Shown piece after piece: positions 1-49,522 of a stretch of 49,522 nt of DNA (positions within the stretch are counted from its first letter, which is position 1; every line of letters begins with the position of its first letter). The DNA comes from a virus. Taxonomy: Duplodnaviria; Caudoviricetes. The DNA is taken from the IMG/VR virus record IMGVR_UViG_3300020045_010094, positions 1-49,522 of that record. One strand, written 5' to 3'. The position numbers were made by a program, and so were the translations under genes. The notes beneath the pieces were generated by a model. That model was not told where the DNA came from. It was given only the letters and a program-made list of their open reading frames with translations, and searched no databases.

Positions 1-121
1 AAGCAATCGTCAGACCCGCATCTTCTTTTGCCATTTCAGCAACAAGATCGATAATTTCGTCGTCTATGCAATATTCTTCATCTTCCATATTCATTCCTGC
101 CCTGCGGGCTGTTGGTTAACT
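1..121. repeat. Terminal direct repeat, copy 1 (circular assembly overlap)
   Basis: 1-121 is identical to 49402-49522 and falls inside ORF 49274..49495. Confidence 0.95.
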
Positions 122-337
122 ATTTACGCTAGCGATGGCTTCTTTAAGTTTCGATCTGTCAACCCAAATAACAATCGCCTCTTTGTGCATGTTTTCGGCT
201 AGCGATCTAAATTTAGACTCAAGATACTGGTCGCTGCCTTTTCCTTTGATTGATAGGTCGCAATGGCCATGCGTCATAAACTGCATCTGCATATCGCCAA
301 GATCAATCGCATTAATCAAATCTTTTAGTGTTGCCAT
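116..337 (-). CDS. hypothetical protein
   Basis: 73-aa ORF with AGGAG RBS, in a run of minus-strand small genes. Confidence 0.7.
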   Translation of the reverse strand: MATLKDLINAIDLGDMQMQFMTHGHCDLSIKGKGSDQYLESKFRSLAENMHKEAIVIWVDRSKLKEAIASVNS

Positions 338-370
338 GTGTACTCCTAGCCCTGTGTGGGCTGGTTAAAA

Positions 371-631
371 TTAACTACGCCAACCTTCGGCAACCATCAC
401 ATCTTTATGGTTGCTTGTGCCATCCAAAACCATACTGGTGATGAAGTAGTGATTATTCTTGCGGTTGTAGACGATTTCTTCGCGAGCGGTACCCGCATTA
501 ATGACCAACTTTGCTTGCGTACAAATAAATCTACCAGCCATCATGATCTGCAGCCAATCGCCAACCTGAATTTGACCGGCTCGATTCAGCGGTTTCCACT
601 TCTCAATCACTTCCGGCGATACTGTGGTCAT
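371..631 (-). CDS. hypothetical protein
   Basis: 86-aa ORF with ATGA overlap to the upstream gene. Confidence 0.7.
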   Translation of the reverse strand: MTTVSPEVIEKWKPLNRAGQIQVGDWLQIMMAGRFICTQAKLVINAGTAREEIVYNRKNNHYFITSMVLDGTSNHKDVMVAEGWRS

Positions 632-873
632 AGGTCACCTTCTGGCTCATCCTCAAGATGATCAATTTCCAAATCGGACATATCTACAAAATCAGGATCA
701 TCTTTTTGGTACACGCAATTGACAACATTGCTATGTGTTATCACGCGATTCATTGCGTCGATAAGTTCGTCTTTATCATGTAGCTGCATGTTCATTGCGT
801 CTTTAACAAGCTCGCGCAAATCGGCGACATCATTGCTTAACTGGCGACGAAAACCATTCATTGAGAATTTCAC
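628..873 (-). CDS. hypothetical protein
   Basis: 81-aa acidic ORF, tightly packed. Confidence 0.7.
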   Translation of the reverse strand: MKFSMNGFRRQLSNDVADLRELVKDAMNMQLHDKDELIDAMNRVITHSNVVNCVYQKDDPDFVDMSDLEIDHLEDEPEGDL

Positions 874-874
874 A

Positions 875-1081
875 TCAACCCCCTACGCTTTCATGCGGAG
901 TCCACATTAATTTAGCCTGCTCGATTGTATCGGCAAACTGATACATCATTGACGGGCAGTCGTCTTCCATTTCTGCATTCCACTCAATAACTTCGGCGGC
1001 TTCCGCAATAGTTGAAACTTGGCGCATATCGTCAACGCAGCACTTAGTGACGTACTTGCCTATCAAATCTTCAGGATTCAT
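875..1081 (-). CDS. hypothetical protein
   Basis: 68-aa ORF, tightly packed. Confidence 0.65.
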   Translation of the reverse strand: MNPEDLIGKYVTKCCVDDMRQVSTIAEAAEVIEWNAEMEDDCPSMMYQFADTIEQAKLMWTPHESVGG

Positions 1082-1183
1082 AAAACCCCCGCCATTCTAA
1101 GCAGCTCAGCCGATGCGCTAACCAGCAAGCCAAGGCCAATAGCAAATGTACCGCTGAAAAATACAAAAAAGTTTATTGCGCAT
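1078..1183 (-). pseudogene. small membrane peptide gene with apparent 1-nt frameshift in a T6 run
   Basis: ATG at 1183 with GAGG RBS. Removing one T gives MRNKLFVFFSGTFAIGLGLLVSASAELLRMAGVL, ending in an ATGA overlap with the next gene. Confidence 0.4.
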
Positions 1184-2111
1184 TTTTGGCCTCGTTTAGC
1201 TTGTTGAGTAGGGCGCGGCCAAGCCTAGGGAGCCACTTATCAAATTTGAAACGGCCTAAATTAGCTTCGTATTCAAATGCAGAGTTAATTATCTCCCGCG
1301 CATCCTGCTCGGTGATGCGGGGTGATGTACTATTTCTCGCACATAACCATTCATCATCACCTACCTCTACATCAGCCCATGGGATTGCAACTATCTCGCC
1401 ATTGTGCCAGCGGCAAGTGATATTACCCGCAATGTCGGCGTCTTCTTTTTTCGGCAATCTCTCGGCGCAGTTAATCCAATCAGGCACCGCCACTGCTGGC
1501 GATTGCTGCAAAAGTGGCTTTCCAGTTTCACGTACAATTTGCGCCACCTGACCAACTACATCGCATAGGCTTGCCTGCTTTGCTGCACTGTCACCATTGA
1601 GCAAGACGTCAAGCTCTCGCACTAGCTCACGATGACTGGCCAGCACTTCTTCGTAGTCGCTTACGCTTGGCGATTGACGCGCGGGGATTTGCTGCAAATA
1701 AACCGCATGGCGACCATCCATTAAGTCATCAACACCTTCGCCAGCTATGAATATATATCCATGCTCGGTATCGACCTGAATATAGCCAATCGACTCTGGC
1801 GTGCGCGCCGTTAATTGCTGCACAAGCTCACCATTGGAACGCTTTAGCTGCTCATTTTCAGCGATGAGTGCGCGCATCTTTTCTTCTTGTGATAATGCTG
1901 GCGTAGGGTAATCCGCATCGGTGATATTTACATCAGCAATAGAAAGTAGCGATTCATTAAGGATATGTCCATCACCGGCAACCTCGATGGGAATTTGACT
2001 TACAAAAAATGCAAGATCAGAAATTCGAATTTGTGCATATTCTGTTGAATTTCTTGGCTCGCGAAAAGCTGTACCGCCGCACTTAAGCCATAAATTAATT
2101 AATTTTTCCAC
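1173..2111 (-). CDS. mosaic phage accessory protein with DUF551-like segment
   Basis: 312 aa; WINCAERLP motif typical of DUF551/Ea22-type modules; coiled-coil segments; AGGAG RBS. Confidence 0.7.
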   Translation of the reverse strand: MEKLINLWLKCGGTAFREPRNSTEYAQIRISDLAFFVSQIPIEVAGDGHILNESLLSIADVNITDADYPTPALSQEEKMRALIAENEQLKRSNGELVQQLTARTPESIGYIQVDTEHGYIFIAGEGVDDLMDGRHAVYLQQIPARQSPSVSDYEEVLASHRELVRELDVLLNGDSAAKQASLCDVVGQVAQIVRETGKPLLQQSPAVAVPDWINCAERLPKKEDADIAGNITCRWHNGEIVAIPWADVEVGDDEWLCARNSTSPRITEQDAREIINSAFEYEANLGRFKFDKWLPRLGRALLNKLNEAKNAQ

Positions 2112-2142
2112 GACTTTCTCCTGGTTAATTTGTTGAGTATTT

Positions 2143-2171
2143 AATCTAAACCTTTTGCGCGGTTATTGCAA
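2143..2171 (-). promoter_or_regulatory. sigma70-type promoter
   Basis: TTGCAA-17 nt-TAGATT on the minus strand, upstream of 1173..2111. Confidence 0.65.
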
Positions 2172-2354
2172 TTATCTTTTGTGTTTCTTGCGCCAATCGT
2201 TAGCCCAAAATGGTTTTACTTTTTCTTTTGGTGAAATTGCCTGCTTGCGATCAAGTGATAAAAATTGATGTGCAGACAACGGCTCACTTGAATGTATAAA
2301 AATTTCAGCGTTAACGCACTTGTTGTTAACTATTCCCGCTATTTGTTCGCTCAT
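2172..2354 (-). CDS. hypothetical protein
   Basis: MSEQIAGIV... start at an ATGA overlap with the upstream mini-gene. Confidence 0.55.
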   Translation of the reverse strand: MSEQIAGIVNNKCVNAEIFIHSSEPLSAHQFLSLDRKQAISPKEKVKPFWANDWRKKHKR

Positions 2355-2500
2355 CTGCTCACCATCACAATATGCCATTCCCCGCACGCAATACACGCGC
2401 AAGGCATAGGCCGCTTTTGTTTATTACTGACGCTCATGATCACGCAAACATGCTGGCAGCCTTCGCGCGTTTTCCAGGATTTGCGATGCCTACACTTCAC
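2351..2500 (-). CDS. small Cys/His zinc-ribbon-like protein (49 aa)
   Basis: Manually translated MKCRHRKSWKTREGCQHVCVIMSVSNKQKRPMPCACIACGEWHIVMVSR; CxxCGxWH motif. Confidence 0.55.
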   Translation of the reverse strand: MKCRHRKSWKTREGCQHVCVIMSVSNKQKRPMPCACIACGEWHIVMVSR

Positions 2501-2789
2501 TTTTGCTGCCCTTGGATTGGCTGCGTTTTTTCATAAAAGAATCAAGCTCGGAAACACGATAAAGATTTTTGCCCGATCGAAACCTTTTGTGCGCAGCCTT
2601 AAATGGCAATGGCTGCGGGAAGTCATCACTACGTTTCTGTATCGACCGAAGCGTGCTTTCTTTTATTTTTCGACTCTCGGCGTAATCCGAAAGAGTCCAG
2701 GCAGGGTCTTGATTTACTTTTGTGGATTTCTTGCAGCACCCAAGTGATTTGTCGTCATCGCTAATCATTTTCTTTGACCTTATTGACAT
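2490..2789 (-). CDS. putative HTH DNA-binding protein (excisionase/AlpA-like)
   Basis: Basic 99-aa protein with TLSDYAE...ESTLRS...FPQP...LYRVSELDSF pattern. Confidence 0.5.
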   Translation of the reverse strand: MSIRSKKMISDDDKSLGCCKKSTKVNQDPAWTLSDYAESRKIKESTLRSIQKRSDDFPQPLPFKAAHKRFRSGKNLYRVSELDSFMKKRSQSKGSKSEV

Positions 2790-2798
2790 TTAGGCCTA

Positions 2799-2827
2799 AG
2801 CATAATCCTATCGCAACCCTATTGCAA
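2799..2827 (-). promoter_or_regulatory. sigma70-type promoter
   Basis: TTGCAA-17 nt-TATGCT on the minus strand. Confidence 0.65.
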
Positions 2828-2832
2828 TACCC

Positions 2833-4512
2833 TTATGCGTACCTTCTCAACAAATGACCGGGGATCAGGATGCCGGCGGGGGATTCATCGGCGGGAACTG
2901 GCCAGTAAGCCATGGCTATGGCGTCGGCGAGGTTTGGTGACTTGGTGCCCTCGGGTGCCTTGTCGATCACAAGCTTTAGACTGGCACCGGTATTGGTCAT
3001 GGTCGCCTGGCTAAGCTCTTTCTTGATGGTCTGCAGCAATGGCAGATTTGAATCAAGGCTGATCAGCATATCGGGCGGGTAATAATCGCCTTCCGTGATC
3101 ATCTTGTAAGTGCGGTAAAAGCGTAAGCGCAATTCCCACCAAGCTTGGGCCTTGATGTTTTTGAAAAAATCTTTGTTGAATGGGCTTTCTTCATCGTCCG
3201 GTATCATGCGCTCGTCTGGATCAAGCACGCCGGCCGCCGCATTCCATGGAACAAACGTCATACCATCAGGCATCAGGCCTTCATCACCAAGCCTATTCGC
3301 CTCAGCCTTAACCCCGGAACCAACCCCAATGCAGTCGTATTGGAGCGCGATCTCGCCAAGCCCAGCACATTCCTGCAGCGCGTGCCTGGTTGTCACACCG
3401 GTATCACGCTCGCCCCATTGCTCAGCAGATGCCAACAAAATTCCGCGACGCTTTGCCAGTGCGTTGCGATCATTCCCACCGTCTGCAACGTCCAGCGCTG
3501 CGCCCCAAGCACCGGTAATCGGTATGCCAAGCTTGATGTGCGCATCAACAGCAGCCTCCACCCATTCGGCCGGTATGACTACGCCCAGCACGGAGGCCGA
3601 ATAGCTACGCTCGACTTCCTGCGCGAACTTATGCAGCAAGCCATCGGCCTCGGCTTTCTTTTTCCGCATATCGTACCAATCCTGGTTTTTGGCAGGATGA
3701 TCCCGCCAATCCATTACAAATACCCGAGTGCGTCCGCGCTCCATCTCGATGCCGGGCGCCCAGTCTTGGCCATTCTCACGGCGCCGATGAAATACGTTAC
3801 CCAAGCCGTTTACCGATGAGATATCGATCTGCACGTTGGTGTTATCACCCAGGGATGCTTCGATCAATTCCGCGCGCGGGTAATGCGCAGACTCGTCTTT
3901 GAAATAAATCTTTTTACGACCACCGCGCCCGATATTGTCGCCAGACTCGCCGGTAATCGTTGCGCCGTTTTCCGGGTTAATGAATTTCATGAACGTCATG
4001 TGTTCTTTTTCATTGAAGCCGGCAGGCAGGAAAAACTTTGGCAGGCGGCGCAATATCATGCGCATTTTTTCAAATATCGAATCGGCGTCACCAATGCGAT
4101 CGACCAAATCCTCTTTGCGACTACCCCATCCCACAGACGCACCAGGCATGAATAGCCACATCCAGACGCTGAATGCACAGCAAACCCAGGACGCGCCCAT
4201 ATCGCGGCATTTCTCGATTAAACCGCATTCTTGATCATCAAGGCAGGACATCAGGAAGTTAACCAAATCCTCTTGGCGCTCAAAGCATATGAGCGGAACA
4301 GAAGCGGGCACGCCGGTACCAGCTTTTCTAGGATCGTAGGTGTCTACCCAGTGGTTTATGAATTCGGCCGGCCGCGTGCGGTAGTACTCTTTTGACCCGG
4401 TAATCATCACCGGGTTATTGCGGATTTTTAGAACCTGGGCCTGCCGCCATTGCCAGGCTTCTACATAGTTTGGCGGCCAATTGGCTTTAGTTGTCGTTGA
4501 CGGTGCTGGCAT
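2833..4512 (-). CDS. terL: terminase large subunit
   Basis: 559 aa; EKCRDMGAS Walker-A-like motif, YFKDESAH Walker B, ISSVNG coupling motif, ALDVADGGND and SPNLADA RNase H-like nuclease motifs. Confidence 0.92.
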   Translation of the reverse strand: MPAPSTTTKANWPPNYVEAWQWRQAQVLKIRNNPVMITGSKEYYRTRPAEFINHWVDTYDPRKAGTGVPASVPLICFERQEDLVNFLMSCLDDQECGLIEKCRDMGASWVCCAFSVWMWLFMPGASVGWGSRKEDLVDRIGDADSIFEKMRMILRRLPKFFLPAGFNEKEHMTFMKFINPENGATITGESGDNIGRGGRKKIYFKDESAHYPRAELIEASLGDNTNVQIDISSVNGLGNVFHRRRENGQDWAPGIEMERGRTRVFVMDWRDHPAKNQDWYDMRKKKAEADGLLHKFAQEVERSYSASVLGVVIPAEWVEAAVDAHIKLGIPITGAWGAALDVADGGNDRNALAKRRGILLASAEQWGERDTGVTTRHALQECAGLGEIALQYDCIGVGSGVKAEANRLGDEGLMPDGMTFVPWNAAAGVLDPDERMIPDDEESPFNKDFFKNIKAQAWWELRLRFYRTYKMITEGDYYPPDMLISLDSNLPLLQTIKKELSQATMTNTGASLKLVIDKAPEGTKSPNLADAIAMAYWPVPADESPAGILIPGHLLRRYA

Positions 4513-5080
4513 ATGTCTCGGCTGCTTCCTGTGGCGTCATGCTTGTAGTGATTGAGGTTATTGGGGAACCGTCCTTGCCGGTTATCTCATGCTTGCTTGC
4601 AGTCTCCCACCCTTGCATTTTGGCTAGCTGTTGGATTGCCTGTAGTGGCGAATGAGTCTTGATCTTGATGCCGTCGCGGCCAGCGGACAATTCCGATATT
4701 AACGCCATCTTGGTTTTATCTTGCAAAACGGAATCTTTGATTTTCCAAGTCGCTTGTATTACTGGCTGTCCATCCTCGGTGCCTACCTCATAGGTGCCGA
4801 ATTCAACCAAGTCGGCCAGGTCGGTACGGGCAACATTCGACAATCGCTCCAGCGCCTCCTGTCGGGTCATTACGGCAGCCGACACAGCGCTCTCGTTGAG
4901 ATCTTTTAGCCTTGCGGCAATCTTGGGGTTATTAAGCACCTCGAAGGCTTCACGGTTAATGCTTTCCGGCTTCATTTCGGCGCAGTCGTATGCGGCTCTA
5001 TACGCATCGCTTGCACTTACACCCTTGAGGTATTCAAGGCAAAACTTTTCTTGCTTTGAGGTTAGTTGATTTTCACTCAC
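4487..5080 (-). CDS. terS: terminase small subunit
   Basis: LTSKQEKFCLEYL...ASDAYRAAY HTH; C-terminal HEITGKDGSPI; directly upstream of TerL; GTG start chosen at 5080. Confidence 0.9.
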   Translation of the reverse strand: MSENQLTSKQEKFCLEYLKGVSASDAYRAAYDCAEMKPESINREAFEVLNNPKIAARLKDLNESAVSAAVMTRQEALERLSNVARTDLADLVEFGTYEVGTEDGQPVIQATWKIKDSVLQDKTKMALISELSAGRDGIKIKTHSPLQAIQQLAKMQGWETASKHEITGKDGSPITSITTSMTPQEAAETYASTVNDN

Positions 5081-5127
5081 GGTAATGTCTCGCGGTTGGT
5101 TGGTTACCAATTGAATTCCTATCGCAA

Positions 5128-5138
5128 ATATTACCACA
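5128..5138 (-). promoter_or_regulatory. extended -10 promoter motif upstream of terS
   Basis: TGTGGTAATAT on the minus strand; same motif precedes the portal and prohead protease genes. Confidence 0.5.
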
Positions 5139-5158
5139 AACGGGTGAATCAATGCCAA

Positions 5159-5756
5159 AAGGTAGGTTTTTATGGAATCTACCCGTTTTGGGTAGGGTCA
5201 CGGGAGGCGTTCGGGTAGGTCATTAAAACTATAAGCCATTGATTTTAAAGGAAGATGTATAAAAACGGGTAGATTGGGTAGGTGGTACCCATATCCCCAT
5301 ACATACCCCAAGCATGCCCATATGCCAAAAAATTATAAAAATCATAGAAAATTCTGAAAACGCGACCCCCATACCTGATCTACCCGCTGTGCCCCAAGTG
5401 TAGAGAGATAGAGTAAAAATAAAATAATGTAAGCCCCTGTAATATAAAGATATTTTTATTATTATTATTATTATTCTATATACAACCCCTTATTTTTTAA
5501 TCTACCCGTTGGCATACCCGCTACCCTACCCATTTGGGTAGATTAATTTGGCGCGATTTGGGGTTTTAATTACTTTTTGGAAAATCAGAAGTTTTGAAAA
5601 TCAATTATATGCTAGCGCTTACTAACCTATAGATTTTGGCTATACCTGAAAATATTTATCGATTAGGTCTAATTATTTTTGTGGGAATGCTATTGCGGGT
5701 ATTCTTTTGCAATGCTATTGTAGTGTTTCAATGAAGCCAAAACAGGAAAAATCACG
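5159..5756. other. putative replication origin / divergent control region
   Basis: Largest non-coding gap. AATCTACCCGTT at 5176 and 5499, inverted at 5264; ATCTACCCG at 5378; many further GGGTAG/CTACCC; AT-rich core with (ATT)6 at 5458-5475. Confidence 0.6.
5693..5721 (+). promoter_or_regulatory. sigma70-type promoter of the early arm
   Basis: TTGCGG-17 nt-TATTGT, upstream of 5757. Confidence 0.55.
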
Positions 5757-6140
5757 ATGACAGAATCCGAATGGATGAACCAAATACGCGCAAATCGCTT
5801 CCAGTGGATGAATGACGACCAGTGGGAATGCTATTTGATGCTGTGCGATCTTTACGGCGGCGACCACCATGTTTTCGGAATAGTCCGCGAAGCAGGCCGC
5901 ACAGGGATTAACATCAATACCCGCCAGACTGGCTCAATGGCTACTTTTGATTTCTGCATGCTTACGCGCGCCGTACTTCTGGCTCATGACCGCTTGATCC
6001 GTTTTTCAATAGAGCCGAGCGCGCCCGGAATGCTTCGCCTTTGCCTTCATAAGCGCCACCTGCGCGAAGGCCGCATGCATGAGCGTCACCCAACAATGGA
6101 AGAACACATTCAAATACTACGCGGAGAAATCAATCAATGA
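5757..6140 (+). CDS. conserved phage hypothetical protein
   Basis: 127 aa; MATFDFCMLTRAVLLAHDRLIR motif recurrent in phage proteins. Confidence 0.75.
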   Translation: MTESEWMNQIRANRFQWMNDDQWECYLMLCDLYGGDHHVFGIVREAGRTGININTRQTGSMATFDFCMLTRAVLLAHDRLIRFSIEPSAPGMLRLCLHKRHLREGRMHERHPTMEEHIQILRGEINQ

Positions 6141-6562
6141 GCAATAAACCCAATGATGGCGGCACTGCATACCCATTCACCGGCTGCGGCACGGATGGCA
6201 TGGCGATGCGCGATTACTTTGCGGCCAAGGCTATGCAGGCGATGATTACCGGCAAGAGCTCAAGCAGCTATAAGCAAACCAGCAGCAATGCCTATGAGCT
6301 TGCCGACGCCATGCTTGCCGCGCGCAGCAATGGTAGCGGTGAGGTTTCTGATGGGCACAGCGCATGCCTTAAAAACCAGGTTGAGCTGACTAAAAAGCTA
6401 AATGATACGCGCGCAGCATTGGTAAGCTTGATTGAAGCGCAGCGTCCCGTATCAAACACAGCCTTCAATCTTGGGCAAGACAGCAAGCAATGGCAGCTTA
6501 TCAATAGCTATATTGACGCATTAGACGCCGCAGTTACTGCCGCGCGCGAGGTGCTGAAATGA
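6137..6562 (+). CDS. conserved phage hypothetical protein
   Basis: GMAMRDYFAAKAMQ...AYELADAMLAAR motif of a widespread phage family. Confidence 0.75.
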   Translation: MSNKPNDGGTAYPFTGCGTDGMAMRDYFAAKAMQAMITGKSSSSYKQTSSNAYELADAMLAARSNGSGEVSDGHSACLKNQVELTKKLNDTRAALVSLIEAQRPVSNTAFNLGQDSKQWQLINSYIDALDAAVTAAREVLK

Positions 6563-7194
6563 GCCAGAAACCAGTAACGCACACGCCGGAACCGTGGAAG
6601 TTACGCGGAAACGAAATAGGAAAGAAAATAGTATCTGACGATCAAAGTCACGGAATGATGCTTTCAATTGCTTTCGTTGATAAATACGATTTTGAGGATA
6701 CATGGGAGGCCAACGCCCGCCGCATAGTCGCATGCGTTAACCAGCTCGAAGAATTCACTACCGAAGAATTGGAGCAAAAGCCAATTGGTCAGTTAATGGC
6801 AGAGCGCGCATTTTTGGCCAGCGCAGGCCCTGACGCAAAAAGCGGCGGATTTGCATTTAAATTTGAGGGTGGCGCATGCGGAATCATGGCAGCTGCTTTT
6901 GCTGGTCAACTTAAGGGCACTGGGGCGCCGAACTTCATTGAGATGAATTTTACTCATCCAGAAATTGACGGTCCTATCGCGGTAACCATTCAAAGAGTCA
7001 ACGGTAAATCACCTGGGCAGCTTAGATCGGAGGCGGTAGCTCAGCGCGACGAACTGCTTGCGGCGCTTAAAGAGATTCGCAATTTATCGGCAGCAGGGTT
7101 AAATCTGCATACGCCGGGAGCAACCTATACAAACCGGTTTGCTACGATAAAGCAGGCTGCATTAGATGCCATCGCCAAAGCCGAAAAACCATGA
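6559..7194 (+). CDS. conserved phage hypothetical protein
   Basis: HTPEPW...ANARRIVACVN...QRDELLAAL motifs. Confidence 0.75.
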   Translation: MSQKPVTHTPEPWKLRGNEIGKKIVSDDQSHGMMLSIAFVDKYDFEDTWEANARRIVACVNQLEEFTTEELEQKPIGQLMAERAFLASAGPDAKSGGFAFKFEGGACGIMAAAFAGQLKGTGAPNFIEMNFTHPEIDGPIAVTIQRVNGKSPGQLRSEAVAQRDELLAALKEIRNLSAAGLNLHTPGATYTNRFATIKQAALDAIAKAEKP

Positions 7195-7337
7195 AAAAAC
7201 AAAAACCCAGGCACCCGTGGAGGTCCGAGCAATCGGCAGCGGGTCGAGAAAAGCGCGATCTGGCAAAGCTTATGAAAGAGCAGAAGCCAGCGAAAATTGA
7301 TCATTTGACTGATAAGGGTAAAAACGATGGGCAATAA
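7191..7337 (+). CDS. small basic hypothetical protein (48 aa)
   Basis: Manually translated MKKQKPRHPWR...; ATGA overlap with the upstream gene; fills the gap. Confidence 0.5.
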   Translation: MKKQKPRHPWRSEQSAAGREKRDLAKLMKEQKPAKIDHLTDKGKNDGQ

Positions 7338-8214
7338 ATATCACACACCATGGTATTCAGTAACTACCGCAAGAGGTTTGATGCTTGTTTCGGGCAACAA
7401 TAATACTGTTGATTTTGAGTCGCCATTTGTTTTGACGCACGTGCTTAATTGCGTCAACGCCTGCGCCGGAATGGATGATCCTCTTGCGGAGATTGCCGAA
7501 CTGAAGCATAAAGCGATGGGCGCCGCAGTGGAATCGCTCTACACCAGCAGCCCGGAAACTTTGCAGAAGGCAATAGAGGAAGCAAAGGCGGACGGATTTA
7601 AAATTGAATTCAACAGCCAGATGGTTTATGCGCATAAGGCGGTTGATGATGCTCGTGATTCAGGAATAATTACCAATTATGATGATGATGCGAAAAAGGT
7701 TGCCGATTCAATAATTAATTCATATTCAGTCGTTGATGATATCGGCAGCGGACTCAAGGCTTCTGATGGGACTCCTGATCGCATCATTAGTCGTAAAATC
7801 GGAATCGATTGTGCTTTTGATTTTTCAAACGTAAAAACCTATGTCGGACTCCATGATGTGCCGTCTCGCCCAGGAACCGTAACACCACCATCATGGCACG
7901 AGCTTGGTATTTTTCCGCCGGTTGGTATCGACTGCGAAATTAACGAACCAAACATGATTTATCACGGCAGAAAGATACATGTATTTGCGCATTACAATGG
8001 GCATGCGTTTGCGTGGGATGACTTAGAGCAGGCTGCCTATCATAGCGATGATCCATCTGAATTCCGACCCATACAAACAGAAAAGCAAAAAACGATTAAG
8101 GCGATGCTTGAATTCTTTAATGGCTTTTTCAGTGCAGACGGTCCGATAGACAACGCTGGCGATGTCTGCGAAAAAATCTACGACCAGTTTATTGCTGATA
8201 AAAAGGAAAAATAA
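7327..8214 (+). CDS. hypothetical protein (mosaic)
   Basis: 295-aa ORF in operon; CVNACAGM and PPVGIDCE modules typical of phage accessory proteins. Confidence 0.7.
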   Translation: MGNKYHTPWYSVTTARGLMLVSGNNNTVDFESPFVLTHVLNCVNACAGMDDPLAEIAELKHKAMGAAVESLYTSSPETLQKAIEEAKADGFKIEFNSQMVYAHKAVDDARDSGIITNYDDDAKKVADSIINSYSVVDDIGSGLKASDGTPDRIISRKIGIDCAFDFSNVKTYVGLHDVPSRPGTVTPPSWHELGIFPPVGIDCEINEPNMIYHGRKIHVFAHYNGHAFAWDDLEQAAYHSDDPSEFRPIQTEKQKTIKAMLEFFNGFFSADGPIDNAGDVCEKIYDQFIADKKEK

Positions 8215-8849
8215 TGGAAACCACAATCAAAGAACGGCCTATGCTTTTTAGTGCGCCTATGGTGCGTGCTTTGCTGGATGGGAGCAAGACGCAGACGCGG
8301 CGGGTCATGAAGGTGCCGCCTAAAAAGGACTTTAGCTGGGATGGCGGATACGCGATCATCTCGAAAGCCGTGAGTGTAGCAATAAATATTTTCAATCGCG
8401 CTAAGGGCGTTCCGCTAATGGGTGACGCTACTCCTTGTCCGTACGGAAAACCGGGGGATCGGCTTTGGGTGCGCGAGACGTGCCAAGCGGCACAGGACGG
8501 AATGACATTTGGCGTAAATTACCTAGCAGATGGCAGCACAAAATGGCTTTGTCGCAGTATGGATACCGAATGGCTAACTATGTACGATTATCGCGGCGCA
8601 TCCGGAGCAACAATTCCATCGATCCACATGCCGCGCTGGGCTTCACGCCTTAACCTTGAAATAACCAGCGTTCGCGTTGAGCGGCTGAACGATATCAGTG
8701 AGGCAGATGCAAAGGCGGAGGGCTGCGAGCCAGCTGACTGCTGCCATGCTTACTATCATGGATTTTCCAAGCTCTGGGAATCCATCAACGGCGCCGGCAG
8801 CTGGGAACAAAACCCTTGGGTTTGGGTGATTGAATTTAAACGCGTATGA
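8214..8849 (+). CDS. ASCH/PUA-like phage protein
   Basis: ERPMLFSAPMVRALLDGSKTQTRR, PGDRLWVRET, PSIHMPRWASR and NPWVWVIEF motifs. Confidence 0.8.
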   Translation: METTIKERPMLFSAPMVRALLDGSKTQTRRVMKVPPKKDFSWDGGYAIISKAVSVAINIFNRAKGVPLMGDATPCPYGKPGDRLWVRETCQAAQDGMTFGVNYLADGSTKWLCRSMDTEWLTMYDYRGASGATIPSIHMPRWASRLNLEITSVRVERLNDISEADAKAEGCEPADCCHAYYHGFSKLWESINGAGSWEQNPWVWVIEFKRV

Positions 8850-9298
8850 CCGCCATAACCAAGCAAAAAATGGGCACGCATGAAGGCGTTAGCTATTCTA
8901 TCCAGATAACAAAGGTAAACGGCCTATATTTCCCGCGAATCGTAATACTGCGCGATGAGCCAGAGATTATTGATAGCTGCGAAATAGGCCTTTATTTTTG
9001 CGTGCCCGCGTTTAAATTTAACCCTTTTTCTATAGCTGAAGGAATGGCGATTGGGGCAATCGATGCGGGATCATCGGCGAGCAATCGGGCTAGTATCGTC
9101 TATGTCGAAAAAAAGCTTGCAGTAGAGCGCGACATACTTGCACGCTACAAGGCCGACAGGAAGTCACTAAAACCAATCACGGAAGAATTCAAAAATCGCA
9201 CTTTGCTTGCCGTAGAGAATTCAAAACTACTGCAGGCAATTATAAAAAATCACTACATGAGCGAACGTTATGCAGGGCGAACCAGCACCGAATATTGA
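8846..9298 (+). CDS. hypothetical protein
   Basis: 150-aa ORF with ATGA overlap. Confidence 0.6.
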   Translation: MTAITKQKMGTHEGVSYSIQITKVNGLYFPRIVILRDEPEIIDSCEIGLYFCVPAFKFNPFSIAEGMAIGAIDAGSSASNRASIVYVEKKLAVERDILARYKADRKSLKPITEEFKNRTLLAVENSKLLQAIIKNHYMSERYAGRTSTEY

Positions 9299-10925
9299 TA
9301 CTTTTGATTTAGACAGCTTGGTCGATGAAACGCTTGTTCCTATGGATAGCGACGAGTTTGTGGCCGTTGACATGGTCAACGATGTAATTGAGCGCGCGCA
9401 TATTCGCGGCGTTGTGCCGGCCCTGGTTGCGCTGGAAATGGGGCTGCCTATTAATCATCACTCATGGTGGCGTGAGCCGACCGCTATTGAGGAGGATGTG
9501 GGGGATTACCGGGGGCTCAATCTTATGGGCCGCACCAGCAATGTGCTAACTGATTTCTCCAAATCGGTGGCAGCAACTATGCAGTTTAGGATTGACTCGG
9601 TTTACCTGCATGGATTGGGGGTAGTTAGCAGCGCGATGATCCGCAATTTTAGATACCTGCGCTTTGGCATACCGAAGCCGCCAGGGCTGTACACCATCGC
9701 AAGCCAGCCATCTGGCGCCGGCAAGTCAGGCGTTGATAGCTATCTGTCCGGACCGGTACGTAAGACTGTGCGCGGTTACAACGATCTTAATAAACCGAAG
9801 CGTGAAGAAGTGCGCATCCGCCTTGCCGAAAAGATGAAGGAGCGCGAGCGCAAAGGCACCGGCAAGAATGAGAGAGTCGCGATAGGCACCGATATCATCC
9901 GCATTGAGGATGAGCTCAAGGAGGTGCAGGAATACGTTTACGGTGTTACCGATGCAACCCCCGAAGGCCTTGAGGAAAAGTGCGTTGCTGTTAACGATGG
10001 CATGTTCACTATTGTCAGCGATGAAGCCGAGGCGGTTACGGTGCTGATTGGCGCCAACTACAGTGAAGGCCAAGCAAACCTTGGGATAATGCTCAACGGC
10101 TGGGAAGGTGGCCATCAGAACTCATTGCGGACAGGCCGCGGCGGTTATCGCGGCGATGTTTATGGTGCAATCGCGGTGCTTGCCCAAAAGACGGTTATTG
10201 ATGCAATCCTTAGTGCTGGTCGTGCAAATGCGGGTGGCAGTCGTGGAGCTGCGGAACGCTTCTTGGCGATTAGTGAGCCCGACAACTTCGACAACATGGA
10301 CGCGCACACCTACACCCCCATCAATGAGCAGCTTCGATCTGACTACAGAGAAACGATCCACAATATTTTTTATCAAGATCCAATCAGCATAGAGTTTTGT
10401 GCTGCAGGTGTGCATGAGCTCAACACGGTTAAGGCTAGATTGATCAACATGGTTAAAACCGGGGGCCGTTATAACGATAGCTTTATGCAGTCGGTCGCTA
10501 TCAAGGGTGACGTGCAGGTCGCGAAGATTGCCACTGTGTTACATGCGCTTGAAAACTGGTGTCCTGGTGGTGCCAAATCCAAGGTGATAAATGTGGACTT
10601 GATCAGGCAGGCTGAACACACATTCATGCAGTGCCTGAAATCGTTCGAGATTGCCGCCGATGAGCAAGGTGTGGCTGGTAAGAAAACGGAAATCAATGCG
10701 CTGATCAAAAAAATAAAATCGATGGCGCAAGACAAAAAGTATTATAACAGGCCGGTCAAATCTGCTAATTTTTGCGATAACGTCAAAGGTAATGTGCCAT
10801 TCAAGAATAAGCCTAACGTTATTAAAATGATTAAGGCGTTGCTGCCTGATTTGGAAAAGCTGAATTACATTGTTTACGATAAAGCCAATGAGCAAATTTA
10901 TATAAATCCGATGTTGAGGGATTGA
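9270..10925 (+). CDS. DUF3987/YfjI-like P-loop NTPase (putative replication helicase/initiator)
   Basis: 551 aa; QPSGAGKS Walker A, TDATPEGL, IVSDEAE Walker B, GAAERFL; similar proteins occur in T1-like phages. Confidence 0.8.
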   Translation: MQGEPAPNIDTFDLDSLVDETLVPMDSDEFVAVDMVNDVIERAHIRGVVPALVALEMGLPINHHSWWREPTAIEEDVGDYRGLNLMGRTSNVLTDFSKSVAATMQFRIDSVYLHGLGVVSSAMIRNFRYLRFGIPKPPGLYTIASQPSGAGKSGVDSYLSGPVRKTVRGYNDLNKPKREEVRIRLAEKMKERERKGTGKNERVAIGTDIIRIEDELKEVQEYVYGVTDATPEGLEEKCVAVNDGMFTIVSDEAEAVTVLIGANYSEGQANLGIMLNGWEGGHQNSLRTGRGGYRGDVYGAIAVLAQKTVIDAILSAGRANAGGSRGAAERFLAISEPDNFDNMDAHTYTPINEQLRSDYRETIHNIFYQDPISIEFCAAGVHELNTVKARLINMVKTGGRYNDSFMQSVAIKGDVQVAKIATVLHALENWCPGGAKSKVINVDLIRQAEHTFMQCLKSFEIAADEQGVAGKKTEINALIKKIKSMAQDKKYYNRPVKSANFCDNVKGNVPFKNKPNVIKMIKALLPDLEKLNYIVYDKANEQIYINPMLRD

Positions 10926-11122
10926 TTGTGAAAATTGACTGCGCCCCAGTTAGATTTGAGTGCTGCGATGAAAATAATGAGCTGGTTTTTATTGTTGACG
11001 CATTTGATGATGTATGTGCAACAGTTGAGATAAAAACCGTTGTTACAGTTGATTCATGGGAAATTATTAGCGCAGAGATTGCGTCCTGCCTTGAGTCCAT
11101 GAAATTAAAAAAACAGGATTGA
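10922..11122 (+). CDS. hypothetical protein
   Basis: 66-aa ORF after GAGG RBS. Confidence 0.55.
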   Translation: MIVKIDCAPVRFECCDENNELVFIVDAFDDVCATVEIKTVVTVDSWEIISAEIASCLESMKLKKQD

Positions 11123-11125
11123 TTT

Positions 11126-11269
11126 ATGCACCAATACAAAGTAGAGCTACACGTAAGTTTCGCAAAGCAAAAAACCGTGAGTGTGATGGCGGACAATCAC
11201 GCGCAGGCAAAATCGCGCGCAGAGCGTCAGCATAATATGATTGTGTTATCGACTGAGCTTGTTAAATAG
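11126..11269 (+). CDS. small hypothetical protein (47 aa)
   Basis: Manually translated MHQYKVELHVSF...; AGGA RBS. Confidence 0.55.
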   Translation: MHQYKVELHVSFAKQKTVSVMADNHAQAKSRAERQHNMIVLSTELVK

Positions 11270-11272
11270 TTG

Positions 11273-11301
11273 TTGCAATAGAGTTGCGGCTTGTGTAGGA
11301 T
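11273..11301 (+). promoter_or_regulatory. sigma70-type promoter of the tRNA/ncRNA island
   Basis: TTGCAA-17 nt-TAGGAT. Confidence 0.7.
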
Positions 11302-11314
11302 TGGTTTTGTTGTG

Positions 11315-11412
11315 AATGCGTAGGCGAAAGCGACTGTGATCTGTGGTGATAATCGATAGCACCCCTGCGCATTAAGAACCACCTACCCTCTCGGGTGGCA
11401 GTATCGAGAGGG
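11315..11412 (+). ncRNA. candidate structured RNA 5' of tRNA-Gly
   Basis: 10-bp stem 11315-24/11364-73 enclosing a GAAA hairpin and a second stem; possible pseudoknot GTGGT/ACCAC; 8-bp hairpin 11386-11412. Confidence 0.4.
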
Positions 11413-11417
11413 CCAAA

Positions 11418-11490
11418 GCGGGTAAGCACAAGGCGTGTCGCCAGCCTTCCAAGCTGAGCTGCAAGGGTTCGAATCCCTTTACCCGCTCCA
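11418..11490 (+). tRNA. tRNA-Gly (TCC) with atypical short D-arm
   Basis: GCGGGTA/TACCCGC acceptor stem, T discriminator, encoded CCA; anticodon loop CT-TCC-AA; T-arm AAGGG TTCGAAT CCCTT. Confidence 0.88.
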
Positions 11491-11513
11491 AATTTTATTA
11501 AAAGGAAATCATC

Positions 11514-11690
11514 ATGCAAACAGAATCATTACCGCTGCCAGAAGTAAACGAAATAACCGGCGTAGACTTATGGAAAAGCGAACTATTTGGCGCCGTGAAT
11601 AATCCGGCAACTTTTGAGCAGCTTTGGAATAGTGTGCCGACGCCAAAGCGTGACTGTGTTGTTTACGATTGGCCGGAAAACGCAAAGTAA
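11514..11690 (+). CDS. small hypothetical protein (58 aa)
   Basis: Manually translated MQTESLPLPEVNE...; AAGGA RBS. Confidence 0.6.
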   Translation: MQTESLPLPEVNEITGVDLWKSELFGAVNNPATFEQLWNSVPTPKRDCVVYDWPENAK

Positions 11691-11696
11691 AGAATT

Positions 11697-11787
11697 TGCC
11701 CGTTATGTGGAGTGGCGGGCATGCCCTTGATGCAATCGCTCACCGAGTTGGGCGCGGAAACGCGGGTGTGACAGCCGGAAAGACGGC
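11697..11787 (+). ncRNA. candidate multi-hairpin structured RNA
   Basis: Hairpins at 11697-11721 and 11738-11753, CGCG-GAAA-CGCG, GCCG-GAAAGA-CGGC; closing stem CATGCCC/GGGTGTG. Confidence 0.45.
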
Positions 11788-11817
11788 AACCAAACCACCA
11801 AACCAAAGGAAAACAAA

Positions 11818-12144
11818 ATGCGTAAAATCCACAATATTCTGCTCGACAATATCGACAACGGCGAGCGCGTTAAGGCCGTTGACATTATCAGCAAGGCGCT
11901 ATCAAAAGACTTCGGCAAATCCTGCGCAGTTTTTCAAGAAGGCCATTTCAGCGAGTGCGCTATTGAGGCGATACCGGCTAGCGTTTCGGTCTTTGTTATT
12001 GGTAAGCCGCATAAGGTTGATGTAACTACAGCAGATCACGAAGAAGCAACCTATTTAATCGTAAATCCATCCGCACCCCAGAGTGCGGCCCGCATGGCGA
12101 ACGGTGGGGAACAACCGGCGCAGCAGGTGGAGGCAAGTCGATAG
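11818..12144 (+). CDS. hypothetical protein
   Basis: 108 aa with AAGGA RBS. Confidence 0.65.
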   Translation: MRKIHNILLDNIDNGERVKAVDIISKALSKDFGKSCAVFQEGHFSECAIEAIPASVSVFVIGKPHKVDVTTADHEEATYLIVNPSAPQSAARMANGGEQPAQQVEASR

Positions 12145-12243
12145 CTTGTCCTGGTTTTAAGCGCGCGATCAAGTGGCGACCGGAATCCCCCGGCAACGCT
12201 GCAAAATAGGCCTGCCTTAATTCACCTTCGAACCTGCCGATTG

Positions 12244-12267
12244 GCCCACGTAATGGGCTTTATTTTT
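12244..12267 (+). terminator. intrinsic terminator
   Basis: GCCCA-CGTAA-TGGGC followed by TTTATTTTT. Confidence 0.65.
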
Positions 12268-12335
12268 GCCTATCTGGTTGCAATAGCGCCGCAAATACAC
12301 GAAAATAGGATTTTCAACAACAACGAGTAAAATAA

Positions 12336-12632
12336 ATGCCAGCATTTAACCCGAAGACAAAGCCCAGTGGTTTAGTTCTTGAAGCTATAGAGGCTGAAAC
12401 CGACCGCCTGTTTAGCACCTTCTCAATCGATTTTCTGAATAAGAAAACCGGTATTTCCAAGTCAACGCTTGGAAGCCACAAGTGCCGCCAGAAACTTTCC
12501 CCGCCAGCAGTTATCGCTATCTGCAAGATTAAGGACGTTAAGTCTGAGGGCTTCACCGAGTCCGGTTTGCGCCCCGATCTTGCGGCGCCTATCAACTACT
12601 GGAAAAACGACCGCGAGCGGATGAATTACTAA
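12336..12632 (+). CDS. putative Cro/HTH-like transcriptional regulator
   Basis: LNKKTGISKSTLGSH HTH-like segment and C-terminal LRPDL typical of Cro/YdaS-like proteins; own TTGCAA element (12278) and terminator. Confidence 0.55.
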   Translation: MPAFNPKTKPSGLVLEAIEAETDRLFSTFSIDFLNKKTGISKSTLGSHKCRQKLSPPAVIAICKIKDVKSEGFTESGLRPDLAAPINYWKNDRERMNY

Positions 12633-12666
12633 GCCGCTAGTCTAAAAGCAATCGCAGATTTACACG

Positions 12667-12693
12667 CTACGGCCTTGGTGCCGTGGATTTTTT
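12667..12693 (+). terminator. intrinsic terminator
   Basis: CTACGGC-CTTGGT-GCCGTGG followed by ATTTTTT. Confidence 0.55.
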
Positions 12694-12714
12694 CGCTCTG
12701 AATTTGGTGGTGCA

Positions 12715-13347
12715 ATGAAAGAGTTTATACATGGCAATATCAAGCTGCTGAATATGGATAACATGGAATACATGCGCACGGTGCCGGATAAGTATTTTGA
12801 TATTGCTTTAGTTGACCCTCCATATGGAATAGATGTAACTAAAATGAATATGGGCGGCAGGAAAACAGTTAAAAAGGACTCATCAAAATCATGGGACTCG
12901 TGCGCTCCTACCGATGAGTATTTTTTAGAGCTTTTCAGAATATCGAAAAGGCAGGTTATATGGGGGGGGGGGAATTACTTTAAATTGCCATGCAGTCAAT
13001 ATTTTGCAATTTGGGATAAGGGCGAGACAATGTACGGAAGAGATTTTGCCGAGTGCGAGTATGCGTGGGTAAGCTCTGGTGGCACGCGAATTTATAAAAC
13101 ATCACCTAATGATCTGTTTCGCATTCACCCCACCCAAAAGCCCCGTAAGCTCTACGACTGGCTGCTGACCAATTACACCAAGCCAGACCAAAAGATATTC
13201 GATAGCCACCTTGGCAGCGGATCAAGCGCCATTGCAGCGCATTACTTTGGCTGTTCTGAGTTTGTAGGGTGCGAGCTTGATTCGGATTACTTCGATGCAT
13301 CGGTCGAGCGATTCCAGATCGAAACCGCGCAGGAGTCTTTATTTTGA
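12715..13347 (+). CDS. DNA N6/N4-methyltransferase (beta class)
   Basis: DPPY catalytic motif, HPTQKP, FDSHLGSGSS SAM-binding motif. Confidence 0.9.
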   Translation: MKEFIHGNIKLLNMDNMEYMRTVPDKYFDIALVDPPYGIDVTKMNMGGRKTVKKDSSKSWDSCAPTDEYFLELFRISKRQVIWGGGNYFKLPCSQYFAIWDKGETMYGRDFAECEYAWVSSGGTRIYKTSPNDLFRIHPTQKPRKLYDWLLTNYTKPDQKIFDSHLGSGSSAIAAHYFGCSEFVGCELDSDYFDASVERFQIETAQESLF

Positions 13348-13469
13348 CCGCAATACAGCGCAAACCCGAATGGTTCAAACCCATAGACCCCTACGAATTC
13401 CAGTGGGAAATTTTCGAGAAAACCATTAACCATATCCGCACGACTTCGGAGCCTGGGTGTGCCAAATGA
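13344..13469 (+). pseudogene. truncated original 5' end of the helicase gene (41-codon leader ORF)
   Basis: TTG start with AGGAG RBS; PEWFKPIDPYEFQWEIFEKTINHIRTTSEP matches the helicase N-terminus at 20 of 30 residues. Confidence 0.85.
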
Positions 13470-14176
13470 TGGAAATAGTCACCAGAAAATATGCATTGGA
13501 AAATGGCCTAAGCCGTTACTTTACTGGCGAGCCATGCAAAAACGGACATATCGATGAGAGAGCCGTAAATAGAAGGTCATGCATATCCTGCACAAGGGAG
13601 AGGGCGGCAAGAGAATACGAGCAAAGAAAGGATTATTTCGCGATTCACAACAAAAGCGAAAAATCAAAAGCCGCAAAGAAAAAATACGATAGCCTTGATT
13701 CATCAAAGGATAAAAAAAGAATTAGCGCAAAAAATTTATACCATAAAAATATAGAAAAATTTAGAAAAGTCGCAATGAAAAAATATAATGCGATGACTGA
13801 AGATCAGCGAAAAAATATGAGGTTAACAAGGAAAAAGAAAAGGGAGTCGTGCGAGGCAACAAGGTGCATCAATACAATGCGGTGCATGCTTCATAGATAT
13901 TTTGTTTTTACCGGCGAGAAGAAGGCAAAGAGAACAGAGGAATTGCTTGGTTATTCAGCTGCGGAACTTAAGTCGCACCTAGAAAAAATGTTTGTAGGAA
14001 AAATGTCATGGTATAACCATGGAGACCTATGGGAAATAGACCACATAATTCCAATATCTGTTTTAGTTAAAAATGGCGAAAGAGATGCATCAAAAATAAA
14101 TTGCCTGTCAAATTTAAAGCCAATATTAAAAACTGAAAATAGATCAAAACAGGACAAGGTGCTAACACTACTATGA
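13466..14176 (+). CDS. HNH (homing) endonuclease
   Basis: N-terminal YFTGEPCKNGH...CISC motif; C-terminal WEIDHIIP...INCLSNLKPI...NRSK HNH motif; markedly AT-rich. Confidence 0.85.
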   Translation: MMEIVTRKYALENGLSRYFTGEPCKNGHIDERAVNRRSCISCTRERAAREYEQRKDYFAIHNKSEKSKAAKKKYDSLDSSKDKKRISAKNLYHKNIEKFRKVAMKKYNAMTEDQRKNMRLTRKKKRESCEATRCINTMRCMLHRYFVFTGEKKAKRTEELLGYSAAELKSHLEKMFVGKMSWYNHGDLWEIDHIIPISVLVKNGERDASKINCLSNLKPILKTENRSKQDKVLTLL

Positions 14177-16074
14177 GCGTTCCATTTAACCCCGATTGGT
14201 TTTTACCAATAACCCCATACGATTTCCAAGTTGAAATCTATAAAAAAACAATTGAGCACATCAGAAACAGTTCTGAGCCTGCATATATATACGGAAGTGT
14301 TAGTTGCGGAAAAACCATAATGCAGGCGATGCTTGCCAAGCATGCGCAGGTAGTTGCTGAGATAGCAAACAAGCAACAACTTAAAATTCTTTTCATAGCC
14401 AGAACTGGCGAGCTTGTAGAGCAAAACAGCGAAGAAATGTGGGGCATGGGGGCACAAAACAGTGTTTTCTCTGCATCGCTTGGAATCAAGAGAATTGCCT
14501 ATCCGGTTATTGTTGGAAGCGAGGGAACTGTGTGCAGGTCTTTGCATACAGCCCTTAAAGATTTTGTACCGGACATCATAGCCTGGGACGAGTGTCATCA
14601 GCTGCCGATAGATAATCCAGAAAGTCAAGGGATGATTATTTTTGAAGAGTTTAAGAAAAGAAAAATAGAGCAAAACACAAAATTAAATCGCTGCCCAATT
14701 AAGCATGGCATTAGAGTAATCGGCTACACCGGCTCCCCATTCCGTGGCGTGCAACCAATCAAGGGAAAATTCTGGAAACACCAAATCTATAAAATTGATA
14801 TGTGGGAACTGGTCGGCATGGGTTTCGTTCATGCGCCCGTGTTTGGCTTTGGCGATGATGAAGACCACTTCGATTTTTCGTCAATCGAAAAACCGGTTGA
14901 GGAAGGCACCGAAGACCTGAGCAAAGACCAGCTAAAGCAAATGGAAAAAATCATACTTGCCGACAAAGAAAAAATCCACGGCATCATGAATAAAATAATC
15001 CATTCTACCAAAGATCGAAATTGCGTATTGATTACCTGCTCTGGATCGAAACACATTAAAGAGTGCGCCGCGTTTTTGCCTGAAGGCAGCTATGCGATTA
15101 TCAACGAAAAAACCGCATACAAAGAGCGTAAGGCAATTAAAGAGGGCTGCAACAACGGCACTATCAAATACGTGCTGCAAATCGGCTGCTGGACGGTTGG
15201 CGTTAATATCCCGCCCATTGACACCATTGTCATACTGCGTCGCATAGGCAGCCTTACGCTGCTTATACAGTTGATTGGGCGCGGCATTCGCAAGCTGAAA
15301 GAGTATCACCATAAGCTTGGCATGGTTAAGCATGATTGCTTGGTGCTGGATTTTAGCGACACCATGGAAACCATGGGGGAAATGTTCAACGATCCAATCT
15401 TAGAGGCTGCTCAATTCGAGAAGGCTAAGCGCGATGATATGGAGCTGAAGAAGTGCCCGCGCTGTGAATTTATGAATGGTGAGTTCGCACGGCGCTGTAT
15501 GGGTGAGGATTTTCGGCCTAAAAAAATGCCACCGTTATGGCCGCACAAACCAAAAACAATGCGCATACGCAGGTTAATCCGCAAAGAAAAAGACGGGCGC
15601 TGCGGTTTTTTCTTTACCTCCAAAAAGTGCGAGCAATGCGGTGTCGAGAATGACGCTACCGCCAGAAGCTGTAGGCATTGCGATGCCATGCTGATCGATC
15701 CCAGCCTTAACCTAAACCGAAAGGCATACTCGGAAAACGACCTGCGCGAAGTTGTGGGGCACCAGATGCAGCTTACCACCAACATGAACGGCGTGATTAT
15801 CCAGTACCAGCTTGATAACGGTGAAGTTGCGACGGAAAAATACTTTCCTGGTAGCGACAGCAAAGTAGCCAAGGATATTTTTTGGAACAACTTCATATGC
15901 AAGCACGTAACACCGGCATGGAGATCAAAGTTTTGGGGCAAGCCTGCAAAGTTTGTGATTGCGCAAAAGGCCTTGTTTGACTGGCCGGTTAAGATAACGC
16001 ATAGGGTTAATGATAAGGGTGATTCTATTATTGCTCGGAAGGTTTTTAGTAGCGGGCGCACTGAGGAAAATTAA
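14173..16074 (+). CDS. SF2 DExH-box helicase (T1-like) with C-terminal zinc fingers
   Basis: SVSCGKT, DECH, TGSP and QLIGRGIR motifs; CxxC repeats at the C-terminus. Confidence 0.9.
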   Translation: MSVPFNPDWFLPITPYDFQVEIYKKTIEHIRNSSEPAYIYGSVSCGKTIMQAMLAKHAQVVAEIANKQQLKILFIARTGELVEQNSEEMWGMGAQNSVFSASLGIKRIAYPVIVGSEGTVCRSLHTALKDFVPDIIAWDECHQLPIDNPESQGMIIFEEFKKRKIEQNTKLNRCPIKHGIRVIGYTGSPFRGVQPIKGKFWKHQIYKIDMWELVGMGFVHAPVFGFGDDEDHFDFSSIEKPVEEGTEDLSKDQLKQMEKIILADKEKIHGIMNKIIHSTKDRNCVLITCSGSKHIKECAAFLPEGSYAIINEKTAYKERKAIKEGCNNGTIKYVLQIGCWTVGVNIPPIDTIVILRRIGSLTLLIQLIGRGIRKLKEYHHKLGMVKHDCLVLDFSDTMETMGEMFNDPILEAAQFEKAKRDDMELKKCPRCEFMNGEFARRCMGEDFRPKKMPPLWPHKPKTMRIRRLIRKEKDGRCGFFFTSKKCEQCGVENDATARSCRHCDAMLIDPSLNLNRKAYSENDLREVVGHQMQLTTNMNGVIIQYQLDNGEVATEKYFPGSDSKVAKDIFWNNFICKHVTPAWRSKFWGKPAKFVIAQKALFDWPVKITHRVNDKGDSIIARKVFSSGRTEEN

Positions 16075-16671
16075 ATGGCAACAGTAAAAAAGTCGGACAA
16101 AAAGTGGAGCGAGCAATCCATCGCAAGAGCCATCTGCATGCAGATATTTAAAGGCTCTTTGATGATGGTACCTAACTGCAATTGGACTGGGAATGAGTGC
16201 GATTTATTGGTTATCGATAAAACCCTTAGGATTATTGATCTTGAAATAAAAATAAGTAGGGCTGACTTTAAGTGCGATGCTAAAAAGGATAAATGGTGGT
16301 CTCATTATGACCGCGAGATCGATGGCAATATGAAGGCATGGAATGATGCTGGCAGGCCAAGGCGTGAACGCGAATGGCCAGCAAAAGTCTGGAAGCATTA
16401 TTTTGTTATGCCAAAGGAAATTTGGGATGATTCTCTGCTTGAATTTCTGCCATCCGAGGCTTGTGGCGTGCTGCTTATTAGCGAGCACCAAGGCGAAATA
16501 CATATCCGTGTGAAGAAACCAGCAAGGCCAAATACTAAGGCCGACAAGATAGCGCCTGAAACCTGTGTTGATATCGGTCGCCTCGCTGCTTTCCGTATGT
16601 GGGAGTCATTCCGTCGCTATGACCAGCTGCTAGAAGTTAATGAGCAATTACGCTTAAATCTATTGCAATAG
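16075..16671 (+). CDS. PD-(D/E)XK nuclease-like protein (MmcB-like)
   Basis: ECDLLVI...DLEIKISRADFKCD...YFVMP...GVL pattern. Confidence 0.7.
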   Translation: MATVKKSDKKWSEQSIARAICMQIFKGSLMMVPNCNWTGNECDLLVIDKTLRIIDLEIKISRADFKCDAKKDKWWSHYDREIDGNMKAWNDAGRPRREREWPAKVWKHYFVMPKEIWDDSLLEFLPSEACGVLLISEHQGEIHIRVKKPARPNTKADKIAPETCVDIGRLAAFRMWESFRRYDQLLEVNEQLRLNLLQ

Positions 16672-16691
16672 TATTGCAGCTTGTGTATGCT
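16663..16691 (+). promoter_or_regulatory. sigma70-type promoter
   Basis: TTGCAA-17 nt-TATGCT. Confidence 0.7.
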
Positions 16692-16737
16692 TGGCTTGTT
16701 TTACAAATTTAACCATTAATCAAACAGGAAAAGCATT

Positions 16738-17937
16738 ATGAATAACAAAGTTTACTTTATGAATAACGGCACGTTCGACCTGCGCGGCATGCTGACTTTT
16801 GGCCTGTCCGCAAAGGTTAAGGATGACGCAATCGGCTTCTTTGGCACCGGCTTTAAGTATGCGGTAGCTATCATCCTGCGCAACCTTGGCACAATTAAAA
16901 TAACCACCAAGGGCGAGGATGGAAATTATTACATGTATGAATTTTTCGCCAAGCGCGAAAACTTTCGTGGCAAGGATACTGATTTTATTTTCATCCTTGA
17001 CCACACAACTGGCGAATCGATTTCTGCAAACATTACCACCAGAGTAGGCATTAATTGGAAACACTGGATGGCGTTCCGTGAGCTTTACTGCAATTGCAAA
17101 GATGAGGAAGGCGTAATATCTACCGAATATCAGGAAGGCTTTGATACTGTTATTGAGGTTGATTGCGCACCTATTTATCAAGCATTTCAGGAGAAAGACA
17201 GTTACATTTTGCCGGAAATGGAGCCTATTTTTAAAACAGGAAGCGCTGAAATTTATGAGCGTAAGCTGCCTTATGTTTACTATCGCGGTATCGCTGTTTA
17301 TTCAGCGCAAGACGATGCCGCATACACTTACAATATTCTTGACTATATCGAGCTTACCGAAGATAGAACCGTAAAATACGAATTCTATGTTAGGTCAGCA
17401 ATTCAAAAAGTTTTGCAGCTATGCGATGTCGATCAAGTGATCGAGCAAGTTGTACAGGATAATTGCTTTGAAGCAAAACAGGGCTTTGATAAAGATTGGC
17501 CTGTTAGTGATAAATTTATCGAGGTTTGTGACCGCCTGCAAAATACCGATAAAGGCATACGTGAATCGGCTAGACTGCTAGTTAAAACGATCAAGATAAA
17601 GCGCCGTGAATTTCCAGAATTTACACCAAATGCAGTGCAACAAAAAATGATTGATAAGGCCAAATCGTTTTTGCTTAAAATGGACATGCCAATCGATCAA
17701 TATCCGATTAAGTACGTCACAGGCCTTGGTGATGGCGTTATGGGCCGCGCATTGGATGGCACAATCTACATTAGCGAAATGCCATTCAACATGGGCACCA
17801 AGCAACTCGCCAGCACGCTCATGGAAGAATGGGTGCACCTTAAAACCGGCGCACACGATTTTGATCGTACAATGCAATCCTGGTTGTTCGATAAGATTTT
17901 GAGCGTTGGCGAAACTATTAATGGTGAGCCAATATGA
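16738..17937 (+). CDS. GHKL/HATPase-like protein with C-terminal zincin-like segment
   Basis: GLSAK...IGFFGTGFKYA ATP-lid motif; RELYCNCKDE N-box-like motif; C-terminal STLMEEWVH. Confidence 0.6.
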   Translation: MNNKVYFMNNGTFDLRGMLTFGLSAKVKDDAIGFFGTGFKYAVAIILRNLGTIKITTKGEDGNYYMYEFFAKRENFRGKDTDFIFILDHTTGESISANITTRVGINWKHWMAFRELYCNCKDEEGVISTEYQEGFDTVIEVDCAPIYQAFQEKDSYILPEMEPIFKTGSAEIYERKLPYVYYRGIAVYSAQDDAAYTYNILDYIELTEDRTVKYEFYVRSAIQKVLQLCDVDQVIEQVVQDNCFEAKQGFDKDWPVSDKFIEVCDRLQNTDKGIRESARLLVKTIKIKRREFPEFTPNAVQQKMIDKAKSFLLKMDMPIDQYPIKYVTGLGDGVMGRALDGTIYISEMPFNMGTKQLASTLMEEWVHLKTGAHDFDRTMQSWLFDKILSVGETINGEPI

Positions 17938-18209
17938 GTAGCCAAGTTATTCACAAATTCCCTCTGCTTGTGCAGGCAGAGCAAACAATTAATATTTTCA
18001 CTGGCGCGTGGATTTTAGATTTTCAAGTGCAGAATGGAGTGCCTACAATTTGGGCAATGGTGGACACCTCTCACAAAAAATTTGACCGCGACATACTAAT
18101 GTTTGCAACCGGTGAAAATATTGACTGCATTGCAAATCTTGAATTTATCGGAACCGCGCAGCTGCAAAACGGCTTAGTTTTCCACTACTTTCAGAGAGTC
18201 GCTTTCTAA
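17934..18209 (+). CDS. conserved phage hypothetical protein
   Basis: IHKFPL...QVQNGVPTIWAMVD...FATG...FIGTAQ...LVFHYF family pattern. Confidence 0.7.
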   Translation: MSSQVIHKFPLLVQAEQTINIFTGAWILDFQVQNGVPTIWAMVDTSHKKFDRDILMFATGENIDCIANLEFIGTAQLQNGLVFHYFQRVAF

Positions 18210-18481
18210 TGCTCCGCTACCCCTGCCGCTGCAAAAAATGCAGATCACGCAAAACACTGGCAAAGCATCCAGATTTATATTTGCAGCGGCGGTTCGTGGT
18301 TTGCAGTTGTGGCGGTGATTATGCTGTTGATAGTTACCGCCGCAAGAAAGAACACAGGCGCGTCATATGCAACTGTAATGGGCTGCATTATCCGCACCGT
18401 AAAGGCGGCAGCGTTTGGTGTGTTAATCATTTAAATGGGCCGACAGAGGCTGATCAATTAAAGAGGTATGGATATGCTTAA
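18209..18481 (+). CDS. Cys-rich zinc-binding protein
   Basis: CRCKKC, CSCGG and CNCNGLHYPHRKG motifs. Confidence 0.7.
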   Translation: MLRYPCRCKKCRSRKTLAKHPDLYLQRRFVVCSCGGDYAVDSYRRKKEHRRVICNCNGLHYPHRKGGSVWCVNHLNGPTEADQLKRYGYA

Positions 18482-18686
18482 TATCGTGCGCGTAACAATT
18501 GAAGGGCTACCAGGAAGCGGCAAATCAACAATAGCAGATGCTATTTCAAATGGAGCTCCAAAAGGTTTTATGGTGGTAAATCAAGAGGATTTTACCATTC
18601 AAAAAAAGCTTATTGATTCTGTAGAAAATCGCGGCGATATTCACACACTGGTTATCGTTACCGAAACCACACCAAAGGCAAACTAA
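18468..18686 (+). CDS. small protein with Walker A motif
   Basis: IEGLPGSGKST in only 72 aa. Confidence 0.55.
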   Translation: MDMLNIVRVTIEGLPGSGKSTIADAISNGAPKGFMVVNQEDFTIQKKLIDSVENRGDIHTLVIVTETTPKAN

Positions 18687-18687
18687 A

Positions 18688-19707
18688 ATGAACCAAGAAT
18701 TCACCCAAGGCAAAAACAACGTGCGCATTTACAGCGCTACGCAACTATCAAACGACCGCTACCACAGCGAAGAATTCCCTCAGGCAAGTGGCTCAGTGTT
18801 AAATGCAATCTACCAAGACTGCGAAGCCGCATGGCGTTTCGGTGAGGAAAAAGAGAGCGCCGCAATGTCTACCGGTATCGCTGCACACGCTGCAATGTTG
18901 GAGCCTGAATTGTTTGATGCTACTTATTGTCGGGGCATTGATCCAGACGAATACCCTGATGCGCTTAAAACAAACGATCACATGAAGGCATGGTTAAAAT
19001 CAAAAGGCATTCCCGGTTATTCATCAAAGGATAAAGAAGGACTGCTAGATATGATCGACGCCGCAGTCTCTCCCGAAGTACCGGCACCGCAAATCATGGT
19101 GCGCATGATTGAGGCTGAGCAGGAATTGGCAATCTTGACCGGCATCACCGTTGTGCCGCCCAAGGCCTACGACACCGTAAAGCGCATGCGTGAATACCTG
19201 TTTAATAACGGATACGACCGCTACATCAATGGTGGGCAGTCAGAGGTTTCTTTGGTTGATGTTGACGGAAACATGAAGGTTCGTATAGATAAAATAATTT
19301 TCCATGATGATGGCACTTACGAAATCTGGGACTACAAAACCACTACCAGCGCGCACCCCGAAAAATTTGGCGCCCAAGCGGCGCGCATGGGCTATTACCT
19401 CAAGATGGCAATGCAGGCAGACGCCTACGAAAAAGCCTATGGTGCGCCACCTGCTCGCGTTGTATTGCTTGCACAGTCAACCAAGCCCCCGTATATCGCG
19501 CAGGCTTATGAAATGAGCCATGAGCAGCTACAGGCTGGCCGCGATATGTACCAAGGCGCGCTAAAGCAGTATGAGCTGTCAATGCGCACCAATTCATGGC
19601 CTGCATATGGTGGCGGTGTGTTGCCGCTCTGGACGCCTCCTTATGTTGCGCGTGATCTTGGTTTTGAAATGGATAGTGGTGTTGAGTTTATTGATGATGA
19701 CGAATAA
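18688..19707 (+). CDS. RecE/exodeoxyribonuclease VIII-like PD-(D/E)XK exonuclease
   Basis: SNDRYH, GIAAHAAMLEP, KVRIDKI, WDYKTT and YYLKMAMQ motifs. Confidence 0.85.
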   Translation: MNQEFTQGKNNVRIYSATQLSNDRYHSEEFPQASGSVLNAIYQDCEAAWRFGEEKESAAMSTGIAAHAAMLEPELFDATYCRGIDPDEYPDALKTNDHMKAWLKSKGIPGYSSKDKEGLLDMIDAAVSPEVPAPQIMVRMIEAEQELAILTGITVVPPKAYDTVKRMREYLFNNGYDRYINGGQSEVSLVDVDGNMKVRIDKIIFHDDGTYEIWDYKTTTSAHPEKFGAQAARMGYYLKMAMQADAYEKAYGAPPARVVLLAQSTKPPYIAQAYEMSHEQLQAGRDMYQGALKQYELSMRTNSWPAYGGGVLPLWTPPYVARDLGFEMDSGVEFIDDDE

Positions 19708-19710
19708 GTA

Positions 19711-19739
19711 TTGCAATAGTCTTGCATAAAGAATATATT
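19711..19739 (+). promoter_or_regulatory. sigma70-type promoter
   Basis: TTGCAA-17 nt-TATATT. Confidence 0.7.
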
Positions 19740-19775
19740 TGCTCCTGAAATTAACTAAATTAATCGGGAGCAAAT

Positions 19776-20045
19776 ATGGGTGAATATGCAGAAATGATGC
19801 TTGACGGTACTTGTTGCTGTTCTTGCGGCGAATTCCTTGGTGATGGCGATGGTTTTGCAGCTTATTGCTCAAGCTGTGAGCCAGAAGAAATAAAGCCGAT
19901 AAAATTAGCAAAAGTTAAATCAGTAAAGCTTAAAAAAACAATTCCATGCGCTCACAAGGGTTGCGCAAGAAAGTTTATAAATGACGAGGCGCTAAAGCAG
20001 CACCTTTGCCATTTTCACAAACAGAAAGGCGTGTTCGCCAAATAA
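19776..20045 (+). CDS. zinc-finger protein (C4 plus C2H2-like)
   Basis: MGEYAEMMLDGTCCCSCG...CSSC and CAHKGCARKFINDEALKQHLCHFH. Confidence 0.75.
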   Translation: MGEYAEMMLDGTCCCSCGEFLGDGDGFAAYCSSCEPEEIKPIKLAKVKSVKLKKTIPCAHKGCARKFINDEALKQHLCHFHKQKGVFAK

Positions 20046-20059
20046 TTCAGGTAAAAAAA

Positions 20060-20539
20060 ATGGTAACCAATGTGACAAGCAATACTCCGAAGTCGGAGCG
20101 AGACACATGGAGGACGCCGCAGTTTGTTTTTGACTATGCCGCGAAGTTAATCGGCGGATTTGATTTTGATACCGCCTGTGACTGGGGGAACAATCTGGCC
20201 GATCCAGTATGGAATGGATTTGTTTCAGAGGATGCTCTGACCGTGAAGTGGTCAGGCAGGTGCTGGTGCAACCCGCCCTACTCAAATATTACGCCGTGGA
20301 TTGAGAAAGCGATCGCAAGTGATGCTATTACCGTGATGCTGATCCCATCGCCGAACGGTGAAAGCTATTACGCGAACCTTATCGAGAATTCGCACGAAAT
20401 AACTATTCAAGGCCGAATTAGTTTTATAGGTTCTGACGGCAAACCAAAGAACGGAAACACTCGAGGATCATCGCTATTTATTATCAATGGGTACTCCAAG
20501 GGGTCTCGATCTGTCGTCAATCGTGACGATATTAAATAG
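20060..20539 (+). CDS. dam: phage N6-adenine methyltransferase (Dam family)
   Basis: RDTWRTP, FDFDTAC, DAL, WCNPPYS and GRISF motifs of the phage Dam family. Confidence 0.85.
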   Translation: MVTNVTSNTPKSERDTWRTPQFVFDYAAKLIGGFDFDTACDWGNNLADPVWNGFVSEDALTVKWSGRCWCNPPYSNITPWIEKAIASDAITVMLIPSPNGESYYANLIENSHEITIQGRISFIGSDGKPKNGNTRGSSLFIINGYSKGSRSVVNRDDIK

Positions 20540-20587
20540 CCCCCATCGTTCAGACTTACAGCAACCCAATCACTCAGGTAAGCAAAA

Positions 20588-21310
20588 ATGACAAACCGCG
20601 AAGCACTACTTAAAGCCATGGCGCCAAAGAGCGACCAGCTAAACGCTGATGATTTAGTTTCATCACCAAAAAATATCACCATTACCGGCGTAAAAGTTTC
20701 TCTATCCGGCGAGCAGCGTATCCATGTTCATTATCAAAACGATGAGGGTAAACCGTGGAAGCCATCAAAGGGCATGGCGCGTATCGTTGCGCAATTGTTT
20801 GGCGATGATCCAGACCGATGGACAGGCCAATCATTGACCCTGTACCGAAACCCCGATGTGAAGTATGCGGGAGAGGCTGTTGGCGGAATCTGGATAAGCC
20901 ACGCTACTGGGCTTGATAAGCCGCAGAAAATGATGATCACTGTCGCCAAGTCAAAGCGTGTGCCGCATACGGTTTACCCGTTCGTACAGCAGCAGCCAGC
21001 GGCCACGCAAGTCGATCACGATGCAATGCTGCGCACTATCGCCCAATCTCTCAAAAACGCCGCACAGAAGGGCAGCGCGGCACTTGCAGCATACTGGAAT
21101 ACGGTTACCGCCGATTACCGCAACGACAAGATGATCGCGTTTTACAATGCGCAGTCATCGGTTGCTGCTGAAGTCGATAACAAAGCCGCAATCGCCGCTC
21201 ACGTTGCCGCTGGTGTCGTTCCGGTTAGCCAGCAAGCGCCAGCCTATACGGATGATGATATTCCTGCTCCGCGCGATGAGCGTGGCAATTCTGGCATTGA
21301 GGATTTTTAG
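20588..21310 (+). CDS. putative ssDNA-binding/annealing protein
   Basis: PKSDQLNADDL...KPWKPSK...WTGQSLTLY..PDVKYAGEAVGGI family usually found near recombination exonucleases; acidic tail DDDIP...GIEDF. Confidence 0.6.
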   Translation: MTNREALLKAMAPKSDQLNADDLVSSPKNITITGVKVSLSGEQRIHVHYQNDEGKPWKPSKGMARIVAQLFGDDPDRWTGQSLTLYRNPDVKYAGEAVGGIWISHATGLDKPQKMMITVAKSKRVPHTVYPFVQQQPAATQVDHDAMLRTIAQSLKNAAQKGSAALAAYWNTVTADYRNDKMIAFYNAQSSVAAEVDNKAAIAAHVAAGVVPVSQQAPAYTDDDIPAPRDERGNSGIEDF

Positions 21311-21312
21311 CA

Positions 21313-21867
21313 ATGCCAATCAAGCCCCTATCCGAACGCCGCGCCGAAAAGCAGGCGAAGAAAACTGCCCGGCAACAATCTGCAAATAGTCGCGCAGAAG
21401 TAGCAGACAAGGCGCGACACGCGCAGAAGATAGCTTTTGTGCGCTCTGGCATGGTCGGCTACACGCTGGAATGGATCGACAGCGATCCGCTTGGTGAGGA
21501 TGGCGCAGGCGAGGTTACCGCCAGCACTAACAACGCCATGCAGTTTGGTTGCGCGCAAAAGTTTTGGGATGATCTAAAGTTTCGCCGGTGGATTGTCGAG
21601 GGTGTTTTTACATGGGAGGCCACAGTAACTTTAAACTTCAAACTACTGCGCCCGCGTCCAGATAAAACCCATCGTGAGGATATTATTGTTGTGCGCCACA
21701 CCGGCAGATTGCGCGACAAAGTTAACGGAGAGGATACCGAAATCAACAACGAAATAGAGCGGCAAATAATGGCCGAATTCATGGCCAATGCAGCAAGGCC
21801 TGATAGCGATAAAAACAAGGGTGAGTTTACTTATGCAGAATATAAAATTGTTTGTGTGGGGCATTAA
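21313..21867 (+). CDS. hypothetical protein
   Basis: 184 aa with GAGG RBS. Confidence 0.7.
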   Translation: MPIKPLSERRAEKQAKKTARQQSANSRAEVADKARHAQKIAFVRSGMVGYTLEWIDSDPLGEDGAGEVTASTNNAMQFGCAQKFWDDLKFRRWIVEGVFTWEATVTLNFKLLRPRPDKTHREDIIVVRHTGRLRDKVNGEDTEINNEIERQIMAEFMANAARPDSDKNKGEFTYAEYKIVCVGH

Positions 21868-22088
21868 TGGCTACCGGTGATCACGCAAAAATTTCAGGTC
21901 AATATGTGGCAGCTTATAAGCATTTAATTAAATCGCTAATAAAAACCTACGGCTCAATAAATAAAGCTGTGCAGGCTATCGGAATTAGCGAGCATTCATA
22001 CTATCGCCTTGTTAGAGATGGCGAGATAGTTTCGTGCACAGCCCGAAAGATCATTGCTTGTTATGAGCGCACCAAGGCTGCCAAATGA
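21867..22088 (+). CDS. putative HTH protein
   Basis: GSINKAVQAIGISEHSYYRL HTH-like segment; TAATG overlap. Confidence 0.6.
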   Translation: MATGDHAKISGQYVAAYKHLIKSLIKTYGSINKAVQAIGISEHSYYRLVRDGEIVSCTARKIIACYERTKAAK

Positions 22089-22504
22089 AAATCCCACCAT
22101 CAATAAAAGTCTACGGTGACATAAATTACCGGGACGAAAACTGCCGCAAGGAGCGCGTTGAGCAGAAGGAATTCTTTGCGCGACTTAAAGAGCATCGCCC
22201 GCATATTCACGAAATCGCACTGCACCCAAAGAATGAGGGCAAGCGCACGCTATGGCAGCAGCGTGAAGATAAGGAGATGGGATCGCTTACTACCGGCGCA
22301 CCCGATATCCTTGTACCGGCTGGCGTGTCGTTCCTTTGCGAGCTAAAGCGGATAGATATCCAGGAATCGACAGTACGAAAAAAGCAGATTAAGTACCTGC
22401 TGGATGCGCAAGAATACGGCGCCTTTGTGTGCCTTGCCCTTGGTGCTGACAATGCTTGGCTTGCATTTTTAGACTGGGAGCGGCTGCACCTGAAAAATAG
22501 CTAA
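22085..22504 (+). CDS. VRR-NUC domain nuclease
   Basis: HPKNEGKR, GAPDI, FLCELKR and Q..YL...GAF motifs. Confidence 0.82.
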   Translation: MKIPPSIKVYGDINYRDENCRKERVEQKEFFARLKEHRPHIHEIALHPKNEGKRTLWQQREDKEMGSLTTGAPDILVPAGVSFLCELKRIDIQESTVRKKQIKYLLDAQEYGAFVCLALGADNAWLAFLDWERLHLKNS

Positions 22505-22522
22505 TTATTTTTGCCTTATCTA

Positions 22523-22551
22523 TTGCAATAGCAATACAATAGGTCTAGTAT
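22523..22551 (+). promoter_or_regulatory. sigma70-type promoter
   Basis: TTGCAA-17 nt-TAGTAT. Confidence 0.65.
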
Positions 22552-22595
22552 TCAATTCATGGAAGCGCGGGGCTTCTGGAAATTAGGGGATTGAG

Positions 22596-22790
22596 ATGGC
22601 TAAGTCAGAACAGGTAATCCATTTCGTTAACAACACTGGCCAAGATATTTCTTCGGTAATGCCGCACTTCAAGGACGCGTTAAAAACTGGCGTCTTGCAT
22701 GAAGATATTGCAGACCTTTTTGAAATAGTAATCCTGAAAGGTTTTAACGCGGATGATTCTGACCGCATGATTATCTACTTTGCCGCCTAA
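22596..22790 (+). CDS. hypothetical protein
   Basis: 64 aa, downstream of the promoter, AGGGG RBS. Confidence 0.6.
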   Translation: MAKSEQVIHFVNNTGQDISSVMPHFKDALKTGVLHEDIADLFEIVILKGFNADDSDRMIIYFAA

Positions 22791-22819
22791 TCGCGGCTTA
22801 ACTAAAAGAGAAAACCAAA

Positions 22820-23185
22820 ATGCTCGAACAAATCCTAAAATCAATAGCGCCAGAATCCGGGATAATCCCGCACGTGAATAACATGGCACCAGAGCAGCGC
22901 TACCAGTTGTTCGCACTGGCAGCAGCATCCGGCGATGCCGAGTGCATCGCCTACCTGATGGAAAAGCTTATCGGCGATCACGCTTTGGCTGATTTTATCG
23001 CATCACGCGCCTACAATCATGTTGCGCAGAATATTGCAGCAATGGCTTTCGAGTCCGCAATATTCGCAGCACTTGAGGCACCAATTCAGGATGCGATTGA
23101 CCGCTACAATCAAGAAACGCGCGACATTAAATCACTGACCGGCGATCCGCTTATCGATGCCGGTCACTCACCAAACGATTTTTAA
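22820..23185 (+). CDS. hypothetical protein
   Basis: 121-aa helical ORF. Confidence 0.65.
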   Translation: MLEQILKSIAPESGIIPHVNNMAPEQRYQLFALAAASGDAECIAYLMEKLIGDHALADFIASRAYNHVAQNIAAMAFESAIFAALEAPIQDAIDRYNQETRDIKSLTGDPLIDAGHSPNDF

Positions 23186-23199
23186 TTAAGGAATTAATC

Positions 23200-23538
23200 A
23201 TGTTAACGAACATGCAAAAAATCGGTATGGCAATCGCGCTCTTATTTTCCTGCATTGTGCTTGCGCTGGTTGCGTTTTCTGCTGGCTGGGATCATATGCC
23301 GGACAACCAGAAAGAGCTTCTTGTTAATGTCGGGATATTTTTTACTGTGTTTGTTTTTCCTCCATGCTGTGCATTATATGCTCTTTATTTGCTTCATCTT
23401 GGCATAAAATCATCTGAAGAAATGACGGAATATAACAAGCGAATGGCAGAGCAGTTTAATGTTGGCGCCTGCATATCGCCGCACAATTTTCTTGATGCTG
23501 ATGATTATCGTAGGCTGGCTAGTGGTAGCCGGAAATGA
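23200..23538 (+). CDS. hypothetical membrane protein
   Basis: Two hydrophobic segments; AAGGA RBS. Confidence 0.65.
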   Translation: MLTNMQKIGMAIALLFSCIVLALVAFSAGWDHMPDNQKELLVNVGIFFTVFVFPPCCALYALYLLHLGIKSSEEMTEYNKRMAEQFNVGACISPHNFLDADDYRRLASGSRK

Positions 23539-23678
23539 AAAAGCGAGTCTGGCGCGTCATTATGAAGTGCGGTAAGGGTATCACTATGGTGGTTGGTGAT
23601 GAGACTCCCATAGGTTTTGATGAGGCGCTATTTTTCGCTAAGCAACGATTTTTTGACGATGTACTAACCGTAGAATAA
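23535..23678 (+). CDS. small hypothetical protein (47 aa)
   Basis: Manually translated MKKRVWRVIMKCG...; ATGA overlap. Confidence 0.55.
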   Translation: MKKRVWRVIMKCGKGITMVVGDETPIGFDEALFFAKQRFFDDVLTVE

Positions 23679-23688
23679 GGGGAAATTT

Positions 23689-24342
23689 ATGCGCATTACC
23701 CACGAAAAAATGCTTGAGCTGACGGTAAATATGCCGATGAAGCAGATCAGCATATTTGAGCAGCTTACGGTTCATCATGACGATGGATCCACCACTTTTA
23801 TTGATGGCTTCTCAAAGCCCTACCTCCACCGCTACTTCGCAGGAACATTCAAAGATGGCAAGGATTTGTGGCTGCACAACTTCAAATGCAGCGATAGCGA
23901 AGACCATTTACACAATCACGGCTTTGAGTTTGAAACCATTATGCTGTGCGGTAATTACACCGAAGACTACCGGCGCGGGCTTGATGGCGAAATAATTACC
24001 CGGTACACATCGCCGTGCGAGTGGCGGAATTTGGACGGTGCTATCGAGCGATTACTGCAAAAGCTTAATTCACCAATCAAAGAGGCTGCACCATTATCAT
24101 CGATCATGCTTGGACTGGCTGCCGAATATCGCAGCGTTGACCTGTTCGACTGGCACCGAATTACCCATGCTGAGGTCGATACATGGACAGCGGTGATTGT
24201 CGGCCCCGAGCGCGTGCCTATGTGGTTTTTTAATGATTCCGGTATGGTCAAGCCGATGAATTCATCGCCGCGCGAATGGCACAAGCAATATAACTGCCGC
24301 CCGGCTAATGGTGTGGTGATTGGCGACAACAAGAGGGCGTGA
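23689..24342 (+). CDS. cupin-fold (metal-dependent) phage protein
   Basis: YLHRYF, LWLHNF, LHNHGF...LCGNYTE, WHRI and TWTAVIVGP motifs. Confidence 0.65.
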   Translation: MRITHEKMLELTVNMPMKQISIFEQLTVHHDDGSTTFIDGFSKPYLHRYFAGTFKDGKDLWLHNFKCSDSEDHLHNHGFEFETIMLCGNYTEDYRRGLDGEIITRYTSPCEWRNLDGAIERLLQKLNSPIKEAAPLSSIMLGLAAEYRSVDLFDWHRITHAEVDTWTAVIVGPERVPMWFFNDSGMVKPMNSSPREWHKQYNCRPANGVVIGDNKRA

Positions 24343-24344
24343 CC

Positions 24345-24608
24345 ATGTAAAATCTATACCACCAAGAAGTAAAGCGCCTGCGTGAAGAAAACGAAAGCCT
24401 AAGAAAAAAGCTTATGGGCTGCGCCAACTTCGCTGAATCAGCATCAAGAATTTATGAAAATAGAATAGATAACCTGAAGCACGAAAAGGCATCATTAATG
24501 CGCCAGCTTGTTTCACAGCGACTGCGAAATAAAATTAACAATTCTGCTAAGGGTTTTTATCGGGATCGGTTGCGGGAAGTTGAGGCCAAAAATGAAAATA
24601 GAACTTAA
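24345..24608 (+). pseudogene. coiled-coil protein gene with TAA at codon 2 (or restart at 24414)
   Basis: RBS GAGGG, ATG 24345, TAA 24348, then an open frame continuous with ORF 24414..24608. Confidence 0.5.
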
Positions 24609-24870
24609 AAATGAATGCAATAGAGAAATGTGGTTTTATGACAGAAAGACCCGTCAAATATGGCCGGTTTGGGCTGATCGCGAAAGCAGAAGTGGCGACA
24701 CAATTCAAACTCCTGATGGGTCAATAATTAGAACCAATGCAAAGCATCACGCAGTTTTTAATAATCACGATTATGCGAGAATTGCACAAAAAGCAGACAG
24801 ATGCGAATTTGACGATGAGTTTGCAGGTCTTGAGAAAAAGCTAGGCCTTAAATACAAAAAACCAGCCTAG
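24592..24870 (+). CDS. hypothetical protein (last gene of the early arm)
   Basis: MKIELKNE... start with GAGG RBS. Confidence 0.65.
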   Translation: MKIELKNECNREMWFYDRKTRQIWPVWADRESRSGDTIQTPDGSIIRTNAKHHAVFNNHDYARIAQKADRCEFDDEFAGLEKKLGLKYKKPA

Positions 24871-25340
24871 CGCTGGTTTTTCACTTCCCCATACATCCGC
24901 ACACAAACAATTCCAGCATCTATTGCCCTGTCAGCCGCTTCCGCCAATTGTCCCGCTCTTGCGTCAGCTTCTCCAAACAACTGGGCAAGCAGTGCGCAGG
25001 ACGTCCGGATACTGCCTCTGCTGGCAGTGACGGCACACTGATCGGCTTTGGCTGCGTAAATATCGGCTTGCTCGCGCAGGCTGACAGCAGCAGAATTAGC
25101 GGCAACAATAATATCACTGTATTTTTTTTCATTTTCTCTTGCCTGGTTGGTTAGCGTTTCGATTTTGGTATTAAGCTCTGCCTCTTTTTCTCGCGCTGAC
25201 TGCTCTGCTGCAGCTTGTGCATTAGACAGTTTTAGCTCCCACTTTCCGCGCTCGTCCTTGGTGCCCTTTCCGTAGACTCCAAGCGTGTAAACGATAAAAA
25301 TAGCAATCGCTGCCAAGGCAATAATAATATTTTGTTTCAT
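24867..25340 (-). CDS. Rz: inner-membrane spanin (Rz-like)
   Basis: N-terminal TM helix, long coiled coil, C-terminal AGIVCVRMY; carries an embedded lipoprotein gene. Confidence 0.8.
   Translation of the reverse strand: MKQNIIIALAAIAIFIVYTLGVYGKGTKDERGKWELKLSNAQAAAEQSAREKEAELNTKIETLTNQARENEKKYSDIIVAANSAAVSLREQADIYAAKADQCAVTASRGSIRTSCALLAQLFGEADARAGQLAEAADRAIDAGIVCVRMYGEVKNQR
24920..25132 (-). CDS. Rz1: outer-membrane spanin lipoprotein (Rz1-like), embedded in Rz
   Basis: MKKNTVILLLPLILLLSAC lipobox and Pro-rich mature part, in an alternate frame inside Rz. Confidence 0.8.
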   Translation of the reverse strand: MKKNTVILLLPLILLLSACASKPIFTQPKPISVPSLPAEAVSGRPAHCLPSCLEKLTQERDNWRKRLTGQ

Positions 25341-26539
25341 CGAAATTTGCTGCCTATTAGTTTTGACGCTTTTAGTTTTGTGGCTGTGATTTTTTTGCCG
25401 GATAGGGACGGAAAGTCAACTGATACTTCTCCGGCATCATTAACCGTTATATTTACCTGCGTCATCACTCCGGTACCCGAGTGCCACCACCAACATGTTT
25501 CTGTTCCAATTGCTGCTGTGCGAATCTCGCCATCTGCATAGATTTCATAATTTCCGCCATTGCTTGGAAAAATCATTTTATGGCCAGCTGCTAAATCTGG
25601 CATATCATCAGCAAGATAACGATCATCACCGGTTACTAGCGTGCCTATGGTTACAGCTGCCATGCCAGCGGGTAAATTTAACTGTTGTCCGCCAAGACTG
25701 GCAGTCTCAGATAAATAATTTAAAATTAGCGTATGTGTGGCGTTTGGGTTTGGGTATACCTCGCCGTCAACGTATGCAGGCATTACCGAAGTTGACGTTG
25801 TTGTATTGCCGCCAAATGTTGTTAATGCCTTTCCTCCAAATGTTCCACTAGTTGGTGCGCCACTAAAACCGGCTATTGCAGCTGATACCGCACCGGCTGG
25901 TGTAATTCCAGCACCACCGTTTACGCTGGTGATGGATTGCGCTGCGGGCGGCTCGACGTTTATTACATGCGCGCTTTGTATGTAAGTTTTGCTTTGACCT
26001 GTAGAGGCAACAGTCCTTGCAGTGTCTGCCGCATAACCAATATTCAGGCTTGATATGCGAGAGGTCCGCGATGGGTTTGTTAGCGTTATATCCTCATTGG
26101 TCTGAGTTGCAGACGAGAAAAAAGTCCACGAATCGGCGACCCTTTCTAGCGACATCGATATCGCACCAGTTGTTATATACTGGGTATTAACGCGAGTCGG
26201 CACTGCTTGGCTGGCGTCTTTTACAGCCCATGCAGTCTTATCGGTAAATGTTCCAGAGGCTCCTGTCACAACTATCGCGAGGCCTGACATTCCGGCGATC
26301 TGCGATTCATTGAACATAAAAGTAGTTGATGATTTTCTCAGTTGTGCTGTGCTTGGAGGAGTTCCAGCTACATAGACACCAGAAACCCCACCTACGGCTA
26401 CGCCAGAAGGGGAGGTGACGTTTGTGGCTGACCCGTTAGTCATGACAACCGTAAGAAAGGCAAGTCGGTTCGACCCTGCACCAATAGACGGGAAGTTTGT
26501 TGGGGCATCAACTGGTGTAATTAAATCTGATACTGCCAT
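25337..26539 (-). CDS. putative virion fibre/decoration protein
   Basis: 400 aa, beta-rich and Thr/Ser/Gly-rich; repetitive basic C-terminus KKITATKLKASKLIGSKFR. Confidence 0.55.
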   Translation of the reverse strand: MAVSDLITPVDAPTNFPSIGAGSNRLAFLTVVMTNGSATNVTSPSGVAVGGVSGVYVAGTPPSTAQLRKSSTTFMFNESQIAGMSGLAIVVTGASGTFTDKTAWAVKDASQAVPTRVNTQYITTGAISMSLERVADSWTFFSSATQTNEDITLTNPSRTSRISSLNIGYAADTARTVASTGQSKTYIQSAHVINVEPPAAQSITSVNGGAGITPAGAVSAAIAGFSGAPTSGTFGGKALTTFGGNTTTSTSVMPAYVDGEVYPNPNATHTLILNYLSETASLGGQQLNLPAGMAAVTIGTLVTGDDRYLADDMPDLAAGHKMIFPSNGGNYEIYADGEIRTAAIGTETCWWWHSGTGVMTQVNITVNDAGEVSVDFPSLSGKKITATKLKASKLIGSKFR

Positions 26540-27816
26540 TATTCATTTACCTCCCAGCCACCATTGCCATCAGAAACTAATTCACCAACAAATACAGGGA
26601 TGGTTTTTGGGGTTAATTGTTTGTACGCGTATCTGGTGCCAGACGATGCAAAAGGCGGCATAGCGCCTACAACTTGAGTGTTACCCCATGTAGCAGAAAC
26701 CATTGGGTTTAATTCGTCACACGCCGACACTGTATCTGCGTCACCGATGTAAATCCGCTTAAATTCTGGGTCTGTATCGACAAAAACTTCTGCTTGCGAA
26801 ACTCCGTAAGGCGGCATACGAGTAAAATTAGAGCTGTAGGTCGGCTCATTGAACCCGTTCACATTTATTTCTTCGTTGTTCCAAACTCTTGCAGTGTGCC
26901 CACCGGCGACAACAAGCAGGCGCAAACCTTCTAAAATTTCCGCAATTGTCGGAGTCGTCGGCTTTGAGTACGTGTATGGGGTGCCGGAAACCGTAATTGT
27001 GTAATCTGTGTTTGCCAGCAGCACATTCGGCTTCCAATATTGCCATTGGTTAGGCGCCTCTAAACCCAACAGGGTGGAGTCGTGCAAAAAGTTTGGTAGC
27101 GGATAGCCGGTTTTTCTTTGCATGCAATTGTTTAGCTCTACGCGGCCATAGCCGAATACAGATGCAGTCTCAAATCCGTCGGCTACGTCCACCGTGTTGA
27201 GCTTAATTTCGTATTCTATTCGGCGCCATGCATTAAGAGGGTACCAACCCTGATTAAGATAAACTTGGTTATTTGTGCTGTCTCCGCTACCAGTCCACCC
27301 CAAATACCACTCAGGCGGAACAGTGCCGCCCAGTGTTGTTGTACCCACACCGGTATAAACCCCACCGCCACCGGCAGCCGATGTGCTGTTAACTCGGCAG
27401 AATTTGGTTACACCACCCATATGCCCTGCGCCACGGTAGGCGTGCACTCTGGCGTAGTATGAGACAAATGCGGTAAGCGTTTGCGGAAATGCGTGATGAT
27501 TTGTTAAAAAGTCGCCACCTCGGCTTGGGTCGGAATAAGCGGCTTTGTGGCCGGGAAACCGTGCATCCAAATCAGATATTACCGCGCCGAGTGATGCTTG
27601 GTAGGCAACCCAAAGTGGGTCAAAGTCTTTAACTAACTGCCCAACCGAACCGCCACTAAAATCAGTCCAAATCGCAGGCTGCGCACTCTTAGTGCCGAAC
27701 CCCGAGCCATTAATAACAATTTGTCCGGGGGGCGCATAGCTTGGATCATCATTGGAGCTGCGCCATTGACCAGAGCCAACAGCATCGCGATATAAATTTT
27801 TAGTGATATTCAGCAT
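26539..27816 (-). CDS. putative carbohydrate-binding / polysaccharide-lyase-like jelly-roll virion protein
   Basis: 425 aa; INGSGFGTK...WTDF and WRRIEYEIKLNT..ADG patterns. Confidence 0.5.
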   Translation of the reverse strand: MLNITKNLYRDAVGSGQWRSSNDDPSYAPPGQIVINGSGFGTKSAQPAIWTDFSGGSVGQLVKDFDPLWVAYQASLGAVISDLDARFPGHKAAYSDPSRGGDFLTNHHAFPQTLTAFVSYYARVHAYRGAGHMGGVTKFCRVNSTSAAGGGGVYTGVGTTTLGGTVPPEWYLGWTGSGDSTNNQVYLNQGWYPLNAWRRIEYEIKLNTVDVADGFETASVFGYGRVELNNCMQRKTGYPLPNFLHDSTLLGLEAPNQWQYWKPNVLLANTDYTITVSGTPYTYSKPTTPTIAEILEGLRLLVVAGGHTARVWNNEEINVNGFNEPTYSSNFTRMPPYGVSQAEVFVDTDPEFKRIYIGDADTVSACDELNPMVSATWGNTQVVGAMPPFASSGTRYAYKQLTPKTIPVFVGELVSDGNGGWEVNE

Positions 27817-27828
27817 TATTGGCGCCCA

Positions 27829-28131
27829 CTACGGATAGCTGAAATGGTAGTTATAACTACCAGCAGCAACGCCAGATATTTCTATACGGGTCATCTCCCA
27901 GTCTTTACCAACCAGCGCAGCATTGCCAGACCCGGTTTCAATTTCTACCGTTTTTTGAATGCTTGGCGGAACTGTTGCCTTTACTGTTGCCGCATTGAGA
28001 TCGACACCCACAATGCCAACCTGAATGCCTCTGCGTGATTCGCCTGGCGGCACCTTGAGCGCGAGAATGTCGCCAACGCCTGTTGACGTCCAAGTTTTGG
28101 TAACGCCGAATTCTGCGTAAACTGTTGCCAT
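27829..28131 (-). CDS. small beta-sandwich protein (candidate head-spike base)
   Basis: 100 aa with alternating beta pattern; precedes two fibre-like genes. Confidence 0.45.
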   Translation of the reverse strand: MATVYAEFGVTKTWTSTGVGDILALKVPPGESRRGIQVGIVGVDLNAATVKATVPPSIQKTVEIETGSGNAALVGKDWEMTRIEISGVAAGSYNYHFSYP

Positions 28132-28146
28132 TTCCTGACTCCAAAT

Positions 28147-28659
28147 TTATAGCCCCGAGAGGCAGAGTTTCATTTCATCAAGCCTGCGCCTATGCAGACC
28201 GGGATAGTAAATTTTATCGGCAGTAGCCCAAACCTTTTGGCCTTTCTCGCCCCACGCTATAGCTCTGCAACCTTCGGCAATTTTACCGGCATTAATAAGC
28301 CTTACCGCGCGCGCCTCTTTGCATACGCGATCAACGCCCATGTTGTGGGATAGTGATGTAATTGCCTCAAGCGCTGACTGGGTAGAGTAAGGCATGCATT
28401 TTGCGAGCTTTTGTTGGGTGTAATTAATTACGAATTCTTCTGCCTTTTTGCACTCATCTTTTGTCCATGTCTCGCCCACAATAATAGGCTTTTCTTTGTA
28501 TGCGTATTTGGTAATGCCGTCGCAAACTGTCGGTAGTCCTCCTACAAGTTTATCAGGGTAAACGGTAAGTATTGTTTCCCCTCCGCTTTCCCATAGCTTT
28601 AAAAAAGCAACCAGCGCAACGCTTGCGAACACCAGTGATTTTGTTGGCACTGCGCGCAT
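28147..28659 (-). CDS. endolysin (GH24 lysozyme, SAR-type N-terminus)
   Basis: E...YPD...PTVCDGIT catalytic region, HNMG, GLHRRRLDEMKLC; weakly hydrophobic N-terminus. Confidence 0.88.
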   Translation of the reverse strand: MRAVPTKSLVFASVALVAFLKLWESGGETILTVYPDKLVGGLPTVCDGITKYAYKEKPIIVGETWTKDECKKAEEFVINYTQQKLAKCMPYSTQSALEAITSLSHNMGVDRVCKEARAVRLINAGKIAEGCRAIAWGEKGQKVWATADKIYYPGLHRRRLDEMKLCLSGL

Positions 28660-28660
28660 A

Positions 28661-28966
28661 TCAGCCGCCTTTAATGATTGTAATTATCGACGCAAATCCA
28701 ACAATGCAGCTGATGATAGTTGGGACCCATCCAATAACCACGCCCTGCCCCTGTCGCTTATGATGGTCTGCAAGCAACAAATCAAGCTTTTCCGTCATCC
28801 GCCTGTCAGTAACCTGTAGTTGGACGCATATCTCATCCTGCTTATGCTTTATCTCATTGTGCTTACTTTCGATCACAGAGAGGCGCTCACGAACGCCGTG
28901 TATGTCCTTGCTATGATCCTCAAGTCTTTTCCAGACCCCTGCGGCCGCCTCTTGTGTCATATTCAT
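28661..28966 (-). CDS. putative holin
   Basis: Coiled coil plus C-terminal TM helix, directly upstream of the endolysin. Confidence 0.55.
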   Translation of the reverse strand: MNMTQEAAAGVWKRLEDHSKDIHGVRERLSVIESKHNEIKHKQDEICVQLQVTDRRMTEKLDLLLADHHKRQGQGVVIGWVPTIISCIVGFASIITIIKGG

Positions 28967-29014
28967 GATCCGTTACCGTTTGCTCGTCGCGTTAATTTAT
29001 CACGATGCCACTAT

Positions 29015-29389
29015 TTAACCAATCTTAAATAGTCCATTGGTAGTGCCGTCCGTATAAAACCAGCTCGGTGCAGCGGCAACTGCCAGTGCAATCGTAGTGC
29101 TGCCCCTAACCACATTCAAAACACCGCTTGCAGTGCCCATGTTATGCACAACAAAAAGACGCTTAGATTGCGGCACGGTTAGATTTCTGGCAACCGAATG
29201 ACCCAACCCAATAAACACGGCAGCTCTCACAAAATCAGCAAGAAGTAGAACCTGATCGGCGCTCATTACAACCTCAAAAATATCGTTTGCTGCACGCTCT
29301 AAAAAGCTTGTTCCCTCGTTCGCAGTTGCAAATTGGTTAACCTGCCCATTGCTGAGCAGCGGTATTTTTAAAATGTCCGAATCTGCCAT
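29015..29389 (-). CDS. DUF2793-like tail/baseplate protein
   Basis: N-terminal LKIPLLSNGQVNQFATANEG resembles DUF2793; follows the GTA-like tip gene. Confidence 0.6.
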   Translation of the reverse strand: MADSDILKIPLLSNGQVNQFATANEGTSFLERAANDIFEVVMSADQVLLLADFVRAAVFIGLGHSVARNLTVPQSKRLFVVHNMGTASGVLNVVRGSTTIALAVAAAPSWFYTDGTTNGLFKIG

Positions 29390-29400
29390 AAATACCTCTT

Positions 29401-32400
29401 TTAATGGTTAGGGAATTGTGCCGTTTGCGGCGCGAAATCAGCCGTGTAACGGGCGTATTTTGTAATGCGAAACTCATCAATATTGCCATTCCAGTACAGC
29501 GCCGCGGCGGTGGAGTCCCTGCCTATATAGCAACGACCGTCTGTCATATTTATTGCGTTACTGTAAGTGCTACCGCCAACGCCGTTTATATACATCCTAA
29601 ACACACCGGACGCGCGAACTAGAGCTATATGCACCCACACGCCAGCAGTAATAGGCGGGCTGACTAGCCGAGCGCCATTGCTTGTGAACAAATTTATTGT
29701 TGAGCCACTTTTGTACACAACAAGCCCTGTAGACGTCGGGCCGCTCACGCGCGAATCAAAAATAACTCCTACGTCGCTAGTGTTGACAGGCTTAATCCAG
29801 CACTCGATAGTTAAGTCGGCGGCAAACTCAAAGTCAGCGCCGGTTGTTGCATTTATAAATCCGGCAACACCATCAAATAACCCGGACGCACCACCGAATT
29901 TAAATGCCGCCGTACTTATCTGTGCTGGCGATGCGACCGCCATGGTGTGGCCAACCTCATCCGTGAATGTTGTGGAGCCGTTTGAACCGTTAAAATGCAG
30001 TAGCATAGTAACAAGCGCCCAATGCGGGTCTGGGGCAGTAGCCGCCACAGAAAACTCAGCCGAAGCAGGAAGCCCTCGCCCAACAGCAGAACTTATTTGA
30101 TAAATTTTGATCGATAAATCCAGAATTTCATCGCCAAAATCTACGACCTGCTCGGCAGTCGTGTATTCCCATTCGGGCGTTAAAACTCGATAAGTTTTAA
30201 CGACTATGTCGCCAAGGCCGATTACATCAATTTCGTATGCCTCTGTTGACTCCCCAATTGGCGCAGGCTGTCCTGTGGTCCATTCGCTGCTCGATAGTCT
30301 TGATCTTGGCATGAAGCTAACAATCCAATCTCCGGACGAATTTATTCCGGTTACGCTAACAACGCTAAGAGGCTTTAAATTATTCGCACGATAGGTAAAA
30401 TTAAAACCAACAGTATCTGCTGCATTTGATTTTACGGTTACCGCTTTGTAAAGCCTGTCAACGCCGATAGCAGACGATTGCGTACCGACAAATGCATTGT
30501 CCGGATCATCAAGCAGAACAACAAAATCACCAGCCTGATGCAGCCCAGTCGCCCATTCAGTACCGCGCAGTCCGCGAAGCAGTCCGCTCAGTTTTACAGT
30601 TGTATCAATTTGCAAATCGGCGTTCGTGTACTGCACTATTTCCCATCGCCCATCCACGCCGTACGCAAGGTATTGCGTACCCGTCATCATTTGATCTTCA
30701 GTGACAGAGTAAAACTCTCCCGTCAAAACACTGATGGTTAGCTCGCTAGTGCGATCAATGAACACACCCTCATCGGCAGGCAAAACATCAATAGCTGTGC
30801 CAGCGGTTGTTTTTTCTGTGAAGGCCTGCAGCGGCACATAAACCTGGCCATTATCTGCCGACGACATCAGCACGCCGCCCGGCCAATTGTTAGAGCCGTA
30901 CATTCCCACAACCAATCCGGGGAAATCCATAGAGTCCAGCACTAGCGGAATGTCCATCATTATCGCCGTAGATACCCCGATACGCGGAATGGTCTCGGGC
31001 GGCGGAATTGCATCAACACCAGCAGCAGAAGATTGATATACAGATGGCCGAGTTGGTCGTGCTGAAACCTCAAGCACTTGATCTGCCCTTATGGAAACCG
31101 ACTCCATCCGCATGGCCACAAAAATACCAGGAGATATTTCAATTTCATAAACATCAGAAGGCTTCAATCCTAAATAAATTTGCGGCAAATTAAAGTTAAA
31201 AGGTTTTTTCTCTACCCATGCCAAGTTAATTAATGTGTCAGCCAGTTGAGCCGCTTTATCTGCTGTCATTACAATCGCGAGCTGCGTATTGCGCTCATTC
31301 ACTGAGTGCGCTGGATAGTCTGCATACTGAGTGTTTGAATCGTATTCGCGATTAAAATCCAGATACGAAATCGTGTATCTTGATGGCAGCTGTGTTGATG
31401 TTTCGTAGTCGCTGGACACAACAGTGCCGGGCGCGCCACCAGTGTTCGCGCCAAGATGCTCATACGGAATTGTTATCACTGGATCGGCGCCGCGCTTTAC
31501 TGCTTTTATTGTGTAGCCCGCCTCAATAAAATCAAAAAGGTAGGCAACTTGCAGCTGCCCTATCGCACCGCGCGCCGATGATGCCTCCGATATGCGGTAG
31601 CCATCCACATAATCATCTTCCAGCTCTGACAAATCATATTCGCTCGGCAGCAGTCCAGACTCAATTAATTTTGACTCTACGATATCGGCAAGCGACGCAC
31701 TGCCGCGCTCGACAGACATTAAATTAATTAAATAAATCTTAATGTCGTAATCGCCACTAATGCACGATATAGCAAGAATATTGTCAGCCAGCGACATTGT
31801 CGGCCTAAATCCACCAAAAAAACTGCTGGTCTCTGTTGGGTCGATGAAGATTTCTACTTGGCGTGACACGAAATTTGAGGTATCAATAATTGTTATTAAT
31901 ATCTCGCCCGATAAAAAAGACGACTCGACAGCATTGAGATAATAAATAAACCCATTATTTATTAGTGCGGACGAAACTATAGATGCAGTAGACGTGAGGT
32001 AGTACTCGTCAGCCCAAGAGTAATCGCTTAAATTGTGACGTATAAGCTGATTGGTAATTTGAGAATAAAACGACACGTAAATACCATCAATTACGCAGCT
32101 TTCCATAATAAAATAATACGGCAGCAATAAAACATTGCTGTCGCTATCGCCGTATTTCCAAAAATAATATCTGTCGGGCAGCAGAACAGACGAATAACTA
32201 TTGGTTTTAATAATAAAAAACACACCAAAATCAGTGTCATAAAATCGATAAAATGATGCAAAAGGAAATCTGGTATCGCTGAAATAAATAGGAGGAAGCT
32301 CATACTCTCCGACGTTTGTTATCAGCTTTATATATGTCTCCAGGCCGCCAATTCGCTCTTCGCCATAACAGTAAACTGATCGATCAGAATAACCAATAAC

Positions 32401-33300
32401 GCCATATGAAGCCGTATATTCACCAGAACTACTCAAATACGACACGTAGTCGTCTGGTGTTTTTTGGCTTATTGACCACGCGTATTCGTCTCCAGAAAGA
32501 ACAAGCGAGTAAATTGTCGATGTATACCTATCGCTTGAGCCCATGAGTGGACGAAGACATAATGCTGCTCTTGTGTAATCACTTGACCCGGTCATTGTTA
32601 GCGTTTCAAAAACGCTAATGTCATCAATGTAATTGGGGTCCTGGACTATCTCCACTTTTACAGGACACCCTGCCAATCCGTTTCCGTAATCGGTTAAATC
32701 CAAATCGTAAACATGGAGCATGGCGGTGCCTTCATAGGAGGGCGTATTGCCAATACCCATGACGCCCTCCATGCGAGAATCTGGATCAGTTTGCGTGCCG
32801 TCCGCATATCGAAAAAAACCGGCATTTGCATTGCTCTGCAAAATCGTATCCGGGTCGTCCGAGTTGGCGCTATACCAAAGCACTCCGCCCAGCCAAATCC
32901 TGCGCACAAGACTGCCAGGCATTGCGTTTGCGAGCGCGATGCTGAAAGTGGCGTAATAGGTTGTGGTGGTAACTGATCCGCCACCACCACCCCCCTTGCC
33001 GCCCGTGCTTTTTTTTCTAGCGGCAGATTTGTATTCATTGTTTTCTAAATAAACAATTGACCCCATTGTCGCAATGGATCCGTGCAGTGTGGCAATCGAT
33101 ACTCCATATGCCGTTGACTGAAATGATTTGTCATCCAGCGTCGGACCGCGCAAGTTTGGCCCTGGCGGAGGATCAATATAACCGCCAATACCAGCGCCCA
33201 AAGCAAAGCCCTGCGCAGCACCAGCAGGTCCACCAGCATAAGCTCCAATAACCGCACCAATAATTCCGCCAATTATTTGGCCTGCGCTCATATCACTCAT
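29401..33300 (-). CDS. tail tip / host specificity protein (GTA megatron-like) with C-terminal LamG/ConA-like domain
   Basis: 1299 aa; STAYGVSI..LHG, GGKGGGGG, WEIVQY and LSGLLRGLRGTE motifs; C-terminal LLHFNG...TIECWI...WVHIALVR...GNIDEFRITK. Confidence 0.85.
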   Translation of the reverse strand: MSDMSAGQIIGGIIGAVIGAYAGGPAGAAQGFALGAGIGGYIDPPPGPNLRGPTLDDKSFQSTAYGVSIATLHGSIATMGSIVYLENNEYKSAARKKSTGGKGGGGGGSVTTTTYYATFSIALANAMPGSLVRRIWLGGVLWYSANSDDPDTILQSNANAGFFRYADGTQTDPDSRMEGVMGIGNTPSYEGTAMLHVYDLDLTDYGNGLAGCPVKVEIVQDPNYIDDISVFETLTMTGSSDYTRAALCLRPLMGSSDRYTSTIYSLVLSGDEYAWSISQKTPDDYVSYLSSSGEYTASYGVIGYSDRSVYCYGEERIGGLETYIKLITNVGEYELPPIYFSDTRFPFASFYRFYDTDFGVFFIIKTNSYSSVLLPDRYYFWKYGDSDSNVLLLPYYFIMESCVIDGIYVSFYSQITNQLIRHNLSDYSWADEYYLTSTASIVSSALINNGFIYYLNAVESSFLSGEILITIIDTSNFVSRQVEIFIDPTETSSFFGGFRPTMSLADNILAISCISGDYDIKIYLINLMSVERGSASLADIVESKLIESGLLPSEYDLSELEDDYVDGYRISEASSARGAIGQLQVAYLFDFIEAGYTIKAVKRGADPVITIPYEHLGANTGGAPGTVVSSDYETSTQLPSRYTISYLDFNREYDSNTQYADYPAHSVNERNTQLAIVMTADKAAQLADTLINLAWVEKKPFNFNLPQIYLGLKPSDVYEIEISPGIFVAMRMESVSIRADQVLEVSARPTRPSVYQSSAAGVDAIPPPETIPRIGVSTAIMMDIPLVLDSMDFPGLVVGMYGSNNWPGGVLMSSADNGQVYVPLQAFTEKTTAGTAIDVLPADEGVFIDRTSELTISVLTGEFYSVTEDQMMTGTQYLAYGVDGRWEIVQYTNADLQIDTTVKLSGLLRGLRGTEWATGLHQAGDFVVLLDDPDNAFVGTQSSAIGVDRLYKAVTVKSNAADTVGFNFTYRANNLKPLSVVSVTGINSSGDWIVSFMPRSRLSSSEWTTGQPAPIGESTEAYEIDVIGLGDIVVKTYRVLTPEWEYTTAEQVVDFGDEILDLSIKIYQISSAVGRGLPASAEFSVAATAPDPHWALVTMLLHFNGSNGSTTFTDEVGHTMAVASPAQISTAAFKFGGASGLFDGVAGFINATTGADFEFAADLTIECWIKPVNTSDVGVIFDSRVSGPTSTGLVVYKSGSTINLFTSNGARLVSPPITAGVWVHIALVRASGVFRMYINGVGGSTYSNAINMTDGRCYIGRDSTAAALYWNGNIDEFRITKYARYTADFAPQTAQFPNH

Positions 33301-33713
33301 AATACAAACCTATAGGCGGCGACTATTTTATTTTTCCAATCAGCATCAATGCGCTGCTCTACAACTTTGCCGACGCCTTGATATGCATGGATCATGTATC
33401 CGTCATGGCTCATAATTGCCACATGCTGAGGCGCTTTAGATATCCGCATAAGAAGCACATCACCGTGCACCGCCTCGCTTAATGGAATACTTTTCAGAAA
33501 CGCCTGCTCGTCAAACATTTTTTTAAGCATTCCGTCAAACGGGAGGCGCGGATATCCTTTAAAGTCCGTTATCTCAATACCAACAGATTTTGCGACAACA
33601 ATACCAAGCCCCGCACAATCCAGCGCCACACCAGGAATACGCCCCTGGTGACGAAATGGCGTTCCTATGCAGGCGCGCGCAGCAGAAATTACCTCGTCAG
33701 CTTTTTCAAACAT
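33297..33713 (-). CDS. NlpC/P60 tail-associated peptidase
   Basis: IGTPFRHQGR...LDCAGL...GDVLL...QHVAI...MIHAY. Confidence 0.9.
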   Translation of the reverse strand: MFEKADEVISAARACIGTPFRHQGRIPGVALDCAGLGIVVAKSVGIEITDFKGYPRLPFDGMLKKMFDEQAFLKSIPLSEAVHGDVLLMRISKAPQHVAIMSHDGYMIHAYQGVGKVVEQRIDADWKNKIVAAYRFVL

Positions 33714-34576
33714 TACTGATTACCAAATTTTTGAACAGTGGATTTTTGCGGGACATGAGGAAATCCGCCGAATCGCGGCCCATTCCCGTGCTTAGCTATG
33801 CAGTCCTCATTAAAACGCTTGCGGCATCCCGCTCTAATTTTGAATGTATCGCCCGCCTGTAGTGGGTAATAAAAAGGCTGAGAAAGTGTAATTGTTCCGT
33901 CAGGAGCTGAAGTTTTTACAAATTTATACGAAAGCCCTGAGTTATTGCCCGACGTAAAAATAATCTCCCCATTGCCAAAATAGTCATCCATGAAAAGACC
34001 AGCCATGCCAGCAGCAACAAATTCATATTCGCTTGTTACTGAGCTAATCGTGGAATAAATAGTATGTAGTTCAGGGTCTTTTTTGCAGCGGGACCTATCG
34101 CTCGCAATAACCGTCCCGTCGATATGCTCATCGGTAAAAACATAAGTGCAGCCAGGCGTAATTACGCGCCCAGTCGTTTGCCCGAGAAGATCGGTAAGCG
34201 ACAACATTTCAACTGTGTATCGCTCATCTTCTTCGCGCACTTTGCCGAACGTATAAACGCGATCCTCTTCTTCATCTTCAACCGGGTAAGCCCAGTCGGT
34301 AAAAAACGAATAAATTTTTGCTCCGTCCCAATAGCCGCTTTGAACCTGATCTTTGGTTATGGTATCAGCGTCATAAATGCTACCGAAATCGATCACTGTA
34401 GCGCCGCCGGATAGCGTTGAGCTTATATCGCTTGGCTGAGCGTATATGCCGCCGCGATAAACCTCATCATTACTCATAATCAGGTCTACAGGGTGCGCGA
34501 TTGCTATGCGAACAGGATCGCCATTGACCGGCTCAATTCTTATGCAGTGGGTGCGGCGCTCTGGAGTTGCTACCAT
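33713..34576 (-). CDS. baseplate hub protein (DUF2163 / BR0599-like)
   Basis: GDTFKIRAGCRK...C..KHGN...FGGFPHVP C-terminal motif. Confidence 0.85.
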   Translation of the reverse strand: MVATPERRTHCIRIEPVNGDPVRIAIAHPVDLIMSNDEVYRGGIYAQPSDISSTLSGGATVIDFGSIYDADTITKDQVQSGYWDGAKIYSFFTDWAYPVEDEEEDRVYTFGKVREEDERYTVEMLSLTDLLGQTTGRVITPGCTYVFTDEHIDGTVIASDRSRCKKDPELHTIYSTISSVTSEYEFVAAGMAGLFMDDYFGNGEIIFTSGNNSGLSYKFVKTSAPDGTITLSQPFYYPLQAGDTFKIRAGCRKRFNEDCIAKHGNGPRFGGFPHVPQKSTVQKFGNQ

Positions 34577-34577
34577 T

Positions 34578-35204
34578 TTACGTTTCCGTAGGGTTAAGAA
34601 CTTCGACCAAGTTTATCACAGAGCTAATTACCTTATTGTCGTTTAGAGTACCGGAGTAGTCAGCGGCAAAGCGCATTGGTATGTCAAACTCGCAGCCCCC
34701 GGTAACGTCCCCAACAGGGGTGTCATCAAAGGTTATTACGCCGCTGTTGTAGTTTACGGTAAAGCCGGTGGTGACGGTAACGCCATCGACAGCAACAACA
34801 ACGGATGCGGCAACCGGTTTCTTGATAAGCCTGCGGGTAGTCGTTGGGCTTGGCGTGCCGTACCAGGTAACAAGCTGAAATTTATCATCGCCCAAGTCAA
34901 TAAGAGGCTGGTCAAGCGGTGTTGGCGCTAGCGTTTTATTGTTGGTGGTAAATTCCTGCTTGTGCTTCAGGCGAAACGCCGCAAAGGTGCCGCCAGCTTC
35001 TTGGAAAAGCTCAAGAATTTCGCGCGCCTCACTCTCGCGAATCATATTTGAATAGTTGAGAGTGTATTCAAGCATTGCGTACGGGTGCTGCAGCCTTGAG
35101 TATTCGTTGCCGCCTACATCTTTGTGATGCTGGACTGCGAAATTCTCTGAAAAGCTTGTCATTAGCCGAGAGTGCAGGCTAATTCTGCGATTGATAAACG
35201 CCAT
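34578..35204 (-). CDS. distal tail protein (DUF2460 / TIGR02217-like)
   Basis: GGNEYS, FRLK, FQLV, RLIKKPV and GCEFDIPMRF motifs; follows the tape measure gene. Confidence 0.85.
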   Translation of the reverse strand: MAFINRRISLHSRLMTSFSENFAVQHHKDVGGNEYSRLQHPYAMLEYTLNYSNMIRESEAREILELFQEAGGTFAAFRLKHKQEFTTNNKTLAPTPLDQPLIDLGDDKFQLVTWYGTPSPTTTRRLIKKPVAASVVVAVDGVTVTTGFTVNYNSGVITFDDTPVGDVTGGCEFDIPMRFAADYSGTLNDNKVISSVINLVEVLNPTET

Positions 35205-37609
35205 TAATTGTACCTCTGTGCAGCAGCAATATGGGCGGACACTGTGCGGCCTATGGCGCCAGCAGCCTTTAGGCCTTCCTGCGCATTAGTAACGCCAGGC
35301 AGGGTTATATTTCCGATAGTAACCTGCATGCCTCCGCCGCCTTTTGATCCTGCTCGCGACGCATTGCGGTTACTAACAACCTCTCCGCGCTGGTTTGGAA
35401 TCATATACTGACGACCGTTTGCAGCGTTAAATATTTCTGGCCTTCCGTTTTCGTTTACTCGGTGCATACTGTTTGCTGATACTGGTCCGCCGTATTGGCG
35501 GCCACTGCCCATGCTTATAGATTGAATATTGCTGACGATGCCAGCAGTCGCCGCCGCAACGCTCGCCATAGCGGCCAAATTGTACGGGAACGGGTTTGCT
35601 GCTGCCATCGCAATGCCGGTCTGGATAGCAAGAGCAGCTTGGGCAATTGCAGCAACTTTTTGCGCAAGAAACGCAGCCTTGTACATGCCAGATTGCTTGC
35701 CGAACGCATCGCCGATAGCATCTGTAGCGGCGCCGAAGCTCGATTCTATGGCCGCCAGCATCACCTGCTTTTTGGCAAGCTCTATCTGCATCAGCCTGTC
35801 TGCGTGCTCCTGCGCCATTTGCTGCTCAAGCGCTTGGTAGCCTCCAACAACCTCAAGCTCAAGCTGTTTGGCAGATTTTAGGCGCTCAAGCTGATCGGCA
35901 TAGCGCTTCTGTTCTTCTGCTGCCTCCGCATCGTAGCGAGCTGTTTGGTCATCAAATGGACCGCCCTGAAGTGGATCAAACTCGCCGCGAATCTTGCCTT
36001 TTACGTCTACGCCGAATTCTTTTTTCTGATCCTGCAGCTCGGTAATTTTGTAAATTTCGGCGGCAAGTTTTTTAACACTCTCTATTTGCTGTGGCGTGGC
36101 GTATTCATTGAGCGAAAGCTCTGCCTGCTTGATTGCCAGCTGCTCGCCAGATAGTGCAGCAAGGATAAGGTTTTGCTCAAGCTTTTTGAGAGTGTCCGCA
36201 TTCTGCTCTTGCGATGCCTTTAGCTTATCGGACGCCTCTTTTGCTTTTTTATCGACTTCGATTTTTGTGTTGGTGGCGCTTACCAATTTTTTAATTGGTT
36301 CGGCTTGCTTTTCGGTTGCGGCGGTAGATTCTTTCGCTGCTTCGGTTGCGCGCTTTGCGGATTCCTCTTGGTTTTTGTAAAACTCATCGATCAGTGCTTG
36401 TGTGGTGGCGATATTTTTCTCAATCTCTTCTTTCCTGAAAAGAACAAGGCCGCCGTATTCGTTTGAGCGTATGCGCTTAATTGGGCTTGCTAGCATTTCC
36501 TTGAATGTTGCAAGGTTTTCCTCAAGTCTCACTATGTCGTCACTAGCGGGGCCGCCAAATGTGGCCGCCATTTCTTCGGCAAGCCATTTAGTGAATTTTA
36601 CGGTTTCCTTTGCAGACTCAATAATGGTAGTAAATGCGCTAACAACAGCGCCCGCCAAAGCCTGAGCAGCCTCAATTGTTTCAGGGTCTTGCAGCACGGC
36701 AGACAGTTGGCCTACATTCTCAACAAGCACAGCGGTAGCTCCGCTGGACTCGTTCATCTTGCCAATAAATACCTGCACGCTGTTTTGCAGGGCGATAAAT
36801 GCATCTCGCCCGGTGGCATCCATCTGTGCGGCAAATTCTTTATTTACCTCCATGGACTGGCGAAATCCTTCGCTCAGAGCTTCAGTTGACAGCTTCCCTG
36901 TTGCGCCCAGCTCGCGTATTTTGGTGGTGGTTTCGCCAGTAGCAAGAGCAATACCCTGCACGATAGATGGAGTGGCGGCCAGGATAGACGCCCATGCATC
37001 CGCATCAATCTTGCCTTTCATCAGCGACTTAGAATATGCGTCCATGGCATTGGTGGCCTGATCCGCGCGCGCAGCATCTCGCACAAAGGCGTATGACATT
37101 GAGTCGGTAATGTCCAGAACTTCGGAGGTTGCATAGCCAAGATCACGCAATACGTCTGCGGTTGATAGATATACCTCTTGCGCTTCGGCCAGTGACCTAT
37201 AGGTGCCGTTTGCGGTCTGCAGTAGGCGCGCCTGCACCTTTTCGTATTCTTCAGTGCTGTCGGTGGCATTACGGATGCGGCTAGCCATATCCGTGTATTG
37301 ATCGGCAAGCGCCATAGAGCTTTGCAGAACCTTTAGCGCCAGATATCCAGATATGATTTTGGTCAGCTTCGACATTGCAGAGGATTGCTGCTCTGCCGAT
37401 CCGGTTACGCGCTTTATGGCCGCAGACAATGGATTCATTGCGCCAGCAGTCTTATTTGTGGTGCCGGTGAATTTCTTGGCGGATGCATCGGTCTTATCGA
37501 ATCCAGCCTGCAGCTTATCCAAAGACTCATCCGTCTTTTCCGTGCTTTTCATCAAAGCAGCGGTTTCCATATCAACGGTATAGGTAATTTCGCCTGCGCT
37601 TTCACTCAT
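35204..37609 (-). CDS. tail tape measure protein
   Basis: 801 aa, Ala-rich and helical; ADQYTDMASRI tape-measure domain; GRQYGGPV...VNENGRPE. Confidence 0.9.
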   Translation of the reverse strand: MSESAGEITYTVDMETAALMKSTEKTDESLDKLQAGFDKTDASAKKFTGTTNKTAGAMNPLSAAIKRVTGSAEQQSSAMSKLTKIISGYLALKVLQSSMALADQYTDMASRIRNATDSTEEYEKVQARLLQTANGTYRSLAEAQEVYLSTADVLRDLGYATSEVLDITDSMSYAFVRDAARADQATNAMDAYSKSLMKGKIDADAWASILAATPSIVQGIALATGETTTKIRELGATGKLSTEALSEGFRQSMEVNKEFAAQMDATGRDAFIALQNSVQVFIGKMNESSGATAVLVENVGQLSAVLQDPETIEAAQALAGAVVSAFTTIIESAKETVKFTKWLAEEMAATFGGPASDDIVRLEENLATFKEMLASPIKRIRSNEYGGLVLFRKEEIEKNIATTQALIDEFYKNQEESAKRATEAAKESTAATEKQAEPIKKLVSATNTKIEVDKKAKEASDKLKASQEQNADTLKKLEQNLILAALSGEQLAIKQAELSLNEYATPQQIESVKKLAAEIYKITELQDQKKEFGVDVKGKIRGEFDPLQGGPFDDQTARYDAEAAEEQKRYADQLERLKSAKQLELEVVGGYQALEQQMAQEHADRLMQIELAKKQVMLAAIESSFGAATDAIGDAFGKQSGMYKAAFLAQKVAAIAQAALAIQTGIAMAAANPFPYNLAAMASVAAATAGIVSNIQSISMGSGRQYGGPVSANSMHRVNENGRPEIFNAANGRQYMIPNQRGEVVSNRNASRAGSKGGGGMQVTIGNITLPGVTNAQEGLKAAGAIGRTVSAHIAAAQRYN

Positions 37610-38193
37610 TTTTTCTGCGCCTTTTCTGCTGCGTTGACTTTATCGAGCCAGTCCATCATTGAGTCGAGCTCTTTGAGCGTTGGTCGCGCGCGTGGCGGCG
37701 GCGGAAACTTGGCGCGCATGGCCATCACAAACCCGGTGACAGTCATATCCCACGCTTGCTGCTCGCTCATTCCAAGGTGCGCAATCGCCATTGCCACTAT
37801 ACCAGCGGGTTCGAATTTTGACGCATATTCTTTCTTTGGCGCGTCCAAATCTTCGTCGTCAATTTGCGGGCCGACAAGACCATGACGAATCAATGCCGAT
37901 GCCAATATGATAATTTTCTGCGGATTAATTAGCCCTGGTATCCACCGGTTAGCCTGCGATCCAGTTTGGCCGACAAGCTCGGTAATATCCTCACCAATGC
38001 AAACCTGCAGAACCTCGACAGAAGCCAAAAATCTTGCATGCTCAATATCGCGACCACCGGCAGGCGCGTGAATATCCGAAAACGACTTTACGGCGTCATC
38101 CAGCAGGCTCATTGCATAAAGCGATGGCCTAAACAAAAAATCACGGCTTTTGGCCGTGATTCCTATTTCACCGAACGCGACAAATGCCCGCAT
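37606..38193 (-). CDS. tail assembly chaperone-like protein (DUF6246-like)
   Basis: Between tail tube and TMP; GEIGI...FLFRPSL.AM and AHLGMSEQQAWDMT motifs. Confidence 0.7.
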   Translation of the reverse strand: MRAFVAFGEIGITAKSRDFLFRPSLYAMSLLDDAVKSFSDIHAPAGGRDIEHARFLASVEVLQVCIGEDITELVGQTGSQANRWIPGLINPQKIIILASALIRHGLVGPQIDDEDLDAPKKEYASKFEPAGIVAMAIAHLGMSEQQAWDMTVTGFVMAMRAKFPPPPRARPTLKELDSMMDWLDKVNAAEKAQKK

Positions 38194-38943
38194 TTACGCG
38201 GTCACCGTGATCACGCTTGTGTCAACGATAGAGTTGTTGGTGCGCACCGATACCACGATAGTCGCAGAACCTGCAGCAATCGGGGTAACAAGACCGGTAG
38301 AGCTAACGGTGGCGATAGCAGGGTCAGACGACACAAAGTTAACCAATTGCGGCGCACCGGTTGGGCCAACAGTCCATGCAAGTTGCATGGTGTCGAGGTC
38401 GCTAACATCAAGAGCGTCGGTAGCTGGTGTCACAACCAAGCTGGTTGGCACTACTGGCGTCGGGGTGTCCTGCACAATCAAGCCGAATTCGCTTGAGGTT
38501 GCAGTGCCCTCAAATGAGTAGGTGGCAACATCATCATAAGGAGCTTCGCGTCCGTAGGTTGAAACCAGCATGTAAGCAATAAAAGTAAGGTCCGGGTAAC
38601 GCATACGAATCCACGCAACCGGCTGATCGTTGTAATCTTCACCAGGATTGATAACGTGCTTGGTCAAATCAACCAGGTTTGTATCGGCACCAGTGCCCTT
38701 GCGCAGAACACCGTCAATACTGACAGTCATTTGCTTAAAGGTTGCCAAGTTGGAGCGAAGATTGCCGACGCTATCGTCGGCAGTGGTGTCAACGGTATCC
38801 CATTCAATATTTAGTGACTTGGTGCGACCGCCGCCAATAGAAAGCCAGTTAAAAGCGACATCCGTGGGGTCAACATCACCGCACGCCAATGCGTACTCAA
38901 TGGTGACATCACGACCGACAAAATCTGTTTGATTACAAGGCAT
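38194..38943 (-). CDS. major tail tube protein with C-terminal Ig-like (Big_2) domain
   Basis: RTKSLNIEWDTVDTTADD, APYDDVATYS; SSDPAIATVSSTGLVT Ig motif. Confidence 0.88.
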   Translation of the reverse strand: MPCNQTDFVGRDVTIEYALACGDVDPTDVAFNWLSIGGGRTKSLNIEWDTVDTTADDSVGNLRSNLATFKQMTVSIDGVLRKGTGADTNLVDLTKHVINPGEDYNDQPVAWIRMRYPDLTFIAYMLVSTYGREAPYDDVATYSFEGTATSSEFGLIVQDTPTPVVPTSLVVTPATDALDVSDLDTMQLAWTVGPTGAPQLVNFVSSDPAIATVSSTGLVTPIAAGSATIVVSVRTNNSIVDTSVITVTA

Positions 38944-38952
38944 GATGCCCTC

Positions 38953-39330
38953 CTAATTTGTGATTACTTGAAAGTTAAGTTCGCACCACGGCCGGTTTTC
39001 GGTAGTGATGCCCGGCCCGATTATACCGCCTATTACCTCAATTTGTGTAATTCCACAAGCCTGATAATCGCCGGTAATTGTGCGCGATAGTGTTGCCGCC
39101 GCTATTTCGTCGAGCGTTTGGGTGTTTCCGTCGATTGGGCCAAGCATAATGACGCGAATATTTTGCTTGCGCGTGAATACGTTTGAGCCGCCGCCACCGC
39201 TACCGGCAAGCGAAACCATGTACTTATCGCGATTGCTATCATCGTCAACCCACGGACCGCGGAAATACACGGCAGTTGATAGCCAGTCTTGAAGCTTTAG
39301 CCATTCGATTAGCGCGTCGATGTTACTCAA
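38953..39330 (-). CDS. tail terminator-like protein
   Basis: Position upstream of the tail tube; TENRPWCELNF C-terminal pattern. Confidence 0.65.
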   Translation of the reverse strand: MSNIDALIEWLKLQDWLSTAVYFRGPWVDDDSNRDKYMVSLAGSGGGGSNVFTRKQNIRVIMLGPIDGNTQTLDEIAAATLSRTITGDYQACGITQIEVIGGIIGPGITTENRPWCELNFQVITN

Positions 39331-39791
39331 ATCTGCATCACCTTTTTGACTACGGCGTCAATTTCTTTGCGGTTATCCTCAAAGCCATGCGTAAGGAATT
39401 GCGGCTCGCCTTGTGGGTCCCAGTAGTTGCCCTGGCCGGTTCCGCCACCAAATGCGCGCGGCTGTTGTGGTCCTGCTGACGACTGGTTTCCGGTCATTCC
39501 GAAATTCGCTCTCGGCTGGCCTTTTAGCTTACCCTTCATGGCGTGAACTGCTGCGGCATAGTTAGCAGTAAATCCCATGCGTCCGCGCCAACCGCTGGCG
39601 GCCTTTTCGACAATCTCAAATCTGCTATTTACAAGATTACCAGTATCAACTGGAACCATGGTTACGGCATGGCCACCGCCAACATAAAGCGCAGCCTGTA
39701 TTGCCTTGGGCGCTTTATCGTCGGAGATATCCTGAATAATGCCTTTAAGTTTCACGCGAACTTTATTCAGGCTGTTGTTTTTTACTGGCAT
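39327..39791 (-). CDS. neck protein (HK97 gp10-like)
   Basis: VPVDTGNLVNSRF, GFTANYAAAVH and EPQFL motifs. Confidence 0.75.
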   Translation of the reverse strand: MPVKNNSLNKVRVKLKGIIQDISDDKAPKAIQAALYVGGGHAVTMVPVDTGNLVNSRFEIVEKAASGWRGRMGFTANYAAAVHAMKGKLKGQPRANFGMTGNQSSAGPQQPRAFGGGTGQGNYWDPQGEPQFLTHGFEDNRKEIDAVVKKVMQI

Positions 39792-40114
39792 CAGGTCACC
39801 AATAAGTAGTCGGGAATATCCCCAAACATCGCCATATCCCATATCGTGCGCGAGCGTATTTCCTGCGGCAGCGCATCGGGATGATCGAGTGTAATTTTGT
39901 CAAGATACTTGGGGCGGTCGTCTTCGGTATAAATCAAATACCGGCTTACGAATTCCTGCCCTTTTTCATCGCGGCGCTGTTCGGCGGCTGCGGTGTAGTT
40001 GCACCATATTGTAAACGGCGCACCGTAAACGTTTTGGTTGGTCTGCCCGTTCTTGCTGATGAATGGCGTTACGGTGGCCTGCGCCTTGTATGACCATCTG
40101 GCTATTGTTGACAA
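39791..40114 (-). CDS. head closure / head-tail joining protein
   Basis: STIARWSY.A.AT pattern and position in the neck module. Confidence 0.65.
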   Translation of the reverse strand: MSTIARWSYKAQATVTPFISKNGQTNQNVYGAPFTIWCNYTAAAEQRRDEKGQEFVSRYLIYTEDDRPKYLDKITLDHPDALPQEIRSRTIWDMAMFGDIPDYLLVT

Positions 40115-40500
40115 CCGCAACCACCTTGCCCAATGAACAGGGCTGCACCAAGCTCGCCCGGCTTGGGCGGTATTAATCCGGTCGCGCAGCCGTGAATATC
40201 AATCGATTCCAGCAGCCCATAAAGCGAGTCGTAGCGCTCTGACAATGTGCCGTATTTATACGACTGTGCAGCTCCAGACGGTGCGCGCTGGCTTGTGACA
40301 TATCGGTCACCCTGCACGGTGCCAAGCAGGCCAATTGTGTACAGCAGAATCAGCATTGCATCGGCATCGCTGTAGCCATTGTCGATAAGGCATTGGGTGA
40401 TTGAATTGACCTTATCGACCAGCAATTGCAGCATGAAGTCAGGCAGCACAATGCCGAGCGACGCGAGAAATTCTTTGGCTTGCTCAAGTGTTAGTTCCAT
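40102..40500 (-). CDS. head-tail adaptor
   Basis: SQRAPSGAAQSY and D..GC motifs of T1-like adaptors. Confidence 0.7.
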   Translation of the reverse strand: MELTLEQAKEFLASLGIVLPDFMLQLLVDKVNSITQCLIDNGYSDADAMLILLYTIGLLGTVQGDRYVTSQRAPSGAAQSYKYGTLSERYDSLYGLLESIDIHGCATGLIPPKPGELGAALFIGQGGCGCQQ

Positions 40501-40530
40501 GATCAAAGATTACTCCAAATCGCGGATAAT

Positions 40531-40552
40531 AAAAAGCCCGCACTTGGCGGGC
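40531..40552 (-). terminator. intrinsic terminator
   Basis: GCCCGC-CAAGT-GCGGGC-TTTTT on the minus strand. Confidence 0.7.
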
Positions 40553-40576
40553 AAAGGAGCTTAGCACTACGAAAAA

Positions 40577-40975
40577 TTAACGATGATTTTTGTTGCCGGA
40601 ATTTGACGCCTTTGCTTCTTCGAGCATTTTAGCAGCCTCGGCCTTGGCACCATTCAAAATACCGTCAGCGTCTGAGCGAGCCTGATCCAGAATCTTGGCA
40701 GCCTCGGCCTTGGCTTCAGCAACAACGGCTTCGCGAGCCTCGTGGAATTTTTCAACAGCTTCATCGGTAAATGCTTTGGCCTTAGCTTCGGCATCGGCAA
40801 TGATCTCAGCAGCTTTTGATTCTGCCTTGGACGTATCGGTTACGCCATTCAAAATAAGCTCAACATTAGGCAGCAGCGATGGATTTACAGGAACTTTCAA
40901 TTCAATCTCTGCACCAACATCAGGGCCGCCAATCCATGCGCGCTTTACACGAAACTTTTCTTTTTTCTCAGTCAT
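40577..40975 (-). CDS. hypothetical head-module protein with Ala/Glu/Lys repeats
   Basis: Follows the capsid gene; AKAEAAKIL-type repeats. Confidence 0.7.
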   Translation of the reverse strand: MTEKKEKFRVKRAWIGGPDVGAEIELKVPVNPSLLPNVELILNGVTDTSKAESKAAEIIADAEAKAKAFTDEAVEKFHEAREAVVAEAKAEAAKILDQARSDADGILNGAKAEAAKMLEEAKASNSGNKNHR

Positions 40976-40995
40976 GATCAAATCCTCAAAAATCA

Positions 40996-41013
40996 GCGGG
41001 CAATTAAGCCCGC
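40996..41013 (-). terminator. hairpin/terminator after the major capsid gene
   Basis: GCGGGC-6 nt-GCCCGC followed by TGATTTTT on the minus strand. Confidence 0.5.
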
Positions 41014-41030
41014 CAATTTATTGGTTATGG

Positions 41031-42074
41031 TTAGTCAAGGTCTGCGCCGTAGAACACGCCGCCCATGCCGTTACCGTCAACAGTAACCTGCATGCCCATT
41101 GCACCCATAATCTGGAAATTATAGTTGCTTTGTGGCATCGGGCGAGGCAGTGCGATAACGCTGGTAGTCATGCCGATTAACGGGCTCACTACGCTGCGTT
41201 GACGCACATAGCCAAGGAACTCATTACCGGTAAGCGCGAAGGTTTGGCGGATAGCTTTCACGCGGATAAAGCGCAGCAAGTAATCCATCACAGTGCCAAC
41301 GGTAACACCATTCTCAACGTAAACCTTGCTGAGGTTGGTCATAATTTCGGGCGACACCCAAAGAATGTCCAATGAATCAACGCGGTTAGCGATAAGAGTG
41401 GTGGCAAAATCGCCCTGAAAAAACGCAATCAACTGGGCGGCGGTTGCTGTAGTCAGGTTCACGTTAAGACCGGCAGCGCCAAGGTTAAACTTCTTGGTGT
41501 TGCGGTGATTACGCAGGCCTTGAGAAGCTTTGCCATCAACAACAATTTTGGCGTTACCGTCAAGCGCATGAGTAACAAGCTTTTTGTTGTACTCTTTCAT
41601 TTTCGCCATTTGCGAATCGCGGGCAAGATCAATACCAACGGTTTGCAGGCCGCGCTGATAGCGCCAGTTGACGCCGTAACCAGCGGTGATGATTGGGATC
41701 GGATCGGCATCGGTATCGTATTCGGTGTGATCGAATGAATACGGCGCTTGGCCATCCATGCTCACAGACACGTCATCAGCGATAGCGCCGACCATGTTGT
41801 AAGCCTTAACGGTTTTGCCAATATCCAAAGTGGTCTGCACAGCCAGCAAATCCTGGATGATTTCCATCCCTGTTTCCTGGTCGCGCATTTCCAGAATGAT
41901 CGCATCGGTGGCGCGCCAGAAATCACGAGTCAACAGAGAGTCATTAGCCTGAAGGCCATTATTAACATAAATGGCTTGGTCGTGATTTTCTGAGAATGTG
42001 CGGTTTTGCCACATGTAGTCCCAGTGATTTTTTGCTCTGGCATCGTTCGCCAGCAATTCGCGTGTAAAAAACAT
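41031..42074 (-). CDS. major capsid protein
   Basis: 347 aa; position after the decoration gene; DPIPII..GYGVNWR and GLRNHRNT motifs; strong codon bias. Confidence 0.85.
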   Translation of the reverse strand: MFFTRELLANDARAKNHWDYMWQNRTFSENHDQAIYVNNGLQANDSLLTRDFWRATDAIILEMRDQETGMEIIQDLLAVQTTLDIGKTVKAYNMVGAIADDVSVSMDGQAPYSFDHTEYDTDADPIPIITAGYGVNWRYQRGLQTVGIDLARDSQMAKMKEYNKKLVTHALDGNAKIVVDGKASQGLRNHRNTKKFNLGAAGLNVNLTTATAAQLIAFFQGDFATTLIANRVDSLDILWVSPEIMTNLSKVYVENGVTVGTVMDYLLRFIRVKAIRQTFALTGNEFLGYVRQRSVVSPLIGMTTSVIALPRPMPQSNYNFQIMGAMGMQVTVDGNGMGGVFYGADLD

Positions 42075-42112
42075 ATATTGCTCTCCTAATTAGAGTCAGT
42101 ATGGCGCCAGCG

Positions 42113-42574
42113 TTAGCTGATCGCCTTATACTGAGCGCGAACCATTACGAAATCATCGCCGCCAGCACCGTCAATAGTGACAGCCTCGTCAGCGAACCCC
42201 AAGATAACGTGAGTACCAGGAGTGGCAACGATGCCTCTGCCGGTGGTCGCGTGCAAAGTGATTGGCGCGTCTTTTACGCAAGTAAAGCCTTGGATAACAC
42301 GAACCGCAAACACGCGGCCATTTTCCCATAGGTTGCCGATTGCAGAATCATTGATAGGTACGGCATCCATGATGCCTAAACCCTGGTGCTCTGCGGCTCC
42401 AATCAGGTAAAGCTTTTTGGCTGCATCAGCAGTTACTGCTTGCTGAAACTTTTGAGTTGTGGTGTCAAGAATACAGAATGTGCCGGGCAATGTAGCAGCC
42501 TCAACCGGATAGGTTTCGGTTTTATACAGTGACTGACCGTCTATATTGACACGGCGATAGCGTGGTTTTGCCAT
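42113..42574 (-). CDS. capsid decoration/stabilising protein
   Basis: MAKPRYRRVNIDG start; 153 aa between protease and capsid genes. Confidence 0.7.
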   Translation of the reverse strand: MAKPRYRRVNIDGQSLYKTETYPVEAATLPGTFCILDTTTQKFQQAVTADAAKKLYLIGAAEHQGLGIMDAVPINDSAIGNLWENGRVFAVRVIQGFTCVKDAPITLHATTGRGIVATPGTHVILGFADEAVTIDGAGGDDFVMVRAQYKAIS

Positions 42575-42619
42575 TTTGCTACTCCAGTGTTTTTAAATCC
42601 GGTTGAGGTTTTGGGTTAA

Positions 42620-43999
42620 TTATTTAGCGAAATAAGAGTCAGGATCTGGCGCCTTATTCTTGTCGCTGTTTGCATTCAAATTGCCAGTGGTGGTTGACTC
42701 ACCATTGGGCTGCAACTTTTTAAACGCTTCGACCAGCGCATCACCTTTCAGCATTTCGGCTGCGGCGTTACCGATGATCTTGGCAACTTCTGTGCGCATT
42801 TCGGTTTCGGCTTTGTCGGTAGCTGCATTGGCGTTGGCCTGCAGTGATGCCAAGGTTACGCCGTGCTGGTTAATGGTGTCCTGCAAAGGCTTGATTACGG
42901 ACTGCATATTGGCAAGAAATTCTTCATTCTGCTTTTTCAGGGCTGCCGCCAATTCTTCTGGTGTCATGTCAATGGCCTCCGAGGGCGTTTTAGGGGTGAT
43001 ATCTGTAACTTCACCACGCGAGTTTAAAACAAATTTAAAAGATTGCAAAAGGGTATTGACTAATGGGATTTTCTCCATCCACGTTTCTTTTCTGGCAACT
43101 GGCTTTGAGTCTGACCCCCACACCACCTTCCCATCGGTAATCGCATAGCTCAGTACGTTGCTGCCAGTCTCAGTTGTGACGATTGCACGGACACTATCGA
43201 AATCCTCAACCCATGCATAACCTTCGCGGGTGCCGAATGATTCTTTTGCTGCATCGCTCAACATGCGCATGCGGTTGCCGTAGGAATCGGATGATAAAGC
43301 GCTTGAATTCGCAGTCAAAGGCTTAGCATCGGCAACGTTTACCATCAGCCCAACACCTTGCTCAGGAGTGGCGGCACCGTTAACGTCCAGCAGAATGGCA
43401 TCGTGATCCATGGCGAATATTTTGGCCTTCCATTTGAACCCGGCGGCATTTGGCGTTAGTTCACGATTGGCGTAAACCGCAACACTGGTGTGAATAGGCT
43501 TTGAATCCTCAACGGCTTTAAGCAGGCGCTCACCATCGGGAAACTTTTTGGCGTGGGCGATTGGCACCCATTTTTCCATATAGATTCGGTTGCCGCGGCG
43601 CTCAACATTAGCGTTAAACGCGCCGATGTGGTTGCTGATCAATGCCTTTGGATGGAAGGCGCTTACATACTGGCCATCAATCATGGGGTGACCCATTGGA
43701 GCTAAAGTGTTGTTGAGCTCCATGTAGTGCTTGTCGATTTCGTCGCGCGTATACAGTCCGTCATTCATCACCACGTTATCGGGCAGCGTGTAGGAAGGCA
43801 GGACAAGATACTCGACGCCATCGCTAGTTTCGTTGCGAATTTCGGAGGCGTTAACCTGGATGTAAAGGTGGGAAAGCTTGTCGGCTGTGCGGTCTGATGA
43901 TGTGCCGGAGTCGTTGACGATTAGCTCGACTTCGCGGCTATGCTTCTGGAAAATGCTGCCGCACAGCATGGCAATAACCATTGATTTTACTCGATTCAT
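42620..43999 (-). CDS. prohead protease / scaffold protein
   Basis: VVMNDGLY, APMGHP, IHTSVA and DHDAILL..GAATPEQGVG motifs; coiled-coil C-terminus; start codon uncertain. Confidence 0.82.
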   Translation of the reverse strand: MNRVKSMVIAMLCGSIFQKHSREVELIVNDSGTSSDRTADKLSHLYIQVNASEIRNETSDGVEYLVLPSYTLPDNVVMNDGLYTRDEIDKHYMELNNTLAPMGHPMIDGQYVSAFHPKALISNHIGAFNANVERRGNRIYMEKWVPIAHAKKFPDGERLLKAVEDSKPIHTSVAVYANRELTPNAAGFKWKAKIFAMDHDAILLDVNGAATPEQGVGLMVNVADAKPLTANSSALSSDSYGNRMRMLSDAAKESFGTREGYAWVEDFDSVRAIVTTETGSNVLSYAITDGKVVWGSDSKPVARKETWMEKIPLVNTLLQSFKFVLNSRGEVTDITPKTPSEAIDMTPEELAAALKKQNEEFLANMQSVIKPLQDTINQHGVTLASLQANANAATDKAETEMRTEVAKIIGNAAAEMLKGDALVEAFKKLQPNGESTTTGNLNANSDKNKAPDPDSYFAK

Positions 44000-44013
44000 A
44001 GATGCACCATTAA

Positions 44014-44042
44014 TGTGGTAGTATTTTCCCCATCCTACCACA
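44014..44042. promoter_or_regulatory. face-to-face extended -10 promoter pair
   Basis: TGTGGTAGTAT (+, 44014-24) and TGTGGTAGGAT (-, 44032-42) in the 72-bp divergent gap. Confidence 0.55.
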
Positions 44043-44071
44043 CCGAAAATCATTACACCAAGGGCGCGCCC

Positions 44072-45466
44072 ATGAGCGAATTAACACCGGAAACACTCGA
44101 ACAGGTTCAGCTGCAGGTTAACAACGTATTCCTCGAAAATATCCGCGCCACGATGGCAGGGATGTCGGCTGGTTCTGATGCCAAGCGCCCGCGCGCTTGG
44201 TGCGAGTATGGATACCCCGAAGTCATTGACCAAAACATGCTCTACAACATGTATGACCGCAATGGGCTTGCCTTTGGTGCTGTCAATATCATCCACGAAA
44301 AGTGTTTTGAGACTGATCCGGTTATCTACGAAGGAGAGGAAACCGAAGATAAAGACAAACAAAAAACAGCATGGGATAAGCAGATTGCTAAGCTACTAAA
44401 AGACGGTGATTTGCTCGACTACTTCGCAGAGGCCGACCTATATCGTATGGTTAGCGGCTGGTCTGGACTGCTGATTCAATACCAGGATGGCGGCAAGTGG
44501 ACAGACCCTGTAGGCAATAAGCCAAAGGGCATTGTTAAGCTGATTCCTGCATGGGCAGTACAGCTAACACCTGGCGATATAAATACAGATGCGGACAGCG
44601 ATAACTACGGCGAGCCTCGATCATGGCAATACAATGAAGGCGACCTGCGCAACAACACAACCACGTCCGGCGCATCGGTAGCAGCCCGCCAAATCACCGT
44701 GCACCCTGATCGAATCCTTATCCTTGGCAATTGGCGCACCGGGCGCTCTGAGCTGCGCGCACCCTACAACAACTTTATCAACATCGAGAAAATCGAGGGT
44801 GGATCGGGCGAATCATTCCTGAAAAACGCCGCCCGTCAGATCGCAATGAATTTTGATAAGGATGTGAAGCTTCAGGAAATCGCCAAAGCCTACAATGTAC
44901 CTATGAGCCAATTCCAAAACATTCTGGACAAAGCTGCGCGCTCATTCAACCAAGGCATCGACAGCATTATGATGACCCAGGGGGCGGACGTAAAAGCCAT
45001 ACAGTCAACAATGCCGGACCCTGAAAAGCCCTATAACGTAAACCTTCAGTCAATCGCATCGGCCATGCGCGCACCCGCTAAAATTCTTGTTGGCATGCAG
45101 ACCGGGGAGCGTGCTAGCAGTGAGGATATCGACCAATTTAATGAGCGCTGCCAAGGTCGGCGCGTGAAGGTTATCAACAAAGACCTGCGCGGGTTTGTTC
45201 GCAAGCTGGCAGAAGCAAAAGTGATTAATCCGGTATCGGAGTTTTATATTCACTGGGACGATCTGAGCGAGTCAACGCAGTCAGAGAAGCTGGCCAATGC
45301 ACTGGTTATGTCTGATGTGAACCAGAAAAATGCGACATTTGGGGAGGTTTACACACGTGAGCAGATAATAATTGCCAGCGGTTTCGAGCCTTCACCTGAA
45401 TTGGCGCCACTACCCGAGCTGCCCGATCCTGTGGCGCCACAACCACAACCACCGGTAGCTGAATAA
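44072..45466 (+). CDS. portal protein (DUF1073-like, T1-type)
   Basis: RPRAWCEYGYP, VHPDRI, GGSGESFLKNAARQ and ILVGMQTGERASSED motifs. Confidence 0.88.
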   Translation: MSELTPETLEQVQLQVNNVFLENIRATMAGMSAGSDAKRPRAWCEYGYPEVIDQNMLYNMYDRNGLAFGAVNIIHEKCFETDPVIYEGEETEDKDKQKTAWDKQIAKLLKDGDLLDYFAEADLYRMVSGWSGLLIQYQDGGKWTDPVGNKPKGIVKLIPAWAVQLTPGDINTDADSDNYGEPRSWQYNEGDLRNNTTTSGASVAARQITVHPDRILILGNWRTGRSELRAPYNNFINIEKIEGGSGESFLKNAARQIAMNFDKDVKLQEIAKAYNVPMSQFQNILDKAARSFNQGIDSIMMTQGADVKAIQSTMPDPEKPYNVNLQSIASAMRAPAKILVGMQTGERASSEDIDQFNERCQGRRVKVINKDLRGFVRKLAEAKVINPVSEFYIHWDDLSESTQSEKLANALVMSDVNQKNATFGEVYTREQIIIASGFEPSPELAPLPELPDPVAPQPQPPVAE

Positions 45467-46392
45467 TGCCATCACCAATATTGCCATCCAGCATAGGCGA
45501 TCCAACCGGACTTGACCCTACAGAGCGCCGCGCAATAAAGGATTTTGATCGGCGCGTAAAAGCATCGGTACAGCTCTACATCGATATGCTTGGCCGTATC
45601 GAGTTTGAAAAAATCACGGTCAATAACCGGCGCCCGCTTATCAATAAAGTGCGCTACGATTTCCGCACGTCCCCCGAAGTGCTTTTAACCATGATGGAAT
45701 CAACCGGCGAGCTGGTTGACCAGATCATACTTGAGGGAGGCTCGCGCGCGCTGTGGTTTATGGAGGGCTACATCGAGCCTGTGTATCGGCGCGGCACCAG
45801 CATGTCGATGACCAATATTGCGGCCCAGTCGAAAGACTATGCAACATCACGCCCAAGCCTTGAGGCGCTGTTAACGTCAGCGCCATATCAGCGTCGCCTT
45901 GGGTTATTGCGCGCGCGTGAATTTGAGGAAATGAAAGGCCTGTCTGATGGAATTAAAAAGGATATGGCGCAAATACTCACCGATGGTATGGGGCGCGGCC
46001 TAAACCCGCGCGATATTGCCGAGAATATGACAAAGCAGATACCAATTGAGCAGGGGCGCGCCGCGCGTATTGCCAGGACTGAGGTTCCGCAAGCATTCAA
46101 GGCTGCCCGGCGCCAAGAATCGCAGCAGGCAATGAATGACTTCGGTTTTCGGATACTGATGATGCACCTGTCAGCAATGTCGCCCACAACCAGGCGTACA
46201 CACGCAGAGCGTAATGCTACATTGCACACTATTGAAGAGCAGCAGGACTGGTATGCGCAGGATGGTAATTCGATCAACTGCAAGTGCAGTGAGATAGAGA
46301 CTTTGGTGGATGAAAACGGAGAGCCGCTATCGACCGGAGCAATCGACAAGGCAAAACAGCGAAAACTTGTGTATGCGGGGATGGAAAAATAA
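45466..46392 (+). CDS. head morphogenesis protein (SPP1 gp7 / MuF-like)
   Basis: RAARIARTE, TTRRTHAER and NSINCKCS motifs. Confidence 0.88.
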   Translation: MPSPILPSSIGDPTGLDPTERRAIKDFDRRVKASVQLYIDMLGRIEFEKITVNNRRPLINKVRYDFRTSPEVLLTMMESTGELVDQIILEGGSRALWFMEGYIEPVYRRGTSMSMTNIAAQSKDYATSRPSLEALLTSAPYQRRLGLLRAREFEEMKGLSDGIKKDMAQILTDGMGRGLNPRDIAENMTKQIPIEQGRAARIARTEVPQAFKAARRQESQQAMNDFGFRILMMHLSAMSPTTRRTHAERNATLHTIEEQQDWYAQDGNSINCKCSEIETLVDENGEPLSTGAIDKAKQRKLVYAGMEK

Positions 46393-46394
46393 AT

Positions 46395-46559
46395 CTATGC
46401 CCATCGTCTGAACTTCTTCATTTCATCGGGCGTTGCATTCAAAAGCAGCTCTGCACCTTTTCGGCAGATTTCCCCAAGTTCTTCTCGCGTAGGTCTAAAA
46501 CTGCTTATATAAACAGGGCGTCGATACTGGGTAAATTTTTTCTGGGTTATAAATTTCAT
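46395..46559 (-). CDS. small hypothetical protein (54 aa)
   Basis: Manually translated MKFITQKKFTQYRRP...; fills the gap. Confidence 0.4.
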   Translation of the reverse strand: MKFITQKKFTQYRRPVYISSFRPTREELGEICRKGAELLLNATPDEMKKFRRWA

Positions 46560-46576
46560 TTTTACATTATCTCATA

Positions 46577-46604
46577 AAAAAGGCCGCTATTAAGCGGCCT
46601 TTTT
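46577..46604. terminator. bidirectional intrinsic terminator
   Basis: AAAAAGGCCGCT-ATTA-AGCGGCCTTTTT. Confidence 0.85.
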
Positions 46605-46613
46605 AGTGGTAAT

Positions 46614-46895
46614 TTAAGCGTTAATTCGCTGCTTATCGTATCGTTCTGGCGCATCTGGATCAAGATTTTCACCTACCGATTTGGCCGCGATTAAATTTAG
46701 CTCTTGATGTTCATGGTTATCCAATGCATCGACGCCAATACCAACCGAATCAACGGCCACGACTGGCGCAACATGCAAGGCATCAGCCGCCGCCAATTCG
46801 TACCGGCAGGACTGATCACTAACCACTTCCGCACTGGCCATGAAGGACAGTGCGCACATACACAATAAAAACAATGACACGAACATCTTACGCAT
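46614..46895 (-). CDS. secreted protein with signal peptide (moron-like)
   Basis: MRKMFVSLFLLCMCALSFMASA signal peptide; GAGGAG RBS; own promoter and terminator. Confidence 0.75.
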   Translation of the reverse strand: MRKMFVSLFLLCMCALSFMASAEVVSDQSCRYELAAADALHVAPVVAVDSVGIGVDALDNHEHQELNLIAAKSVGENLDPDAPERYDKQRINA

Positions 46896-46933
46896 ATCAA
46901 GCTCCTCTCTTACGTTTAAAAACCAGGAAATTC

Positions 46934-46962
46934 AGGCTACCACTACAAAAGCCCTATTGCAA
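46934..46962 (-). promoter_or_regulatory. sigma70-type promoter
   Basis: TTGCAA-17 nt-TAGCCT with TG extension. Confidence 0.6.
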
Positions 46963-46963
46963 C

Positions 46964-46992
46964 AATAAGCCCGCCTTGTGAGCGGGCTTATT
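46964..46992 (-). terminator. intrinsic terminator
   Basis: 11-bp stem AATAAGCCCGC/GCGGGCTTATT. Confidence 0.75.
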
Positions 46993-46997
46993 TATCA

Positions 46998-47147
46998 TTA
47001 CAGCTTTATAGCAGGCTCAGTATCCACTTCCAGAACCTTATCGCCGTGCTCTGCATACTCTTTCTTCCAATACTTGAGAGCCATTGCCTCGACAGTATTT
47101 TCGGGCGTGATATGCAGGGTGTCGTCGTCGTCAAAGTAGATGCGCAT
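46998..47147 (-). CDS. small acidic protein (49 aa)
   Basis: Manually translated MRIYFDDDDTLHITPENTVEAMALKYWKKEYAEHGDKVLEVDTEPAIKL; GGTG RBS. Confidence 0.65.
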   Translation of the reverse strand: MRIYFDDDDTLHITPENTVEAMALKYWKKEYAEHGDKVLEVDTEPAIKL

Positions 47148-47157
47148 AGGTCACCGC

Positions 47158-47892
47158 CTATGCGTTTACGTTGGTAGGGTTTGCAGTTTGCGCACCAGTC
47201 GCAGTTGCGCCAGTGTTGCCAACAATCACATTGCTGTTGGTGGCGCGGGCGATTTGGCTAAAGCCAGCACACAGGCTATTAAGCGCATGGTTAATTGCTT
47301 GGAACTGCAATTGAGCCTGAGCTTGTTGCTGATTAACCTGCACTGTTACGTTGTGGCTGTTAACGTCTTCGCGGTTGATCTGACGTTGCTCAGACTCGCG
47401 CAACTGGCTAACAGTCAATTGCTGTTCAAGATCGCGAATACGATTTTGGTTGATGACCTCCAGAATGTTGCGCTCGGAATCTTTAATAGCGTTCTGAGTT
47501 ACACAGGCAGTGCGATCAACATTGGTGTCAACAGCTGCCACAGCAGCCATTAATGCAGCGGTTTGATTTGCATTTTGCAAAAGCAATGCGGTCTGGCCGT
47601 TTTGCAATTGATTTGCAGCCGCAAGAGTGGTTGCGTTAATGCTTGACTCTGCGCCACACAAGCCCAATTGAAGTTCAGCTTGAGCGTCTTTGATTTCGCC
47701 TTTTAGGTCGCCAATCGCTTTGCCGTTTAAATCGGCCTGGGTGATACAACCGCCATCGCGGTTGCCGTTATCACCCAGCAGGCCGCCACGACCAAGCAGC
47801 AAGCCGAGCAGTACGCCCATACCGCCGCCATCGCCACCGCCCAAAAAGCTGCCGCCGCGCCCGCCTACAATATCGTTAATTTCCATTGCCAT
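47158..47892 (-). CDS. Gly-rich hydrophobic N-terminus plus Asn/Gln/Ala coiled-coil protein
   Basis: 244 aa; AAGGA RBS; GGG-rich leader, LLGLLLG segment, long heptad region. Confidence 0.8.
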   Translation of the reverse strand: MAMEINDIVGGRGGSFLGGGDGGGMGVLLGLLLGRGGLLGDNGNRDGGCITQADLNGKAIGDLKGEIKDAQAELQLGLCGAESSINATTLAAANQLQNGQTALLLQNANQTAALMAAVAAVDTNVDRTACVTQNAIKDSERNILEVINQNRIRDLEQQLTVSQLRESEQRQINREDVNSHNVTVQVNQQQAQAQLQFQAINHALNSLCAGFSQIARATNSNVIVGNTGATATGAQTANPTNVNA

Positions 47893-48008
47893 GATTCACA
47901 TCCTTGTGAGTTGAAAAACTAATCCATGTTTGGCGCCGGACGCTATATAGCCAACCGGCGAAAACCAATATACTCATGGACGGCAAAGTAAAATAGAGGG
48001 ATTCTAAA

Positions 48009-48242
48009 ATGTCACAGACTTACGTGACTAAGGATGGCCGCTGCATGTGCTGCGGATCGAAAATGATTAAATGCGATATGTGCCCTCGGTATTTTTTGCC
48101 GACTGATGATAGGCATGTTAGTTGCGGAGACAAGTGCAGAAAGCGAAAAAGCAGGAAAAAAAATACCCGCTATTTGCCGAGCCGTTCCATTAACGTGTTG
48201 ATAATAGGCGCCGACGATTTAGCAGATCGTCGGCACTATTAA
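48009..48242 (+). CDS. zinc-finger protein (CGNR-like)
   Basis: CMCC, CDMC...F...SCGDKCRKRKSR; GAGGG RBS; divergent from the 244-aa gene. Confidence 0.6.
   Translation: MSQTYVTKDGRCMCCGSKMIKCDMCPRYFLPTDDRHVSCGDKCRKRKSRKKNTRYLPSRSINVLIIGADDLADRRHY
48158..48201. repeat. 44-bp perfect inverted repeat, left arm
   Basis: AAAAAATACCCGCTATTTGCCGAGCCGTTCCATTAACGTGTTGA is the reverse complement of 48558-48601. Confidence 0.95.
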
Positions 48243-48548
48243 TTTTCTCAATCTCATCCCAGTAATTGTTTGCGCGGATCTCAATGACTTTGCAAAACCG
48301 ACCTCAACAACACTATCGCTAGCGATAACGTAAGCTGTTTGCAAAACCTTCCCTCTGCCCGTAACCGTATCTATCGAATCAATTACCACTGGCATGTGCA
48401 CAGCAAAGACGCAACCGGTCATGGCAGCTTCTTTAGGCAGTTCTTTTAACTGCCGCAGAATCCACCAGAGAACAGCTTGCCTCCTTTTCCTGGGAACATT
48501 AACCATGTACTCCCAGCCGCGCGCTTTATTGGGTCTGAAGACTGGCAT
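48219..48548 (-). CDS. hypothetical protein enclosed by the inverted repeat
   Basis: 109 aa; AGGTG RBS immediately inside the right arm. Confidence 0.6.
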   Translation of the reverse strand: MPVFRPNKARGWEYMVNVPRKRRQAVLWWILRQLKELPKEAAMTGCVFAVHMPVVIDSIDTVTGRGKVLQTAYVIASDSVVEVGFAKSLRSAQTITGMRLRKLIVPTIC

Positions 48549-48557
48549 TTTTCACCT

Positions 48558-48601
48558 TCAACACGTTAATGGAACGGCTCGGCAAATAGCGGGTATTTTT
48601 T
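48558..48601. repeat. 44-bp perfect inverted repeat, right arm
   Basis: Reverse complement of 48158-48201. Confidence 0.95.
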
Positions 48602-48707
48602 ATATCTCATGCCAGTAGTTCCATGCACCAATAATAAAGCCAAGCACCCACCGCCACCAAGGCAGATCAAACATGAGTCCGGTTAGTAGGCCGAAAATCC
48701 AGTACAT
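48600..48707 (-). CDS. small Trp-rich membrane peptide (35 aa)
   Basis: Manually translated MYWIFGLLTGLMFDLPWRWWVLGFIIGAWNYWHEI; GGAG RBS. Confidence 0.6.
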   Translation of the reverse strand: MYWIFGLLTGLMFDLPWWRWVLGFIIGAWNYWHEI

Positions 48708-48719
48708 GATGCGCTCCGG

Positions 48720-49262
48720 TTATGGCTTTTTTGGTGCAGGAACCGGCATCCAATATTCTGGATTATAATGGTCAAAGTCATCATCATTTCCAGTTTCAAA
48801 AAAATCGCCACTCCAATGCACAAATGCAACCTTTTCCAAGGGTCTGTCATCAACCGGCCATGGATCAACTGCGCAGCCATAGGTTCCGCCGCACACCATA
48901 ATAACGGCTCCGTCCTTTGGTGCTGTTGATATCGGCATCCATTCCGGTATCGCTTGCGCTGGCAGTGGGTTGGCTAAATCCTCGCGAATGTAGCGCACAT
49001 CATTTTCGCTAATAGAGTGCCAGCACCAGGTAACGCCATCCGCGCGGAAATCATCTTTCTCGGTATCGTCAAATGAATCCGGATCGTGCAGCTGCAAATA
49101 TATTGCATCAGGCTCGCCGCGCTCATTGGCGTTTTCATCTATCGCTTTCTGCTCCCCCGCCTTTGCCAGTACTGCGCGCTCGATGGCATTAGCAAACTCA
49201 CGCCAGCTTCCAGTTGTTGCAACATCATCATAAATTGCTTCTTTTTCTTCATCTGTTAGCAT
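48720..49262 (-). CDS. DUF551-like domain protein
   Basis: WMPISTAPKDG...PEYWMPVPAP C-terminal domain. Confidence 0.75.
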   Translation of the reverse strand: MLTDEEKEAIYDDVATTGSWREFANAIERAVLAKAGEQKAIDENANERGEPDAIYLQLHDPDSFDDTEKDDFRADGVTWCWHSISENDVRYIREDLANPLPAQAIPEWMPISTAPKDGAVIMVCGGTYGCAVDPWPVDDRPLEKVAFVHWSGDFFETGNDDDFDHYNPEYWMPVPAPKKP

Positions 49263-49273
49263 AAAAACTCCGG

Positions 49274-49495
49274 TTAGGTTGCAGCGCCTGCATCAATAGT
49301 TATTATCCGTGTTGCGCCGACAAGCTCCATTTTTGCCTTAGGGTCATGCCCTTGGTTTTCGGCTGTCGATTCAACTAACCCAATCAGTAATCCAGAAAGC
49401 AAAGCAATCGTCAGACCCGCATCTTCTTTTGCCATTTCAGCAACAAGATCGATAATTTCGTCGTCTATGCAATATTCTTCATCTTCCATATTCAT
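49274..49495 (-). CDS. hypothetical protein
   Basis: 73 aa; its 5' part is repeated at 1-94 through the circular overlap. Confidence 0.65.
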   Translation of the reverse strand: MNMEDEEYCIDDEIIDLVAEMAKEDAGLTIALLSGLLIGLVESTAENQGHDPKAKMELVGATRIITIDAGAAT

Positions 49496-49522
49496 TCCTG
49501 CCCTGCGGGCTGTTGGTTAACT
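49402..49522. repeat. Terminal direct repeat, copy 2
   Basis: Identical to 1-121. Confidence 0.95.

Follow-up and report, generated by a model that had tools for sequence, protein, structure and literature searches.

A probable non-splicing homing cassette at the 5′ end of a phage helicase gene

WHO elements of yeast are non-splicing and combine an endonuclease gene with a substitute for part of FBA1, an essential host gene; the nuclease is a LAGLIDADG plus zinc-finger protein related to HO, and it is the 3′ half of FBA1 that is replaced (excerpts of PMC7282813 and bioRxiv 10.64898/2026.08.13.744650). Mobile endonuclease ORFs with a foreign C-terminus are described in fungal mitochondria, in Allomyces atp6 and in Glomus atp6, atp9, cox2 and nad3 (excerpts of PMC3630166). 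T4-like phages have free-standing seg/mob endonucleases that carry out intronless homing; their genes are intergenic or interrupt a gene whose two halves are then both required as polypeptides, as with Aeh1 mobE in nrdA and T4 mobA (excerpts of PMC2988022, PMC10448857 and PMC12724721). The word stem 'duplicat' is absent from PMC2988022 and PMC12724721, and its two uses in PMC10448857 concern the nuclease genes themselves. Our literature search found no phage description of an element that replaces the start of a gene in a comparable way.

The locus reported here lies in virus IMGVR_UViG_3300020045_010094; the window is the whole stretch of 49,522 nt that was analysed. Its plus strand carries a methyltransferase gene, a short stub, an HNH-type nuclease gene and a helicase gene in a chain, with the following features.

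12715..13347, + strand: DNA methyltransferase gene upstream of the stub (Pfam N6_N4_Mtase, E 1.4e-12)
13331..13335, + strand: AGGAG, Shine-Dalgarno-like site for the stub, 8 nt before its start (sequence; conserved in L058)
13344..13457, + strand: stub, read as resident helicase codons 1-38 (N-terminus comparison; GC3 24/38)
13458..13468, + strand: 11-nt linker at the left junction (stub tail, beginning of the stub stop codon, first HNH ATG)
13466..14176, + strand: predicted free-standing HNH-type (H-N-N) endonuclease gene, 236 aa (PHROG 1081 and 1035, invariant motif residues, structure model, dN/dS)
14156..14161, + strand: AAGGTG, Shine-Dalgarno-like site for the helicase, within the 3′ end of the HNH gene (identical in L058)
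14173..14718, + strand: putative foreign helicase 5′ segment, codons 1-182, including Walker A and Walker B (fixed differences, own clade, GC3)
14449..14532, + strand: patch of resident-type residues in the foreign segment, codons 93-120 (shared residues; dN versus L058)
14719..16074, + strand: resident-type remainder of the superfamily-2 helicase, codons 183-633 (Pfam ResIII and Helicase_C; PHROG 16; identity to P0003/4/5)

Most probably, a cassette of ~1.26 kb (13458-14718), comprising the HNH gene and foreign helicase codons 1-182, replaced the resident helicase start, left a 38-codon stub and spreads by intron-less homing, the nuclease being predicted to cut uninterrupted alleles and not its own. 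It is likely a selfish, non-splicing homing element. Like a WHO element, it joins a nuclease gene to a replacement host-gene part and leaves a displaced resident fragment, and the two ends of the helicase, like those of FBA1, have different phylogenies. Unlike WHO, it replaces the 5′ end, its nuclease is HNH-type rather than LAGLIDADG and the gene that it occupies encodes a phage helicase; the 182 codons replaced far outnumber the 38 of the stub, successive elements in a cluster were not observed, and cleavage and self-resistance are predictions. By analogy, the cassette would work like a WHO-type gene-end-replacing element while lying outside the WHO family in the strict sense. The fungal mitochondrial ORFs likewise sit between a foreign working end and a displaced native end in a hybrid gene whose foreign origin is indicated by trees, but they are organellar, 3′ and of LAGLIDADG or GIY-YIG type (PMC3630166), whereas the phage cassette is 5′ and HNH-type. 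The principle is therefore less new than the initial annotation implied, its 3′ mirror image having been published for yeast and fungal mitochondria. In common with seg/mob genes (PMC2988022, PMC10448857, PMC12724721), the nuclease gene is promoter-less, adjoins an essential gene for replication, overlaps its neighbours by start and stop codons and, as we propose, brings about co-conversion of the adjacent gene through a cut some distance away; the locus differs in that a complete helicase gene follows downstream and the piece upstream is redundant. Unlike phage inteins and in-frame insertions, through which endonuclease genes can also reside in coding regions, the cassette has no intein motifs; its insert closes the first reading frame, and the gene starts anew behind it.

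As initially annotated, the stub is an ORF at 13344-13469 (41 aa) with a TTG start and an AGGAG site, both held in the last codons of the methyltransferase gene. Its ungapped match to helicase residues 7-36 was likewise reproduced: 20 of 30 residues are identical (BLOSUM62 score 119; over all six frames of the window, 200 shuffles of the stub averaged 39.7 and reached at most 57), and GAGCCTG is present in both copies at the end of the match. The stub is identical to 11 uninterrupted-type N-termini at 28-35 of 37 positions, and to four cassette-type N-termini at 20-21 of 37. Because these 11 related helicases open with stub-type sequence leading straight to Walker A, as predicted for empty alleles and seen here in proteins, we take the stub, on sequence comparison, to be the N-terminus of the resident helicase allele. 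AGGAG at 13331-13335 is likely that gene's original ribosome-binding site. A second genome (L058) has the same stub-HNH-helicase layout and break point, again with an adjoining methyltransferase gene and a matching TTGA overlap; its left-junction linker is of the same length and different in sequence. A third stub is known as protein record P0154, on three contigs, the longest of which equals in size the longest contig of HNH P0122; its tail is a third version, unlike the other two. The distribution is patchy: among 59 helicase loci (L004-L062), HNH and stub are each present only in L058, and the HNH family adjoins many unrelated genes. No further stub was found elsewhere in the window.

The comparison of four cassette-type with eight uninterrupted helicase alleles yielded 34 fixed differences, all within residues 1-182, and the right boundary is sharp and common to all four cassette alleles. 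It falls at the conserved IGYTGSP motif. Residues 183-240 of the window helicase are identical to P0003/4/5 at 57-58 of 58 positions; for residues 37-140 of the foreign segment the identity is 76-85%. GC3 is 74/182 (41%) in helicase codons 1-182 and 255/451 (57%) after them (Fisher p=3e-4, with the boundary taken from the protein comparison), a shift found in two genomes; in the HNH gene it is 87/236. This bears out the annotated AT-richness of the HNH gene and the first ~180 helicase codons, and together with separate trees places the proposed break at residue 182/183, very near the annotated position. Cassette-type helicases form their own clade in residues 1-182 (99/98), which is partly circular as the groups were defined from the N-terminus, and do not do so after 182. 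There they are interspersed among uninterrupted alleles, with four label changes needed, and a single clade of the four is rejected (p-AU 4e-48, in a test run after the tree had been seen). This scatter indicates that the cassette occurs on several backgrounds. The fixed differences, discordant trees and drop in identity agree with the earlier proposal that the working 5′ end of the helicase is, judging by sequence, a foreign allele.

Nothing foreign would be needed if the helicase start had been duplicated in tandem at the locus and the working copy had then diverged rapidly. Such a duplication could explain why the segment is still 76-85% identical to P0003/4/5 and has a 13-residue insertion in common with some uninterrupted alleles, and it would suit our failure to find the donor phage in viral-contig scans (its position in the tree for residues 1-182 has weak support, 64/94). 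We nevertheless consider it very improbable, as the divergence runs 144 codons past the duplicated part before breaking off sharply, stub and working copy are close to saturated at synonymous sites (dS about 2.3; dN 0.26), and the GC3 of the segment resembles that of the HNH gene, not that of the stub.

At the DNA level, an HNH gene next to a cassette-type helicase is known from two genomes only; P0002 is tied to HNH through equally long contigs, and P0143 is without a link to HNH. Close uninterrupted alleles are known from proteins alone: single-protein scans of viral contigs gave no close locus, a degenerate-pattern search gave 0 matches, an alignment scan of viral contigs reached at most 56% identity, and genome contigs contained no close DNA. 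An HNH gene could therefore still lie upstream of these alleles. A metagenome scan for helicase loci returned five, one of them close. The Walker A variant CGKT was considered as a mark of resistance; it occurs in all four cassette alleles and L003 but not in L064, and is a lead at most. The helicase family also has a form fractured at Walker B.

The HNH protein has an N-terminal Cys/His cluster, a long helical middle and a C-terminal nuclease motif (D-H...N...H/N), of which D192, H193, N216 and N225 are invariant in 96 of 96 aligned homologues. It matches PHROG 1035 'endonuclease VII' (E 1.7e-15). A Pfam search of the window protein gave 0 matches at E<=0.01, while 15 of 96 homologues match PF01844 weakly (best E 9e-4). 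In the structure model (mean pLDDT 94), strands 189-193 and 217-221 and helix 222-228 surround the motif residues; judged by motif and secondary structure, the fold may be beta-beta-alpha. A sequence search of solved structures found nothing relevant, and an Atlas neighbour (63% PF01844 at 0.88) is a lead only. The HNH label of the initial annotation can be kept as a prediction, based on PHROG 1035, the conserved residues, the relatives and the model. The best of 147 phage-record matches is a protein whose gene overlaps the start of a same-family helicase, and in two distant phages (L003 and L064) HNH relatives sit directly upstream of same-family helicases, without a stub.

Could the nuclease be a passenger? 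A one-off illegitimate recombination might have brought in the donor block, with an HNH gene that is inactive or aimed elsewhere, and ordinary homologous recombination might have moved the block since. The helicase trees for residues 183-420 and 421-633 disagree, which implies that these phages recombine freely, so that ordinary recombination could also move the cassette. There is also the resident-type patch inside the foreign segment: I105, I108 and A109 are common to the window and uninterrupted P0146 and have no match in the other three cassette alleles, V120 is as in all eight uninterrupted alleles and not in those three, and dN versus L058 is 0.20 in codons 93-120 compared with 0.04-0.06 on either side. 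This patch is likely a later conversion. Most HNH family members, moreover, are stub-free (stubs in 4 of 91 tested, two of the four being the helicase element itself). Against a passenger speak the intact HNH gene under purifying selection (dN/dS versus L058 0.114/0.869, about 0.13), its invariant motif residues, the relatives that two distant phages have at this helicase start and the single right boundary kept in all four cassette alleles, and we regard this explanation as unlikely.

A cryptic intron or bypassed region, with the stub as a real first exon, would fit the strong ribosome-binding site of the stub and its end just before Walker A. The idea is scarcely credible: Rfam gave 0 matches at E<=1 in 12500-16500, only 11 nt separate stub and HNH and 0 separate HNH and helicase, the downstream helicase gene is complete with its own start, and RNA folds at five junction stretches are unremarkable (z between -0.7 and 1.6). 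Neither a ribozyme core nor frame-restoring splice boundaries of group I/II introns were found at the locus. The HNH gene is a separate ORF outside any intron or intein, with no room for an intron core.

The homing explanation can be laid out as follows. In a related donor phage, the HNH gene would have immediately preceded the helicase gene, as in L003 and L064, and because the relatives there are stub-free, we propose that HNH gene and donor start arrived as one unit. This refines the earlier view of element entry and 5′ repair, of which the resident stub and foreign start stand. During co-infection, homologous recombination in the conserved motif (codon 183) would have made the right junction, and a non-homologous event after codon 38 the left one. 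In subsequent spread, the stub and methyltransferase end would serve as left homology arm and the helicase past codon 182 as right arm; each repair would bring in the HNH gene and a resistant start, and the recipient's own start would become the new stub. Splicing is unneeded, since the helicase copy downstream is a full gene and has a ribosome-binding site to itself. The candidate cut site is the codon 38/39 junction, or lies in codons 39-75 or 125-182, stretches in which all cassette alleles differ from uninterrupted ones.

The stub is likely an upstream homology arm. Its alternative role, proposed in the initial annotation, is that of a translation-coupling leader, kept by selection to feed ribosomes to the HNH gene and helicase; the two are compatible. 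In each of the three stubs the reading frame closes within 2-3 codons of the break; for the two whose DNA is known, the stop codon overlaps the HNH ATG or precedes it by 2 nt. The HNH ATG lacks a well-spaced ribosome-binding site (GGAG lies 14 nt upstream), and stub dN/dS between window and L058 is 0.064/0.659. Low dN/dS is, however, also expected if stubs are re-drawn from intact alleles: three of five amino-acid differences between these stubs (positions 7, 8 and 22) are variants found among intact alleles, which a homology arm explains without selection on the peptide. The P0154 stub has Ser-to-Trp at position 35, present in none of the 11 intact alleles. The window stop arises automatically from ATGA in that frame, an alternative HNH start (GTG at 13457) sits 5 nt behind GGAG, and the helicase has its own AAGGTG, with AAGGA(A)G at the equivalent position in L003 and L064. 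The annotated 4-nt overlaps are present (methyltransferase/stub TTGA 13344-13347; stub/HNH ATGA 13466-13469; HNH/helicase ATGA 14173-14176) but ordinary, with nine more among the 105 listed window ORFs of >=90 aa. The leader role is therefore not established, and we think it doubtful. Promoter and terminator scans were at chance (4 vs 5.2; 3 vs 3.4).

The HNH family includes two more stub-plus-full-copy layouts, at a terminase 3′ end and an RlaP-like 5′ end; L106 has the 3′ layout. A second stub screen found flank similarity for 8 of 91 tested ORFs. Several candidates were rejected: L132 in the first screen reflected similarity of two neighbouring HNH-family ORFs, in L137 a nearby gene resembles the N-terminal region of the nuclease itself, and the flank similarity of L063, L096 and L132 consists of 28-32-nt DNA repeats. 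Tentatively, and with somewhat more doubt than belief, we suggest that phages harbour a widespread, undescribed non-splicing homing class like yeast WHO, in which one large HNH family may repair invaded genes with a resistant 5′ (helicase, RlaP-like) or 3′ (terminase) end, in some cases bringing along cargo, for example an anti-CBASS Acb3 gene. The stub would renew itself as homology arm at each homing event, and the helicase element would compete with a split-intein element for the 5′ region.

The case lends itself unusually well to testing: protein sequences are available for occupied as well as uninterrupted alleles, each junction is placed to within one or two codons, and two stretches remain as candidates for the cut region. 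If our reading is right, phages would join yeast and fungal mitochondria as carriers of the 'third class' of homing element, here acting on the 5′ end and using an HNH enzyme. Short unannotated ORFs before nuclease genes would then also be explained, and there would be a concrete source for mosaicism within the core genes of phages, a mosaicism that distorts marker-gene trees.

The window is a complete virus record of 49,522 bases and carries direct terminal repeats; genes for portal, head, tape-measure, tail and terminase proteins place it among the tailed DNA phages. The portal and head-morphogenesis genes (44015-46392) are on the plus strand, in a structural block otherwise on the minus strand. 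The replication region encodes, in order, a DUF3987 protein, a DNA methyltransferase, the insert, a superfamily-2 helicase, and MmcB-like and PD-(D/E)XK proteins. The methyltransferase gene contains a run of about 12 G (12960-12972) with the frame still open, possibly a slippage tract or an assembly artefact. The features of interest are:

13344-13469: stub, a short ORF resembling the helicase start
13466-14176 (+): HNH gene, encoding a predicted HNH-type nuclease
14173 onwards: superfamily-2 helicase gene

Every element of this locus described in the initial annotation is present in the sequence, and the feature is real. The stub begins with TTG, 8 nt 3' of AGGAG. It aligns with helicase residues 7-36, where 20 of 30 positions match (score 119, compared with a maximum of 57 in 200 shuffles). 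Compared as nucleotides, the copies are identical at 24/30 first, 24/30 second and 14/30 third codon positions, which indicates an old homology under protein constraint and not a recent duplication. All three 4-nt overlaps said to chain the genes exist; since nine others were counted among the window's listed ORFs, they are weakly informative by themselves.

A homologue search returned 445 helicases, the best 22 of which were aligned, together with cluster members and short relatives. As had been predicted for empty alleles, 11 proteins have a stub-type start that runs unbroken through SEPG-YIY into Walker A (uninterrupted-type). The window stub is identical to these at 28-35 of 37 positions, but to four helicases with the foreign start (cassette-type) at only 20-21 of 37. 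The stub is therefore the resident helicase start, truncated after codon 38.

The helicase itself is a mosaic with a sharp boundary. Compared with the homologues P0003, P0004 and P0005, identity is 60-85% by block up to residue 140, 15/42 at residues 141-182, a region containing a 13-residue insertion absent from all three, and 57-58/58 at residues 183-240. The right junction falls where the conserved IGYTGSP motif begins, and from that point the DNA is near-identical to that of L058, a 6,340-base metagenome contig with the same gene order. Between the four cassette-type and eight full-length uninterrupted alleles there are 34 columns of fixed difference, all 34 within residues 1-182. The compositional break proposed from the sequence is evident in GC3, which is 74/182 codons before the boundary and 255/451 after it (p=3e-4); the values in L058 are 75/182 and 265/451, and those of the window's HNH gene and stub 87/236 and 24/38. 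Separate trees, calculated without the partial sequences P0144 and P0149, bear out the predicted phylogenetic break. Cassette-type alleles are united in residues 1-182 (99/98), a grouping that is partly circular because the alleles are defined by their start, and dispersed among uninterrupted alleles in residues 183-633, with four label changes and union in 0/200 bootstrap trees. Constraining them to a clade in 183-633 was rejected (p-AU 4e-48, tested after the tree was seen). Given this scatter past residue 182, the cassette (HNH gene plus foreign helicase codons 1-182) sits on several downstream backgrounds.

The L058 stub breaks after GAGCCTGGG, as in the window, followed by an 11-nt linker of different sequence; its HNH protein is 81% identical to the window's. 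The L058 contig ends (5929-6340) in tandemly repeated sequence of low complexity that probably arose during assembly. Among 59 helicase loci (L004-L062, several short or without upstream flank, all except L058 at most 56% identical), stub and HNH gene occur only in L058. A third stub, P0154 (40 aa), was found on three contigs, and equal contig sizes suggest that it shares one with the HNH protein P0122 (44,358 bases, the longest), as helicase P0002 would with HNH protein P0150 (10,066 bases). One locus, L040, has a helicase homologue (2786-4728) whose reading frame shifts once, near profile position 54-55, through either a sequencing error or a break in the gene. The window and L058 stubs differ at five amino acids, three of these variants also being found among intact alleles, as expected if each recipient donated its own start. 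A role for the stub as a translation coupler, as the initial annotation had it, is possible but not required, and the data are compatible both with it and with recent derivation from intact alleles.

The nuclease is intact and under purifying selection. A Pfam search gave no match to the HNH protein, which matches PHROG 1035 and PHROG 1081. Asp192, His193, Asn216 and Asn225 are invariant across 96 aligned homologues and are placed on strand, strand and helix in the predicted structure (mean pLDDT 94). The family comprises 57,857 clusters at E<=0.001, and its genes occur at many unrelated sites, some antisense, as is usual for mobile nuclease genes. The top match among 147 phage-record matches is Vibrio phage 1.076.O (L003), where an ATGA overlap joins the HNH gene to the start of a same-family helicase, without a stub. 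L064 is a second stub-free locus of this kind, and the arrangement probably represents the donor-type layout. Both loci also contain a small Cys-rich ORF, in a different frame from the HNH gene and overlapping its 5' end (L003, about 2905-3045; L064, about 2870-3020); this ORF is unannotated in Vibrio phage 1.076.O.

Stub layouts recur in the family. In a small sample (12/64 parts scanned, best 80 kept; 100 ORFs in 153 loci), 91 ORFs had enough flank for the stub test. Flank similarity was seen in eight, and two loci have true stubs beyond the window and L058:

L106, 51-2026: terminase large subunit, HNH gene, copy of the final 27 terminase codons, before a DUF4055 gene
L092, 518-3885: RlaP-like nucleotidyltransferase 5' stub, antisense HNH-family gene, Acb3 (CBASS inhibitor) gene, full-length RlaP-like copy

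The terminase-end copy in L106 (22/29 aligned columns identical) would be a 3' form of the layout, with the copy on the 3' side of the HNH gene being the displaced one. The 74-aa stub in L092 is identical to the full-length copy at 63/72 positions, and the Acb3 gene is possibly cargo.

We consider homing the likely explanation. The donor would have been a phage with an HNH gene directly upstream of its own helicase; the cassette would have entered through one homologous and one non-homologous junction, and its later spread would depend on the predicted nuclease cutting uninterrupted alleles, with repair between the stub and codon 183. The cut could not lie wholly inside codons 1-38, because occupied genomes retain stub sequence. 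Fixed differences cluster at helicase residues 1-75 and 125-182, and the window helicase has a resident-type patch at 93-120; together these make the junction/Walker A region or the Walker B region the candidate cut site. Passive movement of the cassette by ordinary recombination is the main alternative, and in our judgement an improbable one.

What looks like a split intein also interrupts this helicase family at Walker B, between DE and C (proteins P0152, P0153 and P0144; loci L048 1384-4485, L049, L051 and L056 1261-4461), at a site inside the tract replaced by the cassette. The gap in L048 holds a LAGLIDADG_2-like frame (E 8e-5). P0153 and P0144 are close relatives, each on a contig of 8,751 bases; the C-terminal intein-like segment in P0144 spans no more than about 16 aa.

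Accounts of phage free-standing nucleases describe intergenic genes with co-conversion, and others whose insertion divides a gene so that it encodes two polypeptides, both needed (PMC2988022, PMC10448857, PMC12724721). Full-text searches over main articles, mostly open-access ones, yielded no phage case of a stub, nuclease and replacement start together. The yeast WHO elements combine an endonuclease gene with a replacement 3' half of FBA1; the old half persists as a fragment, and the gene's two ends differ in phylogeny (PMC7282813; bioRxiv 10.64898/2026.08.13.744650). Fungal mitochondrial mobile ORFs are described as carrying foreign C-termini in a WHO-like manner (PMC3630166). By analogy, the window element, which is outside the WHO family, would work like the mirror image of a WHO element.
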